Notes under the pieces: model-generated
What the model was told of the DNA's origin: nothing
What the model saw: only the letters and a program-made list of their open reading frames with translations
The model's database searches: none
In this document: positions 1-64,000 of the stretch, one piece after another
How positions within the stretch are numbered: position 1 is the first letter of the stretch
How the letters are laid out: every line of letters begins with the position of its first letter
Assembly: GCA_021835025.1 (NCBI GenBank)
Contig: JAKBQY010000057.1
Coordinates: 61,358-125,357, forward strand
Direction: 5' to 3'
Source: Thermoplasmata archaeon
GTDB taxonomy: Archaea > Thermoplasmatota > Thermoplasmata > Thermoplasmatales > Thermoplasmataceae
DNA: 64,000 nt
Program-made: the position numbers and the translations under genes

Positions 1-694
<694 letters not shown>

Positions 695-1050
695 AATGAG
701 AATAAATAAGAGCTTTATTATAAAATACACATTTTATAATTTTTGTAATTTTAAAAGGCCAAAAAAGAAAGCAATTAACTATAAACCTTTGCATAAATGC
801 CACTTCATGGGATATTGAAAAATTTAGTGTATTGAATGGGGATGAAAATCGATTGAGCAAATATTTCGTATCGACCAGTTTGAAAGATTATAAATGATTT
901 GCCCGTCAGATTAAATCAGATCAATTCAAGATGGAAGTTTTGATTTTATAACTTTATTTATCACTAAAATGTATCTTCATATTTTTATAGCGTTTCTTTT
1001 ATTAAGCAAGAAATTTATAAAAAAATAAATGGATATTTTTCGTCTTCAGT

Positions 1051-2007
1051 CTAATTATATGGTATAACTCTTCCAAATCCCATAATGTTTATAGTCACAT
1101 CCATTATAACCAACATAACTATAACTACCAACACATAGTAATCCAGGTGATCTATTGAATTTTCCTCAACGTAACTTCTTTTTTTTGTGGCTTTAAAACC
1201 TCTTGTGTCAACAGATATGCCTGTATCTTTACCTCCACGCATAATATGGATTATTGTTGGAACTAATCCCTGTAATGCTGCTACGAAATAAAAGATCGGT
1301 TTTAGGAATTTTGAGTGTTTTGACCCAAGTCCCCTCATCATTTGTATCTTAATAGACTCATCAAGATATTGCAGAACAAAGGAAACGGTTCTCATGGCAA
1401 CCATTAGTGAAAGTATAATTGAATCAGGTACACGGAATTTATGCAATGTTCTCAAAATCTGCGTTGGTGTATTTGTCATCACAAGTATTAGTGCGGATGC
1501 CATTATGGCAGTTGACCTGAATGATATCTGGAATGAGTATTCCAATGCCTGAAGGGTAAGGGTATGTTGATAGCCCAAAACAGCAAAGTATGAAGGCCAT
1601 GTCCATATAACGTCTGGAACAAAATGTGGGAATACCGTATTGAGCGTGGAAAATGTTACAAAAGGTGCATACCCCCATATAGAGCCAACCAGAGTGGAGA
1701 TAATGAATAAAGAGCCTATATAGAGTTTCCTCTTTCCATTTTCAAGTGTAATATAAAGACTCAGAACTGCGGCAGTAAGAATGGCCCCTATCCACCATAT
1801 TGATGTGGTTACCACCATCATTATTGTAATGGTCATAATTATTTTTATTACTGGATTTGTTCTGTATAGAAAAGTATTATATTTTGAATACACTGTAATT
1901 TCCCTGAAACCCTTTATTCCTATTGCCCTAAATATAATGAATAAAGGAGCTCCAACACCGAATATCAACACCAACCAGCTAATTATGGTATCAAATAAAT
2001 CATACAT
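1051..2007 (-). CDS. ecfT: ECF transporter transmembrane T component
   Basis: Multi-TM protein with conserved Arg motifs (QMMRG, VDTRGF); downstream of ECF ATPase. Confidence 0.85.
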   Translation of the reverse strand: MYDLFDTIISWLVLIFGVGAPLFIIFRAIGIKGFREITVYSKYNTFLYRTNPVIKIIMTITIMMVVTTSIWWIGAILTAAVLSLYITLENGKRKLYIGSLFIISTLVGSIWGYAPFVTFSTLNTVFPHFVPDVIWTWPSYFAVLGYQHTLTLQALEYSFQISFRSTAIMASALILVMTNTPTQILRTLHKFRVPDSIILSLMVAMRTVSFVLQYLDESIKIQMMRGLGSKHSKFLKPIFYFVAALQGLVPTIIHIMRGGKDTGISVDTRGFKATKKRSYVEENSIDHLDYYVLVVIVMLVIMDVTINIMGFGRVIPYN

Positions 2008-3598
2008 TTAAAATACCTCTTCTCATTGTAAATTCTACAGGTGGTCGTAATCCGTAAACTTCGCTTTTCTCAAAAATTTCCTCGGGTGTTCCGTCCGCAA
2101 CTGCATTTCCGCCATCCATTACAATTATTCTATCAGCATATTTGAATACAAATCTCATATCATGTGAAATCAGTATAATTGTGAAACCAGCCCTCTTAAG
2201 GATGCCAATTTCTTCACCAAGATTCTTTTTATGGTAATAATCCTGTCCCGATGTGGGTTCATCCAGCATTATTATTCTGGGACCTCCGGCAATTGTTGCT
2301 GCCATTGCAACTCTTCTTCTTTGTCCCTGGCTGAGCATCAAGGGGTCTCTATTCATATATTCGTTAAGGGTAAAAAGCTCGGCAATTCTGTTGATTTCCG
2401 AAACCATGTCGTTTGTTCCACGTACCTTATTGGAATAATGCAACTCTTGTTTAACCGTTCTATTTATTAGCATAAGATCAAAACTTTGAGGGAGGTATCC
2501 AACAATTCTTCCCCTGTTTGCGATATTATTCTCCTTAATAGTTTGATCTGGTGTTTCCAATGTAATATTGGAAATTGCCGTATGTACATCGTCCATCCAT
2601 CCAACCATCCCTTTGAACATTGTACTTTTGCCTGACCCATTCTTTCCCACTATTGCAGTAATTGTTCCAGACTTGAACTCCAAAGAAAAACTAAGATTGA
2701 ACCCAGAAACATATTTTACGCTTCCAGAGGCACGGAGGGAAAAATCATTCCCCTTATCCCTCACCAATGTTTTTAGGTCAACGTTTTTTTCATGAATTGA
2801 TTGCATTACACCATCTATATCAAAGCTTTCCAAACCCAATTTTTTGGCAAGCAATATATTCTCGGGTATTTCTATTCCAAGTTTTTCCAGCATTTCAACA
2901 TCATTCAAAATATTCTCCTTTTTATCATCAATTAAAATTCTCCCCTTATCAAAAACAACAACTCTGTCGATAAAGGGCAACACTCTCTCTACCTTGTGTT
3001 CCACTATTAATAGCGTCCTTTTTCTCACTTCTTTTCTGAGAAATTCAAAGATCTGATTGGTGCCCTCTGAGTCTATATTGGATGTTGGTTCATCGAGTAT
3101 CAGAATTTTTGGGTCCATTGTTAGCACAGATGCCAATGCAACCCTCTGCAATTCCCCTCCAGATAATTTTATTGTTTCCTTGTCCCTGAGATGGTCAATA
3201 CCAACAGCTGAAATGGCAGCATCTATCCTTTTAATCATGTCTTCCCTTGGTATATTGAAATTTTCAGGTGCAAATGCCACTTCTTCGTTTACTGTATAAT
3301 TTATCACCTGTTTTTCCGGGTCCTGAAGCAGGGTTCCAACAACAGTCGAAATTTCTGGAACCTGCATTTCTCTTGTATTTTTTCCATATATTTTTACATC
3401 GCCTTCAAAAGTGCCATCGATAATATGTGGTATTATGCCATTAATGCACTGAATAAATGTTGACTTGCCTGATCCCGAAAGTCCTGTAACAAGCACGCTT
3501 TCCCCTTCCTTTATGGAAAATTCTGGAATAAATAGTGATTCCTCATCACTTCCCAGATATGTAAATTTTACATTCTTGAGTTCGATGACTTCTGTCAC
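2000..3598 (-). CDS. ECF transporter fused A-A' ATPase (two ABC domains)
   Basis: Two Walker A motifs (GLSGSGKS, GKNGSGKS), signatures LSGGE and LSQGQ, two DEPTS. Probable start is GTG at 3598, overlapping the upstream stop (GTGA); the track start at 3700 is an in-frame extension. Confidence 0.9.
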   Translation of the reverse strand: MTEVIELKNVKFTYLGSDEESLFIPEFSIKEGESVLVTGLSGSGKSTFIQCINGIIPHIIDGTFEGDVKIYGKNTREMQVPEISTVVGTLLQDPEKQVINYTVNEEVAFAPENFNIPREDMIKRIDAAISAVGIDHLRDKETIKLSGGELQRVALASVLTMDPKILILDEPTSNIDSEGTNQIFEFLRKEVRKRTLLIVEHKVERVLPFIDRVVVFDKGRILIDDKKENILNDVEMLEKLGIEIPENILLAKKLGLESFDIDGVMQSIHEKNVDLKTLVRDKGNDFSLRASGSVKYVSGFNLSFSLEFKSGTITAIVGKNGSGKSTMFKGMVGWMDDVHTAISNITLETPDQTIKENNIANRGRIVGYLPQSFDLMLINRTVKQELHYSNKVRGTNDMVSEINRIAELFTLNEYMNRDPLMLSQGQRRRVAMAATIAGGPRIIMLDEPTSGQDYYHKKNLGEEIGILKRAGFTIILISHDMRFVFKYADRIIVMDGGNAVADGTPEEIFEKSEVYGLRPPVEFTMRRGILNV

Positions 3599-4383
3599 CC
3601 TATCACCCTGGAAACTCTGGCAGCCATAAATGACCCTATAATGCCAAATAAAACAAAGGATGGAATGGAAGCATACATGCTGAATATAATCGCCTGCCAA
3701 TCAACTATTCCACCATAAAGCAATGGTGCGAAAAATCCCGTGAAGAAAAGAGGTCCTGCAATGGCCCATGGTATTCCCATTACTATTCCGGCTATAACGG
3801 GCATTGTTTTTGTCATGTTGATCTTTGAGGAAACAAAAGATGAAGTTGAATTTTTGCTTGCCACGCCATTTTCATCAGAAGCTTTTATATTTTTTCTGGA
3901 ACCAACACCAAATGGCATTCCTCTTGTAATACCAATCCATATATCTATGATAATTCCAAAACATAACATTTTGTAGATTAAATAAAGTGGTTCGCCTCCA
4001 AAGCCATATGAATAAACATCCGCCATTATATCATAAACGGCCCATCCTAACATTCCAATTCCCATTTTTCTAACTAATCCAGCAAGGATTAGCAATATCA
4101 TAAATTCACCAACGCCTCCAAAGCCAATAAATGAGGCTGCACCTGCTGGAACGAATTTGTCAAGGAACGGCCCAACAAAGAAGTTCCAAACTATCATAAA
4201 AGCTGCGCTAATACCTGTATATACATAATCAACCGTCTTGAATCTTGAAAGAGTGCTGTTTTTTCTGCTTATATAAATTGCAAATATTAATGCCAGTGCA
4301 AAGTACACAGTAACATATTGCCAAGGAATAATTCCCGGTTGACTTAACGATCCATCTATTCCATTAAATCCCATTTCTATCAA
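3595..4383 (-). CDS. ECF transporter substrate-binding S component (substrate unknown)
   Basis: Hydrophobic multi-TM protein, first gene of an S-AA'-T operon. Start may be the ATG at 4374. Confidence 0.65.
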   Translation of the reverse strand: MIEMGFNGIDGSLSQPGIIPWQYVTVYFALALIFAIYISRKNSTLSRFKTVDYVYTGISAAFMIVWNFFVGPFLDKFVPAGAASFIGFGGVGEFMILLILAGLVRKMGIGMLGWAVYDIMADVYSYGFGGEPLYLIYKMLCFGIIIDIWIGITRGMPFGVGSRKNIKASDENGVASKNSTSSFVSSKINMTKTMPVIAGIVMGIPWAIAGPLFFTGFFAPLLYGGIVDWQAIIFSMYASIPSFVLFGIIGSFMAARVSRVIG

Positions 4384-4761
4384 TTTTTAATAAATATATT
4401 GATATTAAACTTAATCCATATATTATATATATTGTAATATAAGTGATATATAGATATTTAGAAATGTTTTATTATAAACTTTTATTTTTTTCAATCGTAT
4501 ATTTTAACACTAAAAATTTATGAAAATTTAAACATGAACGAATATTCATATATTCATTGTTTCTGAAATCTGTATAGTATACTGCTGATATTGCCCGACA
4601 GCCCTTAAAGTTATTTTTAACAAAATATATTTATCTATCAAAAAAACAACAATAGTATGTGAATTTGCCGGAAATCCTGATGTAATGTGATAAATTTTAA
4701 ATTTATATGTTTTCAGGAAAAGATTAATAAAGCAATATATTTTATTGGAACGTGGTAATGT

Positions 4762-5940
4762 ATGGGTAAAATAGAATTTAAGGAGGATAAATGGATAGTT
4801 CCAGACAATCCAGTGATATTATATACAGATGGGGACGGTATTGGCCCGGAAATCATGGAAGCAACAAGAAGAGTAATTAACGCAGCAATTTCAAAAGCAT
4901 ATAAAAATAAAAAAATAAATTGGAAAGAGATTCTCGTTGGTGACAAAGCACTTGAACAAAAAGGGGATCGCTTTCCAGAGGAATCAATAAATGATATAAT
5001 GAATTATAGAATTCTTTTAAAATCACCACTTGGAACACCTATTGGAACAGGATTCAAATCTATTAATGTCAGGATCAGGCAGATGTTGGACCTTTATTCA
5101 AATATAAGGCCTGTTAAATTTATGGATGGCCTTGAGAGCCCACTTGCGCATCCAGAACTTGTAAATTTAACCATATTCAGGGAAAATACGGATGATTTAT
5201 ATCTTGGCTATGAATGGAAATATGATTCAAAGGAAGCTGATGAAATTAAAAAATTTTTTAAGGATAAATTCGACCTTGATCTGGGGAAGGATACAGGAAT
5301 TGGGCTTAAACCCATGAATAAACTCAAAACACAGAGAATTACAAGAGCTGCTGTGAAATTTGCAATTAAAGAGAATAAAACCAAGATCACAATAATGCAC
5401 AAGGGAAATGTAATGAAATATACAGAAGGTGCATTCAGAGAATGGGCTTATGAAACAGCAATGAATGAGTTTAAAGATTATGTCGCACAGGATGGTTCAA
5501 AAAAGATACTTGTGAATGACATGATAGCTGACAATATGTTTCAACAGATTATTACAAGGCCAGGTGAGTACCAGGTTATTCTGGCTCCAAATGTCGATGG
5601 AGATTATATATCCGATGCTGCAGGCGCCCTTATAGGAAATATAGGAACCCTTGGCGGCGCAAATGTTGGAGATAGAGGTGCAATGTTCGAAGCCATTCAC
5701 GGTACGGCACCAAAATATGCTGGCAAAAACTTTGCAGATCCACTTGGCTTATTGAGGGGTGCACAATTAATGCTGAAATATATGAACTGGAAGGAAGCAG
5801 ATGATCTGATAGAAAATGCCGTTGCAAAGGCAGTAAAGGATAAAACAGTTACTGCAGATATAGCAAAATTTTTCAATGTAAATCCATTAGGTACCTCAGA
5901 ATATGCGGACAAACTGGTTGAAAATATAAAATCCTTTTAA
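4762..5940 (+). CDS. icd: Isocitrate dehydrogenase (NADP-type)
   Basis: GDGIGPEI, FRENTDD, HKGNVMK, NVDGDYISDA and EAIHGTAPKYAG motifs. Confidence 0.96.
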   Translation: MGKIEFKEDKWIVPDNPVILYTDGDGIGPEIMEATRRVINAAISKAYKNKKINWKEILVGDKALEQKGDRFPEESINDIMNYRILLKSPLGTPIGTGFKSINVRIRQMLDLYSNIRPVKFMDGLESPLAHPELVNLTIFRENTDDLYLGYEWKYDSKEADEIKKFFKDKFDLDLGKDTGIGLKPMNKLKTQRITRAAVKFAIKENKTKITIMHKGNVMKYTEGAFREWAYETAMNEFKDYVAQDGSKKILVNDMIADNMFQQIITRPGEYQVILAPNVDGDYISDAAGALIGNIGTLGGANVGDRGAMFEAIHGTAPKYAGKNFADPLGLLRGAQLMLKYMNWKEADDLIENAVAKAVKDKTVTADIAKFFNVNPLGTSEYADKLVENIKSF

Positions 5941-5952
5941 TTTTTTAAATAT

Positions 5953-6795
5953 TTATTTAAACGTTTTTTGTATATAATTCATTATATCATCATCCAATAT
6001 TATATCTGAATATTTTATATTCTGAAGAACATGTTCTTTATTGGATGCCCTTGGAATGGGGAAAACATTTGTGCTTTTGCTGTAAAGATAGGACAATGAG
6101 ATATTAGCATTAGGTACATCGCCGATCTTGTTTCTTATATAATTAAAATAACCATTCAGTTTATCATTGCCTAAAGTTTTTCCATGTGCTATAGGGAAAT
6201 ATGCCATTAAAGCTATATTATTTTTTTTGCAGAATTCAAGTATTTCATTTTCCACATTCCTATGAAGAATATTATAGTTCAATTGTACGGAGGTTAGTTT
6301 ATGTTTATTCAGATGGTCAACAGTATAATTCAGAAGTTTTAAATTAAAATTGCTTACGCCAATATTTCTAATTTTACCCTGATCGACAAGCTCTTCCATT
6401 TTTTTAAGTGTTTTTTTAAGATCAACTGCATAATTGGGAAAATGAATCTGGTATAAATCTATATAATCTGTATTTAAATTTTTTAAACTGTGATTCAATG
6501 CCTTTTCCAGTGATTTTGGCGATAAATGGGTGGGCATCACCTTTGTTGCAAGAAATAATTCATCTCTTTTATAATCCTTTACGGCCTCTGCTATTAATTT
6601 TTCTGTTTTATAAAATTCTGCGGTATCAATTAGGTTTATTCCATTCTCTATTCCATTTCTTATGGCATCTATTTTTACCCCCTTGCTCGAATATATGCCA
6701 ATATAAGTTTTGAAAATCCATCTCATATCATAATATGTGCCCATCCCTATTGTTGAACATTTAAAGCCAGAATTTCCAAAGTATCGGTAAATCAT
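5953..6795 (-). CDS. Aldo/keto reductase
   Basis: IDTAEFY, LFLATKV, YIDLYQIHFP, IGVSNF and PIPRAS AKR motifs. Confidence 0.92.
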   Translation of the reverse strand: MIYRYFGNSGFKCSTIGMGTYYDMRWIFKTYIGIYSSKGVKIDAIRNGIENGINLIDTAEFYKTEKLIAEAVKDYKRDELFLATKVMPTHLSPKSLEKALNHSLKNLNTDYIDLYQIHFPNYAVDLKKTLKKMEELVDQGKIRNIGVSNFNLKLLNYTVDHLNKHKLTSVQLNYNILHRNVENEILEFCKKNNIALMAYFPIAHGKTLGNDKLNGYFNYIRNKIGDVPNANISLSYLYSKSTNVFPIPRASNKEHVLQNIKYSDIILDDDIMNYIQKTFK

Positions 6796-6899
6796 AAGTT
6801 AATATATATATTATTACAATATATAAATTATTTATTTCTTTTAACTTATTGCCAAAAAAATAACATTATATATTTTTTATTAATTCAGCATAGATAATA

Positions 6900-8003
6900 A
6901 TGAATCTATATGAATATATGGGGAAGGAAATATTTAAAAAGTATGGTATACCCGTTCCAGATGGGTATAAAGTTGACAAAGTTGCAGATTTAAAGCAATA
7001 CGAATTTCCTGTTGCGGTTAAGTCCCAGATATTATCGGGCAAAAGGGGAAAAGCCGGAGGAATAAAATTTGCCAAAAGTGAAAATGAACTAAAGGAAGAA
7101 TCAGAAGAACTTTTAAATTCAAAAATTAATGGATTGCAGGTTGAGGCATTACTTATAGAGAGGATGCTGGATATTAAGAAAGAGCTTTACCTGAGTATAA
7201 CGCTGGACAGAGCATCAAAAGCACTTATTATAATCATGTCAACCGAGGGGGGAATGGATATTGAAAGTGTTCCGGAAAATAAAATACACAAAATTGTAAT
7301 AGACCCCTTAATTGGATATTCCGACTATATATCAAGAGAAGCTGCTGAGTTTCTTGAAATGGATGGTAGCCTTAAGAAACAGTTTTCTTCAATATTATCA
7401 AACCTTTACAATGCTTTTATGGGAGAAGATGCACTTTTAATGGAAATAAATCCATTGATAATAGACAAAACAGGTAATATCATTGCAGGCGATTCAAAGG
7501 TCACAATTGATGATAACGCCTTATTCAGGCATAAAAATCTTGTGATAAATGATCCGGAAAAGACCGAGCTTGAAAATGAGTCCGCTTCGAAAAGCTTTAC
7601 ATTTATCGAAATGGATGGACATATAGGAGTTATAGCAAATGGAGCGGGATTGACGATGGCAACGTTGGATGCCCTCACATTGCATAAATTGAAACCAAGA
7701 AACTTTCTGGATCTCGGCGGTACGGATAATATTGAAATAGTTGAGGAAGCTTTTTCCTTTGTTTTAAGGGTTAAACCTGAAATACTATTTGTTAATATAT
7801 TTGGTGGTGTCACAAAAGCTGATACAGTAGCCAATGGTATAGTATCGTCAAAGAAGAAATTCAATATAAAGCAACCTATTGTTGTGAGATTAAGTGGAAT
7901 ACATGAGGAAGAAGGGAGGAAAATACTTATGGACAATGGAATAAAGGCGTTTTCCGATATGAATAGTGCAATAAATGAATTGGCAAAAATGAAAGGGGTG
8001 TAA
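6900..8003 (+). CDS. sucC: Succinyl-CoA synthetase beta subunit
   Basis: MNLYEYMGKE, GKRGKAGGI, NGAGLTMATLD, NFLDLGG motifs. Confidence 0.95.
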   Translation: MNLYEYMGKEIFKKYGIPVPDGYKVDKVADLKQYEFPVAVKSQILSGKRGKAGGIKFAKSENELKEESEELLNSKINGLQVEALLIERMLDIKKELYLSITLDRASKALIIIMSTEGGMDIESVPENKIHKIVIDPLIGYSDYISREAAEFLEMDGSLKKQFSSILSNLYNAFMGEDALLMEINPLIIDKTGNIIAGDSKVTIDDNALFRHKNLVINDPEKTELENESASKSFTFIEMDGHIGVIANGAGLTMATLDALTLHKLKPRNFLDLGGTDNIEIVEEAFSFVLRVKPEILFVNIFGGVTKADTVANGIVSSKKKFNIKQPIVVRLSGIHEEEGRKILMDNGIKAFSDMNSAINELAKMKGV

Positions 8004-8006
8004 TAA

Positions 8007-8858
8007 ATGGTTGTAGTAAATAGCAATACAAGAGTTATAGTGCAAGGTATGACAGGTCATCAAGGTGCGTTTCATTCAGGTGAAATGATAAAATTCGGAA
8101 CCAAAGTTATTGCGGGAGTATCTCCGGGAAAATCGGGAACAAAGGTAAATGGCGTAGACATATATGAAACGGTTTACGATACATTAAACTTGCATCCTGA
8201 TGCTTCAATGATATCAGTTCCAGCTCCATTTATAAAAGATGCAGCAATGGAGGCCATTGATAATGGCATAAAACTCATATATATATTAACAGAACATGTT
8301 CCCGTCCAGGATACAATGGAAATAGCTGCAGAAGCCAAAAGAAAAAATGTTTTCATGATAGGACCAAACAGCCCTGGAATAACCGTTCCAAACGAATGCA
8401 AGATAGGTATTATGCCAAACCATATTTTCAGGAAGGGAGATATAGCCATAGCATCAAGAAGTGGTACATTAACATATGAAATAGTTAAGGCTGTTACAGA
8501 TGCAGGATTTGGAGAGAGCACAGTAATTGGTCTTGGTGGTGATCCAATAATAGGCACAACATTCTCCGATATTATCAAAATTTACAATGAGGACCCAGCA
8601 ACCAAGAAGATAATTCTTGTTGGTGAAATTGGTGGAAGCGAGGAAGAAAAAGCTGCAGCATATATAAAGGAACATGTTAAAAAACCAGTGGTAGGATACA
8701 TTACCGGAAGAAGCGCTCCCCCAGGAAAGAAAATGGGACATGCGGGGGCAATAATTGAAAAGGGAACAGGAACAGCAGAATCAAAGATAAATGCCTTTGA
8801 AAGTGCTGGCATAAAGGTTGCGGAATACCCAAATGACATACCGAAATTATTAAAATAA
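8007..8858 (+). CDS. sucD: Succinyl-CoA synthetase alpha subunit
   Basis: QGMTG, IGPNSPG, SRSGTLTYE and phospho-His motif KKMGHAGA. Confidence 0.96.
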   Translation: MVVVNSNTRVIVQGMTGHQGAFHSGEMIKFGTKVIAGVSPGKSGTKVNGVDIYETVYDTLNLHPDASMISVPAPFIKDAAMEAIDNGIKLIYILTEHVPVQDTMEIAAEAKRKNVFMIGPNSPGITVPNECKIGIMPNHIFRKGDIAIASRSGTLTYEIVKAVTDAGFGESTVIGLGGDPIIGTTFSDIIKIYNEDPATKKIILVGEIGGSEEEKAAAYIKEHVKKPVVGYITGRSAPPGKKMGHAGAIIEKGTGTAESKINAFESAGIKVAEYPNDIPKLLK

Positions 8859-8951
8859 ATATTTTATGGCATTCATTCACTAAAATTTTATTTTATTTTT
8901 TGAATTTATAATTCAGTATAATCTTTATATAGTATTTTTAAATGATTATAT

Positions 8952-9236
8952 ATGAATCCATCAGTGGAACTTAAAAAAATGGAAGATTATGTAATGGAAA
9001 ATTCGTCATTCAAACTTTATACAGACGGTGAAAAAGCGGAACTTCATTTTGTGCCAAATACACCTGAGGCCGAGGTTCATTTCCCAGACGGTATGCCAGT
9101 TGAACATATTATGTATGGGGATCTTGATGATGGAGTGATAATTTTCCATAAATTTGTTACGGTAAGTAATTATGGACAAACAGAAACAGAAATTTTAGAC
9201 GACGATCCGATAATGGAATGGCTAAAATATATATAA
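8952..9236 (+). CDS. Hypothetical acidic protein (94 aa)
   Basis: ATG ORF filling the gap between sucD and korA; no recognised motif. Confidence 0.65.
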   Translation: MNPSVELKKMEDYVMENSSFKLYTDGEKAELHFVPNTPEAEVHFPDGMPVEHIMYGDLDDGVIIFHKFVTVSNYGQTETEILDDDPIMEWLKYI

Positions 9237-9346
9237 AATTTTGAATTTCGTTATATAATTTTTATTTTTATCTATTTAAATATTGATATTTATAAGTTAA
9301 CACTTATAATCCGATAAAAAAGTATTTAAATAATTTATGCCTATAT

Positions 9347-11257
9347 GTGCCGATTAAAATGCAGGAAACTGACATAAATCTTCTTGTGGGTGGTCCACAA
9401 GGCGGAGGTATAGATAGTTCTGCCAATATGATTAATATGGCATTCTCTTTAGCAGGATATAATATTTTTGGGGTTCGTGAGTTCCATTCAAATATTAAGG
9501 GTCGACACAGTTATATCCACCTGAGGGTAAAACATGAACGCCCCGGTTCATTAAAATATCCAGTTGACATTATGGTTGCACTTGATCCGGATACATTATT
9601 TGAGCACATGCTTGACGTTTCCAAGGGGTCAAAAATAATTTATGATTCAGCCTTTGAAAAATTTGAATTAAAACAGGCTAGGATGATAACATTGGACACT
9701 ATGAGCAGAATAAGATATGAGCTTGAAAACAGAAAATTACCATTGAATATTAATGGTGTCCTTGAATATTTTAAATCGGTTGGAGTCATTCTTGTATCCT
9801 TGCCGTTTGATAAAATAATCAATAAGAATTTACCTGAAGGCCCGGCTACAAGATACTATAATACACTAGGTGCTGGTGCAACAATGGCCATTATAGGCCT
9901 TGATATAGAACATGCCAATGATGGAATAAAGTATGCTTTCAGGAAGAAACCTGCTGTTATTGAATCAAATTTAAAGGTTGTAAAGGGAGGATATGATTTT
10001 ATCAAGGAAATGGGCCTTGAGGCTGAAAATCTTGAGGTATATCCCGTTAAACCAAGAATGCTTTTGAATGGAAATGATTCCGTAGCAATAGGAAAATTAA
10101 TGGGTGGGTTGCGATTCCAGACATATTATCCAATCACACCCGCCAGTGATGAAAGCAATCTGCTTGAAAACCATGAAGAGATGAAATTTTTAAAGGGGGA
10201 AGCTGAAAAACTTAAAACAGCAGGCCTTGTTGTGGTTCAAACAGAGGATGAGATTTCAGCCATAAATATGGCAAATGGAGCCGCATTAACTGGAGTGAGA
10301 AGTTCTACAGCCACATCTGGACCTGGATTTTCACTGATGTCAGAGGGCATATCATACGCTGGAATGACAGAAATTCCAGTTGTGGTTACATTGTATATGC
10401 GCGGTGGACCGTCAACGGGTCTGCCAACAAGAAATGGACAGGCTGATCTTTTGTTCGCAATCAATACAGGGCATGGTGAATTTCCAAAAATGGTCATTTC
10501 TTCAGGGGATATGGAAGAATGCGTTTATGACGCAATGAAGTCCCTGAATTACGCACAGAAATATCAGATGCCAGTAATACATATAATAGACAAAACACTT
10601 GCAAATACAATGGATCTTGTACCAGAAATAGATTTAAAGAAAATTAAAATAGAAAAATATGAAGAAAACAAAAACCACGAGGATTACAAAAGATTCTCAC
10701 TGAATACTGACACAGGCATATCACCATATGGTGTATTTGGCAAGGATATATACTGGATTACCGGCGATGAGCATAATGAATATGGGCATATAACTGAAGA
10801 TGTCTCAATGAGAGATAAGATGATGGAGAAAAGAAGGAAAAAACTTGAAACTGCTGATAGGGAAATACCATTGAATGACAAGGTTGAACTGTATGGTGAG
10901 AAAAACGCCGATATCACATATATTACATGGGGAAGCCAGAAAACATTATTGCTTGATGCAATCAAGGAACTTAAAAAGAACGGCATAACTGCCAATCTTC
11001 TGTATATAAAGATGTTTGTTCCCTTTGCATCAGATTATGTTGAAAAGGTATTGAAGAATGCAAATACTGTGATAGATGTTGAAAGCAATATGAATGCCCA
11101 GGCTGCGCAGGTAATAAGAATGAATACAGGAATTAAAATAGAAAATTCCATATTAAAATATAATGGAAGACACATGACTTTAGATGAGATATTAAAGTCA
11201 ACAAAAAAGATAATGAAAGAAAAAACAGAAGTTGAGGTGCTTGAAAATGGTTCATAA
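9347..11257 (+). CDS. korA: 2-oxoacid:ferredoxin oxidoreductase alpha subunit (gamma-alpha fusion)
   Basis: GGPQGGG, YYPITPAS, EDEISA, TATSGPGFSLM and RGGPSTGLPT motifs. Confidence 0.94.
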   Translation: MPIKMQETDINLLVGGPQGGGIDSSANMINMAFSLAGYNIFGVREFHSNIKGRHSYIHLRVKHERPGSLKYPVDIMVALDPDTLFEHMLDVSKGSKIIYDSAFEKFELKQARMITLDTMSRIRYELENRKLPLNINGVLEYFKSVGVILVSLPFDKIINKNLPEGPATRYYNTLGAGATMAIIGLDIEHANDGIKYAFRKKPAVIESNLKVVKGGYDFIKEMGLEAENLEVYPVKPRMLLNGNDSVAIGKLMGGLRFQTYYPITPASDESNLLENHEEMKFLKGEAEKLKTAGLVVVQTEDEISAINMANGAALTGVRSSTATSGPGFSLMSEGISYAGMTEIPVVVTLYMRGGPSTGLPTRNGQADLLFAINTGHGEFPKMVISSGDMEECVYDAMKSLNYAQKYQMPVIHIIDKTLANTMDLVPEIDLKKIKIEKYEENKNHEDYKRFSLNTDTGISPYGVFGKDIYWITGDEHNEYGHITEDVSMRDKMMEKRRKKLETADREIPLNDKVELYGEKNADITYITWGSQKTLLLDAIKELKKNGITANLLYIKMFVPFASDYVEKVLKNANTVIDVESNMNAQAAQVIRMNTGIKIENSILKYNGRHMTLDEILKSTKKIMKEKTEVEVLENGS

Positions 11258-12167
11258 TTTTAGAAGTGATTTAACAGTTGATTGGTGTCCAGGATGTGGT
11301 GATTTCGGAATACTTACTGCAATAACGAAGGCTCTTGGAAATATGAACCTTGATCCAGAGAAAGTTGTAGCAATTTCAGGAATTGGATGTTCTGGAAAGA
11401 CTCCGCATTATTTGAACATTGCGGGTGCACATACATTACATGGAAGGTCAATTCCATATTCAGTAGGTGTTAAACTTGCAAACCCAAATCTCAAGGTGCT
11501 TGTTATGGGGGGAGATGGCGATATGCTTGGCATTGGTGCAGGGCATTTTGTCGCAGAAGGCAGAAGGAATTCAGGCGTTGTTATAATATTATACAATAAT
11601 TCTGTATATGGATTAACAAAAGGACAGGCAGCTCCTACAATGCCTCTTGGAGAAAAGGTAAAAAGCATTCCAAGACCAAATATATTTACCAAGATAAACC
11701 CAATTCCGCTTGCCATGGCTTCCGGGTACTCTTTTGTTGCAAGAGGTTTTTCATCTGAAATAAACCACCTTTCAGATTTGATTCAAAGAGCAGTAAACCA
11801 TGAAGGGTCATCAGTGATAGAGGTCTTACAACCTTGCCCCACATACAATGATGTTAACACACTTGACTGGTACAGAAAGAGGGTATATAAATTGGAGGAT
11901 GATAAATCGTGGGATCCTATTGTTAAAAATAAAGAAGAGGAAGAGGAAAAGTTTGATAATGGTTATCAAATGTCTTTGAAATGGGGAGACCATATACCAA
12001 TAGGAATAATGTATGAAAATAATACAATACCAAGCTTTACTAAAAGGTTGTCAGATATTGTTCCGAATTATCTAAAATATCCACCATCTGAACAGGATAT
12101 TTCTGACTCAGAAGGATACTCAATTCTTGATCCCTTTGAAACGTTCATTGAGAGAAGAATAGATTAA
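11247..12167 (+). CDS. korB: 2-oxoacid:ferredoxin oxidoreductase beta subunit
   Basis: WCPGCGDFG, SGIGCS, HGR, TPP motif GGDGD...NN, YGLTKGQ. ATG at 11247 follows a GAGGTG SD-like site. Confidence 0.94.
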   Translation: MVHNFRSDLTVDWCPGCGDFGILTAITKALGNMNLDPEKVVAISGIGCSGKTPHYLNIAGAHTLHGRSIPYSVGVKLANPNLKVLVMGGDGDMLGIGAGHFVAEGRRNSGVVIILYNNSVYGLTKGQAAPTMPLGEKVKSIPRPNIFTKINPIPLAMASGYSFVARGFSSEINHLSDLIQRAVNHEGSSVIEVLQPCPTYNDVNTLDWYRKRVYKLEDDKSWDPIVKNKEEEEEKFDNGYQMSLKWGDHIPIGIMYENNTIPSFTKRLSDIVPNYLKYPPSEQDISDSEGYSILDPFETFIERRID

Positions 12168-12174
12168 AAAAATA

Positions 12175-12540
12175 TTATTTTTTGTTTTTTTGCGTTTTGT
12201 TTTCTTTATTTTTTAAGTCTTTTAAATATTTTTGTATATATTGTATGTCAATATTCAGGGTGTTATCCGTTTCCTGAAGCCAGAGAATCCCCCCTGCTGA
12301 ATCTATAAGTTTTCCAGCAAATTTCATATTTCCCACGAGGGCCTTCCAGTTAAATGGAATTTTGGATATTACCGAAAGATACATAGCATTATTTGATTTT
12401 CTTACATGTAATTTTCCGTTAAAGAGGTCACCAATTTTATAAAAAATTTCTGTAGCAAATGGTTCTTCACCAAGTTTGCCGTAAACTTCCTTTTCGTCAG
12501 TAACTTCAACATCCTTCAATAAATTTTTCAGGTCACTCAT
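12175..12540 (-). CDS. Small hydrophilic fourth subunit of Sulfolobales-type (type E) succinate dehydrogenase
   Basis: Last gene of the operon, overlapping sdhE (ATGA). PFA.E..YK..DLF.GK.H.R and FNWK...AGG..W resemble the Sulfolobales small subunit (from recall). Confidence 0.7.
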
Positions 12541-13409
12541 GCGAATCCTCTCTCCCTGAGATATTTTGCTGTAATCTTGCCTATGCCAAGTTCCTCCGGA
12601 GAATGGCCAAATGCAAGTCCTATTAGCTGTGTTATGTATAATGTTGGCAATGTCCAGTCCTGCTTGAAGTGATCCTTTATTTTTAGTTGGGTAACATCAA
12701 GCTGTAAATGGCATAATGAACATGGATGGACCATCATATCGGCACCATTGTTTCTGGCATCCGATAGTATATTGTTTGCCATTTTTAAACCAACAGGAGG
12801 ATTGCTTCCCATAAGTGGAAAACCGCAACATGATGCTTTTAATGGAAATGAAATGGGTGTAGCGCCGGTGGCCGCTACAAGGTCCATTACACTGTGTGGA
12901 TCATGTGCAGATTCGAATCCCATAACATTGCTTGGCCTCAATAGTTGGCATCCATAATAAGTTCCTATTTTTATATCCTTAAGAGGTTTTTTTACGTGTT
13001 TTTGTATATTTTCTATGCCAACATCCTGAATTAAAACCCATATAAAATGTTCTGAGTCAACTCCACCTTCATATTCTATATTTGCTTTTTCAAGCCTTTT
13101 ATCAACATTTTCCTTTAGGTCGGAGTCATTTTCATATTTATCCACTGCTATTCTATGGCTATTAAGGCAGACGCTGCAAGGAGTGGCCATCTTGTCATAT
13201 CCCATCTCCTTAACCTTGTTCAGATTTCTAAGGTTGAGTGATGTATGTATTTCCTCATTTCTATCATCCATGAAGCCTCCACCGCAACAGTTCCAGTCAT
13301 CAACCTCCATGAGTTCAAGGTCAAGATCCTTTGCAATTAATTGCGTGGCTATATCTACATCTTTTGCTATTCCATGGGATGCACATCCCGGATAATACGC
13401 AACTTTCAT
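12537..13409 (-). CDS. sdhE: Succinate dehydrogenase CCG-domain anchor subunit (type E, HdrB-like)
   Basis: YYPGC, NCCGGG, PCSVC, YYGCQ, SCCGFP and PCSLCH (two CCG domains); follows sdhB. Confidence 0.88.
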
Positions 13410-14350
13410 TTTTTATCACCCATTATTTTTTTAATTTCATCAATATTTTTTACATCAGTATCTTTTGACATGGCATACTTTATTTTACCTTGTTTCATCA
13501 TGTACATCATATCTTTCATGGCGGCAACATATCCAAAGGTTTTTAGGTATAATTTTGACTCCTTTATTTTGCCGGATTCCGCGATGGACTCAGATATTGT
13601 ATCGTCATGCTTTCTGGCCATTGTAATCACTTCAGTGGTCCCCGGATATTCATCAACATATGCCTTTGTTTTCTTGATAGCTATTACCGGCTGTACATCC
13701 TGTGGACATACTTCATAGCACATATAACATGATGTGCATCTCCAGGCACTGTCCATAAGTATGCCTATTCTTTCAGCTTTTTTAGTGTCCCTGCCATCAG
13801 CAATAAATCTGTACCCCTTTGCGTGTGCAGCAGGACCCAGAAATTTTTCATCCTCCTTTACTGAAGGGCATGCTGAAACGCAGAGCCCACACCATATGCA
13901 TTCTTCGAATTTCCAAACTTCCTTTTGCTCCGAAGGGGTCATTCTTTCCTCATTCTCTCCCGATATTACTGTTTGATCGGCATACAACCTTGGCTCAACC
14001 TTGTACATCCTATCATAAAATGTATCTATATCTGGAATTAAATCCCTCACTTCCTTATAATAATCCATTGCTTCCAGATTTACTTCATTTTTATCATTTA
14101 TGGCATTGAATGCCATGGTTTTACATGCTAATCTTGGTTCTCCATTGATTTTCATTGCACAACTTCCACATACAGCCATATGGCAGGATGCTCTATAAGA
14201 CAGTGCAGGATCCTGTTCATACTTTATCCATCTTAAAACCTCTGTCATCTGTGTGTATCTATTGGCATTTACCCTGTATGTTCTCCATTGTTCACCATTA
14301 TTTTCATCGTATTTTTTTATATTTACAGTTATTTCTTTTTCTTCAACCAT
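13406..14350 (-). CDS. sdhB: Succinate dehydrogenase iron-sulfur subunit (complex 1, type E)
   Basis: [10 protein letters not shown]...C [2Fe-2S]; [12 protein letters not shown]; [12 protein letters not shown] (three-Cys spacing at the third cluster); C-terminal extension. Confidence 0.93.
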
Positions 14351-14351
14351 A

Positions 14352-16049
14352 TCAATACACCCTCGGTTCCGGTTTCCATTTTGTGACTATAACAGACTTG
14401 TATTTAATCTCAATGGTATTATCCGGTTTCAGATAAGCCAGTGTATGTTTCATCCAGTTGTCATCATTCCTTACAGGATAATCATTCCTGAAATGTGCCC
14501 CCCTTGTTTCAGTTCTGTTCAGTGCCGCTGTTGCAATTGCAAGCGAAACATCGATCATATTCCTCGTTTCAAATGCATTGAAAACCTCAGTATTGTAGTT
14601 TGTTGTCTTGTCCGTTACATACATGTTTTTTGCTCTTTCCCTGAGATTTTGTAAGCCTTTGACAGCATCTCCCAGTTTATTCTCATCCCTGAAAATGCCA
14701 ACATTATTCCACATTGTTTCCTTCAATTCATCCAGCAATGTCCCGAAATGCTCTCCTGTTTCCTTTTTAATATATAAATATGCATTGTTTGCAATTTCTT
14801 CGGTGCCATCTGATGATTCGACATTTTTATGTTTTTTAAGGAAATCAACCATTGTTTTACCCGTTTCCCTTCCATAAACAAGTGTTTCAAGAAGGGAATT
14901 TGAACCGAGCCTGTTTGCTCCATGCACTGAAACGCATGCGGCTTCTCCGGCTGCAAATAATCCATTCAAATCGGAATTTGTTCCAGTTATGTCAACATCA
15001 ATTCCGCCCATGAAATAATGCTGTGCTGGTCTTACCGGTATCATCTCCTCTGCCGCATCGACACCGGCAAATGTTTTAGCAGCATCATAAGCCAGGGTCA
15101 ATCTTTCCATTATATATTCCCTTCCCAAATGTGTCAGATCGAGGCTAAGATAACCACCTTCAAATCCCCTCCCTTCCATCATCTCCATTGTCATTGACCT
15201 TGATACAATGTCCCTTGGAGCGAGATCAAATTTATGGGGAGCATATTTTGCCATAAATCTTTCATTCTTATTATTTTTTAATATTGCACCCTCAGCTCTG
15301 GCAGCTTCGCTTATTAAAATATCAGAGGGGTATAAACAGGTGGGATGGAACTGCACAAATTCCGGATCCTTCAATGGAACCCCAGACCTCAGGGCAATGC
15401 CATAGCCATCACCTGTACTTATATAGCTATTTGTTGAATGCTTGTAAACCATGCCAAGGCCTCCTGAAGCAATCAATAAAGCTCTGGATTTTAAATATAT
15501 GGGATCCATGTTTTTCATTTCCATTGCAACAAGTCCGTTGACATTGTTTCCATCCTTTACTATATCAAGAACATAATATTCGCTGTAAAAATCTATATTG
15601 CTAAATCCAGATGCGTGTTCGAACAGCGTGTGCAACAATGCCATACCTGTTTTATCAGCAACAAATCTTGTTCTTGGGTATGTTTGCCCGCCAAAATATC
15701 TTAAGGCAATTCTCCCATCCGGTTGTCTATTAAACGGTGCCCCCCACGTATCCAGTATTCTGACTATTTCGCCTGATTTGTCTGATAATAGTTCGGCAGC
15801 ATTCTGGTCAACCAAATAATCACCGCCTTTCACCTCATCATATGACATGAATTCAGGATCATCATTTGGATCGGAATTTCCATTAATATAAGCTGCTATG
15901 CCACCCTCAGCAGCTGCTGAATGCGACCTTGTTGGAAAAACCTTTGAAACAACTGCCACTTTAAATCCAGCATCGGCAACATAATTGGCCGCCATTAAAC
16001 CTGCCAGACCACCTCCAAGAATTACTGCATCATATTCCTTTTTTTCCAT
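14352..16049 (-). CDS. sdhA: Succinate dehydrogenase flavoprotein (complex 1, type E)
   Basis: GGGLAG, covalent-FAD [34 protein letters not shown]. Confidence 0.95.
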
Positions 16050-16360
16050 TTTAACACCACCATGTTTTAAAAATTACCATGCATCGACATTAATAAATAA
16101 AATATAATATTTTGCTTTAAAAAAAGCATTTTAATTGGTTTTCCCCCAAAAAAATTATCGGTTATTCCATTTTTTTTCTCACTGAATTACACTCATCTCT
16201 CATTCTTTTAATCTTCTTCCTTGGATTTCGAGTCGTGAATTTCTGAAACTCACTTATCCTCAATTTTAAATTTCGTATAGATAAAAATTTAATGAAAATC
16301 CAAACGAAAAGAACTTTACAATTTTATTTTCTTAAATTTAACTTATAAAAATAAAGATTT

Positions 16361-16534
16361 TCAGGGTGTTAATACTGAAATCAAAAATATTATGAACCCC
16401 ACAATTACAAAGTATACCGTACCTGTTATCGTTGCTCCTTGTATGAATTTATAATAGAGACCCCCCATTTCTATCAAGAATAGCCCAAGAAAGAATAATG
16501 GATATCTCCATGCCGATTTCATGAATTTGTGCAT
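16361..16534 (-). CDS. Small two-TM membrane protein (about 57 aa) at the end of the second sdh operon
   Basis: ATG 5 nt after the anchor-gene stop; two hydrophobic segments. The track's longer start overlaps the anchor gene. Confidence 0.55.
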   Translation of the reverse strand: MHKFMKSAWRYPLFFLGLFLIEMGGLYYKFIQGATITGTVYFVIVGFIIFLISVLTP

Positions 16535-16539
16535 GGCAA

Positions 16540-17289
16540 TCACAACCTGAATAGTAGGATGTTTATGGGCAGTCCTACTGCAACGCCCCTTATGAAGAGA
16601 TCTACAAGAAAGAATGAGGCCAGGCTCATCCATGCGAATGTTTCATGGTTATTGTTGAGTTTTGAAATAGCATTGAATAATGGTCTTCTTGCACTCTTCT
16701 TATTTACTGGACAGCTGTAACAATCAACATTTCCACCGGTAACATGCCTGAAGAAGTGGCAGGAAAATGTATATATTACTGCCCAGAACGTATTCCATAT
16801 AAGCAACAGCGCCCCAAGTGTAAATGTGCCATTATAGGAAAGAGCCACATATATATCAAAGAAAAAGAATGGCAATATTGCAACTGCCGCATACCAGAAA
16901 TATCTGTGAAGATTCTCAAGCCTGAAAAAGTTCGTTTCGCCAACATATAATCTCCCCCTTTTTTCACCAGAGATGTCCATTTTCTTCTGGGCATCTCTGA
17001 ATGATGTTACTTCGCAGGCCATGGGATGCTTGAAAAGATGCCTGTGATAGTCCTTTCTATAGGCATAACATGTGGCACGAAAACCAGCAACAAGTGGAAG
17101 CACCAGAATTGTTGGTGCGTAAAATGGATCCGTTAAACCTTCGACCGGTTTTGACATTGCAAATTCAGTCATAAGATATATTGCAAGCAACACAAGCAAT
17201 ACAAAAGACCAGAATCTGATCGTGCCGAATTCTCTTGGAAATTTTACCACTTTCTCCATTTTTTCTTTATCCTTTACACTGAATGACAT
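16540..17289 (-). CDS. Membrane anchor of mycobacterial Sdh1-like (type F) succinate dehydrogenase
   Basis: FRATCYAYRK, ENLHRYF, YTFSCHFFRHVTGG and NHETFAW match the Rv0249c-type anchor pattern as recalled; about 5 TM segments. Confidence 0.82.
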   Translation of the reverse strand: MSFSVKDKEKMEKVVKFPREFGTIRFWSFVLLVLLAIYLMTEFAMSKPVEGLTDPFYAPTILVLPLVAGFRATCYAYRKDYHRHLFKHPMACEVTSFRDAQKKMDISGEKRGRLYVGETNFFRLENLHRYFWYAAVAILPFFFFDIYVALSYNGTFTLGALLLIWNTFWAVIYTFSCHFFRHVTGGNVDCYSCPVNKKSARRPLFNAISKLNNNHETFAWMSLASFFLVDLFIRGVAVGLPINILLFRL

Positions 17290-18042
17290 TTACCTCACCA
17301 CCTTCTCCTTTTTTCTTCTGCCCTTAATTAACATGGCAATAGGATCGTACTGTCTATCAACATTCCTCTCTTTTTCCTGTATAATTGCATTATCAGTAAT
17401 TTTTATGTGTTCCGGGCATACATCTGTACAACATTTTGTAATGTTGCAATACCCCAATCCCCCCTCATTGTTAAGGAATTTAGAGCGATCAAGGGCGTCA
17501 AGGGGGTGCATGTCCCACGATGCAGCCTTTACGATATACCTTGGACCAAAATATGGAGTGTAATGTTCCCTGATAACATGGCATACATCCATACATAGGA
17601 AACATTCTATACATCTCTTGAATTCCTTTGATCTTTCAACGTCCTTTGGATTTATTTTCCAGGGTTCTTCCATGCCTTCTCTTGGAGAAAACATTGGGAT
17701 CTTTCTGGCAATTTCCCAATTCTCAGAGATATCAGTAACAAGGTCCTTAATCAGAGGAAAAGATGCCATTGGTGCAACTGTTATATCCTTTCCAAGTGTA
17801 TCCACTTTTGTTTTGCACATAAGCGATGGTTTTCCGTTAATCTCCGTTGAACAAGAGCCACATTTTCCAGCCTTGCAATTCCATCTTATGGATAGCGTCG
17901 GATCAATATTTTCTTCAACATATCTAACCGTGTCAAGCACAGCCATCCCCTCAATATATGGAACGCTGTATTCAACAAACTTTCCCTCGTTTTCCGTCTC
18001 AGGATCGAACCTGAAAACATGCACACTTATATTTTCGCTCAT
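17290..18042 (-). CDS. sdhB: Succinate dehydrogenase/fumarate reductase iron-sulfur subunit (complex 2, Sdh1-like)
   Basis: RWNCKAGKCGSCS, CIECFLCMDVCHV and GLGYCNITKCCTDVCPEHIKITDNA, characteristic of the Rv0247c-type family. Confidence 0.93.
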   Translation of the reverse strand: MSENISVHVFRFDPETENEGKFVEYSVPYIEGMAVLDTVRYVEENIDPTLSIRWNCKAGKCGSCSTEINGKPSLMCKTKVDTLGKDITVAPMASFPLIKDLVTDISENWEIARKIPMFSPREGMEEPWKINPKDVERSKEFKRCIECFLCMDVCHVIREHYTPYFGPRYIVKAASWDMHPLDALDRSKFLNNEGGLGYCNITKCCTDVCPEHIKITDNAIIQEKERNVDRQYDPIAMLIKGRRKKEKVVR

Positions 18043-19760
18043 TTATACACCTCTGGTTTAACGTAAGCTTTGAATTCCTCTGGCATTTCTTTCGTTTTCT
18101 CTGTTTCATACACTATCTCATTTTTTTCTCCACGATAAACAACAATACTCTTTCTCCAGTTTTTATCTTTTTTTGGAAAATCGCTTCTTGTATGTGCACC
18201 CCTGCTTTCTTCCCTCATCAAAGCGGATGTTGCCGTGGCTTCACAGGATATTAACATGTTCTCCAGTTCAAGGCATCCAAGCAAGCCGTGGTTGTATTTC
18301 ATTCCGCCCTTCGTGCCGACATCAGGGAACTCTTTTTTGAGTTCATTTATTATCTCTATGGCTTTCTTCAGGTGTTCTCCATCTCTGACAATTCCGACAT
18401 TTTCACTCATGCACGTCATGAGCCTATCCATAAGGGCATATGGATTCTTTCCATCTTCCTTAAAGAGGTCATTTATGTGCTTTGTAATACTCTCTACCTC
18501 GTTTTGATCAATTTTCTCCAGCTTTGATGAAAGGGCATATTGTGCAGCAGAATCACCTGCCCTTTTTCCAAACACCAGAATGTCAGCAAGTGAATTGCCT
18601 CCAAGCCTATTTGCCCCATGCAACCCAGAAGTAACTTCGCCCGCTGCAAAAATATTCTCAATATTAGATTTTCCAGATTCTGCTTCAACTTCAATCCCAC
18701 CCATCATATAGTGTACAGTTGGTGCCACTTCCATTTTTTTCTTCGTTATGTCAATATCTGCGAATTCAAGAAATTGTTGATACATAGCAGGGAGTTTGTT
18801 TTTAATGAAATCAGGCCCTTTAAAGGATATATCGAGATAAACACCTCCGTGTTCCGTTCCACGGCCATCCATGATTTCTTTATAAATGGCCCTTGCAACA
18901 ACATCCCTTGCATCCAGTTCCTTCTTTTCAGGTGAATATTTTAACATGAATCTTTCATCTTTGGAATTTAAAAGAATTCCGCCCTCTCCCCTTACACCTT
19001 CAGTTACCAGAACACCTTTAACACTTGGTGGATAGACCATACCTGTTGGATGGAATTGTACCATTTCCATATCCTTCAACTTAACACCGGCGCGGTATGC
19101 AATTCCCAATCCATCCCCTGTGGATTCCCACGAATTTGATGTGACCTTAAAAACACGCCCTGAACCTCCAGTGGCAATGACGATTGCTTTTGTCCTAAAA
19201 ATGTAACGTTTGCCATCATTCATTTTTATGCCATATGCCCCAACAATTTTATTATTATTCTTGATCAAATCAACAATATAAATCTCATCAAGAAATTGTA
19301 TATTTCTGTGTAAAATTTGATCCTCCAATGTTTTTATAAGTTCAAGGCCTGTTCTATCACCAATGTGGGCAAGCCTTCTATAGGTATGTGCACCAAAAGC
19401 TCTTTGCATTATCCTCCCATCCGGCGTTCTGTCAAACAGAGCTCCATATCTTTCAAGTTCAAGAACTCTTTCCGGTGCCTCTTTTGCCAGTAATTCTGCC
19501 ATTTTCCAATCCGAAATATAAACGCCTTCTTCAATAATATCCCCAAAATGGACGGTCCAGTTATCTTTTGAATCAACATCACCAAGAGCGGCAGCTATTC
19601 CGCCTTCAGCCATTACGGTATGAGCTTTGCCCAGCAATGACTTTGACACCATTATTGGTTTTAGTCCAGCATCATTTACAGAAATGGCCGCCCTCATTCC
19701 GGCTCCACCGGCACCTATTATAAGAACATCAGATTCCAAAATTTCAAATTCATCATTCAT
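18039..19760 (-). CDS. sdhA: Succinate dehydrogenase/fumarate reductase flavoprotein (complex 2, Sdh1-like)
   Basis: GAGGAG, KAHTVMAEGG (Rv0248c-type), QFHPTG, HGANRLGGNSL, ESRGAHTR. Confidence 0.94.
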   Translation of the reverse strand: MNDEFEILESDVLIIGAGGAGMRAAISVNDAGLKPIMVSKSLLGKAHTVMAEGGIAAALGDVDSKDNWTVHFGDIIEEGVYISDWKMAELLAKEAPERVLELERYGALFDRTPDGRIMQRAFGAHTYRRLAHIGDRTGLELIKTLEDQILHRNIQFLDEIYIVDLIKNNNKIVGAYGIKMNDGKRYIFRTKAIVIATGGSGRVFKVTSNSWESTGDGLGIAYRAGVKLKDMEMVQFHPTGMVYPPSVKGVLVTEGVRGEGGILLNSKDERFMLKYSPEKKELDARDVVARAIYKEIMDGRGTEHGGVYLDISFKGPDFIKNKLPAMYQQFLEFADIDITKKKMEVAPTVHYMMGGIEVEAESGKSNIENIFAAGEVTSGLHGANRLGGNSLADILVFGKRAGDSAAQYALSSKLEKIDQNEVESITKHINDLFKEDGKNPYALMDRLMTCMSENVGIVRDGEHLKKAIEIINELKKEFPDVGTKGGMKYNHGLLGCLELENMLISCEATATSALMREESRGAHTRSDFPKKDKNWRKSIVVYRGEKNEIVYETEKTKEMPEEFKAYVKPEVYK

Positions 19761-19839
19761 TAAAATCCACCCATATATTTAATAAATGCTTTTATCGGTA
19801 TAAATTTTATGAAAACGACGATTGTGTAACTATTTTGCT

Positions 19840-20386
19840 GTAAATTTAATGGGGTCTTCCATATTCAGTTAGAGATGATAAAAATGAAAAACCCAGATGG
19901 AGTATTGAAAGAGTTAATAAAAAGTTATCTATTAGATCTATGTCGATCATTGAGGGTTATTAGGAAATGTCTATTCATTTATCTCATTGAATATATCCAA
20001 TAATGATATATTCTTATGATTCAATTCGAATTCAATGTTTTCGAGTTTAATTGATTTTATTTTATTTTATCAGGCAAGTTTTTTATTGAAATTCCTAATT
20101 TTCTAAATATATTCAAATTCTTATAGAATAAATTAAAAACCTCCCTTGAAAAAATTGTATCCCTTATCATACCATTTTCACTGAAAATTTTTCTCATGTC
20201 TATAAAAATATATGGTATTTTCATTTCATTTAGACCTGATCTTAATAGACTCGTTTTCCCTGACCTTCTTATTCCATATATTACCGTTAAAGGTGAATTT
20301 TCGATCGATAATTTCAAATCGCCAAATTCCTCTGTTCTATCAAAAATGTCGCTCATGGATGTTTTAGGAACTATATCAAATAACAT
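19840..20386 (-). pseudogene. Degraded archaeal AAA+ ATPase (PF01637-like) pseudogene
   Basis: N-terminus DIFDRTEE...YGIRRSGKTSLL (Walker A) stops at codon 110 in an (ATAAA)x3 repeat. ATPase-like text continues in shifted frames (IKSIKLENIEFEL...SLLDIFNEINE*, later LNMEDP). Confidence 0.75.
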
Positions 20387-20466
20387 GTTATACCTCCTAT
20401 TACTTAAATTTTTTTAAATACTGAAATATATTTACTGATTCAATATGAAAACATTATCCACCTAAT

Positions 20467-20800
20467 TTAATTGAAATAGGCTGCTTTCATTTCAACAACC
20501 TGAACTATATATGATTATATTTTATAGCCTGATTACCTCATCCATTGTTCTACCTATCCAGCGTTTTCTATAATGTATTGAATTCCTCCATCCATTCTTC
20601 GAATTCTTTTTAATTTTCATGGGAATCTTTGTCTTTGCTGGTACACTTGGTGACTCTCTTGATTCCGATGATGCCTTGTTCTTTGGCCGTGAAATAGCCT
20701 TATCTTCGTGTTCATTGAATATCTCTTTTAAAAAGAGCTTACGAATTTCTTTCACTCTTCTGCATCGTGTACGTGTCCATCTATTTTTATAAAATGCCTT
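20467..20800 (-). mobile_element. Eroded C-terminal fragment of an IS5-family-like transposase
   Basis: RPKNKASSESRESPS...GWRNSIHYRKRWIG, then frameshifted IVQVVEMKAAYFN*, resembles the IS5/IS903-type C-terminal pattern. Judged by eye only. Confidence 0.45.
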
Positions 20801-20870
20801 TTTATACTTTATTAATGAAATACTTTATAGACAATACAAAAATATTTAATTTTAGTAATAATATCAACTT

Positions 20871-21848
20871 ATGGCAAATAAAAAAATATCTGTTATTGGC
20901 GCAGGAGCAGTTGGTGCTAGTGTTGCCCAGGTACTTGCTATAAAAGACCTTGGGGATATATATATTTTTGATATAGTTGAAGACATAGCTTCTGGAAAGG
21001 CCCTGGATATACAGGAGGGAGCCCCACACTGGGGATTCAATTCAAAGCTTAAGGGATTTTGTACAAAGGACGAAAAGGAATATGAAAATATGAAGGGATC
21101 CGATGTAATAATAGTTACAGCAGGATTGGCCAGAAAACCAGGAATGAGCAGAGACGATCTTCTAATTAAGAATATAGGAATCATGAAGGATGTTGGAGAA
21201 AAAATTAAAAAATATTCACCTGAATCGATAATAGTAACAGTAACAAACCCTGCTGATATTATGGCATATGTTATACAGAAAGCGTCTGGAATTGATCCAT
21301 CAAGGATAATAGGACTGGGGGGATCTCTTGATAGTACAAGATTTAGAACATTTTTAGCTGAGGAACTGCATGTTTCAGTACAGGATGTAAATGCCTTTGT
21401 GATTGGTGGACATGGTGATGATATGGTTCCATTCATAAGATACTCAAATGTGTCAGGAATACCAATATCGGATCTTCTGAGTAAAGAAAAAATAGAAGAA
21501 ATTGTTAAAAGGACAAGATTGGGAGGGGGAGAGATTGTCAACCTTTATAAAACTGGGAGCGCCTTCTATGCACCTTCAATATCCATAACTGTTATGGCAG
21601 AGTCTGTTTTAAAAAATCAGAAAAGAGTAATACCATGTGCTGCATATTTAACAGGTAAACACGCAGAACATTATGAAATAAACAATATGTTTATAGGAGT
21701 ACCGATAAAAATAGGCAAAAATGGTGTTGATGAGATATTTGATCTTAAAATGAACGAGGAGGACAAAAAACTCTGGGAAAAGAGCGTAGATTCTGTTAAG
21801 AAGAATTGCAAGATTGCTGATGATTTCCTTGCTGGCAAATTAAACTGA
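20871..21848 (+). CDS. mdh: Malate dehydrogenase (LDH-like)
   Basis: GAGAVG, TAGLARKPGMSRDDL, VTNPAD, LDSTRF, GGHGD, RTRLGGGEI. Confidence 0.96.
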   Translation: MANKKISVIGAGAVGASVAQVLAIKDLGDIYIFDIVEDIASGKALDIQEGAPHWGFNSKLKGFCTKDEKEYENMKGSDVIIVTAGLARKPGMSRDDLLIKNIGIMKDVGEKIKKYSPESIIVTVTNPADIMAYVIQKASGIDPSRIIGLGGSLDSTRFRTFLAEELHVSVQDVNAFVIGGHGDDMVPFIRYSNVSGIPISDLLSKEKIEEIVKRTRLGGGEIVNLYKTGSAFYAPSISITVMAESVLKNQKRVIPCAAYLTGKHAEHYEINNMFIGVPIKIGKNGVDEIFDLKMNEEDKKLWEKSVDSVKKNCKIADDFLAGKLN

Positions 21849-21946
21849 AAAATTTTAGTTTTTTAAATATTTTTATTTTAAAATTAATCCAAAAATTATG
21901 TTTTAAAATTATAACAATAAATTTTCAATATTGAAAAAATAAAGAT

Positions 21947-23074
21947 TTATCTTTCTGGCAAGGGTATGAAATCTCTTTTATCAAATCCTGTGTATATAGC
22001 CCTTGGTCTAATGAGCCTCTCTTCCTCCTCAACATATTCTGATATGTGTGCTGTCCATCCAAGTACCCTCGAAAATCCAAATAATGTTGTGAACATATAT
22101 ATGGGAAATCCAATTTCATTGAAGACAATACCGGAATAGTAATCCGTATTTGGATAGATCCCTTTTGAACCATATGTTTTAACTCCCAGATCCTCCAATT
22201 TTTCAGCTATTTCAAGGTTATTTTTCTGTTCATCTGTTTCAACAAGTTTCTTTGCTATTCCCTTGAATATCTTCATTCTTGGATCATAGGTTTTATAAAC
22301 TCTGTGCCCAAAACCCATCAATCTTTTATTGTTTTTAAGTATATTTTCATTGAACCATATTTCAACATTTTCCGATTTTTTTATTTCCAGTACCTGGTGG
22401 TATGCTGCTTCTGCGGCACCGCCATGCAATGGCCCTTTCAATGCAGCTATTGCAGCTGTAATGCATGAATACATGTCTGATAGGGTAGAGGAAGCAACAA
22501 GGGCGGCTGTTGTTGATGCAGGCACCTCATGATCAATATATATGATCAATGCAGAATTCATTGCATCTATTTTCTCCTGTGATATTTCATTAAAGCAGTT
22601 CCTGAGGAAAGCTTCGGCATAGCCATATTTTTTATCTGGATTTTTTAATTCCATACCCATCTTATGCCTGTATATGTTTGATATAATTCCAAGGTCTTCA
22701 CCCATAATCTTTGCTGCCTGTTTTCTATCATCATCACGGTTCCATTTATAATCACCAGAAGACATAGAAGCAAATGCAGTTTCCATCATTGTAAGAGTGT
22801 CCGTTTCCCTTGGGAGGGCAGCGATAAGTTCCAATACATGTCTTGGCAATTTATAGTGCCCCCTTAAATCATCAACAAATGATTTTAGCTGTTCGCCATT
22901 CGGAAGTTCCCCATATATCATCAGATATGATACCTCCTCAAATGAACAATTTTTAACCAGGTCATTTACATCATAACCACGATATCTCAATATTCCTTTG
23001 TTTCCGTCAATATATGTTAATTTAGTATATTTTATAAATACATCTTCCAGTCCTAAATTCACGGTTGTATCCAT
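21947..23074 (-). CDS. gltA: Citrate synthase
   Basis: GLEDV, LRYRGY, DHEVPAST, GPLHGGA, MGFGHRVYKTYDPR, PNTDYYSG. Confidence 0.96.
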   Translation of the reverse strand: MDTTVNLGLEDVFIKYTKLTYIDGNKGILRYRGYDVNDLVKNCSFEEVSYLMIYGELPNGEQLKSFVDDLRGHYKLPRHVLELIAALPRETDTLTMMETAFASMSSGDYKWNRDDDRKQAAKIMGEDLGIISNIYRHKMGMELKNPDKKYGYAEAFLRNCFNEISQEKIDAMNSALIIYIDHEVPASTTAALVASSTLSDMYSCITAAIAALKGPLHGGAAEAAYHQVLEIKKSENVEIWFNENILKNNKRLMGFGHRVYKTYDPRMKIFKGIAKKLVETDEQKNNLEIAEKLEDLGVKTYGSKGIYPNTDYYSGIVFNEIGFPIYMFTTLFGFSRVLGWTAHISEYVEEEERLIRPRAIYTGFDKRDFIPLPER

Positions 23075-23465
23075 CTTATTCCACCTTTATTTTATATTTT
23101 TAAACAATTGCATACATATTGCAGAGGTTTTATGGAATTTTCAAATTCCTTCCAGTTGAACCAGTATTTTTGCAATTTATTTTTTTCCCATATCCCATTG
23201 GAGAATAACAGGTTTTGAAATTCTTTACTGAGAATTTACATATTGTCGATTTATTCTTCAAATTTAAAGAATGCCAACCTTTACCATTCTGCCTTCTAAG
23301 GACATATTATTTAATTATAATATCAAATTTAAACATTATGATTAGTAAATAAGTATTCAGATTAAACTTTTGAGATATTTAAGCATTTAACTAAAAAAAT
23401 TTAAATTTTTGCATAATCGACAATGTTATAAATTAATATTTATCAATAAATAATTTATTTATAAA

Positions 23466-25103
23466 TTAATTTGTCTTTATATTCATCCATTTTATCACAA
23501 TTTCCGAATTTTCCATTAACTCATAATAATCCTCTTTGCCATAGTTTATATAAAAATATAATTCACCACTCTTTATAAAATGTTGATTGTTGGTTGATAA
23601 TCCCGCATCAAGAAGATAGGCTCCTGCCATAAGTTTTCCGATATCGGTAAGCAATTCTTTTGCATAAAACTCGGGATTGTTTTTTCTCATATAATTTATT
23701 TTACTTTTAATTATTTCCATAGAATTATCTATAACTGAAATGAGATGCCTATCAAAATTTTTCTTTTTATTGTTTATATCTGCCATTAACATTTCCAATG
23801 TATCCTTTTTAAACAGGCTTTCCATTGCATCAAGGGCCTGAATATTTGAAGTACCCTCCCAGATAGACGTGACAATAGAATCACGATGGAATTTTGCCAT
23901 TGGGAATTCCTCGAAAAAACCTATGCCACCCATCATCTCCATTGCATATTCTGTTATGTAATTGGCCGTAGATGATGCTATATTTTTTGAAATATGTGAC
24001 AGGATTCTTGCATAATTATAGGATTCGTCATAGGGAGGTTTTGACTTTATTGATTTTTCAAACCAGCTTGCGGCAGCAAATGATAGAATAGTAGCTGCTT
24101 CCAGATTTATCTCATTTTCCATGAAATCTCTCCTCATCAATGGTTGTTCTATCAGTTTCTTTCCAAAGGCCTCTCTTATATTCGCATATTTATAAGCCTC
24201 CCAGAGGGCTTTTCTTGCAATACCGGTTGCTGCAATCGCATCATCAATCCTTGATATGGTGAGTATTTCCATTGCAATGTATATTCCATCTTTTAAATTG
24301 CCGAGAATATATCCAATTGAATTATTCAATTCAACCTCTCCCGTTGGCACAGCAACGGTTCCCATTTTATTTTTCAACCTTCTTATGTTGTAATTCAAAT
24401 TGCCGTTAAAATAAGCCGGAACAAAATATACTGATATATATTTTGCCCCTCTCTGGTTTATATCGGTCTTGGATGTAACTATCGAAGCGTCAGCTATGCC
24501 AGCGTTACTTGCAAAATATTTATCCTTTCCATTTAATATATAATGATCATCAACATTGACTGCAAGGGTATTGTTGTTTCCAATATCACTCCCCCCTTGC
24601 AATTCGCTGTAAAATGTTGCACCATACCAGGGATTTTCCACATCAATAAATTTATTTAAATAAAGGTCCTTCAACTGTTTGCTGCCATATTTAAAAAGGC
24701 CATAAAGAGTTTGTTCGGTTAGGGTAAACGTACAAAAGATGCCTGAATCAGAAATAACATACCCTGATAAAAAATGGTTTATCAGGGAAATCATCTCATT
24801 TTTAATTGAATTCCTGATAATTCCAAGATTCTGCAATTTTTTTAAAATTTCTCTGTGATATGGAGATAACCGAACATAATCAATTCTTTTTCCAGTTACT
24901 GACCATGTTTGAAGCTCGGGTTTTGCATAATGGTCAATGTAATCGAGTCCCCCAATAAGTTTGGTGGAAACATACTTTCCAAGATCGTTCATTTCATCAT
25001 CCACGTTAAAATCAAAATAATCGATGATATTTTTCAATACATAATCATCGGAAAAATAATTAACACCATAACTTAAATACAGTTCCTGAAATAAATCTTT
25101 CAT
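23466..25103 (-). CDS. Acyl-CoA dehydrogenase family protein (AidB-like)
   Basis: SELQGGSD, KYFASNA, LKNKMGT..VPTGEV, EMMGGIGF and SIWEGTSNIQALD motifs. Confidence 0.88.
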   Translation of the reverse strand: MKDLFQELYLSYGVNYFSDDYVLKNIIDYFDFNVDDEMNDLGKYVSTKLIGGLDYIDHYAKPELQTWSVTGKRIDYVRLSPYHREILKKLQNLGIIRNSIKNEMISLINHFLSGYVISDSGIFCTFTLTEQTLYGLFKYGSKQLKDLYLNKFIDVENPWYGATFYSELQGGSDIGNNNTLAVNVDDHYILNGKDKYFASNAGIADASIVTSKTDINQRGAKYISVYFVPAYFNGNLNYNIRRLKNKMGTVAVPTGEVELNNSIGYILGNLKDGIYIAMEILTISRIDDAIAATGIARKALWEAYKYANIREAFGKKLIEQPLMRRDFMENEINLEAATILSFAAASWFEKSIKSKPPYDESYNYARILSHISKNIASSTANYITEYAMEMMGGIGFFEEFPMAKFHRDSIVTSIWEGTSNIQALDAMESLFKKDTLEMLMADINNKKKNFDRHLISVIDNSMEIIKSKINYMRKNNPEFYAKELLTDIGKLMAGAYLLDAGLSTNNQHFIKSGELYFYINYGKEDYYELMENSEIVIKWMNIKTN

Positions 25104-25150
25104 ATAATTATAGGAGATATTAATATTTAAATTTATTTTTCTAAACTATT

Positions 25151-25510
25151 TTATTTCATTACAATACTTTTACCGTTTGATATCATCAATATTTTGATAT
25201 TTTTTGATCTGAGCCTATTTATTAACCCTCGATCATTTGTCAGTACAAAGCATTTTAGCTTTATCGCCATGTTTAATATGCAATTATCTCCAGTTCCGTA
25301 TGATTCTATGATGTTAAAATTTTTGCCGTATTCAAGAGCTGCACGGGCGTACCAATAGGTTTTGCTCAGGCCAGCGAGTTCATCAATAACACATTTTGGG
25401 ATAAGGATTTCAAATGTTAGTGGTATACTTAGCAGTGCCATTCGGATATCCATTTTATTTTTTATAGAATACATCAATGAATTAGTATCAAGCAATAGTT
25501 TTTGATTCAT
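25151..25510 (-). CDS. PIN-domain nuclease (Fcf1/Utp24-like)
   Basis: LLDTNSL, VIDEL, GDNCI and LTNDRGL acidic PIN motifs; coupled to the aIF2-beta gene. Confidence 0.85.
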   Translation of the reverse strand: MNQKLLLDTNSLMYSIKNKMDIRMALLSIPLTFEILIPKCVIDELAGLSKTYWYARAALEYGKNFNIIESYGTGDNCILNMAIKLKCFVLTNDRGLINRLRSKNIKILMISNGKSIVMK

Positions 25511-26133
25511 TTTACGACTTCAGCTATGGCAATATTTCTTTTGATTTTTTTAATCAAAACTTTAACAGTCTGGCCTTTTTTAACATTTGGTATATATATG
25601 GTATATTCCCCATATCTGGCATGGCCCTCTCCAGACCTTCCTATTTCGGTAACAATAACATTGTATGTTTTATTTTCCGATAATTCAGTTTCCTCTTCCT
25701 TAATTTCCCTGGTTGCCCTGATAGGGTGCTGTGCCCCACATGCTTTGCAAACAAGAAGATATGTACGCCCTGCTTTCTCTATTGTTGTATCTGGTGCATT
25801 GCATTCATAACACAGCACGTACGTTGCCATATATTCATCCATTTTTTCCCTAATTTCGGATTCCTTTATTTTTCTATTTATAATTAATCTTTTCTGGGAA
25901 ATATTTGCACCAATTCCGAATTCCTTTGTAAGATACTTTACAATATCCTGGGGATTCCTATTCAGCATATCGGCTATATCAATAAAATTCCTGATAATAG
26001 TTGATTTTCCTTCATATATTATATCTGGAACTGGTACTTTTAACCTCTCCTCAAATTTATTTTTTTGAGACAGTACACCGGAGGCATCATTTAAAAGCTT
26101 ATCATAATCGAATGACATACTTTTGTAATACAT
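25507..26133 (-). CDS. eif2b: Translation initiation factor aIF-2 beta with C-terminal TRAM domain
   Basis: RLKVP, TIIRNF.DI, Zn ribbon CYEC...CKACG, TRAM-like tail GEGHARYGEYTIYIP. Start may be 26118. Confidence 0.93.
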   Translation of the reverse strand: MYYKSMSFDYDKLLNDASGVLSQKNKFEERLKVPVPDIIYEGKSTIIRNFIDIADMLNRNPQDIVKYLTKEFGIGANISQKRLIINRKIKESEIREKMDEYMATYVLCYECNAPDTTIEKAGRTYLLVCKACGAQHPIRATREIKEEETELSENKTYNVIVTEIGRSGEGHARYGEYTIYIPNVKKGQTVKVLIKKIKRNIAIAEVVK

Positions 26134-26358
26134 TTCAGGCTTATTAATATTATTTTATTTCAGATTATATTAATAAAATGTACATTATATTAATAAGTCT
26201 CCTATTTTTTCTTTATGAAATATTATTACAATAAAATACAGTAAAAAAGGTATTTATTCTTATTTAATTAATTAAAAAATTAAAATAAATATGTACATAT
26301 AAATTAATTTGTACATACAATGAAAAAAAATATATACTACTATCTATTAACATTATTA

Positions 26359-26739
26359 ATGAAGGAAAAAACTGAAAAACTAACACTTCGAATTTCCAGT
26401 GAGGAACTTGAAGAGATAGATGCTTTTCTTGCATCAAATTTAAACTATACCAACCGTTCTGAATTTATAAGATTGGCGGTGATGGAATATATAGCCAACC
26501 TAAGAATTGGGATCATCTCAAAAAATAATAGCAATATACAAGTGAATCCAGTTATTGAAAAAACACTATTGAAAGCTGTAAATTCAGGATATTTTAAAAA
26601 TCTTGATGCTGCATACGGGGAAATTATACATGAAGCCTGGAGAAACAATCTGATATCAAATCTAATCAGTGAAAGAAATGATGAAATAGAAAGGATAGAA
26701 AAATCAATTAAAGGGGAGGAAAAATATGATAAGATATGA
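26359..26739 (+). CDS. Ribbon-helix-helix (CopG/MetJ) DNA-binding protein with C-terminal extension
   Basis: KLTLRIS.EELEEID...NRSEFIRLAV is a classic RHH. ATG 26359 preferred over the track start 26320. Confidence 0.82.
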   Translation: MKEKTEKLTLRISSEELEEIDAFLASNLNYTNRSEFIRLAVMEYIANLRIGIISKNNSNIQVNPVIEKTLLKAVNSGYFKNLDAAYGEIIHEAWRNNLISNLISERNDEIERIEKSIKGEEKYDKI

Positions 26740-27223
26740 GAATGAAACATTAAAAGATACGGTTTTGTCATTAAGTGGTAATTATTTTACCTTTATTTCC
26801 GTTGACGGGGAATTTTACAATAAAATCAATGTTAACCTGGCGGACATTTCTTCTTTCTATTCAATAGAAAATAAAATCAATAAAATTCACGTGAACGAAT
26901 TTACAAACTATAAGTTCACCAATAAAGTTAAGGACGATACCGTTTCAATAGAAAAATGCACGAAAAGTACAAAATATAGATTCATCAGAGTTGCGACATT
27001 TAACAAAATGCCTGAAAGATTGCTTGATGCATTAAATCCCGCAATAATCTATATAGTTATTGACAATAAATATGATATATTTAAGAACCTCTATAGATAT
27101 TTGAACAAAAGAGACATACCATATTTAAAAATTGTACATGAAAAATATTACAGTCTTAAAGATAAAAAGTTTGTTTCTGTGAATAGACTTATGGATTATT
27201 TATATGAAAATTACTTTCCGTGA
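26726..27223 (+). CDS. Hypothetical protein (165 aa), coupled to the RHH gene
   Basis: Overlaps the RHH 3' end and has a GGGGAGG SD-like site upstream; no recognised motif. Confidence 0.65.
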   Translation: MIRYENETLKDTVLSLSGNYFTFISVDGEFYNKINVNLADISSFYSIENKINKIHVNEFTNYKFTNKVKDDTVSIEKCTKSTKYRFIRVATFNKMPERLLDALNPAIIYIVIDNKYDIFKNLYRYLNKRDIPYLKIVHEKYYSLKDKKFVSVNRLMDYLYENYFP

Positions 27224-27267
27224 ATTTTAAAATTATTTTAATTTATATTTACTGTTTTTATAAAAAA

Positions 27268-28164
27268 TTAGATATTAACCTTATTTTTGTTTGTTATGGA
27301 TATATAAACGTCCTCCAGATTATCGAACTGCTCAACATACTTGACCTTTATGCCTTGTCCAATTAAATCTTCTATGACTTCAAAATTTTCATAATCGTTG
27401 GATTTCTCAACAATAATTTCATTTCCATTTACTGTATAGTTTTTAATTTTATTGCTTACAATTGAGTGCCCAGGAGAGTCTAGGGTTATTTTAAGCAAAA
27501 ATTTATTATCTGCCATAGTTGAATCGTGTTCAATAATGCCATTGTTAATTATTATAGTGCGATCACATATTTCTCTAGCTTCGTAAATCAAATGTGTACT
27601 TAGCAATATTAATTTTGTCCTTGCAAGGTTGCGAATAAGGGTCCGTATTTCCTTCATGCCCTTCGGGTCCAGGCCAAATGTTGGCTCATCAAGAATTATG
27701 ATTTCTGGGTCACCAATCATGGCCACAGCAAGTGCCAATCTCTGCTTCATGCCTCTGGAATAATTTCCAGTTTTTCTTTCAATAAATGATGATATCTGAG
27801 TTGTATTTATTATACTATCTATTATATTGTTAAAAGTTTCTTTATTCATGCCTTTGATTTTCCTGGTAAAATCAAGTATTTCCTTTCCGGTCAAATAACT
27901 GTAAAATTCTGGCTGTTCTATTAATGATCCAACAAATCCCAATGCCTTTTCCGGTTTTTCTGATACATTAATTCCGTTTATTTGGACCTCCCCATGAGTT
28001 GGCTTAATAATATTTGTGATGAGTTTCAACATTGTGGTTTTTCCGGCTCCATTTGGTCCTAGAATGCCTACACATCCATGATTTTTAACATTGAGGTTGA
28101 TATTATTCAATGCAGTTATTTTACCGTATTTTTTGGTTAAAGAGTTCATAAAAATTTCCATCAT
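27268..28164 (-). CDS. ABC-2 type exporter ATP-binding protein
   Basis: GPNGAGKTT, YSRGMKQR, ILDEPTFGLDP, STH. Confidence 0.93.
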   Translation of the reverse strand: MMEIFMNSLTKKYGKITALNNINLNVKNHGCVGILGPNGAGKTTMLKLITNIIKPTHGEVQINGINVSEKPEKALGFVGSLIEQPEFYSYLTGKEILDFTRKIKGMNKETFNNIIDSIINTTQISSFIERKTGNYSRGMKQRLALAVAMIGDPEIIILDEPTFGLDPKGMKEIRTLIRNLARTKLILLSTHLIYEAREICDRTIIINNGIIEHDSTMADNKFLLKITLDSPGHSIVSNKIKNYTVNGNEIIVEKSNDYENFEVIEDLIGQGIKVKYVEQFDNLEDVYISITNKNKVNI

Positions 28165-28979
28165 GATACCTCTTTTCTTTCAAATAAAATTAGGCCAATC
28201 GCAAATGATGCTATGAAATAAATTACCATAATTAATGCTGAAAATATTATATCGGCAAATGGAGCCGGAGATATACTTGGTGTGGAAAAAAAATCCGCAG
28301 TATTTATGTTCATATATGCTCTTTCTATGATGCTTGCTGCATCGCTTAAAAGATATATTGGATCAATTTTATACAATAATTCTATTATAAATGAACCTGC
28401 GTAAAAAACTATATAATAAATTAAAAGTACGGTTATATATGCATATGTATTTTTATTAAAAATAGCACTGATCATGAAAGTGACTGATGTCATTGTCAGA
28501 ATAAAAATAATTAACAGTAAAAGGGAATAATAAAAGTAAATTGTTGGAAGAGAATGAAATAAATATGATAGCGTTCCCACTTCGACAATTAGGTATATTA
28601 TCATTATAATGAATGACACAGTGAAAGCTGCAAGAAACTTTCCTATATATAATTTATATCTATTTATTGGTAAAGGGAAAATGAAATATGCAGTTTTATT
28701 TTCAATTTCACTAGAAATAGCGGGGGATCCGAAAAATACAGCTGAAAATACAGGCACGTATAATAATATAAGAGTCCACAGAAAATAAAAAAGGGCTTCT
28801 TTTATTGTGATAGGTATACTTGATGAACCAAGAAATTTTGGGAAATTGTTTATATATTTGAATGAAAAATATATCATCATTATGCTTATAATGCTTATAA
28901 GCAGTAACATCAAATAAAAGCTTCTTGATCTGTAATAATTTTTAACGTATTGTAAATAAACAGTGCTGAATTTTGACAT
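28161..28979 (-). CDS. ABC-2 type exporter permease
   Basis: About 6 TM segments; ISSEIENKT..FIFPLPINR...GKF motif; overlaps the ATPase gene. Confidence 0.88.
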   Translation of the reverse strand: MSKFSTVYLQYVKNYYRSRSFYLMLLLISIISIMMIYFSFKYINNFPKFLGSSSIPITIKEALFYFLWTLILLYVPVFSAVFFGSPAISSEIENKTAYFIFPLPINRYKLYIGKFLAAFTVSFIIMIIYLIVEVGTLSYLFHSLPTIYFYYSLLLLIIFILTMTSVTFMISAIFNKNTYAYITVLLIYYIVFYAGSFIIELLYKIDPIYLLSDAASIIERAYMNINTADFFSTPSISPAPFADIIFSALIMVIYFIASFAIGLILFERKEVS

Positions 28980-28989
28980 TTGTATTGAA

Positions 28990-29862
28990 TTACGTTTTTA
29001 TATTTAACGTTTTAAAAACTGCTTCTGTTTGGCTAGAGCTTATATTGTATTTTAATGATAATACGTTATTGTGGGAACTTATTTGAGGATGGCTCAAATT
29101 TAAGGATAAATTGCCAAATGAGGAATAGTTTGCATTAGCAAATGCTATTTTCAATAGTTCCAATTCATATGGCATTATTTTGCTATTCATGTAAATATTT
29201 AACAAGGATTGATTCTGGGTAACGTTTACCGTGAGAAATTTAGCCGAAATACCTGATAAAACAGATAACCCCGATAAATTGTAATAAATTGATGTGTTAA
29301 TGTTTAAATTTAGATAAGGCTCCAATTTCATGGCATTATTATTATTCATATGTGCATATATTGAAGCATTTATTGCATTTTCCTGTCCCATGACAACGTA
29401 TTTATTGGAAATCAGGTATACAAAAACATTTGTTGTATTATTTGCTGATAATGACCCCAGAGTTGTATTAACCGTACTTTTAAGTATGGAGCTTAAATTT
29501 ACATTTTGTACCTCATAAACCTCTGTCTTATCGTAAATCAATGTTTTTACTGTAACATTATGTGAAACGTTGCCAAATGAACCACCCGAGGGTGCTAATA
29601 TGGTGGTACTGTTGCTAGGAACAATATTATACGATATATTGGCCACAATACCGTATGAATTATTGTCATCAAAAACATAAAATAGAGAATTATTTTTATT
29701 GATAGTAGCTACCATATTAGAATTTCCAGGTATATAGTCGAAAGGATTTTTATTGATAGGTGTATTGACCTTCTGGTAATAATCGTAAGCCATTAACGCA
29801 GTTGGAACTATCAGCGCAACTGCCACCAAAATTATAATTAATTTTAAGATTAAGGGCTTCAT
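28990..29862 (-). CDS. Membrane-anchored, Asn/Ser-rich exported hypothetical protein
   Basis: N-terminal TM helix and many N-x-S/T sequons; first gene of the ABC-2 operon. Confidence 0.7.
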   Translation of the reverse strand: MKPLILKLIIILVAVALIVPTALMAYDYYQKVNTPINKNPFDYIPGNSNMVATINKNNSLFYVFDDNNSYGIVANISYNIVPSNSTTILAPSGGSFGNVSHNVTVKTLIYDKTEVYEVQNVNLSSILKSTVNTTLGSLSANNTTNVFVYLISNKYVVMGQENAINASIYAHMNNNNAMKLEPYLNLNINTSIYYNLSGLSVLSGISAKFLTVNVTQNQSLLNIYMNSKIMPYELELLKIAFANANYSSFGNLSLNLSHPQISSHNNVLSLKYNISSSQTEAVFKTLNIKT

Positions 29863-29931
29863 ATATTAATTATATTAAAATCTAATACATATATTTTGTT
29901 AATAATTTTATTTTTTATAAAAAAAATTATT

Positions 29932-30918
29932 TTATTCTTCAGTCCCAGCCGCAATAAGCTTATATCCAAGAGCGTTAGCAAACTGGGCCTCCTGTGGTTT
30001 TAGAGAGATTAAGGTTGAAGGTGCAAGAACCTCCAGATTTTTGCCAAGCAAAGCAGCACCACCACCAACCGGTACCAATGCACTTATCCTGTCCAGTTCT
30101 TCCCTTAGATTATCCCTGAGCTTGTCAAGTATCCTTGATGTTAAGGATGTCAATATTGGTCCAGAAACCTTGGGACCGCCAACTTCACGTTGCTTGAAAA
30201 AGACTGGTTCAGAAAGAGCGTCAAGTGCAACATCAGGAGGTATAATAAAACCTGTTTCTTTAGATATTGCCTTACCAAGTTCTGAAACAGCATCTCCGAC
30301 TCCAAGCTCAATGCTGAATGACATTGGTACTATTGGCTCCATATTTTTTAAATTTAATGTGACAACCTCCGTTGTTCTTGAACCAATATCAACGATAACA
30401 CCATAACCATACTGCTTTTTTAGTATTCCCTGTTCCAGCATATATAGGGCAGCTGCCACGCCCTGTGGTCTCATTATCAGCTTTGATATGTGAATTTTTT
30501 TGGCTTTTCCAGATAAGTCCTTAATGGTTATAGTTTTACCCTCAAGTGTTTCCTTGGCAAGTGGAACATAATGTTCAAAGGAGCCTAATGGGACACCACT
30601 TCCTAGAACTATATTTTTGACCTCACCATTTCCACCTTTGCTCCCATCGCTAAGCCATAATGCAGCACCCAGAAGCGGAAGCGAATCAGGATCAGACAAT
30701 CTGTTATCACCCAGAGGTTCCCTAATATTTGATCCAATGGCATTTTCTCCATAAGTATATGTTTCACCATCATTAACACTCAAAACAGGTATATTTCCAC
30801 CTATTCCCCATTCCCTGGCATCTTGTGGAGACCATCTTGAGGGAAACTTTTCCTTTTTATTACTTTCCCCAACTATCTTTGTTTCCCCATATCCAAGATC
30901 AATGCCCACTGTTATCAT
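29932..30918 (-). CDS. Actin/ParM-like ATPase (Ta0583 orthologue)
   Basis: GIDLGYGETK (phosphate 1), MRPQGVAA, VDIGSRTT (phosphate 2), VGGGA, QFANALGY; closely resembles T. acidophilum Ta0583 as recalled. Confidence 0.92.
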   Translation of the reverse strand: MITVGIDLGYGETKIVGESNKKEKFPSRWSPQDAREWGIGGNIPVLSVNDGETYTYGENAIGSNIREPLGDNRLSDPDSLPLLGAALWLSDGSKGGNGEVKNIVLGSGVPLGSFEHYVPLAKETLEGKTITIKDLSGKAKKIHISKLIMRPQGVAAALYMLEQGILKKQYGYGVIVDIGSRTTEVVTLNLKNMEPIVPMSFSIELGVGDAVSELGKAISKETGFIIPPDVALDALSEPVFFKQREVGGPKVSGPILTSLTSRILDKLRDNLREELDRISALVPVGGGAALLGKNLEVLAPSTLISLKPQEAQFANALGYKLIAAGTEE

Positions 30919-31086
30919 ATAACATTTACCTCCTTCAAATACATAAAAATAGATAACAATGTTATATTTAAATCTTTTTATATATTATTATATAATATAT
31001 ATAACTTCCATACTAAATTCAATAAATAATTTCTTTTTTAAATTATAATTAATTTTTTAAGGGTGATTTATTATAATGAATCTTTT

Positions 31087-31101
31087 GAAATAAGTTAAAT
31101 A
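31087..31101 (+). promoter_or_regulatory. Putative BRE/TATA box of the tRNA gene
   Basis: Purine-rich GAAATAAG followed by TTAAATA about 30 nt upstream of tRNA position 1. Confidence 0.45.
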
Positions 31102-31128
31102 CAAAATAACAATATACACCATAATTGA

Positions 31129-31203
31129 GCTCCGGTGGTGTAGCCAGGCCAAGCATTAGGGACTCTCAATCCCCCGACTCGGGTCCAAATCCCGGCCGGA
31201 GCA
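31129..31203 (+). tRNA. tRNA-Glu (anticodon CTC), intron-less, CCA not encoded
   Basis: Acceptor stem GCTCCGG/CCGGAGC plus A73; D stem GTGT/GCAT; anticodon loop CT-CTC-AA; T stem TCGGG/CCCGG. Confidence 0.93.
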
Positions 31204-31266
31204 TACTTTAATGTAAATTTTTTAATTGAATGAATAAATTAATATATATAATCATGATATAAATTT

Positions 31267-31698
31267 ATGAAAGTTTTAATATCCTATGATGGATCAGATG
31301 GGGCAAAACAGGCCTTGAAGTTTGGACTGTCTTTAAAATGCAAAGTAGAGGAATATAAAATTGTATATGTTATACCCACAATTGTTGGTATAAGTGCAAG
31401 CTTTGATTCCTACATACCTGAATCAGTATATGAGGGGCAGGATAAAACCGCAGATGAAATACTTGAAAAGGCCAAAAAATCACTAGAAAAGGAAAATGTA
31501 AAATATGAACTAGTTAAACTGAATTCAAATGGAGCAGAAATCGCAAGATTAATTCTTGAAGAGGCAGAAAAAGATAATGTTGATTTAATTATAACGGGTA
31601 CAAGAAAATTGCATGGTTTAAGTAAATTAATACTTGGTTCCGTAAGTTCTGGAATAATAGCACATGCAGAGATACCAGTAACTGTTGTACCACCATAA
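31267..31698 (+). CDS. Universal stress protein (UspA family)
   Basis: LISYDGS..AKQAL, DLIITGTR, LILGSVS..II.HA.IPVTVVP. Confidence 0.92.
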   Translation: MKVLISYDGSDGAKQALKFGLSLKCKVEEYKIVYVIPTIVGISASFDSYIPESVYEGQDKTADEILEKAKKSLEKENVKYELVKLNSNGAEIARLILEEAEKDNVDLIITGTRKLHGLSKLILGSVSSGIIAHAEIPVTVVPP

Positions 31699-31742
31699 TT
31701 AAATAATTTTATATATATCGTAAAGATATAGATAGGATTAAT

Positions 31743-31973
31743 GTGGGAAGCATAAGGCCATCAAACATCAAAAGAATTTCAGTGGAATTGATAGAGAAGA
31801 ATAAGGATCTATTCGATATGAATTTCTTGCACAACAAGGAAGTATTGAGACAATTTATTGATAAATCCGTTACAAAAAAAACCGTGAATTCACTTGCGGG
31901 ATATATTACAAGATACAATATTAAAATGAGATCCAAGGAGAAGAACGAGCTGGAACAGCTTGGATTAGCATAA
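31743..31973 (+). CDS. rps17e: 30S ribosomal protein S17e
   Basis: MGSIRP..IKR...F..NK...N.LAGYITR. Confidence 0.93.
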   Translation: MGSIRPSNIKRISVELIEKNKDLFDMNFLHNKEVLRQFIDKSVTKKTVNSLAGYITRYNIKMRSKEKNELEQLGLA

Positions 31974-32333
31974 TTATTCTTTTTCCTCGGGAAAATTTCC
32001 TTTTCTCCATTTATTCATACCACCATTGAGATGGTACAGATTTTTATATCCCATTTTCACAAGTCTATTGGCGGCTGCTCTGCTTCTATGGCCTGTTTTG
32101 CAGATCAGGATAATCTTTTCATCAGTGCCAAAATTTTTTATTATTTCCTTTTCATTGCCAAGTTTATAATTTATAGCTTTTTTTATGTGTCCCCTTTTAA
32201 ATTCAAACGGAGTTCTAACATCTATTAATACATGGTCTTCATTCATCTTCATTAATTCATCAGGCCCTATGGGAACCAATTCCTCTGGATCTTTAAAATA
32301 ATCTGAACCCCTAAATATATTCTTTAAATTCAT
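31974..32333 (-). CDS. Rhodanese-like sulfurtransferase
   Basis: IDVRTPFEF..GHI..A, active-site CKTGHRS, LNGGM..W. Confidence 0.92.
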   Translation of the reverse strand: MNLKNIFRGSDYFKDPEELVPIGPDELMKMNEDHVLIDVRTPFEFKRGHIKKAINYKLGNEKEIIKNFGTDEKIILICKTGHRSRAAANRLVKMGYKNLYHLNGGMNKWRKGNFPEEKE

Positions 32334-32334
32334 T

Positions 32335-33006
32335 TTATACTACCACCTTTTTATCTTCATATATACCAACAAAAATTGGCGATTCGTTTATAATCCACTT
32401 CCTCGCCATTACCTCCCTTAATTTTTCTGTCACGTGTGACCAGTTACTTAAATTTTCCACCTCGTACAATACTACAAATTCCTGATCTCCAAGACCAAAT
32501 GAATATGTCGTATATGATAGTATACCAGAGCTCTCCCTATCATTTCTTGCAGTGCCAATATGTCCGGCCAGTATCTTCCTTCTTTCTTCGTAATTGATCA
32601 AATACCATTCCTTATCCTTGCTCATTGGATAGGCGACAAAATATTTTTTGGGGGGAGTTTTCAGTGTATCCTCCAAATTTTTACCCTCTTTTATATAGGG
32701 GGAATGTTCATACAGAGATAACATGCTGTAAACTGTTTCACCATAAATACCAATTATGGAATTAAATCCTTCCTTGAATTTTTCAAGATCCATCGGTTCA
32801 TAGGCCGAAAGCCAGAACAATATATCATTATCATGCCTTATTGATTTGTAATATTTCAGGCTTATAATATTTTTTTTGTAATCATTGGTAAATTCAAGTA
32901 TTTTTTCATTTAGAATTTCCTTTTCTTTATGTTGTAATGCCCAGAAATGCCCATTCAATTTATATGCCAGAACATATGTGTATATTGTCATGTTTTTAAG
33001 AGGCAT
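32335..33006 (-). CDS. Chlorite dismutase/coproheme decarboxylase-family heme-binding protein
   Basis: YFVAYPM.K..EWY, proximal His in ILAGHIG, SFGLGDQEFVV, LRE, PIFVG. Confidence 0.82.
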   Translation of the reverse strand: MPLKNMTIYTYVLAYKLNGHFWALQHKEKEILNEKILEFTNDYKKNIISLKYYKSIRHDNDILFWLSAYEPMDLEKFKEGFNSIIGIYGETVYSMLSLYEHSPYIKEGKNLEDTLKTPPKKYFVAYPMSKDKEWYLINYEERRKILAGHIGTARNDRESSGILSYTTYSFGLGDQEFVVLYEVENLSNWSHVTEKLREVMARKWIINESPIFVGIYEDKKVVV

Positions 33007-33024
33007 TTAAATAATATAAAGTTT

Positions 33025-33642
33025 TCAATCCAGTGTTTTTTGATTATTATTTATTACACTGTATTTTTTAATATCAAATTCATTATAAACAAGTTCTTTT
33101 AATAACCTTATAACCAGGGAGTTGTTGTCCTTTTCAAGAGGCTCAATAATCTGATTGCTCTGCGGTATTTTAATACCAACTTCTTCTAGCCTTTTGATGT
33201 AATCATTTCTCAGAGGCGGTATAACGGCTATATAATCATTTTTATTCAATGGGTTAACATTGCATTTCTCAATTTCCCTCAAAAATATTGGTCGGTCAAA
33301 AAGCTGATAAAGTATGATTAATGAGTATAACCCCGAATTTTCGTTATCAATCTTTTTTGCCGCATTGCCAATTACGGAATATATATCACGGTCATTATCA
33401 TAAAATGAAAATATTCTTGCTGGCTTAATTTCTCTTTCCTTCAAAATTCCAAGTTCAACCATTGCATCCAGATAGCCCGTCAGAACAAGCCTGTGCATAT
33501 TAATGCCTTTCTGTTCAAGTGATTTCTGTATTCCTGTAATTGATTTTTCCTCACCTTTGATCTCATTTAATATCAACTTATATTTCTTTTTATTTTTTAC
33601 TTCTTTATTTTCAAAATTATTAATCGTATAAATCACCCTCAA
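33025..33642 (-). CDS. Hypothetical protein with N-terminal winged-helix-like region
   Basis: SITGIQKSL...HRLVLTGYLDAMVELGIL looks like a wHTH; overlaps the purB end. Confidence 0.65.
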   Translation of the reverse strand: MRVIYTINNFENKEVKNKKKYKLILNEIKGEEKSITGIQKSLEQKGINMHRLVLTGYLDAMVELGILKEREIKPARIFSFYDNDRDIYSVIGNAAKKIDNENSGLYSLIILYQLFDRPIFLREIEKCNVNPLNKNDYIAVIPPLRNDYIKRLEEVGIKIPQSNQIIEPLEKDNNSLVIRLLKELVYNEFDIKKYSVINNNQKTLD

Positions 33643-35005
33643 TATATTTAATCATGTTCTCGGATTCTTTAATTACTTTCAGGCAAATTTCATTGGACAT
33701 ACCTGTAAATTTTGTTGGATTCATGGCATTGACAAGTATATCATGATTTAACATACTATCAATTCCATTTTCAATTAAGGCATCCATTAACCCTATATTT
33801 TTTTTATATGCAAGCATTGAGGATTTCCTGACGAACTCATGGGCTTCCTGCCTTGGCATTCCATTTTTTGTTAATGTTATAGTAACACTTTCTGACATAA
33901 TAAATTGATCATTCATAACCCTTTTTAACATTTCATCCTTATTTATATAAAGTGAGGAAAATAAATCAATAGCTTTATTCAACACGTCGTCTATAAGTAT
34001 AGACTCATATGGTATTGTAAATCTTTCAAGAGCACTGTTTGTCAAATCTCTTTCATGCCATTGTATTGATGCTTCATATTCAGGTATAATAAAGGATCTT
34101 ATTAACCGGCAAAGGCTGACTATATTTTCCGAATTTATGGGATTTTTTTTACTAGGCATTGAACTTGAACCGACCTGTATCTCTGCGTTGAAATATTCAG
34201 AAACTTCATTTATTTCCGGCCTTTGCAAATTTCTTATTTCCGTTGCAAATTTTTCAAGTGAGGTTGATATATTGTTAATTATGGATAAATATTCAATAAA
34301 CCGATCTCGACCAACAATTTGTGTTGCAGCGAGTTCATAATTTATACCAAGTATTTCACATGTTTTTTCCTGTACATCCATGGCATGCTCCCCAAGCGCA
34401 GCTCCAGTACCTACTGGGCCTGATATCTTTCCGGTGGCTATTCTGTTTTTTGCGGAATTCAATCGATCAATATGTCTTGTTATTTCCGAAAGGTATACAG
34501 AGAATTTAAGGCCAAGAGTGATGGGGCTTGCATGTTGGGCGTGTGTCCTTCCAACCTCAATTGCACCCATATTGTTTTTTATGAGTTTTGACAGTGTTTC
34601 ACTGAATAAAATTAAATCCTTGATTATTATACGTAAAGCCTCACCTATCTGGACTGCTGTGGCAGAATCATTGATATCATTTGATGTAACACCGAAATGA
34701 ACGTAATTTTTACCCTCCCTACATTTTTCAGTAAGAGCCTCAACCATTGACATCACATCATGTTTTATATCTTTCTCAATTTCCTTTACTCTGGCCAATT
34801 TTACTTCATTTCCATCAACAACTCTCTTAATATCAAGATATGCATTTTCAGGGATGATTTTATAATATGACTCTGCCTGGGCAAGTGCAGATTCAACATT
34901 TAGCATGATTTTTAATCTATTTTCCTCTGAAAATATTGACTTTAATTCTTTTCTGCCATAACGGTAATCAAGTGGTGAAACAATCATAAAAACAATATTA
35001 CTCAT
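33620..35005 (-). CDS. purB: Adenylosuccinate lyase
   Basis: KHDV, HFGVTSND, GRTHAQHA, GSSSMPSKKNP, WHERDLTNS. Confidence 0.96.
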   Translation of the reverse strand: MSNIVFMIVSPLDYRYGRKELKSIFSEENRLKIMLNVESALAQAESYYKIIPENAYLDIKRVVDGNEVKLARVKEIEKDIKHDVMSMVEALTEKCREGKNYVHFGVTSNDINDSATAVQIGEALRIIIKDLILFSETLSKLIKNNMGAIEVGRTHAQHASPITLGLKFSVYLSEITRHIDRLNSAKNRIATGKISGPVGTGAALGEHAMDVQEKTCEILGINYELAATQIVGRDRFIEYLSIINNISTSLEKFATEIRNLQRPEINEVSEYFNAEIQVGSSSMPSKKNPINSENIVSLCRLIRSFIIPEYEASIQWHERDLTNSALERFTIPYESILIDDVLNKAIDLFSSLYINKDEMLKRVMNDQFIMSESVTITLTKNGMPRQEAHEFVRKSSMLAYKKNIGLMDALIENGIDSMLNHDILVNAMNPTKFTGMSNEICLKVIKESENMIKYIEGDLYD

Positions 35006-35022
35006 AGGTTTAAAATTTTTTG

Positions 35023-35520
35023 TTATCTTCTCTTCATTTTTGGAAGAAGGATGCTAACGAAGGCAATTATTATGCCTGAACCAAACAATAGAGCACCCAT
35101 TGCAGCCATATAACCATCATATGCAACACTCTTGAATTCAGAAACAGGGGCAAATTCATAATTTACTGAGGGGGTCTTGTTTGAAAATATGACAAAAACA
35201 TAATTCCCCGAAATATTTGAAAAGTAAAATGTATCATTGCTTGTTTTTGATGGTGTTATGGTATATTTGGTTAAATTGTTTTGAGAGATTTCCGATAGAT
35301 TTGATTCTTTTATTAGACCGGAATCGTTGCTGTTTGCGATAACTATTAACTCATCATTTTTTGTAAAGTTAAATTTTTCTGTAATATATTCATTTCCTGA
35401 ATTAACTTCAGATATGCTATTTTTCTCTGGAAGCTTTGTTATTCCATAATAACCTGATGAAACCAGTATAATTCCTATAATAATCAAAATAAGTCCAATT
35501 ATAATGCCCTTATTTTTCAC
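35023..35520 (-). CDS. Hypothetical membrane protein (N- and C-terminal TM helices)
   Basis: Two hydrophobic termini flanking an Asn/Ser-rich soluble domain. Confidence 0.7.
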   Translation of the reverse strand: MKNKGIIIGLILIIIGIILVSSGYYGITKLPEKNSISEVNSGNEYITEKFNFTKNDELIVIANSNDSGLIKESNLSEISQNNLTKYTITPSKTSNDTFYFSNISGNYVFVIFSNKTPSVNYEFAPVSEFKSVAYDGYMAAMGALLFGSGIIIAFVSILLPKMKRR

Positions 35521-35556
35521 ATTCGGGCTATTTATTGTTTTTATTTAAGTGTTTTT

Positions 35557-35814
35557 TTATTTCAGGGATAAATCAAGATTTCCTGATTTTATTTCATCCA
35601 GAAATCTATTATAACGCTCATCTACCTTCTTTTCATCTAGCCCGCATTCAATCATTTCCATATATATTTCATAATTATCTCTTGATTCATCAATTTTATT
35701 TTCATAAACCTTTATATGCCCACATGATTGATCATTGAAATTCAATCTGTAAACCAGCTCAAGTGTCAAGTTAAGGTCCTCATAATACTGCAATTTTTTA
35801 ATATAATCTCCCAT
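35557..35814 (-). CDS. Hypothetical protein (85 aa)
   Basis: ATG ORF with globular composition; no motif recognised. Confidence 0.6.
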   Translation of the reverse strand: MGDYIKKLQYYEDLNLTLELVYRLNFNDQSCGHIKVYENKIDESRDNYEIYMEMIECGLDEKKVDERYNRFLDEIKSGNLDLSLK

Positions 35815-35909
35815 ATTTCCATATGTCCTTAATTAGTTATAAATTTTTTGTTAAATGCTATGTAATATGATCTGCAACGGATGATAACCTTTCATTTAGA
35901 CAATTTTAT

Positions 35910-36179
35910 CACTGTGAGCGGGGAATCCCACTTCATTTATGGATGGAATGAAAGCGAACCATTTTATATCACAGGAGAACATGATTCTTGTCTTCTAGTA
36001 GACATAATGAAAGAAGGTCGGATCACACATACCTTCATGTATGCCTGTGCCCATAAAGTCGAGTGGCTGAACATGGAGGATGGAATACCCTTGGGCTGAA
36101 GGGAATGCAAGCCTGTGGAGACTCTGCCAGTAGCCCTTGAAGCAGGAAGCCCATGAATTCATTTGTGGGAGGAGGTCAC
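35910..36179 (+). mobile_element. 270-bp non-autonomous IS200/IS605-family element (both ends plus tnpB 3' tail / omega-RNA region)
   Basis: Left end matches the 60509 element at 38/46 nt and right end at 34/41 nt. Has subterminal hairpins, ends in TCAC, is preceded by TTTAT, and keeps ACGD...KQEAHEFICGRRS tail coding. Confidence 0.85.
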
Positions 36180-36257
36180 ATCGGACCATTTCACTACACA
36201 TATGATAACTCTTTGGACACACTGAATTTCAACACGCTATCACAATAGGTTAAATGA

Positions 36258-38510
36258 TCATATATATTTATCAAGACCATGTTCCCATAGATTTCTTAAA
36301 ATTTCCTTATTTTCACTGATTATCGTTTTTCCCATATTCTTTATTATTATATGGTCTCTTGATGTCTTTCCTATTTTTACCTTATGTATATCCTTGAATA
36401 TTTTAAGAAATTGTTCTTCCATGCTTGAATCAACCTCTATCAACATGGCTGTTCCAAGCTCAGAAAATAACTTTGTATTTGTATTACCATCAATATTTGA
36501 AATATCCGCATCAATGCCAAGATTGTTTCCAAATGACATTTCAAGCAACGACATTAAAAGTCCACCCTGTGATATATCGTGCATTGCCATTATGGTACTG
36601 TTCCCCTCATGTATTTTGTTCATTATCTCTTTCAAATGCACATAATCAATCTTTATCAGGGAAGTTGACCTTGATGAAAAGACTTCAGCGTACTCGCTGC
36701 CAGCCAGTGAATTGATGAGTTCTCCAACAAGGTAAACCGGGTCGCCTTCCTTTTTAAATTCGGATGTTTTAACCCTTCGGACATCCGAAATTGTGCCAAT
36801 CATCAAAATATTTGGTGTTGGCTTTATTTCCCTACTATCTGTTTCATTGTAAAAACTTACATTCCCAGAAACCAGTGGAAGATTCATTTTTTTGCAGAAA
36901 TCTGATATCGCGTGCGCGCTTTCAATAAAATTATACATTGTTTCAGGAACCTCCGGATTTCCGAAATTCATTGCATCAACCACGCCATTTGGAATGCTGC
37001 CTGTGCATATTGTATTCTTATATGATTCTATTAAAACCTCAATTGTCCCCTCGTATGGATCAATGTCTACAAGTTTTTCTCTGGATCCTGATGTCAGTGA
37101 AATACCAATGAATGAATCTTCAAGTGCCTTGAAAACCGAGGCATCCGAATGGGTTTCATGGTTTGGGATTCCCGTGAATGGCCTATTTATTGTATTTCCT
37201 CTTACAGTAAAATCATATTGCCTGACAATATTAAATCTTGAACATAAATTGGGCCTTTGAACAAAATCGTGAATGAAATTTATGTAATTTTCAGGTTCCC
37301 TTACAACTGTTTCAGAATTAATCCTTTCCCTTGGTTTGAAATCCCGTTTATACTCAGGTCCTGATGTTAAAAATGCCAGGTCCATGTCCATTATTTTTTT
37401 ATTCTTGTATTTGATTATTAGATTTTTATTACTGATCGTTTTACCAATAACGGAGAATTCAATACCCCATTTTTTGAATATCTCTTCTGCCTTTTTCAGA
37501 TTGTGTTCATTCAGGGCAAGTAGCATTCTTTCCTGCGACTCACTTACCCATATTTCCCATGCATTCATATTTTTATCCTTCAAAAGTACACTATCGAGAT
37601 CAATTTCTGCAGATATCCCTCCAGCGTGGAGTATTTCACTAACTGCACTGGAGAATCCCCCTCCGCCCAGATCCTTCATGCCGTCTATGATCCCAAGTTC
37701 GTTGATTTCAAGTATTGCATGTATTAGTGGTTCCTTGATAATTGGGTTTCCAAGCTGAACAGCATTTTTGTTTTCTTCATTGCTCTTGTCAAGTATTTTG
37801 GAGGCAAAATTTACTCCGTGGATTCCGTCCCTTCCTGTTCTGCCACCACATACAATAAGCAAATCGCCAACTTTATTCACAAAACTACGGACAACTTTAT
37901 CCTTTTTTACAATTCCAATGCAGCCCGCATCTACCAGTGGAATTGTATTGTATGACTCGTCAAAATCAACGGATCCCGCTATTGTTGGTATTCCTACTCT
38001 GTTCCCGTAATCCCTTATCCCCGCAATAACCCGGTTCATTATAAACCGTTCACTTAAAAATCCACTGGTATTTTCAGGATTGCCAAAATAAAGTGAATCT
38101 ACCAATGCAACAGGCTGGGCACCCATGCATAGAACATCCCGGATTATTCCACCAACACCGGTGGCCGCTCCACCGTAGGGTTCAACTGCACTTGGATGAT
38201 TGTGGCTTTCCATCTTCACAACATAGGCATAATCCTCATTTATTGAAACAACTGCTGCATCATCCTCCATGGTTAATATGGTATAATCTGATTTTAAATC
38301 TGAAAAGTATTTTTTTAAATAAATTTTGGAGCTTTTATAGCATGAGTGTTCACTCCATGCCTGAGCTACCGCCTGTATTTCAATATCTTCGGGATTTCTG
38401 CCCAGATGGATAAAATATTCCTTCAATGATTGCATCTCATTTAATGCCAGGCCGAGATTATCGCCCACGGTTTTCAATTGTTGATCATCATATCCAATTA
38501 TATCATACAT
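36258..38510 (-). CDS. purL: Phosphoribosylformylglycinamidine synthase subunit PurL
   Basis: WSEHSCYKSS, KMESHNHPS, GAATGVGG..RD, GRTGRDG.HG, DLGGGG, SESQERM, SGNVSFYNE, HDISQGG. Confidence 0.96.
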   Translation of the reverse strand: MYDIIGYDDQQLKTVGDNLGLALNEMQSLKEYFIHLGRNPEDIEIQAVAQAWSEHSCYKSSKIYLKKYFSDLKSDYTILTMEDDAAVVSINEDYAYVVKMESHNHPSAVEPYGGAATGVGGIIRDVLCMGAQPVALVDSLYFGNPENTSGFLSERFIMNRVIAGIRDYGNRVGIPTIAGSVDFDESYNTIPLVDAGCIGIVKKDKVVRSFVNKVGDLLIVCGGRTGRDGIHGVNFASKILDKSNEENKNAVQLGNPIIKEPLIHAILEINELGIIDGMKDLGGGGFSSAVSEILHAGGISAEIDLDSVLLKDKNMNAWEIWVSESQERMLLALNEHNLKKAEEIFKKWGIEFSVIGKTISNKNLIIKYKNKKIMDMDLAFLTSGPEYKRDFKPRERINSETVVREPENYINFIHDFVQRPNLCSRFNIVRQYDFTVRGNTINRPFTGIPNHETHSDASVFKALEDSFIGISLTSGSREKLVDIDPYEGTIEVLIESYKNTICTGSIPNGVVDAMNFGNPEVPETMYNFIESAHAISDFCKKMNLPLVSGNVSFYNETDSREIKPTPNILMIGTISDVRRVKTSEFKKEGDPVYLVGELINSLAGSEYAEVFSSRSTSLIKIDYVHLKEIMNKIHEGNSTIMAMHDISQGGLLMSLLEMSFGNNLGIDADISNIDGNTNTKLFSELGTAMLIEVDSSMEEQFLKIFKDIHKVKIGKTSRDHIIIKNMGKTIISENKEILRNLWEHGLDKYI

Positions 38511-38753
38511 CTAATCACTTATCTTTTCTATTTTATAATCCTGAATCACAGGATTGGTCAATATTCTTTCGGAAATTGTATTTATCTCCTCAAATGAATC
38601 GTGTTCACCAAGTGAAGTCTCAAATTCATAGACCTTATACGTTTTAACTTTTTTTATTCCGTCATAGCCCAAAAGTGATAAATTTCTCTGTATGCTAAGA
38701 GCCTCTGGATCTTCCACATTTTCCAAATATTTTACCTCAACACGGATTCTCAT
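38511..38753 (-). CDS. purS: Phosphoribosylformylglycinamidine synthase subunit PurS
   Basis: VEDPEA..I...L..LGY, LTNPVIQDY. Confidence 0.93.
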   Translation of the reverse strand: MRIRVEVKYLENVEDPEALSIQRNLSLLGYDGIKKVKTYKVYEFETSLGEHDSFEEINTISERILTNPVIQDYKIEKISD

Positions 38754-38792
38754 AAAAGGTTATGTGTAATATAAAATTAAATTTATCTATAT

Positions 38793-39743
38793 TTATTTGA
38801 TAATATATATTTGTATTTTTCTTGCTATCTGTATCATTGGCCTTATAAGCAATTGTGAACTTCCAATTATAAATAAATATACACCAAGTGTGGCATCATT
38901 ACGCGGCAAAAATAGTATACTTCCAATTACAAATTCAAAACCCACTGCAATATCATTAGCTATTGCCAGCCAGTCATAGAAACGTTGAATCTTTTCCTTT
39001 CTTATAGTTTTATACTCATTTTTTATTAATGCCTGATTGATTTTTTTATCGTTTAAAAAGATGTCCAGATGCATCATTATTGCAGAAATATAGTCATTTG
39101 ATATTAATTTTAAAAGCCCTGAAAGATAGTTGGCATCAATATTCTCAACCGATTTTGAGTAACCGTAATTGCCAGAAATGCCATCCTTTATCAGGATTAC
39201 AATCCGGATAAACCAGCTGTCTTGAAGATATTCCTCAAAATCACCCAAATCGAATTGTACCTCCTTCAGAGTTTTCTGGGAATAATCCGCAAAGGCATTG
39301 GAGTAATAAAAATCATTTGATGTTATTAATGGCACAGCAACCTTGAAATATGGGCTTTCCTGGGATGGGTTGATCATGGTGATATTTACATTTAATGAAT
39401 CAATAATTACGCTGGCTATTTTCCGGTAAAGGTATATTATTCTCATCAATCCGCCTATCTGTTTGTCCTTTGAAAAAAAATTGATTATTTTTTCAAATAA
39501 TTTCTCCTTTTCCTGCCTTCCAATATTATATCCAATATCATTTAAATTTATTACTTCCAGCAGGTTATCGCCAGCATATGTGCTTATTATATCATTTTTT
39601 TTTAACTTTTCAAGTATATCTTCGCCGAAAAGGTAAACAACAGTTTCTTTGATATCCTTCCATTTTAGTTCAAGGCCATATTGGCTTCTTTGGAGAGTAT
39701 ATAAAAAATATAGAGCAGATGGGATACTGTTATCATTTTCCAT
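38793..39743 (-). CDS. Hypothetical protein with C-terminal YrhK-like two-TM domain
   Basis: YDWLAIANDIAVGFEFVIGSILFL...LFIIGSSQLLIRP.I matches the YrhK pattern. Confidence 0.72.
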   Translation of the reverse strand: MENDNSIPSALYFLYTLQRSQYGLELKWKDIKETVVYLFGEDILEKLKKNDIISTYAGDNLLEVINLNDIGYNIGRQEKEKLFEKIINFFSKDKQIGGLMRIIYLYRKIASVIIDSLNVNITMINPSQESPYFKVAVPLITSNDFYYSNAFADYSQKTLKEVQFDLGDFEEYLQDSWFIRIVILIKDGISGNYGYSKSVENIDANYLSGLLKLISNDYISAIMMHLDIFLNDKKINQALIKNEYKTIRKEKIQRFYDWLAIANDIAVGFEFVIGSILFLPRNDATLGVYLFIIGSSQLLIRPMIQIARKIQIYIIK

Positions 39744-40164
39744 TATACATCATTTAAATATATTTAAAATAATTATTGATGATATTTCATAAAACCTCAG
39801 TTTTTTGCTTTTCAATTTGGCAATAAAAGCTTGGAAATATAGTTTTTTTCATATTATATGTTAAATAAAATAAGATTACTGACTCTATTGCCATATTATT
39901 TTGAAATGCTCTGATATAATTTCTCGTTAATTGCCTATCTTTTTAGGTGGTTTTATCACTACATCCATTATTCTTCTTTGAATTGCTGGTGTGATTTTGG
40001 TTAGCCAAACAAGTACAAAAACTTATTTTTAATTCCATATTTTTTCAGAAAATAAGATATTTTTCACAGCCGACATATAATATCTGGATGCAATAATACA
40101 CAAATGAATTATTTATTTATGAATTTTTACCGAAATATATATATATTTCTGTGTTAATATTATT

Positions 40165-41175
40165 ATGAAGAAGTTAATGAGTGTTATAGTGGCTTTAATA
40201 TTCATAATGCTGGTTTTTGTCCCTGCTGTGGACAACCACATGACAGCAAATGCAAATAAGAGCAGTAATGATAAAAATAATGAGGTTTTCCCTCCCATAG
40301 GTTCTGTAAATAACCAAATTCCAGATAATATGAGTAATGTTAAAAATTATGTTGCACATAATAATATAAATTCCATAGTAGGAAACAATAATTTACACTG
40401 GATAAAAATAAATACGAATAATAATATGAATAATACCACCGCAAGCTATGCCATTTATAATAATAAGGAATACATAAAAACAGATATAAGATCTAATATA
40501 CCGGAAGGATACCAGAATAAAGTATCAGTAATAATGGGCAAAGGTTTTGATACCATACTTAGAACAGGAACAAAAACAATTACAGTATTTACAATGTTAA
40601 GCACGCATGGAAATATGAATAATAACCTGAATAATGGTTCAACATTAATAATATCAAACGGAAAGGTGTTTATGGAGAAAATAAATGATCCATTGGCACA
40701 TAAATCATTTAGTTGGGGACAGGCATGGGTAAGTTGTGCATCATACACAGTGTATGGAAGCACAGGACTGGCTATTAATCTTGGAATAATAGGTATGGCA
40801 GCAGGATCGTTAAGGGCAGCGGTAGGCGCTCTAGCAGATGCTACTATTGCAGGAGTTGTGGGCATTCTGTCTGCTGTTGTTGTAGGGTCTTGGTCAGTGT
40901 GGGTAATAGCACATAAGACATCGAACAATGAGTATATACCATATGTAGAAATAGCGTTTTCTGAGGGAAAATGGTGGGACCCATGGGATACAGGAGCATA
41001 CGGGGAACTCGGTGCATATTCCAATCAAGCTTATGATGTTAATGGGAAACTTTCATATACTGGTCCGTATTTATACTTTCCGCTTTTAAATAGCGAGGCT
41101 TTGAATACGGGAGCGTCTGCAATAGCTTCAGCTCCGCATGGCTCTATATGGCCTTCTTTAAGTCCTCCATGGTGA
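40165..41175 (+). CDS. Secreted protein: signal peptide, Asn-rich N-domain, Gly/Ala/Trp-rich hydrophobic C-domain (candidate toxin precursor)
   Basis: MKK plus hydrophobic signal; hydrophobic stretch at residues about 201-248. Function is inferred only. Confidence 0.75.
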   Translation: MKKLMSVIVALIFIMLVFVPAVDNHMTANANKSSNDKNNEVFPPIGSVNNQIPDNMSNVKNYVAHNNINSIVGNNNLHWIKINTNNNMNNTTASYAIYNNKEYIKTDIRSNIPEGYQNKVSVIMGKGFDTILRTGTKTITVFTMLSTHGNMNNNLNNGSTLIISNGKVFMEKINDPLAHKSFSWGQAWVSCASYTVYGSTGLAINLGIIGMAAGSLRAAVGALADATIAGVVGILSAVVVGSWSVWVIAHKTSNNEYIPYVEIAFSEGKWWDPWDTGAYGELGAYSNQAYDVNGKLSYTGPYLYFPLLNSEALNTGASAIASAPHGSIWPSLSPPW

Positions 41176-41179
41176 TATT

Positions 41180-41704
41180 ATGAATTCTAAAGTGTCAGAA
41201 AAAAAGAATGTTCGAAATACGGATTTAATTGCTGTTGCCCTTTTATTAATAATAGGATCTATTGGGACTCTATTTTTTATAAGGGACTTGCATTATCTTA
41301 ATTCAAAACTTAGTATTTTCAATTTATTTACTGGGTGGATACCATGGTATCTGACCGTTTATTTATTTATCAACTTAATTGAATATATGTTTTTTTTCAG
41401 AGCTTTATATTCTAACAATTTAAAAAAAATGGCCAGAATAAGAAAAAATACAGTCCGTTCAAATATTTACATCACCCTATATCCGCTTATTTTTGGAATT
41501 CTTGGATATAGTATAGTAAGCTATTTTTCATTTGTTAATACAGGGTATATTACTCCACCTTCAACCATATTTGACAATGCTGAAAGCTTAATTGTTCTGG
41601 TTATTTGCGTAATTTCAATTCCCGTAATATTTGTTGTTACAGGCAACAGTGTTATGAAGAATGCAATCAATAAATCTAGTCTGGAATATAAAAATAAATA
41701 TTGA
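41180..41704 (+). CDS. Four-TM membrane protein (candidate immunity protein)
   Basis: Four hydrophobic segments; ATG 4 nt after the upstream stop, with GGTGA SD-like site spanning that stop. Confidence 0.72.
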   Translation: MNSKVSEKKNVRNTDLIAVALLLIIGSIGTLFFIRDLHYLNSKLSIFNLFTGWIPWYLTVYLFINLIEYMFFFRALYSNNLKKMARIRKNTVRSNIYITLYPLIFGILGYSIVSYFSFVNTGYITPPSTIFDNAESLIVLVICVISIPVIFVVTGNSVMKNAINKSSLEYKNKY

Positions 41705-41765
41705 CATGCATATTTTTGATCGTGTGAGTTAATTGCTATAGAGATAAAGTGATAACATACTCTGG

Positions 41766-41966
41766 GTGGCCCATCTAGGTATTGATTTTAGAAATAAACG
41801 ATTCACTTCCATTATTTTTATATCTTTTGCAAAAACCTTTCCCTATAGTATGGCCTTTTTATTCTTTACAATATACCTTATGAATTTTTATTTTACCCCT
41901 CCATTTGTTCTTGTATTCTCCATCTCAGCAAAATATACTCCAAACTTTGTTTTAATCTTCCAATAA
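41766..41966 (+). CDS. Small hydrophobic ORF (66 aa) or remnant
   Basis: GTG start, Phe-rich hydrophobic sequence, same strand as the preceding pair. Confidence 0.3.
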   Translation: MAHLGIDFRNKRFTSIIFISFAKTFPYSMAFLFFTIYLMNFYFTPPFVLVFSISAKYTPNFVLIFQ

Positions 41967-42117
41967 ATACCATGGTGTATAAATAAAGATTGCGTAGTAT
42001 TGGCGTATTTCTATAAAATCAGTATATTAAAGTTTAATAGATATAGTGATTTAAAGTAGTTATAAATAAAGGTAATTATTATACTTTTTTAAGTTAAAAT
42101 AGATTATTATACAATAA

Positions 42118-43200
42118 GTGAATAAAGAGATAATGGCAGATAATAATGAATTGATGCTCAAAAATATATTTTCATATTTGCTTGATTCTGTATCATACGT
42201 CATAGATAAAAAAAATAATATTACGGAATCTGATACAATACATTACAATATTGATAATGCAAAAAATGAAATAGAGAATATGAAAAATGGCATCAAAAAT
42301 ATTATGGAAACATATAATAAAAAAACCAACTATAAAAATTTTCAAACCTATTCTGATAAGATAAATGAAAATGCCAGTACAAATCTTGACCTTTTTTTCG
42401 CGGGTATAAGAGCTGAATGGCTAATGGATATTGAGAAAATAGAATTAAAGATAAAAACCGATAACGATAATGCAATTAAAAATTTATGTGAATTTTTAAG
42501 GCAAAACCCATTTACCGTAAGGGAGAAAATTATAAAAATAAATAATAGTAATGGTATCCTACATTTAATGTCCGATTATAAGTGCACTCTTGATATAGAA
42601 TATACATTTTCAACTGAATTAGTTGACAATGAATTTTTTAAAGCACCCTATTTTGCGTCACTTGGCTATAGCACCAGTATTCCCATAAAAAGAGATGGCG
42701 ACAAGATATATTATGAAGATATTGCCAAATACAGCCTGGAAAATATGGAAATCGATGATGATAAAATGATTGCATCATTTGCAAATAATAATGGCAAAAA
42801 CCATATTTATTTTGAATCCAGGAATTTTCAGGACATAGCCATTAAATTTGATGATGGAGAACAACAGGTTGATATAACATCTATTTTGGAACTTAATAAA
42901 GACCTTGATCGTGAATCAATTTTAAATGCCCTTAAAAAATTATATGAAATCACAAAGGAGGTTGAAGATAACAAGGGGGAACTTCTACATTTAACATTTC
43001 AGAATAGAGGCATACTGAAGGATATGGATATAGATGGTTTCATGGAGGCCCTTCTCTCAACTGATTACATAAAGAATGTAATGAAAAATATACCTGATAC
43101 GTCCGATGATGCCGATCAGATAACAAGGGAATTTATAATAAACAGAATAAATACACTTGGAAAGGAAGCGGAAAGATATAAAAAAATATTATTTGGTTGA
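42118..43200 (+). CDS. Hypothetical protein (about 360 aa) with N-terminal coiled-coil
   Basis: Long ORF with heptad-like segments; ATG 42133 is an alternative start. Confidence 0.75.
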   Translation: MNKEIMADNNELMLKNIFSYLLDSVSYVIDKKNNITESDTIHYNIDNAKNEIENMKNGIKNIMETYNKKTNYKNFQTYSDKINENASTNLDLFFAGIRAEWLMDIEKIELKIKTDNDNAIKNLCEFLRQNPFTVREKIIKINNSNGILHLMSDYKCTLDIEYTFSTELVDNEFFKAPYFASLGYSTSIPIKRDGDKIYYEDIAKYSLENMEIDDDKMIASFANNNGKNHIYFESRNFQDIAIKFDDGEQQVDITSILELNKDLDRESILNALKKLYEITKEVEDNKGELLHLTFQNRGILKDMDIDGFMEALLSTDYIKNVMKNIPDTSDDADQITREFIINRINTLGKEAERYKKILFG

Positions 43201-43944
43201 TTTTCTGAACAGATGGGTAAAATCAGGATTGTATAAAAATGATTTTTTATCTGAATAGGCTGATATATTTCCACCCACAAGTATAAGAGCCTGCCTGTTT
43301 ATCCTGTTTTCAAATAATGATTTTTCTATGTTGCCAATGGTTGTTAAAATAATCTTTTCATCAGGCCACGAAATTTTATATGCAATTATAGCTGAATCAT
43401 TTTCACTATATCCTGCTTCAAGCAATTTTTTAACCACATTCCTTGAATTTGATGCACTTAAAAATATTGCTATTGATGTTTTATGTCTTGCGAGCAGGGC
43501 AAGGTCTTCATTTTCAAATATTTCCGTTCTTCTTGGAACCCTGGTTATTATTATGGTCTGTGTTGTACCTGGGGAAGTGAGCTCAATTCCGATTCTTGCA
43601 GACGCAGCAAATAATGATGGAATTCCAGGTATAATTTCAAAATCCAGATTATTTTTTTTATAAAATGATATCTCATCATTTATTGCACCATATATTGCAG
43701 GGTCTCCACTATGTATTCTCGCGATATCCATATGTTTCATGTAATATTCGTACACCATTCCATTTATTTCATCTATATTTAGATCTGAGGTTCCAATGAC
43801 TGTTTTCGCCTTTGAATCTCTCAATATATCATTGTTAACAAGCGAATCTGCAAACAAGATTGCATCTGCGTTATCAATAATTCTTTTTGCTTTTATTGTC
43901 AGCAGATCTGGGTCTCCGGGACCAGCTCCAACTATATGTATCAT
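43189..43944 (-). CDS. cbiF: Precorrin-4 C11-methyltransferase
   Basis: VGAGPGDPDLLT, RIHSGDPAIYGA, ELTSP..TQTIIITR. Confidence 0.93.
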   Translation of the reverse strand: MIHIVGAGPGDPDLLTIKAKRIIDNADAILFADSLVNNDILRDSKAKTVIGTSDLNIDEINGMVYEYYMKHMDIARIHSGDPAIYGAINDEISFYKKNNLDFEIIPGIPSLFAASARIGIELTSPGTTQTIIITRVPRRTEIFENEDLALLARHKTSIAIFLSASNSRNVVKKLLEAGYSENDSAIIAYKISWPDEKIILTTIGNIEKSLFENRINRQALILVGGNISAYSDKKSFLYNPDFTHLFRKSTK

Positions 43945-44142
43945 TTTATCAGTACTATAAATTAATTATCCTTATAATATTTCTCCAATTATAGAATTTT
44001 CATTTACACAGGAATGATACTTTCTCTGAGCCATCACAAGGAACCTCTTACCCACAATTGGTAAATATGGAAAAAATCTTCTTTATAATTTTTAACACAA
44101 TTGAGTGGGAAATCCGTTTTTGAAAGATATGAGGGGCGTCAT

Positions 44143-44793
44143 TCAATGGGATATGAAAAGAATGACCATATAATCCTTTACATCATCAATATCCCTGTAT
44201 ATTTCCTGTTTTTCTCCTGTAACATTGCCTATTATATAGTAATGGTAGCTGTGTTCTGAGAGAATTTTTTTTAGCGTGCTTTTTGCTCTTTTTACCTTTA
44301 TTATTGCAACGTTGTCAAATAAAGCTATCATTCTTTCCATGTAATCATAATTATTAACTGCAGGCAGGATCAAAAGAGGTTCATTCTTTGTTGCAAGCTT
44401 GAGTTTTAATTCCGCTGATCCACCATTAACAGAACTTATGCCGGGTGTTATTTTAAAGCTAAAATCAATATATGGAACAAGATCAAGAAAGGTGCTGTAA
44501 AGCATAGGTTCTCCTTCCACTGCATAAACAACATCCAAGCCTTTATCAAGCTTCGCCTTTATAATGGTGGCATATTCTTTAAAATCTATTTTTGATTCCG
44601 TATCATTGATGTTGAAGTTTAATGGAAATAGTTTCTTCTGGTCTATATTGTAAAATTTCAAAATGTTTTCAGCCATTTTCAATGATGTCTTAGGATAAAA
44701 TATAATATCTGCTGATAAAAGTATTTTATACCCCTTCATGGTAATAAGTTCAGGGTCCCCTGGGCCAAGGCCAACAACATTCAATAAATTCAT
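44143..44793 (-). CDS. cbiL: Precorrin-2 C20-methyltransferase
   Basis: VGLGPGDPELITMKG, EGEPMLYSTF, ITPGISS. Confidence 0.88.
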   Translation of the reverse strand: MNLLNVVGLGPGDPELITMKGYKILLSADIIFYPKTSLKMAENILKFYNIDQKKLFPLNFNINDTESKIDFKEYATIIKAKLDKGLDVVYAVEGEPMLYSTFLDLVPYIDFSFKITPGISSVNGGSAELKLKLATKNEPLLILPAVNNYDYMERMIALFDNVAIIKVKRAKSTLKKILSEHSYHYYIIGNVTGEKQEIYRDIDDVKDYMVILFISH

Positions 44794-45974
44794 TTCACCA
44801 CCCTTATTATGTATATCTGATGCAATGGAGCCATCATTATCCCGTTTTTTATATCCCTATTTCGCGAAATATTTGCCTGTATAATTTCTATAGATTTTTC
44901 AATTTTTTTAAAATAGTGCACAGATCTCATAAAATTATCTATTGTTGCAGTGTTTATTATCATTCTGCCGCCAGATTTTAATCTCTTAAAGGATATATCG
45001 AGTATATCTTCAATTTTACCTGAACTCCCGCCAATAAACACAATATCTGGATCGGGCAAGTCCGTTAATACTTCTGGTGCATGACCATGGATAACATCCA
45101 GATCACAGTGAAATTTTTTCATGTTTAAGATTATATTTTTATATGAATCAACATTTTTTTCAACTGAAAACACTTTTCCCATGGGATTCAAACGACATGC
45201 CTGAATTGATATTGAACCAGAACCTGAACCAATATCCCATATTATATCATTTTCCTGTATTTCCATCTCCGAAACTGAAATGTCACGTATTTCCTTTTTT
45301 GTGATATTATTATTGATTTTTATGAAATTATCATCACTGTAATTGTTCCTTATAAGGTTCCTCCTTTTTAAATAAACTATATTGGGATCGAGAAAATTTT
45401 CATTTACCGCATCCGGTATTTCAATTGATTTAATTTTTTGATTGCCATAACCCAGGTTTTCAAAAACATACATGCTATAGTTCAATATATTGAAATCAAC
45501 CAAATATCTGGCAATAGCAGATGGCGTGTTTATCCTGTCAGTAAATATTATTGCTTTATTCCTGTTAAAAATCTTCTGGGCAAACCCTTTAATTGGCCTT
45601 CCATGCAGGCTAACCACATATAAATCTTCATAGCTTTCATTGATAAGCGACATTGCATATTGAATGGAACCTATATGCGGCAGAATTTTAACATTGTTTT
45701 CTCCAAATGTATTGACAACATGTCTTCCTATTCCATAAAATAATGGGTCGCCTGAAGCTATTATGAGAATTTTTTTATTTTCGTACAGCAATTTACCAAT
45801 ATATTCAGTGGATTTTTCTAAATTTTCAATTATGACCTTTTCCTTGTTTATTTGATCCACCAATTCCATGTTTCTGCGTCCTGTAAATATTATATCACTA
45901 TTTTCTATCTCCTTAATTTCGGAATCACTGAATTTATATCCTGGAAAGGAGCCTATGATAACTATTTTTTGCAA
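44790..45974 (-). CDS. cbiET: Bifunctional precorrin-6Y C5,15-methyltransferase (CbiE-CbiT fusion)
   Basis: ASGDPLFYGIG, SLHGR (CbiE); ITKKEIR, WDIGSGSGSISI, PDIVFIGGS (CbiT). Confidence 0.92.
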   Translation of the reverse strand: MQKIVIIGSFPGYKFSDSEIKEIENSDIIFTGRRNMELVDQINKEKVIIENLEKSTEYIGKLLYENKKILIIASGDPLFYGIGRHVVNTFGENNVKILPHIGSIQYAMSLINESYEDLYVVSLHGRPIKGFAQKIFNRNKAIIFTDRINTPSAIARYLVDFNILNYSMYVFENLGYGNQKIKSIEIPDAVNENFLDPNIVYLKRRNLIRNNYSDDNFIKINNNITKKEIRDISVSEMEIQENDIIWDIGSGSGSISIQACRLNPMGKVFSVEKNVDSYKNIILNMKKFHCDLDVIHGHAPEVLTDLPDPDIVFIGGSSGKIEDILDISFKRLKSGGRMIINTATIDNFMRSVHYFKKIEKSIEIIQANISRNRDIKNGIMMAPLHQIYIIRVVK

Positions 45975-45975
45975 A

Positions 45976-47271
45976 TTAATCCCCCTTTATTCTTGATAAG
46001 AAATCAGGTAAATCCTGAATGTAACATGTGCTGTTAAATTCATTGCCATAATGGCCATAAATGAAAAATTTTTTTGGCTTTAATGTATTTTCAATCCGGT
46101 CGATCATTTTATAGGATTCGTCTGCAAAAATTATGTAATCTGATTTTTCTATTATATCAATAATATAATCATTTATTTCTATGCCACTGCGTGAAATCAT
46201 ATTTATGCTATCATGATGTCCATCTATCCCAATCAAAATATCATCATTCTTGATGCTGTAATTTGAGTAATCTGTATGTGAAAATATACCATATCTTTCA
46301 ATATATTCTGGTCTATCAGTGATAATATCACCCAGATCTCTCAGATCAATATGATTCTCCATTAAAAAATTAAAAAAATGCTTTAAATACCTGTGATTGA
46401 TGACAATATTTTTGCCGGTTATTCTCTTTTTATTTATCTTATTATAATATATATCTGAATACCGGATATTCAGAACACTAAAACTATTATTCAGAATGTC
46501 ATTATTTATCTTCTCAATTTCGTAGAATATTAAAAGTTTTTTATAATTTCTATTTTTTATTCCAAATTTCCCATAGTAATCAACGACCCTTCCAATAATT
46601 ATCAATGCGGGATATTCATTATATTCATAGTTTATTTTTTCAAGTGTGCCGGTATATACTTTCTGATGCGGATAGGTGCCATTTTCAACTATCGCCATGG
46701 ATGTATTTTTATTAAATCCCATTGAAATTAATTTGTTTCGTATCATATCAACATGTTTTGACCCCATGAAAATCACAAGGGTGTAAGTATCTTTTAATTC
46801 ATTTTCCAGAACGGGGATGTTTAAATTTTCAACATTGTGCCCTGTGGCGGCTATAATTCCATGGCTTATTTCCCTGTGTGTAAGAGGTATTCCTGCGTAT
46901 TCAGGAACCCCTATTAATGATGATATACCAGGTACAAGCCCATATTCAATTCCGTGATCGAATAATACCTCAGCTTCTTCTCCACCCCTTCCGAATAGAA
47001 AGGGGTCTCCACCCTTCAATCTTGCGACCAGGCTGAATTTATTTGCACTGTCAATAAGGATATTATTTATTTCATGTTGTCTTATGGTTGACTTATATGG
47101 CCTCTTACCCACGTAAATACGTTTGCATCCATTTTTTAATTCATTCATGATTTCAGGGTTTATCAGATGATCGTAAACCACAACGTCTGCTTTTTTCAGT
47201 ATCTCAATGGCCATTGAGGTTAATAGGCCAGAATTGCCAGGTCCTGTACCGATTAAATAAACTTTGCCCAT
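45976..47271 (-). CDS. cobA: Uroporphyrinogen-III C-methyltransferase with degenerate HemD-like C-terminal domain
   Basis: GTGPGN, RLKGGDPFLFGRGGEE, VPGISS, PLTHR; about 190-aa extension with FFNFLME..IDLRDL, reminiscent of CobA-HemD fusions. Confidence 0.88.
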   Translation of the reverse strand: MGKVYLIGTGPGNSGLLTSMAIEILKKADVVVYDHLINPEIMNELKNGCKRIYVGKRPYKSTIRQHEINNILIDSANKFSLVARLKGGDPFLFGRGGEEAEVLFDHGIEYGLVPGISSLIGVPEYAGIPLTHREISHGIIAATGHNVENLNIPVLENELKDTYTLVIFMGSKHVDMIRNKLISMGFNKNTSMAIVENGTYPHQKVYTGTLEKINYEYNEYPALIIIGRVVDYYGKFGIKNRNYKKLLIFYEIEKINNDILNNSFSVLNIRYSDIYYNKINKKRITGKNIVINHRYLKHFFNFLMENHIDLRDLGDIITDRPEYIERYGIFSHTDYSNYSIKNDDILIGIDGHHDSINMISRSGIEINDYIIDIIEKSDYIIFADESYKMIDRIENTLKPKKFFIYGHYGNEFNSTCYIQDLPDFLSRIKGD

Positions 47272-47492
47272 TAAAGGATAATATCTTTACCATATTTGAT
47301 TTTATGTTTGATTGGTTATATTAAAATATACTTCGTGACTTTTGACATATTTATATTATGGTGGCCCCACTTTCATTTAGTCAACTTGATAGTAGACTTT
47401 TGCTGGTTCCATATTGTGCAATGATGAATGTGCCTTTAAAGGAAATTACCGTAAAACCGGGCTAAAAAAATAAGGTTATTGCAAATTAAATG

Positions 47493-48779
47493 TCACATTG
47501 ACTTTGCAATATTAAGCAATTTTAAGGCCCCTTCTTCGGTTAACCTCGCAACCAGATATTTTTCGCTCAATAATTTCAGGCCATCATTGGTGCCATTAAT
47601 CATTACCGTTATTATTTTTAAATCTATTTTGGAAATCAGCTTTTCAACAATAGCTGGATTAACCTTATCTTCACCGTCTGTGATAATTATAATTGTATTT
47701 GTTTTTTGGGACATGCCATGAATCTGTATATCTTCAATTGCCTTCACAAGAGCACATTCGATGCATGTTCCCTTATTGGCTTCCACTGTTAAAATATTGT
47801 TCACAACATCGTATGGTTCCTTAACGAGATCATAGGGTTTATTATCAAAAAATCTGAAGAAATATTTCCTGTTTTTTGCCATTGCCAGTTTGAATAATGC
47901 AAGAGCAACAGACCTGGACCATACCATTTTATCAGCCTCGTACATGCTTCCGCTTTTATCAAGCAAAACATAATATGACCCTTCACTCAGGAGAACCCTT
48001 TCTTTTCCCGTAAAACCATTTATTATTTTTGAATAAAATATTTCATCAGGCAATGCAAGTTCTCTCGATAGAACATTCGATATATTTTTCGTTTTATAAT
48101 ACCCTCCAAGTTCACCAATGTTTGAACGGGTTCTCATTTTTTTGGAGAATTTTGGCATGATATCAAATAATTTATTTGCCATTGAAATTATTTTCTCTGT
48201 ATTCTGCACATTAATAATTCTATCAGATAAATCCATCAATTTATCAATACCAATATCATCATGGGATGCCAGTTTCCCACCAGGCCTGTTGGTTTTTATA
48301 AGTTTTTCCAGTTGATTTGTTTTTTTTGTTTTTTCCTCCGATTCGGACATTGCTTTTCCTATCATATCCTTCATGGTATTCTGACCTACGTTTTCATTTT
48401 CATTTTCATTTTTTTTGATTTGTTCTTTAAGCTGTTTAACAAAGTTTATACTGTAAATCATTGAAATTCTATCATTTAACCGTGAATATGACCTCATTTT
48501 GCTAAATTCCGGGGTTTGTACATAATTATTCAACTGGGTTCTTACATTTTCAAGGAAAGCATCGTCATTTTTATTTTCCTTTATGGATGCAATATTTGAA
48601 TAATAAAGAAAATACAGATCTGCAGCGGAGGTTTTAATGTCCTCCCCAAGTTTGTTGTTTAAATTGAGTTCCCCTGAATACCTAACTATCCTTTCGCGTG
48701 TTGTTTTATACAATTTTCCATTTGCATTTATTCCTGTTAAATTGCTTTTTGAATTTTTATCAGATAATCCAGGTATCAT
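47493..48779 (-). CDS. VWA-domain protein (ViaA-like partner of MoxR ATPase)
   Basis: MIDAS motif LLDKSGSM, GTCI, IIITDGED. Confidence 0.88.
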   Translation of the reverse strand: MIPGLSDKNSKSNLTGINANGKLYKTTRERIVRYSGELNLNNKLGEDIKTSAADLYFLYYSNIASIKENKNDDAFLENVRTQLNNYVQTPEFSKMRSYSRLNDRISMIYSINFVKQLKEQIKKNENENENVGQNTMKDMIGKAMSESEEKTKKTNQLEKLIKTNRPGGKLASHDDIGIDKLMDLSDRIINVQNTEKIISMANKLFDIMPKFSKKMRTRSNIGELGGYYKTKNISNVLSRELALPDEIFYSKIINGFTGKERVLLSEGSYYVLLDKSGSMYEADKMVWSRSVALALFKLAMAKNRKYFFRFFDNKPYDLVKEPYDVVNNILTVEANKGTCIECALVKAIEDIQIHGMSQKTNTIIIITDGEDKVNPAIVEKLISKIDLKIITVMINGTNDGLKLLSEKYLVARLTEEGALKLLNIAKSM

Positions 48780-48783
48780 ATAA

Positions 48784-49950
48784 CTACCTTCCTTTCAATT
48801 TTTCATATTTTGAACCAGCAAAATCCAGTGTTGAATTTATTCTAGCAACTATTTCCCTGTGATATGGATTATTATCCGTTCCAATATCTATTTTCATTTC
48901 TTCAAGTTTTTTAATGAATATTTCTAAAAGATTCAATTTATCAAGCACCTCATTGTACGGTGAATTTTTGTGGATGGAATCCTCTGCACTAGTGATTAGT
49001 GACCTGGTTTCCTCAATTATTGTATTCGCTTTTTGAATGATTTCAGACTTATTTTCCAGTTTCGAGTCAATAATTGCAGCCTCGATTTTTGGGCCATCAT
49101 CCTCGGAGTCTGCACTGTACCTCATCGCCATGGCTATATCGTTACCGGTAACATTTACTGAATTCATGAGAATACTGAAAGCAGAGGCAATCTTCAATAA
49201 CTTTATCTTTCTTCTGTCACTCAATATCACATTGTTTTCTTCAAGTTGGAAGAGTGCATCTGTATATTTATCAAGAATATCCGGGTTGTTTCTTTTCAAT
49301 ATTGCAAGTCTATTTATGGCATCATTTTGAAGATTGATTATCTCCTCCACATCAAGTACCGGTTTTACTTCACTGTTCTCGTTCATCAGGTCGATCCCAC
49401 GATCAAGAAGATCATTCATAAGGGTTTTTTCAATATAGTTATGGAATACCTTTACGGGGTATCTATCATATAATGCCCTATCCTCCTCATCGTTTGATAT
49501 CTCATTGCTTGCAGAATATATGCCAAGAATGTCCAAGGAAAGCATCCGATTGCCGTTTGGCAATCTCCTGTTCAGCATTATATCAAGTAAAGTATTTCTT
49601 ATGGCGGAACTGGCCTTAAAAACTTCATCAAGAAATATGATATTTGCGTCTGGTAGTTTTCCCTTTGTGATATTTCTGTATTCTCCAGCTTTCAGGGCAT
49701 TTATGTCTATGGGTCCAAGGAGTTCTTCCGGTTCGGTGAATTTTGTCAGCAGATAATAAAAATATTTTGCATTAACGAGCTTGCTCAGTGTATCTATAAT
49801 AGAGGTTTTTGCTGTTCCAGGTGGGCCTATAAGCAATGTGGGCTCGCTTGCTATTAACCCCGCAAGAACGCCATTTATCACATCATCCCTTCCAACAAAA
49901 TTATTTGACATAAACTGCTTTACTTCAGTTATTTTATTCGTATACATCAT
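48784..49950 (-). CDS. MoxR/RavA-family AAA+ ATPase
   Basis: GPPGTAKT, LLTKFTEPEELLGP, IFLDEVFKASSAIRNTLL, ASNE, LYDRY, LSDRR. Confidence 0.92.
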   Translation of the reverse strand: MMYTNKITEVKQFMSNNFVGRDDVINGVLAGLIASEPTLLIGPPGTAKTSIIDTLSKLVNAKYFYYLLTKFTEPEELLGPIDINALKAGEYRNITKGKLPDANIIFLDEVFKASSAIRNTLLDIMLNRRLPNGNRMLSLDILGIYSASNEISNDEEDRALYDRYPVKVFHNYIEKTLMNDLLDRGIDLMNENSEVKPVLDVEEIINLQNDAINRLAILKRNNPDILDKYTDALFQLEENNVILSDRRKIKLLKIASAFSILMNSVNVTGNDIAMAMRYSADSEDDGPKIEAAIIDSKLENKSEIIQKANTIIEETRSLITSAEDSIHKNSPYNEVLDKLNLLEIFIKKLEEMKIDIGTDNNPYHREIVARINSTLDFAGSKYEKLKGR

Positions 49951-50025
49951 TTGGTATAATAATTAAAACAGTGTAATATAAATATTTCGGAAAATCATAA
50001 GATATTTTAATGAAATTGCAGAAAA

Positions 50026-51666
50026 TTATGATTTGTTATTTGGGCTATCAGCATTCTCCGGGTCTTTTTGTTCATCTCCCGAAGAATCATTTTCATCAAG
50101 TTCATGTGGTTCAGGATTCCTGGGCCTTTTATTGAATGAGATTAGTGCAATGCCTAGCACAACAAAAAATATTAAATAATAGAAATAATATTTTTCAAAG
50201 TTCAACAGTAATGGATTTCCATGGAAACCTATATTTATCACAATTGTTTTTCCTGTTTCATTAAATGATCCTGTTTTGTTTTTAATGCTATATCCAAATT
50301 CTCCCGATACCCTATAACTGTAAGTCCCATTGTACTCATAAAAAATGATTTTATTATTGTATGATGAGAGGGTCATATTATTTACCGTTATTTCCCAGAA
50401 GGTATTGTTAAGAATGCCTTTCCCATCAAATATTACTGGATATATTGGTTTTATGCTCGATGAGTTTGTACTCCCCTCCTTAATCGAGAGATTGGTCGAG
50501 TATATCAACTGATTATACGAGGAATATAGGGATATATTGTAGATTCCTGGCAGAAGTGTTAAATTCAGCCTATCATTTTTAAAATTATACCTTTCATTGT
50601 TAACCATGATGTATCCTGATATTATGTAATTCGCAGTTAAATTATAAAAGGATAAATTATTTTTATTGTATAATTGATATAAACTGCCGGTTCCGTTTAC
50701 TACATATGCCCCCGGAAAGGACGTATCTGCAGTCACATTTACATTGCTTATTGTTTCGGCAGTGGACGAGCCAAAATCATATGTATTTGAAACTGCCTGG
50801 TAATTGTGGCCATTCCAATACTCTAGTTGCATTGTCAGGTTTGACGATATGGCCTTTGTACTTTTTCCATCCCCTGGACCGCCAAGTATTAATTCTGCAT
50901 CGCATATATTGTTCTGGGGATCGTAATGGTGTCCTTGTACAACAAAATTTTGGTCCTTCACAACATTGTTTGCAAAGGTAAAATTGATATTGTCATATTT
51001 TGTCCATCCATTACCGGAATTGTAGTACATGTAAACATGTGGGTAACCATTTACCAGTGCTGATGTTGCCCTGAGTTCAATATATTTTGAATTCAAAACA
51101 CTGTTTATTTGATATTCATAATATCCTTGTCCTTTATAAGTATATACTGACCCGTTTCCAGCAAGGCTGTTTGAATAAATTGATGGGTTGTTGTTAGTTG
51201 TCTGATTCCATATGTTATCAAGTATAAATATAGAAGGGGTGCTATGAGCAGTATTTAAAACGGCAACATTCTGTATCCAGTAAATATATGTTTTACCGTT
51301 ATATGTAAAATTCAGATGAAGGTTCAACTGTATTGAGGCCTCTGTTTTTTCTGAACCGGATAGGGACGAATTATATGTTTTGAAATTTGCAATTTTTACA
51401 ATACCGGTAAACGATGTTGTATTCATGGAATATGGTGAGCCACCTGGACCCAACCCGAAATCTCCAATTCCCATTGGAGCCGGTTCATTTTTATATTTCA
51501 CATATGGATTAACACTATGCCTTGAACCTGTACTTAAAGGAAGGTTTTTAAAATTCCCACCTGTATTGTTCCTGTAGGTATTATCCTGATAGGAAATAAA
51601 AACAAATGAAAACACCATTATCAAAATTATAAGAATTGTTAATATTTTGATTTTCACATTTATCAT
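50026..51666 (-). CDS. Thermopsin-family (peptidase A5) precursor with C-terminal TM anchor
   Basis: EPAPMGIGDFG, ASIQLN, YWIQNV, LDNIWN, DAELILGGPGDG, YWNG, GSSTAET. Confidence 0.9.
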   Translation of the reverse strand: MINVKIKILTILIILIMVFSFVFISYQDNTYRNNTGGNFKNLPLSTGSRHSVNPYVKYKNEPAPMGIGDFGLGPGGSPYSMNTTSFTGIVKIANFKTYNSSLSGSEKTEASIQLNLHLNFTYNGKTYIYWIQNVAVLNTAHSTPSIFILDNIWNQTTNNNPSIYSNSLAGNGSVYTYKGQGYYEYQINSVLNSKYIELRATSALVNGYPHVYMYYNSGNGWTKYDNINFTFANNVVKDQNFVVQGHHYDPQNNICDAELILGGPGDGKSTKAISSNLTMQLEYWNGHNYQAVSNTYDFGSSTAETISNVNVTADTSFPGAYVVNGTGSLYQLYNKNNLSFYNLTANYIISGYIMVNNERYNFKNDRLNLTLLPGIYNISLYSSYNQLIYSTNLSIKEGSTNSSSIKPIYPVIFDGKGILNNTFWEITVNNMTLSSYNNKIIFYEYNGTYSYRVSGEFGYSIKNKTGSFNETGKTIVINIGFHGNPLLLNFEKYYFYYLIFFVVLGIALISFNKRPRNPEPHELDENDSSGDEQKDPENADSPNNKS

Positions 51667-51685
51667 AATGAAAACTATTATTAAA

Positions 51686-52849
51686 TTATTTTGTTGTTTT
51701 GTTTTTTATTGAATTGTATCCATTCTCAAATATCATATTTATCCTGTTTACTTTTTCGTCAATTTTATTGATGTCATCGTAATTTATTTTTGCAGTGAAT
51801 GTATTAGTTCCGCCAGATTTTGTTATAAGAAAAACGGTGAAATCCAAATCACCCTTATTTGAATTGGCATAATCAATAATTTTATCCGACGGTACATCGG
51901 AATTAAGCGTTATGTTTAAAGGATAAATTTTATTCGTGTTTATATTTTCATATACGGCATTGTTTCCCATCAGGGCTATATTTGATTTAATATTCCAGTA
52001 AGATCTGTCCACAAGTATATTAACCTCAGATAATTTTTTATTTAATTCTGTAACCTCCTTAAATTTTAATAATACCAGAAAAACATTTGTTGTGCCCATT
52101 TTTTCATATAAATAAATTTCATTTTCTCTTCCAAAATCCGTGCTTTTAAAGGCATCTATTAATTTATCTGATGGAACATCGGCAAATGTTGTTATGTTTA
52201 CGGGATAAATATATGAATCCGATTCCGTTCTGAATTCAGTGATTACACTGTTTCCAAGCAATTGGGAGTTTGGTATGTATATAACGTTATTATCCTTTGT
52301 CAGCATTTTTGAAAACAATGTTTTTATATCAATAATTTTTCCCGTTGTATTTATGCTCCACGCCCATGAATTGATGTTTATAACCTCTCCATATTTCAAC
52401 GTTTTTGAAGATGTTACAAATACGCTTGATAATACATTTGATGCTACACTTTGCACTGCAAGGCCAAGAATTACGCCTCCAATTGCGCTTCCAGCCAAAA
52501 TACCTGTTATATTAACGTGGAATATAGACAGTACAAGGGCTATTAAAAGTATATACATTAAAATTCTTATAATCAAGGATATACCGTATAGTTCTCTTCT
52601 GGTTGTGGAGATCCTGAACTCGATATACCTCAATATGGATCTTGTAACCATTAAACCTATTATAAGTATAACAATAGCAACTGCCCCTTCCCTTATGTAT
52701 GGTTCAAATTTTATATAATTTGGTAAAAATGTTGATATGATATAACTAAGTAAAAATGCAATTATGAAGGTAGAAATAATACCCACTATTATTTCTGAGG
52801 CTATCTTTAAAAGTTCAAAATGTGTTTTTTTCTTCCTTTCATTTTCCAT
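51686..52849 (-). CDS. mscS: Small-conductance mechanosensitive channel with duplicated C-terminal domain
   Basis: TM3 motif GSAIGGVILGLAVQSVASNVLS, G.IIDI.TLFSK, IYIPNSQL. Confidence 0.88.
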   Translation of the reverse strand: MENERKKKTHFELLKIASEIIVGIISTFIIAFLLSYIISTFLPNYIKFEPYIREGAVAIVILIIGLMVTRSILRYIEFRISTTRRELYGISLIIRILMYILLIALVLSIFHVNITGILAGSAIGGVILGLAVQSVASNVLSSVFVTSSKTLKYGEVININSWAWSINTTGKIIDIKTLFSKMLTKDNNVIYIPNSQLLGNSVITEFRTESDSYIYPVNITTFADVPSDKLIDAFKSTDFGRENEIYLYEKMGTTNVFLVLLKFKEVTELNKKLSEVNILVDRSYWNIKSNIALMGNNAVYENINTNKIYPLNITLNSDVPSDKIIDYANSNKGDLDFTVFLITKSGGTNTFTAKINYDDINKIDEKVNRINMIFENGYNSIKNKTTK

Positions 52850-52851
52850 TA

Positions 52852-54180
52852 TTAGTCCTCCTTCTCTATTTTATCAAATCCAGTATATGGTATCAATACC
52901 TTCGGTATTTCTATATATCCCTCTCTCTGGTAATTTTCCATTATAGCCACCAGAATCCTTGTTGTTGCAATTGCCGTGCTATTCAATGTATGCACAAACT
53001 CATTCCTTGACCCTGAGCGGTATTTTATATTAAGTGATCTTGCCTGGTAATCGGTATCATTTGATGCAGAAACTATTTCCCTGAATTTCCCCTGTGACGG
53101 GTACCATGCCTCAATATCATATTTCTTTGCAGCCAAATTTCCAAGCTCGCCAGAACACACATTTACAACTCTGTATGGTATTTCAAGGCTTTTATATATA
53201 TCTTCAGAATTTTTAACAAGCTCATCAAAATAATCCCATGATAATTCAGGCTTGCAGAATATGAATTGTTCGATCTTATTGAACTGATGTACCCGGAATA
53301 TACCTTTTGTATCCTTACCGTGTGCTCCCGCTTCCTTTCTGAAACATGACGATACACCGCCAATTCTCAAAGGCAATTCATCATCATTCAATATTTCTCC
53401 AGAAAGCATTGAGGCTATTGGATGTTCTGCGGTGGCAATTAAATAAAGGTCTTCCCCCTCAATTTTATATAATGTATCCTTAAATGTTTCAATATCTGTT
53501 GCTCCGGCCATGGAAGCATAGTTTATCATGAATGGTGGTTCCACAATGGAAAAATTCCTCTGGGATAGAAAATCAACAGCATAATTGATCAGGGCAAGCT
53601 CAAGCTTGAATAACCTGTTTTTTATAAAATAAAATCTTGATCCTGCAATTTTACTTGCGCGATCCAGATCGACCAGGCCCAAATTATCCATTAAATCCAC
53701 ATGACTCAAAGGTTTATCGTAAATAACCTCACAATCTTCAGCATTGCCACTATTTTCCTTAAAATAAGCAAGATCGTCTTTAAATACCCTTGCTGTTCCG
53801 GAGTATCTTACAAGTTTATTATTTTCATCCCCTTTACACTCGGGAACGTCCCTGTAAAGAAGGTTTGGGATTAACCGGATTATTCTATCTCTTTCGTTTT
53901 CTATCTCATTTTGTTCGGAAGATAATTTTTCTATTGTCTTATTAAGGTCTATTACATCTTTTTTTAATTTATTGACATCATTGCCCTCCTTTATGTTCCT
54001 CGAAATTTCCATGGTTATTATATTTTTGTCATGCTTTATTTCATTGATTTTTTTAAGGTTTGACCTCCATTTATCATCAAGTACAAAAAATTCATCAAGA
54101 TATTTTATATCAAAACCTCTAGCTTTGCAGGAATCATAAAAAATTTTTCTATTTGACCTCAATAATTTTATATCTATCAT
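52852..54180 (-). CDS. serS: Seryl-tRNA synthetase
   Basis: MIDIKLLR, LIATAEHP, FRKEAGAHGKDTKGIFRVHQF, EIVSASN, HTLNSTAIAT.R. Confidence 0.97.
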   Translation of the reverse strand: MIDIKLLRSNRKIFYDSCKARGFDIKYLDEFFVLDDKWRSNLKKINEIKHDKNIITMEISRNIKEGNDVNKLKKDVIDLNKTIEKLSSEQNEIENERDRIIRLIPNLLYRDVPECKGDENNKLVRYSGTARVFKDDLAYFKENSGNAEDCEVIYDKPLSHVDLMDNLGLVDLDRASKIAGSRFYFIKNRLFKLELALINYAVDFLSQRNFSIVEPPFMINYASMAGATDIETFKDTLYKIEGEDLYLIATAEHPIASMLSGEILNDDELPLRIGGVSSCFRKEAGAHGKDTKGIFRVHQFNKIEQFIFCKPELSWDYFDELVKNSEDIYKSLEIPYRVVNVCSGELGNLAAKKYDIEAWYPSQGKFREIVSASNDTDYQARSLNIKYRSGSRNEFVHTLNSTAIATTRILVAIMENYQREGYIEIPKVLIPYTGFDKIEKED

Positions 54181-54314
54181 TATGCACCATTTTTTATCTT
54201 TAATTTCTGTTTGGTATTTTATTTTTATGTTGCAATTTTTATTTGAATTTTCATAAGCTTATTTTTCTGGTTGGATAACAATTAAATTTAATACTTTTAA
54301 TTTAATAAAGCTAT

Positions 54315-55259
54315 ATGAATGATATATTTCTTGACAAAAATGAGAATCCTTTTGATATTCCGGACAGCATAAAATATCAATTACTGGAATATATTAAAAA
54401 GACAAAACTAAACAGGTATCCTGAAAAAGGCCTTCCTATGCTTTTGGAAAAAATTGGGGATTTTCTTGGTGTAACTGGGGAGAATATTATCGCCGGTAAT
54501 GGCAGTGATGAATTATTAAGTTTGATTATAGGCGATGTAAGAGGGAATATTGTTATAAATACTCCAACATTCGAAATGTATTCATTTTATGCAAAAAATT
54601 TTGATTACAATACAATAAATATACCGCTCAATGATGATTTTTCCATAAATACTGATTCAATAATGTCAAAAAAAAATGCAAAATTGATAATCCTGTGCTC
54701 GCCAAATAATCCAACAGGAAATATTATAAAAAGATCGGATGTAGAAAAAATACTGGACATGAATATACCCACCGTCCTTGATAATGCATATTTTGAGTTT
54801 TCTGGAGAGGAGTATATTGACTTGATAGATGACTACGATAATTTAATTATTTTAAGGACATTTTCCAAGGCCTTCAGTATGGCTGGGCTCAGGGTGGGAT
54901 ATGGCATTGCCAACAAAAACCTGGCAAAAAAATTAAAGGAAAAGCAGTCACCTTTTTATCTGAACCTGCTTTCATCAAAAATGGCTGAAATCATGATTGA
55001 TAATTATTCAACGGTACAAGAACATTTAAGATATATTATAGATGAGAGAGAAAGGGTATACAGGCATATAAAGGAACTAGCTTATCCAAGTAGGGCAAAC
55101 TTTCTTCTATTGAAAAGGGATATTTACGACTACATGAGAAAAAATGGAGTGTATATCAGAAAGTTGCCTTTTATGGATAACAGTTCAAGATTAACAATAG
55201 GTAAAAGAGAAGAGAATGATATTGCCATAAAGCTTATTGAGGACTATATCCAGAGTTAA
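54315..55259 (+). CDS. hisC: Histidinol-phosphate aminotransferase family (class I/II PLP enzyme)
   Basis: LDKNENPF, GNGSDELL, PNNPTG, DNAYFEF, RTFSKAFSMAGLRVGY. Threonine-phosphate decarboxylase cannot be excluded. Confidence 0.78.
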   Translation: MNDIFLDKNENPFDIPDSIKYQLLEYIKKTKLNRYPEKGLPMLLEKIGDFLGVTGENIIAGNGSDELLSLIIGDVRGNIVINTPTFEMYSFYAKNFDYNTINIPLNDDFSINTDSIMSKKNAKLIILCSPNNPTGNIIKRSDVEKILDMNIPTVLDNAYFEFSGEEYIDLIDDYDNLIILRTFSKAFSMAGLRVGYGIANKNLAKKLKEKQSPFYLNLLSSKMAEIMIDNYSTVQEHLRYIIDERERVYRHIKELAYPSRANFLLLKRDIYDYMRKNGVYIRKLPFMDNSSRLTIGKREENDIAIKLIEDYIQS

Positions 55260-55403
55260 CCACAATATTATTATATTTGAAATTTTGCGTTTAAACTATG
55301 GCAAAAGTAAAACATTAGGATTTTCGTGAATTTTTTCTCTTAGACATCGTGAAATTCTGGGCGACCAAAGGACCTATATATTACGCTGCAATTACAGTGT
55401 AGT

Positions 55404-55714
55404 ATGACAAGAACCGTGAACAAGATAACAAGGAATGGGCATGCCTACTATACGGTAATTGACCAGAAGTGGGTAAATGGCAAGCTCGTCAGAAAATATG
55501 TTGGATACTTGGGCAAGAATCCAAAATCCAAGACGGAGATATCCATAGGCGACATGCTGCCATACATAACAAGACACATGAACTTGGAGTAACCGATGCC
55601 TAGATCCATGAAATACTGGGAAAGATGGGCATCAATGCCGACATCTCGCCAATAAGGAAGATAGTAATAGAGAACGACAGGAAACTGAAGAAGACATTCC
55701 TCAGGATAAAGTGA
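55404..55714 (+). pseudogene. Frameshifted IS-associated ORF remnant (IS1634/ISH3-like)
   Basis: NGHAYY.VI..KWVNGK.VRKYVGYLGK resembles IS N-terminal beta-domains; continues in another frame (IHEILGKMG...LKKTFLRIK*); local GC rise. Confidence 0.55.
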
Positions 55715-56025
55715 CCAGGATGAAACAGTGTTTCAAGACTAAACTTAAATTCCGTCTTTCCTTTTGTGGGCAATGGTACTGAGATGATCCGTGCCTATTT
55801 ACTGTTTGACCATGCATACAAAGAAATAACCATGGATGTTGCACACCCATCCTGAATAATCAAAGGATAAATCGGGCGGGAGCATGAGTTAGAAAAGAAC
55901 CCAGATAACATTCATTATAATTAACGATCTTTTGCCGTCATAGCGTTCAGACAAAAAACGATTTTTATCACAAATCTAAATAACAACAAGCAAAAAGATA
56001 TTATATTGTATTATATTTTATAATC

Positions 56026-56919
56026 ATGGAAGAAATTCTTCGAGAAAGAATTATGAAAATGAAAGATATGGTTTTTGAAAATTTAATGGCTTCTTTTTTG
56101 CCCTTTCCAATGGATACAAAATTATTTTCATCGTGGACATCATCTCTTTCTAAAAATAAAAAAACAGTAATATATACATCGTATATGTATCAAATATCGG
56201 GAATATTAAAAAAATATGAAAAATTATTCCCAAAAATTTACAGAATAAATATGCCGAAGAAGCTTATGGGCTTATCAAAATACATAATAAGGCCAGGCGA
56301 CAGTGAATTAAAAAGGTCATTTTACATAATTAATAATATAACCAATTTGTTAAAAAAAAGCAACATTGATTTTGGCTATCTCTATGAAAATGAACCGTAT
56401 TCTGGTGCTATATTGCTGGAATCGGGATTTCTGTATGAATTCAAAAAATATGGGGAAAAATTGATGAATTTTTTCCATGAAAATGGAATTGAGGAGTTAA
56501 TTACGATAGACCCACATACCACAAATGCCTTAAAAAGATTGCAGGAGCTTATAAATTTTGATATAAAGGTAGTGAATTATATTGAACTTGTAGATTTCAA
56601 GGGATCGGGTGAATTTGTTATTCATGATTCGTGCCTTTATTCAAGAGCGATGAATATGTATACAACAGTGAGAAAAAAGATAAATGAATCTGGCATAAAA
56701 CTTGACGAGAATTACCTCGTAACCAGCAAGGAAATGGGGATATGCTGTGGTGGTCCACTCTCGTTGATTTCTGATAAAGATAGTGAGGATATATCAAAAA
56801 TGAGGGCAGAAAGCCTCCTGAGTGTAAATGATAATGTCCTAATTATGTGTCCCCTGTGTTATGAGAATCTTTCACAGCATATAAGCAACATAAAGGACCT
56901 TGCGGAGGTTATTTCTTAA
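56026..56919 (+). CDS. CCG-domain Fe-S binding protein (LutA/GlpC-like)
   Basis: IDPHT, IHDSCLYSR, CCGGP, MCPLC; directly upstream of the lutB-like gene. Confidence 0.78.
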   Translation: MEEILRERIMKMKDMVFENLMASFLPFPMDTKLFSSWTSSLSKNKKTVIYTSYMYQISGILKKYEKLFPKIYRINMPKKLMGLSKYIIRPGDSELKRSFYIINNITNLLKKSNIDFGYLYENEPYSGAILLESGFLYEFKKYGEKLMNFFHENGIEELITIDPHTTNALKRLQELINFDIKVVNYIELVDFKGSGEFVIHDSCLYSRAMNMYTTVRKKINESGIKLDENYLVTSKEMGICCGGPLSLISDKDSEDISKMRAESLLSVNDNVLIMCPLCYENLSQHISNIKDLAEVIS

Positions 56920-56929
56920 GGGTGATTGA

Positions 56930-58063
56930 ATGGATTATGAATGGAACGTTTCATTAAATAAGGCAATACTTAACAATGCCCCGAAGGTGGATAAAATTTT
57001 AAGGGAAAATCCGTATATAAATGACATTGCAAAGGATTTAAGAGAGAGAAAACTTGAGGTGCTGGATAATATTGACACATATATAAAAAAGACAGGGGAG
57101 AGCGTTGAAAAAAATGGAGGAAATTTCCATATTGCAAGGAATTCGGCTGAAGCCATGGACATTGTTCGTAATATTATTGGAAACCGGACAAAGATAGTGC
57201 TTTCAAAATCAAATGTTCTTTATGAAATAAAATTACGGGAAGAACTTTCCAAGGAGGGCAAGGATATATGGGAAACCGATCTAGGGGAATATCTTGTCCA
57301 GATAAACAATGACATGCCAGCCCATCTGGTTGCACCTGCAATACATTTATCAAAAAAGAGAATATCGGAAATTTTGAATGAAAACCTTGACAATACAATA
57401 AATGAAAATACCTCAACGGAAGAAATGGTTAAAAGGGTAAGGGAATTTTTAATAAACAAATATTTATCAGCGGAAGTTGGTATTACCGGAGCAAATGCAA
57501 TATCAGCAGATACTGGATCCGTGTTGTTAATAGAAAACGAAGGAAATATTCGGATGGATACAGTACTGCCATCGATACATATAGCAATAACAGGCATTGA
57601 CAAGATCGTACCTACATTAAAGGACGCATTCAACGAGGTTATAGTCCAAGCAGCAAATGCTGGCTTTTATCCCCCAACATACGTTAATTTAACATCTGGC
57701 CCAAGTGCAACCGGCGATATTGAATTGCAAAAGGTAACTCCGGCAACTGGGCCAAAGGAATTTCATGTAATACTCATCGATAATGGGAGAAAAGAGGCGA
57801 TGAACTCCGATTTAAAGGAATCGTTGCTATGTATAAGGTGTGGTAGGTGCTATTTTTCATGTCCTGCTTACAGATTATATGGAAAGGAATTCGGCACAAG
57901 TCCATATACTGGCCCCACCGGAATTATGTGGTCAGCCATTGTATATAAGCAATATAATAAATCTGAACTGTGCATGCATTCCGGTGGATGCGGGGAGGTT
58001 TGTCCCATGCAAATTCCAATACCAAAAATAATAGAAAAAATTAAATTTAAATATACCGGATAA
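56930..58063 (+). CDS. lutB: LUD-domain iron-sulfur protein (lactate utilisation protein B-like)
   Basis: WETDLGEY.VQ, HLVAPAIH, GITGAN, ENEGN, CIRCGRCYFSCP, CMHSGGCGEVCP. Confidence 0.85.
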   Translation: MDYEWNVSLNKAILNNAPKVDKILRENPYINDIAKDLRERKLEVLDNIDTYIKKTGESVEKNGGNFHIARNSAEAMDIVRNIIGNRTKIVLSKSNVLYEIKLREELSKEGKDIWETDLGEYLVQINNDMPAHLVAPAIHLSKKRISEILNENLDNTINENTSTEEMVKRVREFLINKYLSAEVGITGANAISADTGSVLLIENEGNIRMDTVLPSIHIAITGIDKIVPTLKDAFNEVIVQAANAGFYPPTYVNLTSGPSATGDIELQKVTPATGPKEFHVILIDNGRKEAMNSDLKESLLCIRCGRCYFSCPAYRLYGKEFGTSPYTGPTGIMWSAIVYKQYNKSELCMHSGGCGEVCPMQIPIPKIIEKIKFKYTG

Positions 58064-58114
58064 TTAAAATTTTTATCCCGAAAAAATTTATTAAACTTTA
58101 CGGCATAAACTACA

Positions 58115-60475
58115 ATGAATGTTGAAAATTATGATATAAATCTGAATGTTGATTTTATAAATAAAAAATATACAGGCATTGAAAATATTAAAATTAAAGA
58201 ACCGCTTAAGATTCTGGAATTTGATTTAAATGAGATTGATATCATTAAAACAAAAATTGATAATGTTGATGTAAATTTTAATGTGGAAAATGATAAATTA
58301 AAAATAAATTATGATGGAAATAAAAAAGAAATAGTTGTATATATTGAATTTTCAACCACAAATGATAATGGGCTCAGGGGATTTTATATAGCAGGAACCA
58401 AGGATGATTATATACTCTCAACACAGTTTGAGGAATCAGATGCCAGAAGGGCATTTCCATGCATAGACAACCCTTCTTATAAGGCAACTTTTGACCTCCA
58501 GCTTTCTATTGATACTAATTTAAATGCTATTTCCAATATGCCCATAAAGCATGAGATAATTGAGAATAATAAAAAAATAGTTTCATTCGAACAGACACCT
58601 GTAATGTCCACTTATTTATTGTATATAGGTGTTGGCCAGTTTGATGAAATGCCTGCAATTTTCGGGCAGAAGAAAATATTTTTGGCGGCAAAAAAAGGAA
58701 GTCTTAATTCAACCGAATTCCCACTCGATATGGCAAAAAAATCTCTTGAATATTTGCAGAATTATACAAATATAGAATATATGCTCCCCAAGCTTCATTT
58801 AATTGCAGTTCCTGAATTTGCTGCGGGTGCAATGGAAAACTGGGGAGCGATAACATTCAGGGAAATTCTTCTTAACATTAATGATTCATCCACAAGCAGG
58901 AGTTACAGGAGAGTTGCAGAAGTCATAACCCATGAACTTGTGCACCAATGGTTTGGTGACCTGGTAACAATGAAATGGTGGAATGATTTGTGGCTGAATG
59001 AGAGCTTTGCAACATTCTTTGCATTTAAAACAGTAAATGAAACAATGCCGGAATGGGATTTTTATGGAGAGTTTCTTCTGGATCAGACCGATGGCGCATA
59101 TACAATGGATTCGCTTGTAAATTCTCATCCGATAAATGTAAATGTTGGTGATTTGAACGTTTCACAGTTGTCATATGAAATAAGATATGGCAAGGGATCA
59201 AATATATTGAGGATGATAGAGGCATATGTTGGCAATAATAAGTTTATGGAATCCTTAAGAAATTATTTAAAAAAATTTTCATATTCCAATGCAGCAGGCG
59301 CCGACCTCTGGAATTCAATAGAAGACGAATCAAGAAAAAATATTCCAGAAATAATGGGGCAATGGGTATCCTCCACCGGGTATCCATATATTGAGGCAAA
59401 ACGTGAAGAAAACAAATTAAAACTTACACAGCACAGATTTCTATTTTTAAAAAATGATGATATGATCTGGAAAATTCCGGTATTTGTAAATAAATTCAGC
59501 CAGGAGGAAACTATACTCATGCAGGACAAATCAATTGCCCTTGAAGGTGATATACTTTCTCTGAATTACAACCACTTTGGCTTTTACAGGGTTCTTTATG
59601 ACAGATACCTGTTCGAGAATATATCAAGGAATCTTGACAAAATAACCTCATATGAAAAATGGGGTATTGTGAATGATCTGTATGCATTCATGCTTTCGGG
59701 AAAAATAGATTTGACGGAGTACATAAGAAGGATTGAAATATTTTATCGTTTAAATGATACAATGATAATTGAAGAAATATCGAAACAGTTATTCAATATG
59801 TATAATCTCACGGGCAAGCAGTATTATAAAGATATTGCATCATTTTACATAAAGGATAAAATAGAATACATAGAAAACAATAAAATTAATGATGCAAATT
59901 ATAAAATTGTTTTATCGGCACTTTATACAAGAATTTCGTATATTGATAATGACTTTAGGAAAAAAATCGTTTCAAAATACAGTAGTTACAGCACATTGGA
60001 CCCTGATTTCAGGCAGTCCTATTTAATAGCAAAGGTGCTTGGCGGCAACGATCTTGAGTATATAACAAAAATAATAACAGAATCAAAAAACGATGAGGAC
60101 AAAACAAAGGCTATTGTTGCCCTTGGGAGCATAACCGGAGAGGACAATTATAGAAAAATTATGAATTTAATTGAATCAGGGAATGTGAAAAAACAAGATG
60201 CGGATACGGTTTTTGTTTCCATGGCAAATAACATGAATTCAAGAAAATATATAGTTGACAATATAGAAAATATTGTAAATACAATGTTCAAGCTGAAATT
60301 GAGCAATTTGAGAATAAACCGCTGTGTACAGAATATGATAGGAAATGCTGGGATCGTGGCCCCCGAAAAAATGAGGGCAAAAGCCAGAGAGTTAACATCT
60401 AACCAGATAGAGGGGGGAGTTAAAAAAGGACTTGAATTCCTTGATGTTTATGAAAACCTTCTGAATAAAGCATAA
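58115..60475 (+). CDS. M1 aminopeptidase, tricorn protease-interacting factor F2/F3 type
   Basis: TQFEESDARRAFPC, GAMENWG, HELVHQWFGDLVT..WW..LWLNE, YGKG. Confidence 0.93.
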   Translation: MNVENYDINLNVDFINKKYTGIENIKIKEPLKILEFDLNEIDIIKTKIDNVDVNFNVENDKLKINYDGNKKEIVVYIEFSTTNDNGLRGFYIAGTKDDYILSTQFEESDARRAFPCIDNPSYKATFDLQLSIDTNLNAISNMPIKHEIIENNKKIVSFEQTPVMSTYLLYIGVGQFDEMPAIFGQKKIFLAAKKGSLNSTEFPLDMAKKSLEYLQNYTNIEYMLPKLHLIAVPEFAAGAMENWGAITFREILLNINDSSTSRSYRRVAEVITHELVHQWFGDLVTMKWWNDLWLNESFATFFAFKTVNETMPEWDFYGEFLLDQTDGAYTMDSLVNSHPINVNVGDLNVSQLSYEIRYGKGSNILRMIEAYVGNNKFMESLRNYLKKFSYSNAAGADLWNSIEDESRKNIPEIMGQWVSSTGYPYIEAKREENKLKLTQHRFLFLKNDDMIWKIPVFVNKFSQEETILMQDKSIALEGDILSLNYNHFGFYRVLYDRYLFENISRNLDKITSYEKWGIVNDLYAFMLSGKIDLTEYIRRIEIFYRLNDTMIIEEISKQLFNMYNLTGKQYYKDIASFYIKDKIEYIENNKINDANYKIVLSALYTRISYIDNDFRKKIVSKYSSYSTLDPDFRQSYLIAKVLGGNDLEYITKIITESKNDEDKTKAIVALGSITGEDNYRKIMNLIESGNVKKQDADTVFVSMANNMNSRKYIVDNIENIVNTMFKLKLSNLRINRCVQNMIGNAGIVAPEKMRAKARELTSNQIEGGVKKGLEFLDVYENLLNKA

Positions 60476-60508
60476 AATGTTATTTATCCCCATATAATAT
60501 TTTTTTAT

Positions 60509-60871
60509 CACAGTGAGCGGGAAAACCCACACCATTTATGGGTGGGACGAAAGCATACAAGTTTGGGTTGTACCCATCTTCAGAGCAGGAAATAAAGCTA
60601 AACGACCAGATAGAACTATGTAGAGAACTGTATAACTCATTCCTTATTGAAAGGAGATACGCATATAAAGGAAATAACATATCCTTGAATTACACTCATC
60701 GGGCAAATGAGATACCTGAACTGAAGCATGTTTTTAAAGAGTACAAGGATATTCATTCCCAAGTAGTGCAGGATGTTGCACAGAGAGTAAACCGTGCATA
60801 TAAGAACTTTTTCAGAAGGATCGGGGAGAAGAAGCAGGAAGCCCACGGTTTTAATCGTGGGAGGATGTCAC
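60509..60871 (+). mobile_element. 363-bp internally deleted IS605/IS1341-type element
   Basis: Preceded by TTTAT; left hairpin at 60526-60546; right hairpin at 60842-60861; ends in TCAC; ends shared with the 35910 element. Confidence 0.88.
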
Positions 60872-60876
60872 AATGA
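60538..60876 (+). pseudogene. tnpB: TnpB N-terminal fragment fused to its extreme C-terminal tail (RuvC and Zn finger deleted)
   Basis: KAYKF.LYP..EQ...CRELYN and IHSQVVQDV..R...AYKNFFR joined directly to KQEAHGF.RGRMS. Confidence 0.88.
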
Positions 60877-63800
60877 GAGGATGTAACCTGCTTCTCCAAA
60901 TTCTTTTTTGGCAACTTCCCTGTAGGTTTTATCACCTTCAATTGCCTTGACACTGAAAAACTTACCGCTTTTTTTAACTGTAAAATACGTTTTTATTGAA
61001 TTGTCCACAAATAGATAAAAGGAACTTGATGACTTGTATCTTGCCTTAAGGAAATCACTGAAGAATAAAAACACCATATCCTTTGGTGAAATTATTCGAG
61101 AGAGTTTCAATTTTTTAATTCTATCTATATTTATCCTTGTGGAAATATATATTATCTTTCTCTCTGAGGGTAGTAAAACCTCCTTTATAACACCCCTGCC
61201 GATTAAATCCCTGACAATTTTTATATAAGTATCATTCACCGAAGTGCCTGTTAGCCTTGAATATATTTCATCGTCAAAAAAACCCATTTTTTCTATTATA
61301 TAATTTAAAAGTATTTCTGTAGCTTCCGTTTCAGAATAATTGTCACCTATAACAATATATTTTCTGTTTTTGTCTCTGGCGATTGCATTTATTTTATAAA
61401 GGCTCTTGATTGCATTTTTAATAACAAAACTATTCATTTTCATTGTTCTTATAAGCTCATTTTCTGTCATGTTTTCCGATATAAGGGATTTTAAAATATT
61501 CTCTTCATCCTGTGTTAACTCTCTTTTCCTGATGCTTTTATAAATGGAAATGACATTTTTGGTACCAAGGGCATTTAAGCCAAATGGTCCGTTGAAATTA
61601 TAAAGCAATATGGAACTATAATAGTTGCCCAATTCAACGCTTCTTATTCCAAAATAGGAAGATTCAATTTCATTTCTTATCCCAAAATATGTTTTATTCA
61701 GTATGTTGTAATTCATGGGGATATCATATACTGATGATAATTTAACCGTAATTTCAAGCAAATCTTCATCATTGAGATTCATTATATCAAAATTACCCCT
61801 ATAGGCAACATTTTCTGAAATTGTGTAACCTCTTTTTTCTGCAATTTTAATAACATTTCCATTATCTGTATTTATTATTAATGAGCTGAGTTTTAACTTA
61901 TCTGATACATTTTCTATTCCACTTATAAACTCATCTATTAAATTTTCATTTTCAAGATATATATTATCAACCCATAATCCAGGTGGCCTGTTTATCATTT
62001 GAAATGCGGCTTCCTCCCTTCCATCATGGATAAATCTGAAATTGAATTCATCATTTTTAATATATTTCCCCATATAAATATTCACAGGGTCATTGGTAGA
62101 TAATATCAATCCTCTTTTTTTCTGTGAGTGATGGTTTTCTCCATAATAAGCATCATTCTTGTAATAATATGGTTTAATGCCAGTATAATCTATTCTTGAG
62201 GGATTGAACCAGAAAAATCTTGAAAGTTCATAGGACGTAACAGGTCCATATTTATCTATCAGTTTTTTTCCATCTATTTTTTCTGCAGGTTTATAGATTT
62301 CATACATGCCACTATTATTTATTATCTTTATTTTGAAAACAAGTTCTCTTATTATTAGCCTTATTATTGAAGAATCCTGGCCGGTTATGCTTATAAGTTT
62401 TTCATCCGTGTCATATCCCTTTTCTATAAAATCAAGAACTTTTTCTTCATTTTCTGAATTTTTTTCATCCCTTAAATAATAAAGTGCATTGACCAACCAT
62501 GCAGATGCATATACATACTTGTTTTTTATTATCTTTAGATGGAAAACGGCCTTATTTTTAACCATTTTTTCCAGATCCGAAAGAACAAAAGTTTTTGTCC
62601 TCATGATAATATCGTAAATATCAAACGCAAAGCCGTATTTTTCAAAATACTCCTTAACATTGTTAACTTCAGAGGTGAAATTATCCACCCTGTTTTCCTG
62701 CAAATTTTCATCGGTTATATTGAGAATATTGTCAAGGTCTGCCTTCATTATATACTGTTTAACAAATATTGGGGTGATATAATCAAAAACAATCTTGTTT
62801 TCCATGACCATTCTATTGAGGGTATTTTCTACAAGACTGGAATCTATTGGAAGTTTTATCAGAAGCTCATCCAGCGATAATGGACCGTATGAAGATAGAA
62901 TTAATTCTATAGCTAGTTCTTCACAGTTTTTGCATGGTTCTGCGGATATATCATTTTTTATATACACAATGTTTCCATTTTTTATTTTTTTCCTGATTAA
63001 ATATGAGGATTCCAGGCGAAGCAATGTATTTCTTATTTCTTCATCTGAATGCCCACTTTTCTTCAATTCATTAAACGTTGTTTCATTAATAATATTATAT
63101 ATATCATTGTCAATATCGTTTTTCTCAATATTTTTTTTAAACAAATTCAAAGCGAGATTATAATATTTTATGTTAATCCATTGATCCGATCTGATAAAAG
63201 AATGGACAAGCATATCATTTTTTATCAGGTTTTCAGTTATTTCATCTATATCTATATCAGTATAATTCAACGGAGAATTATATTTTCTTTTGAATGGGTC
63301 TATATAAAAGAAATGGTCAATAAATTTTGTATAATCATCCATGTTTCTGACTGCAGGAATCTTATTTTTAAAATAGTTTTCACACATTTTTGAATCTTTA
63401 ATGATAAAATCTATGCCATTCGTTCCATATATTTTATCCAGAAGCTTATTTTGCAATTCCCTCAATAATTTTGATCTGTCCTCCATCAAAACTATATCGG
63501 AAACCCCGGATAATATTAAATTATAGGAAAATGGACTGCTTTCATTTGAATAATCCGATATCCTATATTTTTTATTTTCCACAACGTCCTCGAGATATTT
63601 TTTAGCATGTTCAACATCCATTAAATCATTTTTTATTTCGTTAAATGTTTCCTTTATTACAGGAAAATTATTGATTGACTCAAGAACTCTCAACAACTTA
63701 TCGCTTCTTAATTGTTGTCTTGAAACAGATATATCCGTCTGCTTATATTTTCTTAAAACCATCAATGATCGTGTCGCACAGTATCTAAATCTCTGTTTAA

Positions 63801-64000
63801 ACATTTCTGTGTTTAATATGGATCTATTCAGTAAATCGGAAAAATTCCTTGAATTTAAAAGGCCAATAATACTCTCTATCTTTATTTTTCTTGTAAGTGT
63901 AATCATAAATCCATTATCATTCACGCTTATTCTGGTATTGACATCATATTTATTCGAAATGGCAAGCCCGTATGCCCTTGATAATGCGTCGTTTACACGT
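60868..64000 (-). CDS. lhr: Large Lhr-family helicase, C-terminal part (5' partial, frame open to window end)
   Basis: RVNDALSRAY, FKQRFRYCATRSLMVLR, SPFSYNL, then a long winged-helix-like extension (LSSYGPLSLDEL). Confidence 0.88.
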   Translation of the reverse strand, partial: RVNDALSRAYGLAISNKYDVNTRISVNDNGFMITLTRKIKIESIIGLLNSRNFSDLLNRSILNTEMFKQRFRYCATRSLMVLRKYKQTDISVSRQQLRSDKLLRVLESINNFPVIKETFNEIKNDLMDVEHAKKYLEDVVENKKYRISDYSNESSPFSYNLILSGVSDIVLMEDRSKLLRELQNKLLDKIYGTNGIDFIIKDSKMCENYFKNKIPAVRNMDDYTKFIDHFFYIDPFKRKYNSPLNYTDIDIDEITENLIKNDMLVHSFIRSDQWINIKYYNLALNLFKKNIEKNDIDNDIYNIINETTFNELKKSGHSDEEIRNTLLRLESSYLIRKKIKNGNIVYIKNDISAEPCKNCEELAIELILSSYGPLSLDELLIKLPIDSSLVENTLNRMVMENKIVFDYITPIFVKQYIMKADLDNILNITDENLQENRVDNFTSEVNNVKEYFEKYGFAFDIYDIIMRTKTFVLSDLEKMVKNKAVFHLKIIKNKYVYASAWLVNALYYLRDEKNSENEEKVLDFIEKGYDTDEKLISITGQDSSIIRLIIRELVFKIKIINNSGMYEIYKPAEKIDGKKLIDKYGPVTSYELSRFFWFNPSRIDYTGIKPYYYKNDAYYGENHHSQKKRGLILSTNDPVNIYMGKYIKNDEFNFRFIHDGREEAAFQMINRPPGLWVDNIYLENENLIDEFISGIENVSDKLKLSSLIINTDNGNVIKIAEKRGYTISENVAYRGNFDIMNLNDEDLLEITVKLSSVYDIPMNYNILNKTYFGIRNEIESSYFGIRSVELGNYYSSILLYNFNGPFGLNALGTKNVISIYKSIRKRELTQDEENILKSLISENMTENELIRTMKMNSFVIKNAIKSLYKINAIARDKNRKYIVIGDNYSETEATEILLNYIIEKMGFFDDEIYSRLTGTSVNDTYIKIVRDLIGRGVIKEVLLPSERKIIYISTRINIDRIKKLKLSRIISPKDMVFLFFSDFLKARYKSSSSFYLFVDNSIKTYFTVKKSGKFFSVKAIEGDKTYREVAKKEFGEAGYILSL

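Follow-up and report, generated by a model that had tools for sequence, protein, structure and literature searches.

Four genes on the minus strand of the window (the whole stretch of 64,000 nucleotides from a Thermoplasmata archaeon that was analysed), at positions 19760–16361, raise the question of which type of respiratory complex II they encode and by which route the enzyme came to this lineage. The sequence-only reading had proposed a type F (Sdh1-like) succinate dehydrogenase, probably acquired from acidophilic bacteria. The analysis presented here supports the first part of that proposal and argues against the second: with a probability of roughly 0.85, the four genes encode a type F succinate:quinone oxidoreductase of an archaea-specific branch that carries a candidate further two-helix subunit of 57 aa. 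Type F was reportedly defined by Hards et al. 2019 (FEBS Lett), and a large survey of complex II is said to have been made by Karavaeva and Sousa 2023 (BBA). Full-text searches, with these two papers outside their reach, returned no paper classifying the Thermoplasmatales enzyme.

The listing of open reading frames showed three contiguous genes on the minus strand. The first, sdhA (SdhA2, the type F flavoprotein of 573 aa; 18039–19760), was identified through its Pfam, NCBIfam and PDB matches and overlaps by 4 nt the second, sdhB (SdhB2, the type F iron-sulfur subunit of 250 aa; 17290–18042). The anchor gene (249 aa, five predicted transmembrane helices; 16540–17289) begins directly after the SdhB2 stop, and the small gene of 57 aa (16361–16534), recognized by its conserved position and an HMM, starts after a gap of 5 nt and forms part of the same operon. 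The single operon first read at 16540–19760 was therefore correct as regards the three contiguous frames, but its coordinates were one gene short, the small gene at 16534–16361 having been missed. In the upstream non-coding region (19761–20056), TATA-like A/T-rich boxes and a GGGTGGA motif placed 8 nt ahead of the sdhA start may correspond to a promoter and a ribosome-binding site, judging from the letters alone. The spacer of 311 nt towards the downstream type E operon (16050–16360) displays a T-rich tract immediately 3' of the small gene stop, followed by an A/T-rich promoter-like stretch and a putative GGTGGTG ribosome-binding site ahead of the next sdhA.

All three larger proteins found their best PDB match in the subunits of Mycobacterium smegmatis Sdh1 (7D6V), in agreement with the proposed type. 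In phmmer searches SdhA matched 7d6v_A with an E-value of 2.2e-171 (next match 3e-117) and SdhB matched 7d6v_B with 5.4e-83 (next match 7e-31). The identity with Sdh1 of M. smegmatis and M. tuberculosis (MSMEG_0416–0420 and Rv0247c–Rv0249c; 7D6V/7D6X) is 47–54% for SdhA and SdhB and 33–40% for the anchor, and SdhA is about 60 aa shorter here than in Mycobacterium. SdhA contains the Pfam domains FAD_binding_2 and Succ_DH_flav_C, and its best NCBIfam model is NF005866/PRK07803 (743 bits, under the cut-off of 819), while SdhB scores 319.6 bits against NF009052/PRK12386, over the equivalog cut-off of 256. The motifs quoted in the sequence-only reading were all located in SdhA, SdhB and the anchor, including the two regarded as Sdh1-type signatures: KAHTVMAEGG at position 45 of SdhA, with the FAD-linking His47 inside it, and RWNCKAGKCGSC at position 53 of SdhB, which is identical in Mycobacterium Sdh1. 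The SdhA catalytic motifs FHPTG, LDARD, VHYMMGG and GANRLG are present as well, and so are the Cys sets of SdhB for the [2Fe-2S] cluster (56, 61, 64 and 76) and for the [4Fe-4S] and [3Fe-4S] clusters (144, 147, 150, 154, 199, 205 and 209).

The anchor reached no Pfam or NCBIfam family above threshold and matched neither Sdh_cyt nor CCG in Pfam; a motif check of its sequence likewise found no CCG motif, as had been noted from the letters. Its best PDB match, by a wide margin, was 7d6v_C (phmmer, E 2.2e-25). The AF2 model (pLDDT 76.8, with values below 50 in the loop comprising residues 80–115) shows five long helices, as in M. smegmatis SdhC, and 7d6v_C was the sole significant match of this model in the PDB (Foldseek, E 1e-6, TM 0.57). 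The single five-helix anchor is thus shared with Mycobacterium Sdh1, and the fold is found in no other PDB entry. The type E complex II (SdhABEF, of Sulfolobales and Acidianus), which in this genome is encoded immediately downstream (16049–12175), is heme-free too, but its anchor is a CCG/HdrB-like amphipathic protein with no transmembrane helix bundle and its SdhA is only 41% identical. In I-plasma relatives the second complex II next to the operon is of the heme-b type instead of type E.

A closer look at the anchor sequence located FRATC at position 70 (Cys74), LHRY at 127 (His128), SCH at 176 (Cys177) and NHETFAW at 214 (His215). When the phmmer alignment to M. smegmatis SdhC is counted along, His155 and His240 stand opposite His128 and His215, respectively, with the numbering checked against the published quinone-site residues F147, I150, L151 and I154. 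The main text of PMC8054011 names only these two His as ligands of the membrane cluster, and replacement of both Rieske His by alanine abolished quinone reduction in the M. smegmatis enzyme (PMC8054011). Residues Cys74, Cys92, His128, Cys177 and His215 are conserved at 100% in 254 anchors from archaea and bacteria. Cys74 and Cys177 are placed at the cytoplasmic ends of helices II and IV and, from this position and their conservation, are putative ligands of a Rieske-type cluster; Cys92 is equally invariant. The Cys/His/Cys/His set suggested at the outset is consistent with these observations, the two His aligning with the published ligands and the two Cys being family-invariant in the Mycobacterium anchor alignment.

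The quinone site is matched in part. The counterparts of the M. smegmatis residues are Phe121, Leu124 and Leu127 in the anchor and Tyr232 in SdhB, the latter corresponding to Tyr-B236 in the residue-by-residue alignment with 7d6v_B, whereas Ile150 is replaced by Arg123 (Arg in 83% of the archaeal clade). In the mechanism envisaged, succinate would be oxidised at the FAD bound covalently to His47 of SdhA, and the SdhB clusters ([2Fe-2S], [4Fe-4S] and [3Fe-4S]) would relay the electrons to a heme-free five-helix anchor, where a Rieske-type [2Fe-2S] cluster coordinated by Cys74, His128, Cys177 and His215 would lie at the cytoplasmic face of the membrane. The pocket in which a naphthoquinone would then be reduced would be made up of the first part of helix III (Phe121, Leu124, Leu127 and His128) and the C-terminal end of SdhB (Tyr232). 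If Mycobacterium Sdh1 is a guide, the reaction would move no charge across the membrane. It had been thought that the complex would have to work with archaeal membrane quinones, a concern that seems overstated. A near-cut-off MqnC of the futalosine pathway, a paralogue of it and a MenA-like prenyltransferase are all encoded in the same genome, which suggests that its quinones are of the menaquinone type, as in mycobacteria.

The direction in which the enzyme works is a separate matter. The two complex II operons lying side by side contain the only SdhA paralogues of the genome, and this arrangement would suit a type F enzyme acting in the cell mainly as a menaquinol:fumarate reductase, with the neighbouring type E complex oxidising succinate. 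The type F SdhA2 has Glu in its HTVxAEGG motif, as does E. coli FrdA, and the thiol:fumarate reductase TfrA ranks second among its NCBIfam models; the Glu does not discriminate, however, since it is also found in the type E SdhA1. With low-potential menaquinone the downhill direction is fumarate reduction (PMC4145680), but the same source states explicitly that the direction of catalysis is unreadable from sequence, and M. smegmatis Sdh1 acts as a succinate dehydrogenase both in vivo and in vitro (PMC8054011, PMC4145680). A main role in fumarate reduction is regarded as possible but doubtful, and oxidation of succinate by the type F complex as the preferred reading.

The fourth gene encodes a protein of two transmembrane helices with the motif RYPxFFxG...G...GF...S. 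It follows the anchor gene directly in 77 of the 80 archaeal-clade loci and in three further genomes (33–74% identity, 55–57 aa), and it is kept across Thermoplasmatota, Micrarchaeota, Marsarchaeota and Nitrososphaerota; in the last of these the order is rearranged to anchor-small-A-B, with the small gene still next to the anchor gene. A longer frame of 90 aa (16633–16361) was also considered for this gene and dropped, as the alignment of distant homologues starts at the internal Met; the conservation of its upstream part in close relatives reflects the anchor gene, whose coding sequence it overlaps. An HMM of the small protein, run on all open reading frames of at least 40 aa, gave no match below E 0.3 in the 175 loci with the bacterial gene order (160 bacterial and 15 from other members of the Thermoplasmatota). 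These loci include the flanks where orthologues of MSMEG_0416 and MSMEG_0420 would lie, so that an equivalence with those extra mycobacterial operon genes is unsupported. The protein matches no Pfam or NCBIfam family and has no homology to a known SDH subunit. Its Cuniculiplasma divulgatum homologue (P0271, 74% identical) is annotated as 'SDH/FRD subunit D'.

Linkage to an anchor gene is typical of physical partners, which makes the 57-aa protein a candidate for a fourth subunit ('SdhD') in the type F complex of archaea. It could instead serve in assembly of the complex, or be a small membrane protein that has no relation to it and travels with the anchor gene, and the lack of homology just described would fit such a role, as would the fact that three subunits suffice for M. 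smegmatis Sdh1 to work, the products of the further genes in its operon being absent from the structure. This alternative is considered rather unlikely, given that the small gene stays next to the anchor gene despite rearrangement in about 80 loci from four phyla, with length and motif conserved. Association of the protein with the complex is thus the interpretation retained, as a probable one.

Several residues of the anchor beyond the putative cluster ligands are conserved. Cys92, His178 and His182 are conserved family-wide, and His82, His84, His88, Arg123, Cys190 and Cys193 in the archaeal clade, where all 5 Cys and 7 His of the anchor are each at least 92% conserved. The three residues His82, His84 and His88 are specific to archaeal-clade anchors and correspond to Tyr, Ser and Ser in Mycobacterium. 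The CxxC pair formed by Cys190 and Cys193 occurs in all archaeal anchors and in about 65% of the other bacterial ones, and is mutually exclusive with a Cys at position 180 (Cys209 in M. smegmatis) that the Mycobacteriales have instead. As a Rieske-type cluster needs only four of the conserved Cys and His residues, it is conceivable that the type F enzyme of archaea has four subunits and that the cytoplasmic loops of its anchor hold a second, hitherto unseen metal or redox centre, for which Cys92, His178, His182, Cys190, Cys193, His82, His84 and His88 would be available at the SdhB interface. The solved Mycobacterium structure could not show such a centre, since Mycobacterium lacks the CxxC pair. 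The proposal is tentative and judged less likely than not.

The origin of the operon was addressed with trees built from SdhA and SdhB and rooted on other SDH types. The subunits group within type F, which is separated from the outgroups with 100% support, as the early assignment required. Within type F, the operon falls in an archaea-only clade of Thermoplasmatales, Micrarchaeota, Marsarchaeota and Nitrososphaerota (UFBoot 96, SH-aLRT 84 under LG+C20), whose sister group is the bacterial type F clade as a whole. The mycobacteria branch deep within this bacterial clade, and the archaeal operon and Mycobacterium Sdh1 stand on opposite sides of the deepest type F split. The gene order differs: A-B-anchor, followed here by the small gene, in the archaeal clade and anchor-A-B in all 160 bacterial loci, none with the small gene. 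The anchor is present in 107 of the 301 sampled Thermoplasmatota genomes.

The tree inside the archaeal clade follows taxonomy around the window: Cuniculiplasma-like genomes come closest (73–82% identity), followed by other Thermoplasmatales in the order of their taxonomy. The locus L009 of Cuniculiplasma sp. shows identities of 77% in SdhA, 82% in SdhB and 73% in the anchor, and its gene order is shared; the type E operon that adjoins in the window is missing from the sampled Cuniculiplasma-like loci. The genome paper of C. divulgatum describes a four-gene complex II (CSP5_0486–0489 / CPM_0458–0461) and leaves its type unclassified (PMC5155288); it is presumably the orthologous type F operon. 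Two contigs of the archaeal clade bear the label of a bacterium or of Methanothrix; their sequences are almost the same as those of Thermoplasmata or Micrarchaeota, and they have probably been mis-binned.

The idea of a fairly recent acquisition from acidophilic bacteria by this Thermoplasmatales lineage draws on the far greater diversity of type F in Bacteria, to which most of the 486 representative clusters and more than 600 genome matches belong. Transfer of the enzyme between domains has in fact happened, as other Thermoplasmatota families (probably marine groups) carry an anchor-A-B version nested inside the bacterial clade. These proteins belong to the same family and have the invariant Cys/His set, but their gene order, the absence of the small gene, longer anchors, a SdhA identity of only 46–51% to the window and their nesting among bacteria mark them as a separate lineage. 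For the operon of the window, a recent acquisition is highly improbable: no sampled bacterial group falls inside the archaeal clade in the SdhA and SdhB trees, the clade, which extends over four phyla, is marked by a gene order and a fourth gene of its own, the nearest relatives branch in taxonomic order, and no bacterial anchor closer than about 46% identity was found in an exhaustive search of 1.84 billion representative proteins. The operon is inherited within the acidophilic Thermoplasmatales as an old archaeal type F branch and is not a recent bacterial import; with the root placed on long outgroup branches, an ancient transfer between the domains, in either direction, is conceivable.

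Studies of type F complex II have dealt with it almost exclusively as a target for anti-tuberculosis drugs, and its structure is known from one species. A deep split is seen here within the family between its bacterial members and an archaeal branch with a candidate extra subunit and extra conserved Cys and His residues. Routine annotation is corrected as well: neither Pfam nor NCBIfam has a model for the anchor, the label of many homologues is hypothetical, and a gene of 57 aa is easily missed. In many acidophilic Thermoplasmatales, Micrarchaeota, Marsarchaeota and Nitrososphaerota, the usual, inherited complex II is that of the archaeal branch, which offers a natural comparison for the role of the membrane Fe-S cluster and for the coupling of a heme-free complex II to menaquinone. 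In addition, the pairing with a second complex II next door provides a system for studying how isoenzymes share their tasks at very low pH.

The predicted succinate dehydrogenase locus comprises four closely packed genes on the minus strand (19760–16361). The sdhA gene (19760–18039, 573 aa) overlaps by 4 nt with sdhB (18042–17290, 250 aa), whose stop is abutted by the gene for the membrane anchor (17289–16540, 249 aa), and a 5-nt gap separates the latter from a small ORF (16534–16361, 57 aa). Upstream of sdhA the sequence is A/T-rich and includes a ribosome-binding site of the GGTG type; at the other end, the unit is set apart from the next operon by a T-rich tract and 311 nt of A/T-rich spacer. 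The sequence-only reading had described here, at 16540–19760, an Sdh1-like operon of type F, that is, a heme-free complex II with a membrane Rieske-type [2Fe-2S] anchor; the observation was confirmed but fell one gene short, the unit being extended by the 57-aa ORF. All the motifs quoted in it were found in the genes to which they had been assigned, and the anchor, as it had said, has neither a CCG motif nor a CCG domain.

In phmmer searches against all PDB chains, Mycobacterium smegmatis Sdh1 (7D6V/7D6X) ranked first for the three subunits by very large margins: SdhA matched chain A of 7D6V with an E value of 2.2e-171 (runner-up 2.7e-117), SdhB matched chain B with 5.4e-83 (runner-up 7.2e-31), and the anchor matched chain C with 2.2e-25, its only significant PDB match. 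SdhB scored above the curated cut-off of NF009052 (Rv0247c-type equivalog), and the best model for SdhA was NF005866 (Rv0248c-type), with a score below its cut-off. SdhA contains the His that links FAD along with the expected catalytic motifs; in SdhB the three Cys sets are all present, and Tyr232 is the counterpart of the quinone-site Tyr-B236 of M. smegmatis. The AlphaFold2 model of the anchor, built from 116 homologues (pLDDT 76.8), has five long helices, with very low confidence in the loop of residues 80–115; M. smegmatis SdhC has five helices (PMC8054011), and its chain (7d6v_C) was the sole significant match of the model in a Foldseek search of the PDB (E 1e-6, TM 0.57).

A closer look at the anchor concerned the cluster ligands. 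Those named in M. smegmatis Sdh1 are His-C155 and His-C240, and alanine at both positions abolishes quinone reduction (PMC8054011). In the phmmer alignment they lie opposite H128 (LHRY) and H215 (NHETFAW) of the window anchor, a numbering obtained by counting along the alignment and verified with the quinone-site residues reported for that enzyme (F147, I150, L151 and I154). These aligned His ligands, together with the best PDB matches, the NF009052 score and the anchor fold, bear out the type F identity and support the operon as encoding a predicted type F complex II, which in the cell may work as succinate dehydrogenase or as fumarate reductase. Residues C74, C92, H128, C177 and H215 are conserved in 100% of the 254 aligned archaeal and bacterial anchors, and H178 and H182 in nearly all. 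Cys74 and Cys177 lie where helices II and IV end on the cytoplasmic side and, with the two ligand His residues on helices III and V, would enclose a central cluster. Of the Cys/His/Cys/His set proposed from the sequence, the two His therefore coincide with published ligands, and Cys74 and Cys177 stay putative ones; Cys92 is just as invariant. In the archaeal clade (the archaea-only branch of the type F tree), conservation reaches at least 92% for each of the five Cys and seven His of the window anchor. A Rieske-type cluster uses four of these 12 residues, and the remaining eight could possibly form another metal site where the anchor meets SdhB.

Gene order and a fourth gene set the archaeal branch apart from the solved enzyme, and so do residues within the anchor. 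Just after helix II this branch carries His82, His84 and His88 (YHRHLFKH) in place of Tyr, Ser and Ser or Asp, and Arg123 occupies the position of the quinone-site Ile150. No archaeal-clade anchor lacks the CxxC pair C190/C193, which about 65% of other bacterial anchors also have; the Mycobacteriales are without it and have instead a Cys at position 180 (Cys209 of M. smegmatis). Both features together were seen in none of 170 loci with bacterial gene order and in one of 69 representatives. This near mutual exclusion (window 16711–16752; 254 loci), a pattern inflated by the relatedness of the sequences, suggests that Cys180 and the pair may be alternative solutions to one structural or metal-binding role.

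A tblastn search with the operon, covering 80 related loci, placed a small ORF directly 3′ of the anchor almost everywhere. The 90-aa version in the mechanical ORF list was rejected, as its 5′ part runs into the anchor gene; similarity to distant homologues starts only at an internal Met, which sets the length at 55–57 aa. The product has two hydrophobic helices and the motif RYPxFFxG...G...GF...S. With an HMM the gene was recovered from 77 of 80 loci of the archaeal clade and from three more genomes belonging to the window's family; the same HMM, run on every ORF of the 175 loci that have the bacterial gene order (160 from bacteria, 15 from other Thermoplasmatota), gave no match (best E 0.37). 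Nitrososphaerota have a rearranged operon, anchor-small-sdhA-sdhB, in which the small gene still keeps to the anchor. The Cuniculiplasma divulgatum homologue is annotated as "succinate dehydrogenase/fumarate reductase subunit D", and the genome paper describes a complex II of four genes (PMC5155288); neither assigns the enzyme to a type.

Among Bacteria, type F anchors have a very broad distribution, with hits in Actinomycetota, Acidobacteriota, Chloroflexota, Melainabacteria, Myxococcota, Deinococcota, Armatimonadota, Planctomycetota and others, always in the order anchor-sdhA-sdhB; in 1.84 billion representative proteins, type F anchors as a whole form 486 clusters at 50% identity. In trees of concatenated SdhA and SdhB, rooted with the window's type E enzyme (the class with a CCG/HdrB-like anchor) and the second SDH of other Thermoplasmatales, type F formed a clade with 100% support, divided into an archaea-only clade and all the rest (SH-aLRT 88–90 under LG+G4; UFBoot 96 and aLRT 84 under LG+C20 PMSF, in 96% of bootstrap trees). 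The anchor-only tree gave the same split. Nitrososphaerota are basal in the archaeal clade, which further comprises Micrarchaeota/Marsarchaeota and acidophilic Thermoplasmatales, and branching near the window tracks taxonomy (Cuniculiplasma-like MAGs about 80%, E-plasma about 69%, other Thermoplasmatales about 65%); the Mycobacteriales fall deep within the bacterial side. Two archaeal-clade operons carry unexpected labels: one in a Methanothrix sp. MAG (L049) is nearly identical to Micrarchaeota sequences and one in a "bacterium" MAG (L060) to Thermoplasmata sequences, so both contigs are most likely binning errors. Acquisition from acidophilic bacteria had been thought probable. Given the archaea-only clade, the probably mis-binned "bacterium" contig and the absence of any bacterial anchor closer than about 46% among the 1.84 billion proteins, a recent event of this kind is unsupported; because the outgroup branches are long, an old transfer between the domains, whichever its direction, is possible. 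The window operon is an orthologue within a known archaeal variant, known from genes alone, of a known enzyme class. The anchor occurs in 107 of 301 sampled Thermoplasmatota genomes and in 7 of 18 other genomes of the window's family, and is absent from complete genomes of several genera.

A distinct type F operon, bacterial in gene order and lacking the small gene, occurs in other Thermoplasmatota families (L241–L252 and L256–L258, in genomes G081, G007, G080, G029, G202, G191, G028, G092, G038, G185, G225, G271, G018, G046 and G037), with SdhA 46–51% identical to the window's. The nine that were included in the tree nest among Myxococcota, Latescibacterota and SAR324-like bacterial sequences; Thermoplasmatota thus have two independent lineages of type F, this one probably of bacterial origin.

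Directly downstream of the window's type F genes lies a complete type E operon (12175–16049, minus strand), formed by sdhA1 (16049–14352, passing the NF005037 cut-off), sdhB1 (14350–13406, passing NF009226), sdhE (13409–12537, CCG/HdrB-like) and a 121-aa ORF without a Pfam match (12540–12175). The sdhA genes of these two operons are the only SdhA paralogues in the genome. Just upstream of both, a malate/lactate dehydrogenase gene (Ldh_1_N/C; 20871–21848, plus strand) and a citrate synthase gene (21947–23074, minus strand) complete a small TCA-cycle neighbourhood. No second SDH was found within 6 kb of the type F operon in the closest relatives (L001–L016). In many other Thermoplasmatales a second complex II operon also flanks it, either beside it (L035, L036, L038, L040, L041, L046, L052, L054, L056, L058, L059, L065, L070, L071) or upstream (L024, L025, L027, L031, L033). 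The sole partner examined, that of I-plasma (L052, 6944–10333), is a classical sdhA-sdhC-sdhD-sdhB operon with Sdh_cyt (heme-b type) anchors. Side-by-side complex II isoenzymes are therefore a recurrent arrangement, with a partner type that varies by lineage.

Elsewhere in the window's genome, two adjacent radical-SAM genes (contig C39, 26161–28980), MqnC-like (422 bits) and MqnE-like (330 bits against the MqnC model, cut-off 428), and a MenA-like prenyltransferase gene (contig C3, 16588–17340; 97 bits, cut-off 102) score just below family cut-offs. They are compatible with menaquinone being made through the futalosine route and would indicate a menaquinone-type quinone pool, in which the type F enzyme would meet the same quinone class as in mycobacteria.

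Follow-up and report, generated by a model that had tools for sequence, protein, structure and literature searches.

A translationally coupled gene pair from an unannotated superfamily of Thermoplasmata is a candidate membrane-active toxin and immunity protein

Introduction

Pore-forming colicins such as colicin A and colicin E1, neutralized by Cai and Cei, respectively, have a conserved killing part that carries a hydrophobic helical hairpin of ~40–50 residues, while their other domains are variable; it is the hairpin, recognized within the membrane, that sets specificity. The corresponding immunity proteins are small and have 3–4 membrane spans, with Cai measuring ~175–180 aa and having four. 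Glycine-zipper toxins that are paired with membrane immunity proteins form another group of bacterial systems, among them CdzC/CdzD–CdzI of Caulobacter, Tse4/Tsi4 and Tse5-CT/Tsi5 of Pseudomonas and TspA/TsaI of Staphylococcus. Very few archaeal antagonism systems are, to our knowledge, described at the molecular level and almost all of these are haloarchaeal, and we know of none from the wall-less extreme acidophiles that are dominant in acid mine drainage. Halocin H4, a ~35-kDa archaeal protein toxin, is reported to require its central transmembrane region for killing, and homologues with Sec signal peptides have been reported from two Thermoplasmata MAGs (bioRxiv 10.64898/2026.07.27.741052).

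Here we analysed a two-gene locus in a 64,000-nucleotide stretch of Thermoplasmata DNA (hereafter the window), for which the original prediction, made by reading the sequence, was a secreted archaeocin encoded together with its immunity protein. We give an even chance to the reading in which gene 1 encodes a membrane-permeabilising toxin and gene 2 its cognate membrane immunity protein, in the manner of pore-forming colicins or halocin H4.

Results

The stop codon of gene 1 and the start codon of gene 2 are 4 bases apart, and the pair is surrounded by non-coding flanks of 421 nt upstream and 413 nt downstream (Table 1). Both are more than chance open reading frames because protein-level relatives with the same layout occur in many genomes. 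The position of a TATA-like box suggests that the gene 1 transcript is leaderless. The upstream neighbour gene has a YrhK domain (Pfam) and both neighbour genes are kept in place in the congener G001, and they are therefore resident genes outside the module; thus, of the originally described setting of orphan genes with long non-coding flanks, the flanks stand and the orphan neighbourhood does not. A small hydrophobic ORF behind gene 2, initially put forward as a third member of the module, was also evaluated and rejected. Neither the related loci nor the genome itself contains anything similar to it, gene callers left it uncalled in the six loci listed with an identical gene 1 (found on 12 contigs in total), and its start falls within the terminator-like hairpin, and so it is probably not a gene.

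Table 1 Features of the locus, in window coordinates
Feature	Position	Strand	Description
Presence/absence block, 2.18-kb	39910..42087	.	Gene 1, gene 2 and non-coding flanks; absent from the same site in congener G001; edges uncertain by ~30 bp
TATA-like box, A+T-rich	40133..40148	+	~25 nt upstream of gene 1 ATG; sequence reading
Gene 1	40165..41175	+	ATG ORF, 336 aa; predicted exported protein with membrane hairpin
Signal peptide, Sec-type	40165..40227	+	Residues 1–21; putative cleavage after VPA (next domain from 40228)
Variable Asn-rich N-domain	40228..40680	+	Residues 22–172; five N-x-S/T sequons; predicted all-beta
Conserved pre-hairpin segment	40681..40764	+	Residues 173–200; Asp-Pro and motif H-K-S-F-S-W-G-Q-A-W
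Gly/Ala/Val-rich two-helix hydrophobic hairpin	40765..40911	+	Residues 201–249; from composition, AlphaFold and motif reading
Conserved Trp/Tyr-rich post-hairpin domain	40912..41172	+	Residues 250–336; motifs PYVE, SEGKWWDPWDTGAYGELGAYSNQ and terminal PPW
GGTGAT, Shine-Dalgarno-like motif	41171..41176	+	Within last Trp codon and TGA stop of gene 1; ends 3 nt before gene 2 ATG
Gene 2	41180..41704	+	ATG ORF, 174 aa; four-span membrane protein; cognate partner and candidate immunity protein
Terminator-like hairpin with T-rich tail	41761..41789	+	Consensus scan; hairpin 41761–41779, followed by T run
Small ORF, GTG start	41766..41966	+	66 aa; start inside terminator-like hairpin; probably not a gene

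The gene 1 protein begins with MKK, a 16-residue hydrophobic core (mean Kyte–Doolittle hydropathy 2.9) and VPA, which reads as a Sec signal peptide of a leader type common to many exported proteins of this archaeal family. Asn makes up 23% of residues 23–172, and this N-domain is the least conserved part of the protein (mean pairwise identity 0.29 in the core family). Composition then changes abruptly. In the pre-hairpin segment mean pairwise identity is 0.58, H179, S181, W184, G185, A187 and W188 are invariant, and a conserved Asp-Pro is formed by Asp175-Pro176. The hairpin, which includes as residues 201–248 the 48-residue hydrophobic string that drew attention to the locus, is 22% Ala, 16% Gly and 16% Val and contains overlapping small-xxx-small-xxx-small motifs that are glycine-zipper-like. 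Its mean pairwise identity is just 0.36 between conserved flanks, and residues 250–292 are the most conserved region of gene 1 (0.66). The hairpins of more distant superfamily members are only moderately hydrophobic, with Asp and Glu among their residues. Composition and sequence reading thus agree with the signal peptide, Asn-rich half, abrupt switch and hydrophobic hairpin as first described, but variable C-domains, which had been expected, gave way to the reverse pattern: the C-half is conserved, the N-domain is variable, and within the C-half the hairpin alone varies.

Structure prediction was of low confidence overall, with AlphaFold2 models reaching a mean pLDDT of 41 with 7 sequences and 52.6 with 20. 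Beta strands were predicted across residues 80–172 (pLDDT 65–75), and low-confidence helices at 202–223 and 226–249 correspond to the two arms of the hairpin, which is flanked by beta strands in the similarly low-confidence scaffold. A Sec-exported protein with a 48-residue hairpin may stay anchored in the membrane of its producer, and a gene 1 protein anchored in this way would suit a surface protein as well as a toxin delivered by contact or in vesicles.

Gene 2 has four hydrophobic segments by sequence reading and 3–4 by a crude hydropathy count, compatible with the 4-TM product that had been predicted. Stretches rich in K/R at the N-terminus, in the loop between TM2 and TM3 and at the C-terminus fit an N-in/C-in topology. 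The conserved Pro-Pro-Trp-stop terminus of gene 1 contains the ribosome-binding motif of gene 2, as is usual for pairs of this family, and the CCNCCATGG-TGA motif, followed within a few bases by ATG (or TTG), occurs in at least 10 related loci, such that the translational coupling noted at this locus is kept across loci. Pairing is consistent: a small membrane-gene ORF lies directly 3′ of gene 1 in 22 of 25 profile-matching ORFs, starting −56 to +132 nt from the gene 1 stop and encoding 67–184 aa with 1–4 predicted membrane spans (2–4 in 21 of them). A search with the single gene 2 sequence returned no convincing relatives, and relatives of gene 2 were found only by profile.

We assessed the distribution of the family with gene 1 alone and with profiles. 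A HMMER profile search of 1.84 billion representative proteins gave 23 hits, which were either gene 1 relatives (about 20) or proteins sharing only its N-terminal leader; scans of genome contigs and metagenomes added one and three loci, respectively. Gene 1 alone as query matched in 5 of 36 genomes of the same family, and the superfamily profile matched in 29 of 102 other genomes of that family, with up to 9 matches in one genome, and several copies had stop codons. In a class-wide sample, matches to the superfamily profile came from 10 of the family's 33 genomes, plus one weak match in 267 genomes of other families. Save for this weak match, the superfamily is confined to one Thermoplasmata family of wall-less acidophiles. 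These results bear out the patchy occurrence and consistent downstream membrane gene that were anticipated for an antagonism module, and they speak against gene 1 as a conserved single-copy protein as well as against homologues without a membrane gene as partner.

Gene 1 and gene 2 belong to undescribed and unannotated protein families. Pfam scans of both proteins (E ≤ 1) and of 20 family members gave nothing above noise, as did a PADLOC scan of the pair and its neighbours; no NCBIfam model matched at E ≤ 1, TIGR04449 included; and searches of PDB sequences, whether started from the single protein or from a profile, returned noise only. Foldseek comparison of the gene 1 model, which is poor (mean pLDDT 52.6), with PDB and BFVD found no match at E ≤ 0.001, with query-normalised TM-scores ≤ 0.22.

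The layout, in which a signal peptide precedes a hydrophobic region at the centre and a membrane protein is encoded close by, together with the halocin H4 homologues reported from two Thermoplasmata MAGs (bioRxiv 10.64898/2026.07.27.741052), could be taken to mean that the pair is a diverged member of a known family, namely halocin H4, halocin C8, sulfolobicin, SdpC/SdpI or pore-forming colicins. The search results make this very improbable, as the exhaustive HMMER profile search recovered only the family of gene 1 itself, there was no TIGR04449, NCBIfam or Pfam match, and halocin H4 (HalH4, encoded on plasmid pHM300) compared with gene 1 gave BLASTP E > 5 and an hhalign probability of 0.2% with an 18-sequence profile. 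HalH4 of Haloferax mediterranei (359 aa) is, like the gene 1 product, an archaeal protein of comparable length, and it combines an export signal at its N-terminus with a Gly/Ala/Leu-rich transmembrane region in the centre, around residue 180, features for which gene 1 has counterparts by sequence. However, HalH4 has a Tat signal in place of a Sec signal, one short hydrophobic segment where gene 1 has a 48-residue hairpin, and no coupled downstream membrane gene, the next gene being convergent and encoding 135 aa with a single N-terminal hydrophobic stretch. Halocin C8 differs in that its immunity protein HalI is part of the same precursor, whereas the partner here is a separate gene and TIGR04449 does not match. 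SdpC/SdpI likewise differs, as gene 1 and gene 2 have no Pfam match at E ≤ 1 and the cassette lacks processing genes (sdpAB). The halocin C8-like and SdpC/SdpI-like architecture initially proposed therefore holds as a resemblance of layout and fails as homology, with neither TIGR04449 nor any Pfam family matching.

Further parallels in organization are bacterial. As in pore-forming colicins, a conserved part bears the hairpin, another domain is variable and the partner is small and polytopic. There is no sequence or fold similarity to colicins, with no Pfam match (colicin pore-forming domain included) and no PDB fold match, and where colicins have a ten-helix bundle the low-confidence gene 1 model has beta strands flanking the hairpin. 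Colicins depend on a lysis protein while gene 1 has a predicted Sec signal peptide; the partner gene here, unlike in colicins, shares the strand of gene 1 and is coupled to it in translation; and the cassette resides in a wall-less archaeon whose membrane is built of tetraether lipids. Zipper-type hydrophobic helices and a small membrane protein encoded directly downstream, which provides immunity in their case, are likewise features of the glycine-zipper toxins of Caulobacter, Pseudomonas and Staphylococcus, but those are bacterial, depend on T1SS, T6SS or T7SS and are unrelated in sequence.

At the insertion site, window positions 36249–39909 and 42088–43989 align to contig C1 of G001 at 81–85% DNA identity, and ~35 bp separate these two matches in G001 in place of the block. 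Presence/absence of the block is relative to this congener, since the contigs of a third congener (G002) stop at both flanks. Terminal repeats and a target duplication were sought at the cassette ends and nothing convincing was found, and the cassette flanks have no repeats elsewhere in the genome. Relatives occupy different chromosomal sites in every genome examined, and some adjoin a serine recombinase, IS transposases or a group II intron RT-like ORF.

This clean indel, the scattered chromosomal positions and the recombinase, transposase or group II intron genes beside some relatives could indicate cargo of a virus, plasmid or mobile element, with the pair acting, for example, as an entry or envelope protein and a partner for superinfection exclusion, or else forming an addiction module. 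We nevertheless consider such cargo improbable. There were no relatives in 2.9 million IMG/VR viral contigs and no tblastn match to plasmid and phage records, PHROGs gave no match below E = 0.02, no viral fold matched, and most copies stand alone between housekeeping genes and have no integrase or terminal repeats.

Two genomes preserve the partner where gene 1 is reduced to a stub. G001 has an intact partner of 145 aa beside the 43 terminal codons of a gene 1 with an in-frame TGA, and in G084, which otherwise has no gene 1 match, an intact partner lies beside a gene 1 stub of 16–21 codons; one further decayed copy has lost both genes. Insertion and deletion, many copies and positions, decay and orphan partners fit conflict-type evolution. 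The antagonism function that was predicted is thus in keeping with how the family evolves, but without homology to known toxin or immunity families. Orphan partners could also be recent deletions and not selected immunity genes.

Variation between alleles was concentrated in the hairpin and in TM3 of the partner. Two alleles of one locus from a related population (L080 and L081) have N-domain DNA that is 98–100% identical, with identity dropping to 55–88% across the hairpin only, and their partners differ mainly in TM3. L080 has hairpin A and partner a and, behind the same gene 1, a spare partner b that shares 99% identity with the partner found in the hairpin-B strain. Specificity is on the hairpin in colicins; in the present family, this one allele pair shows hairpin and partner TM3 varying together. 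In close pairs of loci the partner diverges faster than gene 1 (gene 1 vs. partner identity of 61 vs. 39%, 57 vs. 46%, 49 vs. 25% and 48 vs. 29%), and over all 91 locus pairs the divergence of gene 1 and gene 2 was uncorrelated (Spearman's ρ = 0.09). The argument from hairpin and partner co-variation therefore rests mainly on one allele pair.

Alleles that are near-identical save for a specificity segment and its cognate partner are known from CdiA-CT/CdiI and Rhs-CT/RhsI, as are spare partner genes and short 3′ toxin-gene stubs beside intact partners, which we see in G001, G084 and L080. CDI and Rhs systems differ from the present one in that their N-terminal delivery region is conserved, whereas the N-domain here is variable (0.29) in a protein of only 336 aa. 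In addition, the swapped patch is internal, comprising the hairpin and not the whole C-terminus, and there is no dedicated secretion system near the cassette.

Co-variation of hairpin and partner would suit any cognate membrane pair, including a non-lethal one at the surface of a wall-less cell in which a glycosylated gene 1 protein is anchored by its hairpin and gene 2 serves as intramembrane docking or identity partner, similar to the membrane-embedded identity pair IdsD/IdsE of Proteus. Gene 1 could then be an adhesin, a determinant of self/non-self recognition or a variable surface antigen under virus pressure. The signal peptide and strongly hydrophobic hairpin should favour retention in the producer membrane, the five N-glycosylation sequons are in the most variable part of the protein, the family is multicopy and lineage-specific, and we found no toxin fold or domain, all of which point towards the surface. 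By contrast, if the role were plainly structural, one would not predict the two genomes in which an intact partner adjoins a deleted gene 1, or a strain with a spare copy of the partner of the other allele, while orphan and spare partners are expected if the partner protects against the proteins of neighbours. The most conserved part of gene 1 is moreover the C-domain flanking the hairpin and not an adhesive domain. We regard a surface pair as less likely than a toxin and its immunity protein, but as a serious alternative.

Discussion

In the toxin–immunity reading, the block would be a self-contained, horizontally mobile cassette of two genes. The gene 1 protein would be exported via Sec with its Asn-rich beta domain outward, where it may bind a target, and the Gly/Ala-rich helical hairpin of the conserved C-half would enter the lipid membrane of other cells and perturb or permeabilise it, making the protein toxic to them. 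Through translational coupling, gene 2 would be made in fixed proportion to gene 1, and its product would recognise the hairpin of its own gene 1 protein within the membrane and neutralise it, protecting the cell.

Extending this reading to the whole superfamily, a class of protein archaeocins specific to their lineage may exist in the wall-less acidophilic Thermoplasmata, to which we give slightly less than an even chance. Such an archaeocin would be exported via Sec, and its glycine-zipper hairpin would enter the tetraether membrane of a neighbour either directly or from vesicles. An external pH of ~1 may help entry by protonating acidic residues of the hairpin and could also break the conserved Asp-Pro bond where the domains meet. 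Helix–helix recognition in the membrane, with the hairpin of the toxin on one side and TM3 of the coupled four-span immunity protein on the other, would determine strain specificity.

With two genes, the cassette requires no dedicated secretion machinery, and the natural allele pairs, hairpin A with partner a and hairpin B with partner b, already hint at the segments that determine specificity. If gene 1 and gene 2 are a toxin–immunity pair, they would reveal by what means tetraether monolayer membranes can be attacked by proteins at pH 1 and would help explain strain-level structure in the communities of these acidophiles. If they are a recognition pair, they would be the first self/non-self system for these archaea. 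Either way, an unannotated protein superfamily is defined, and if the archaeocin reading is true it would include the first toxin–immunity system known from Thermoplasmatales and the first case of an archaeocin whose polytopic immunity protein has been identified.

A translationally coupled pair of a predicted exported hairpin protein and a membrane partner

We examined the anatomy of gene 1, the predicted exported hairpin protein, and gene 2, its small membrane partner (Table). The N-terminus of gene 1 reads as a Sec signal peptide, and the position of a TATA-like box suggests that the mRNA is leaderless. Composition counts showed residues 23-172 to be Asn-rich (23%, five N-x-S/T sequons) and residues 201-249 to be rich in Ala (22%), Gly (16%) and Val (16%), with several overlapping small-xxx-small-xxx-small motifs. 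The original prediction of a signal peptide, an Asn-rich N-half and then a Gly/Ala-rich hydrophobic stretch was thus borne out, and the 48-residue hydrophobic string that it quoted was found exactly, inside residues 201-249. An AlphaFold2 model (alignment of 20 sequences; mean pLDDT 52.6), whose confidence is too low for details to be trusted, had an all-beta N-domain (pLDDT 65-75) and, at low confidence, two helices (202-223 and 226-249) with beta strands directly before and after; these strands might combine into a single sheet, with the hairpin protruding from it. Foldseek searches with this model returned no fold match in PDB or BFVD. More speculatively, the acid-labile Asp-Pro bonds of gene 1 could be relevant in a protein that an extreme acidophile exports, the one at the N-domain/C-half boundary might be a maturation site, and the pH outside these cells would protonate the acidic residues of the hairpin.

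Four hydrophobic segments, with K/R-rich stretches at the N-terminus, the TM2-TM3 loop and the C-terminus, fit a four-span, N-in/C-in topology for gene 2, consistent with the 4-TM protein proposed originally. Only four bases separate the two genes. A Shine-Dalgarno motif serving gene 2, GGTGAT, is made up by the last Trp codon and the stop codon of gene 1, and the junction CCN-CCA-TGG-TGA, followed within a few bases by ATG or TTG, recurs in at least ten loci, so that translational coupling, noted originally for this pair, is a conserved trait of the family. The small hydrophobic ORF reported after gene 2 is unlikely to be a gene, as it starts within a terminator-like hairpin, had no relatives anywhere searched, and is absent from gene calls in six loci shown with identical gene 1 (of 12 contigs found).

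A near-identical leader, M-N-K/R-K-K-V-I-I-G-V-L-M-A-A-I-F-V-M...F-V-P-A-A-D-N (window 40165-40270 and many other loci), opens many otherwise unrelated exported proteins of the archaeal family, ORFs of 500-1200 aa among them; it looks like a lineage-typical signal peptide, and may be exchanged by recombination too. Downstream of one related cassette, an exported-protein gene (L089:1068-1607) joins the leader of that cassette's gene 1 to an unrelated body.

Table. Features of the cassette, its neighbours and its allelic relatives.
Feature	Position	Strand	Description
Gene 1	40165-41175	+	ATG ORF, 336 aa
Gene 1 N-terminus			MKK, then 16-residue hydrophobic core (mean Kyte-Doolittle 2.9), then VPA
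TATA-like box	~25 nt upstream of gene 1 ATG		A+T-rich; sequence reading
Asp-Pro, N-D-P (residues 174-176)	40684-40692		N-domain/C-half boundary, conserved
Asp-Pro in WWDPWD	40975-40980		Post-hairpin motif, conserved
N-domain			Pairwise identity 0.29 (core family)
Pre-hairpin segment			Pairwise identity 0.58 (core family)
Hairpin			Pairwise identity 0.36 (core family)
First post-hairpin segment			Pairwise identity 0.66 (core family)
Gene 2	41180-41704	+	ATG ORF, 174 aa
Third small ORF	41766-41966		GTG start inside terminator-like hairpin; probably not a gene
One side of cassette			purL, purS, YrhK-domain gene
Other side of cassette			360-aa uncharacterised gene, cobalamin methylases
YrhK-domain gene	38793-39743	-	316 aa; YrhK membrane domain at residues 255-310
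360-aa gene	42118-43200	+	Acidic orphan protein
Allelic cassettes of one locus	L080:2058-3965, L081:847-2270, L078:5001-6406

Conservation and distribution of the family

Gene 1 had no match in Pfam, NCBIfam, PHROG, PADLOC or PDB. A word-indexed search of 5.8 billion proteins recovered six relatives, and a HMMER profile run exhaustively against 1.84 billion representatives gave 23 matches, about ten of them full-length relatives and the others fragments or proteins with only the N-terminal leader in common. Models of colicins, halocin C8 and Sdp did not match, and the HalH4 sequence from pHM300 is without similarity to gene 1; we regard a hidden member of a known toxin family as highly improbable.

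Distant members retain the order of leader, beta domain, hairpin, Trp/Tyr-rich tail (YGE-E/L-G, PH-x-S-V-W) and terminal PPW, and a third subtype of the superfamily ends in PVPW. The window's own genome holds a second cassette on another contig (G000 C46:16195-17282), where a 131-aa ORF with several hydrophobic stretches overlaps the end of a gene for a 240-aa exported PVPW-subtype protein with a Gly-rich hairpin. Judged by the regional identities in the core family, the C-half of gene 1 is its conserved part and the hairpin a variable island within it, the opposite of the variable C-domains that had been expected.

The patchy distribution and the consistent pairing with a downstream TM gene that the original prediction had proposed as checks were both found. 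With gene 1 alone as query, 5 of 36 other genomes of the same family were positive and 0 of 24 from other families of the order; the superfamily profile matched 29 of 102 other genomes of the family, including a large expansion in one genus (9/11 genomes), with nine matches in one complete genome and stop codons inside several. A class-wide sample of 301 genomes gave 10/33 positives in the family and one weak match in 267 genomes of other families. A small ORF (67-184 aa) begins -56 to +132 nt from the gene 1 stop in 22 of 25 profile-matching ORFs, with 2-4 predicted membrane spans in 21 of those 22, and the same layout occurs in further loci from assemblies and metagenomes. Partner subgroups track gene 1 clades, and the partner diverges faster among close pairs (gene 1 vs partner identity 61 vs 39, 57 vs 46, 49 vs 25 and 48 vs 29%), although the two divergences were uncorrelated across all 91 locus pairs.

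The cassette as an insertion or deletion

A Thermoplasmata MAG of the same genus (G001) aligned to window positions 36249-39909 and 42088-43989 at 81-85% DNA identity. As just ~35 bp separate these matches, a 2.18-kb block (~39910-42087), comprising only the two genes and their flanks, is present here and absent at the same site there, a comparison of the window with this one genome, since the contigs of a third congener break at both flanks. The neighbouring genes are resident and lie outside the module. The 316-aa neighbour (YrhK domain, E = 6e-18) is 94% identical in the congener, and its N-terminal 250 residues had no match. The 360-aa protein is also conserved in the congener, and begins at a later ATG in gene calls (355 aa); its only matches, to a phage tail assembly chaperone family, fell short of the threshold (Pfam E = 0.003, PHROG E = 0.045).

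Each relative occupies its own chromosomal site, usually alone amid housekeeping genes. Some adjoin a serine recombinase, IS transposases or a group II intron RT-like ORF, and one genome has two complete modules in tandem (L006, G005:C3:885171-888557; the first of 299 aa + 114 aa, the second of 302 aa + 140 aa), beside an ORF that resembles a group II intron reverse transcriptase. The cassette might thus be mobile-element cargo, an alternative that we consider improbable: terminal repeats or target duplication were looked for at the cassette ends and none was found, and no relatives turned up among viral contigs or in the records of phages and plasmids. The flanks are unique in the window's genome.

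Allelic matching, surviving partners and a candidate toxin-immunity function

A related population has two alleles at one locus, which follows thiolase and OB-fold genes. The DNA of the two is 98-100% identical over the N-domain; identity falls to 55-88% in the hairpin alone and returns to 92-95% after it. Hairpin A occurs in a strain with partner genes a and b in tandem, at 75% identity to each other and with most of their differences in TM3. In the hairpin B strain, a premature stop at codon 280 interrupts gene 1, and the sole partner is 99% identical to b. A third contig, again with hairpin A, has a hybrid partner retaining the a-type TM3. The hairpin and TM3 of the partner therefore vary together, and the hairpin A strain keeps, as a spare, the partner that goes with the other allele. 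Partner genes also outlive gene 1. At another site in G001, an intact 145-aa partner gene comes straight after a gene 1 remnant of 43 terminal codons with an in-frame TGA, and a second genome (G084), without any gene 1 match, has a 16-21-codon stub before an intact partner gene. In a third genome (G086) both genes have decayed.

A non-lethal recognition or surface pair would account for most of the anatomy and for the allelic match, and a hairpin protein of this kind, even if exported by Sec, could stay in the membrane of its producer, but this explanation, which we hold to be rather unlikely, accounts less well for the orphan and spare partner genes. The most economical reading, to which we give an even chance, is that gene 1 encodes a membrane-active toxin and gene 2 its cognate membrane immunity protein, because the hairpin and TM3 match by allele, partner genes outlive gene 1, one strain stocks a second partner type, and a predicted exported hairpin protein is coupled to a fast-evolving, membrane-embedded partner. 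Its closest functional analogues would be pore-forming colicins with their immunity proteins, and halocin H4. Colicin immunity proteins, of 3-4 spans, recognise the hydrophobic hairpin of their toxin within the membrane. For halocin H4, an archaeocin protein about as large as the gene 1 product, a central transmembrane segment has been reported as indispensable for killing (bioRxiv 10.64898/2026.07.27.741052). In a toxin-immunity pair, the exported protein with its conserved, putatively membrane-inserting hairpin domain would be the toxin side, and the nearly all membrane-embedded, stoichiometrically coupled and fast-evolving partner the immunity side, with the allelic pair as the most telling case of conflict-type dynamics.
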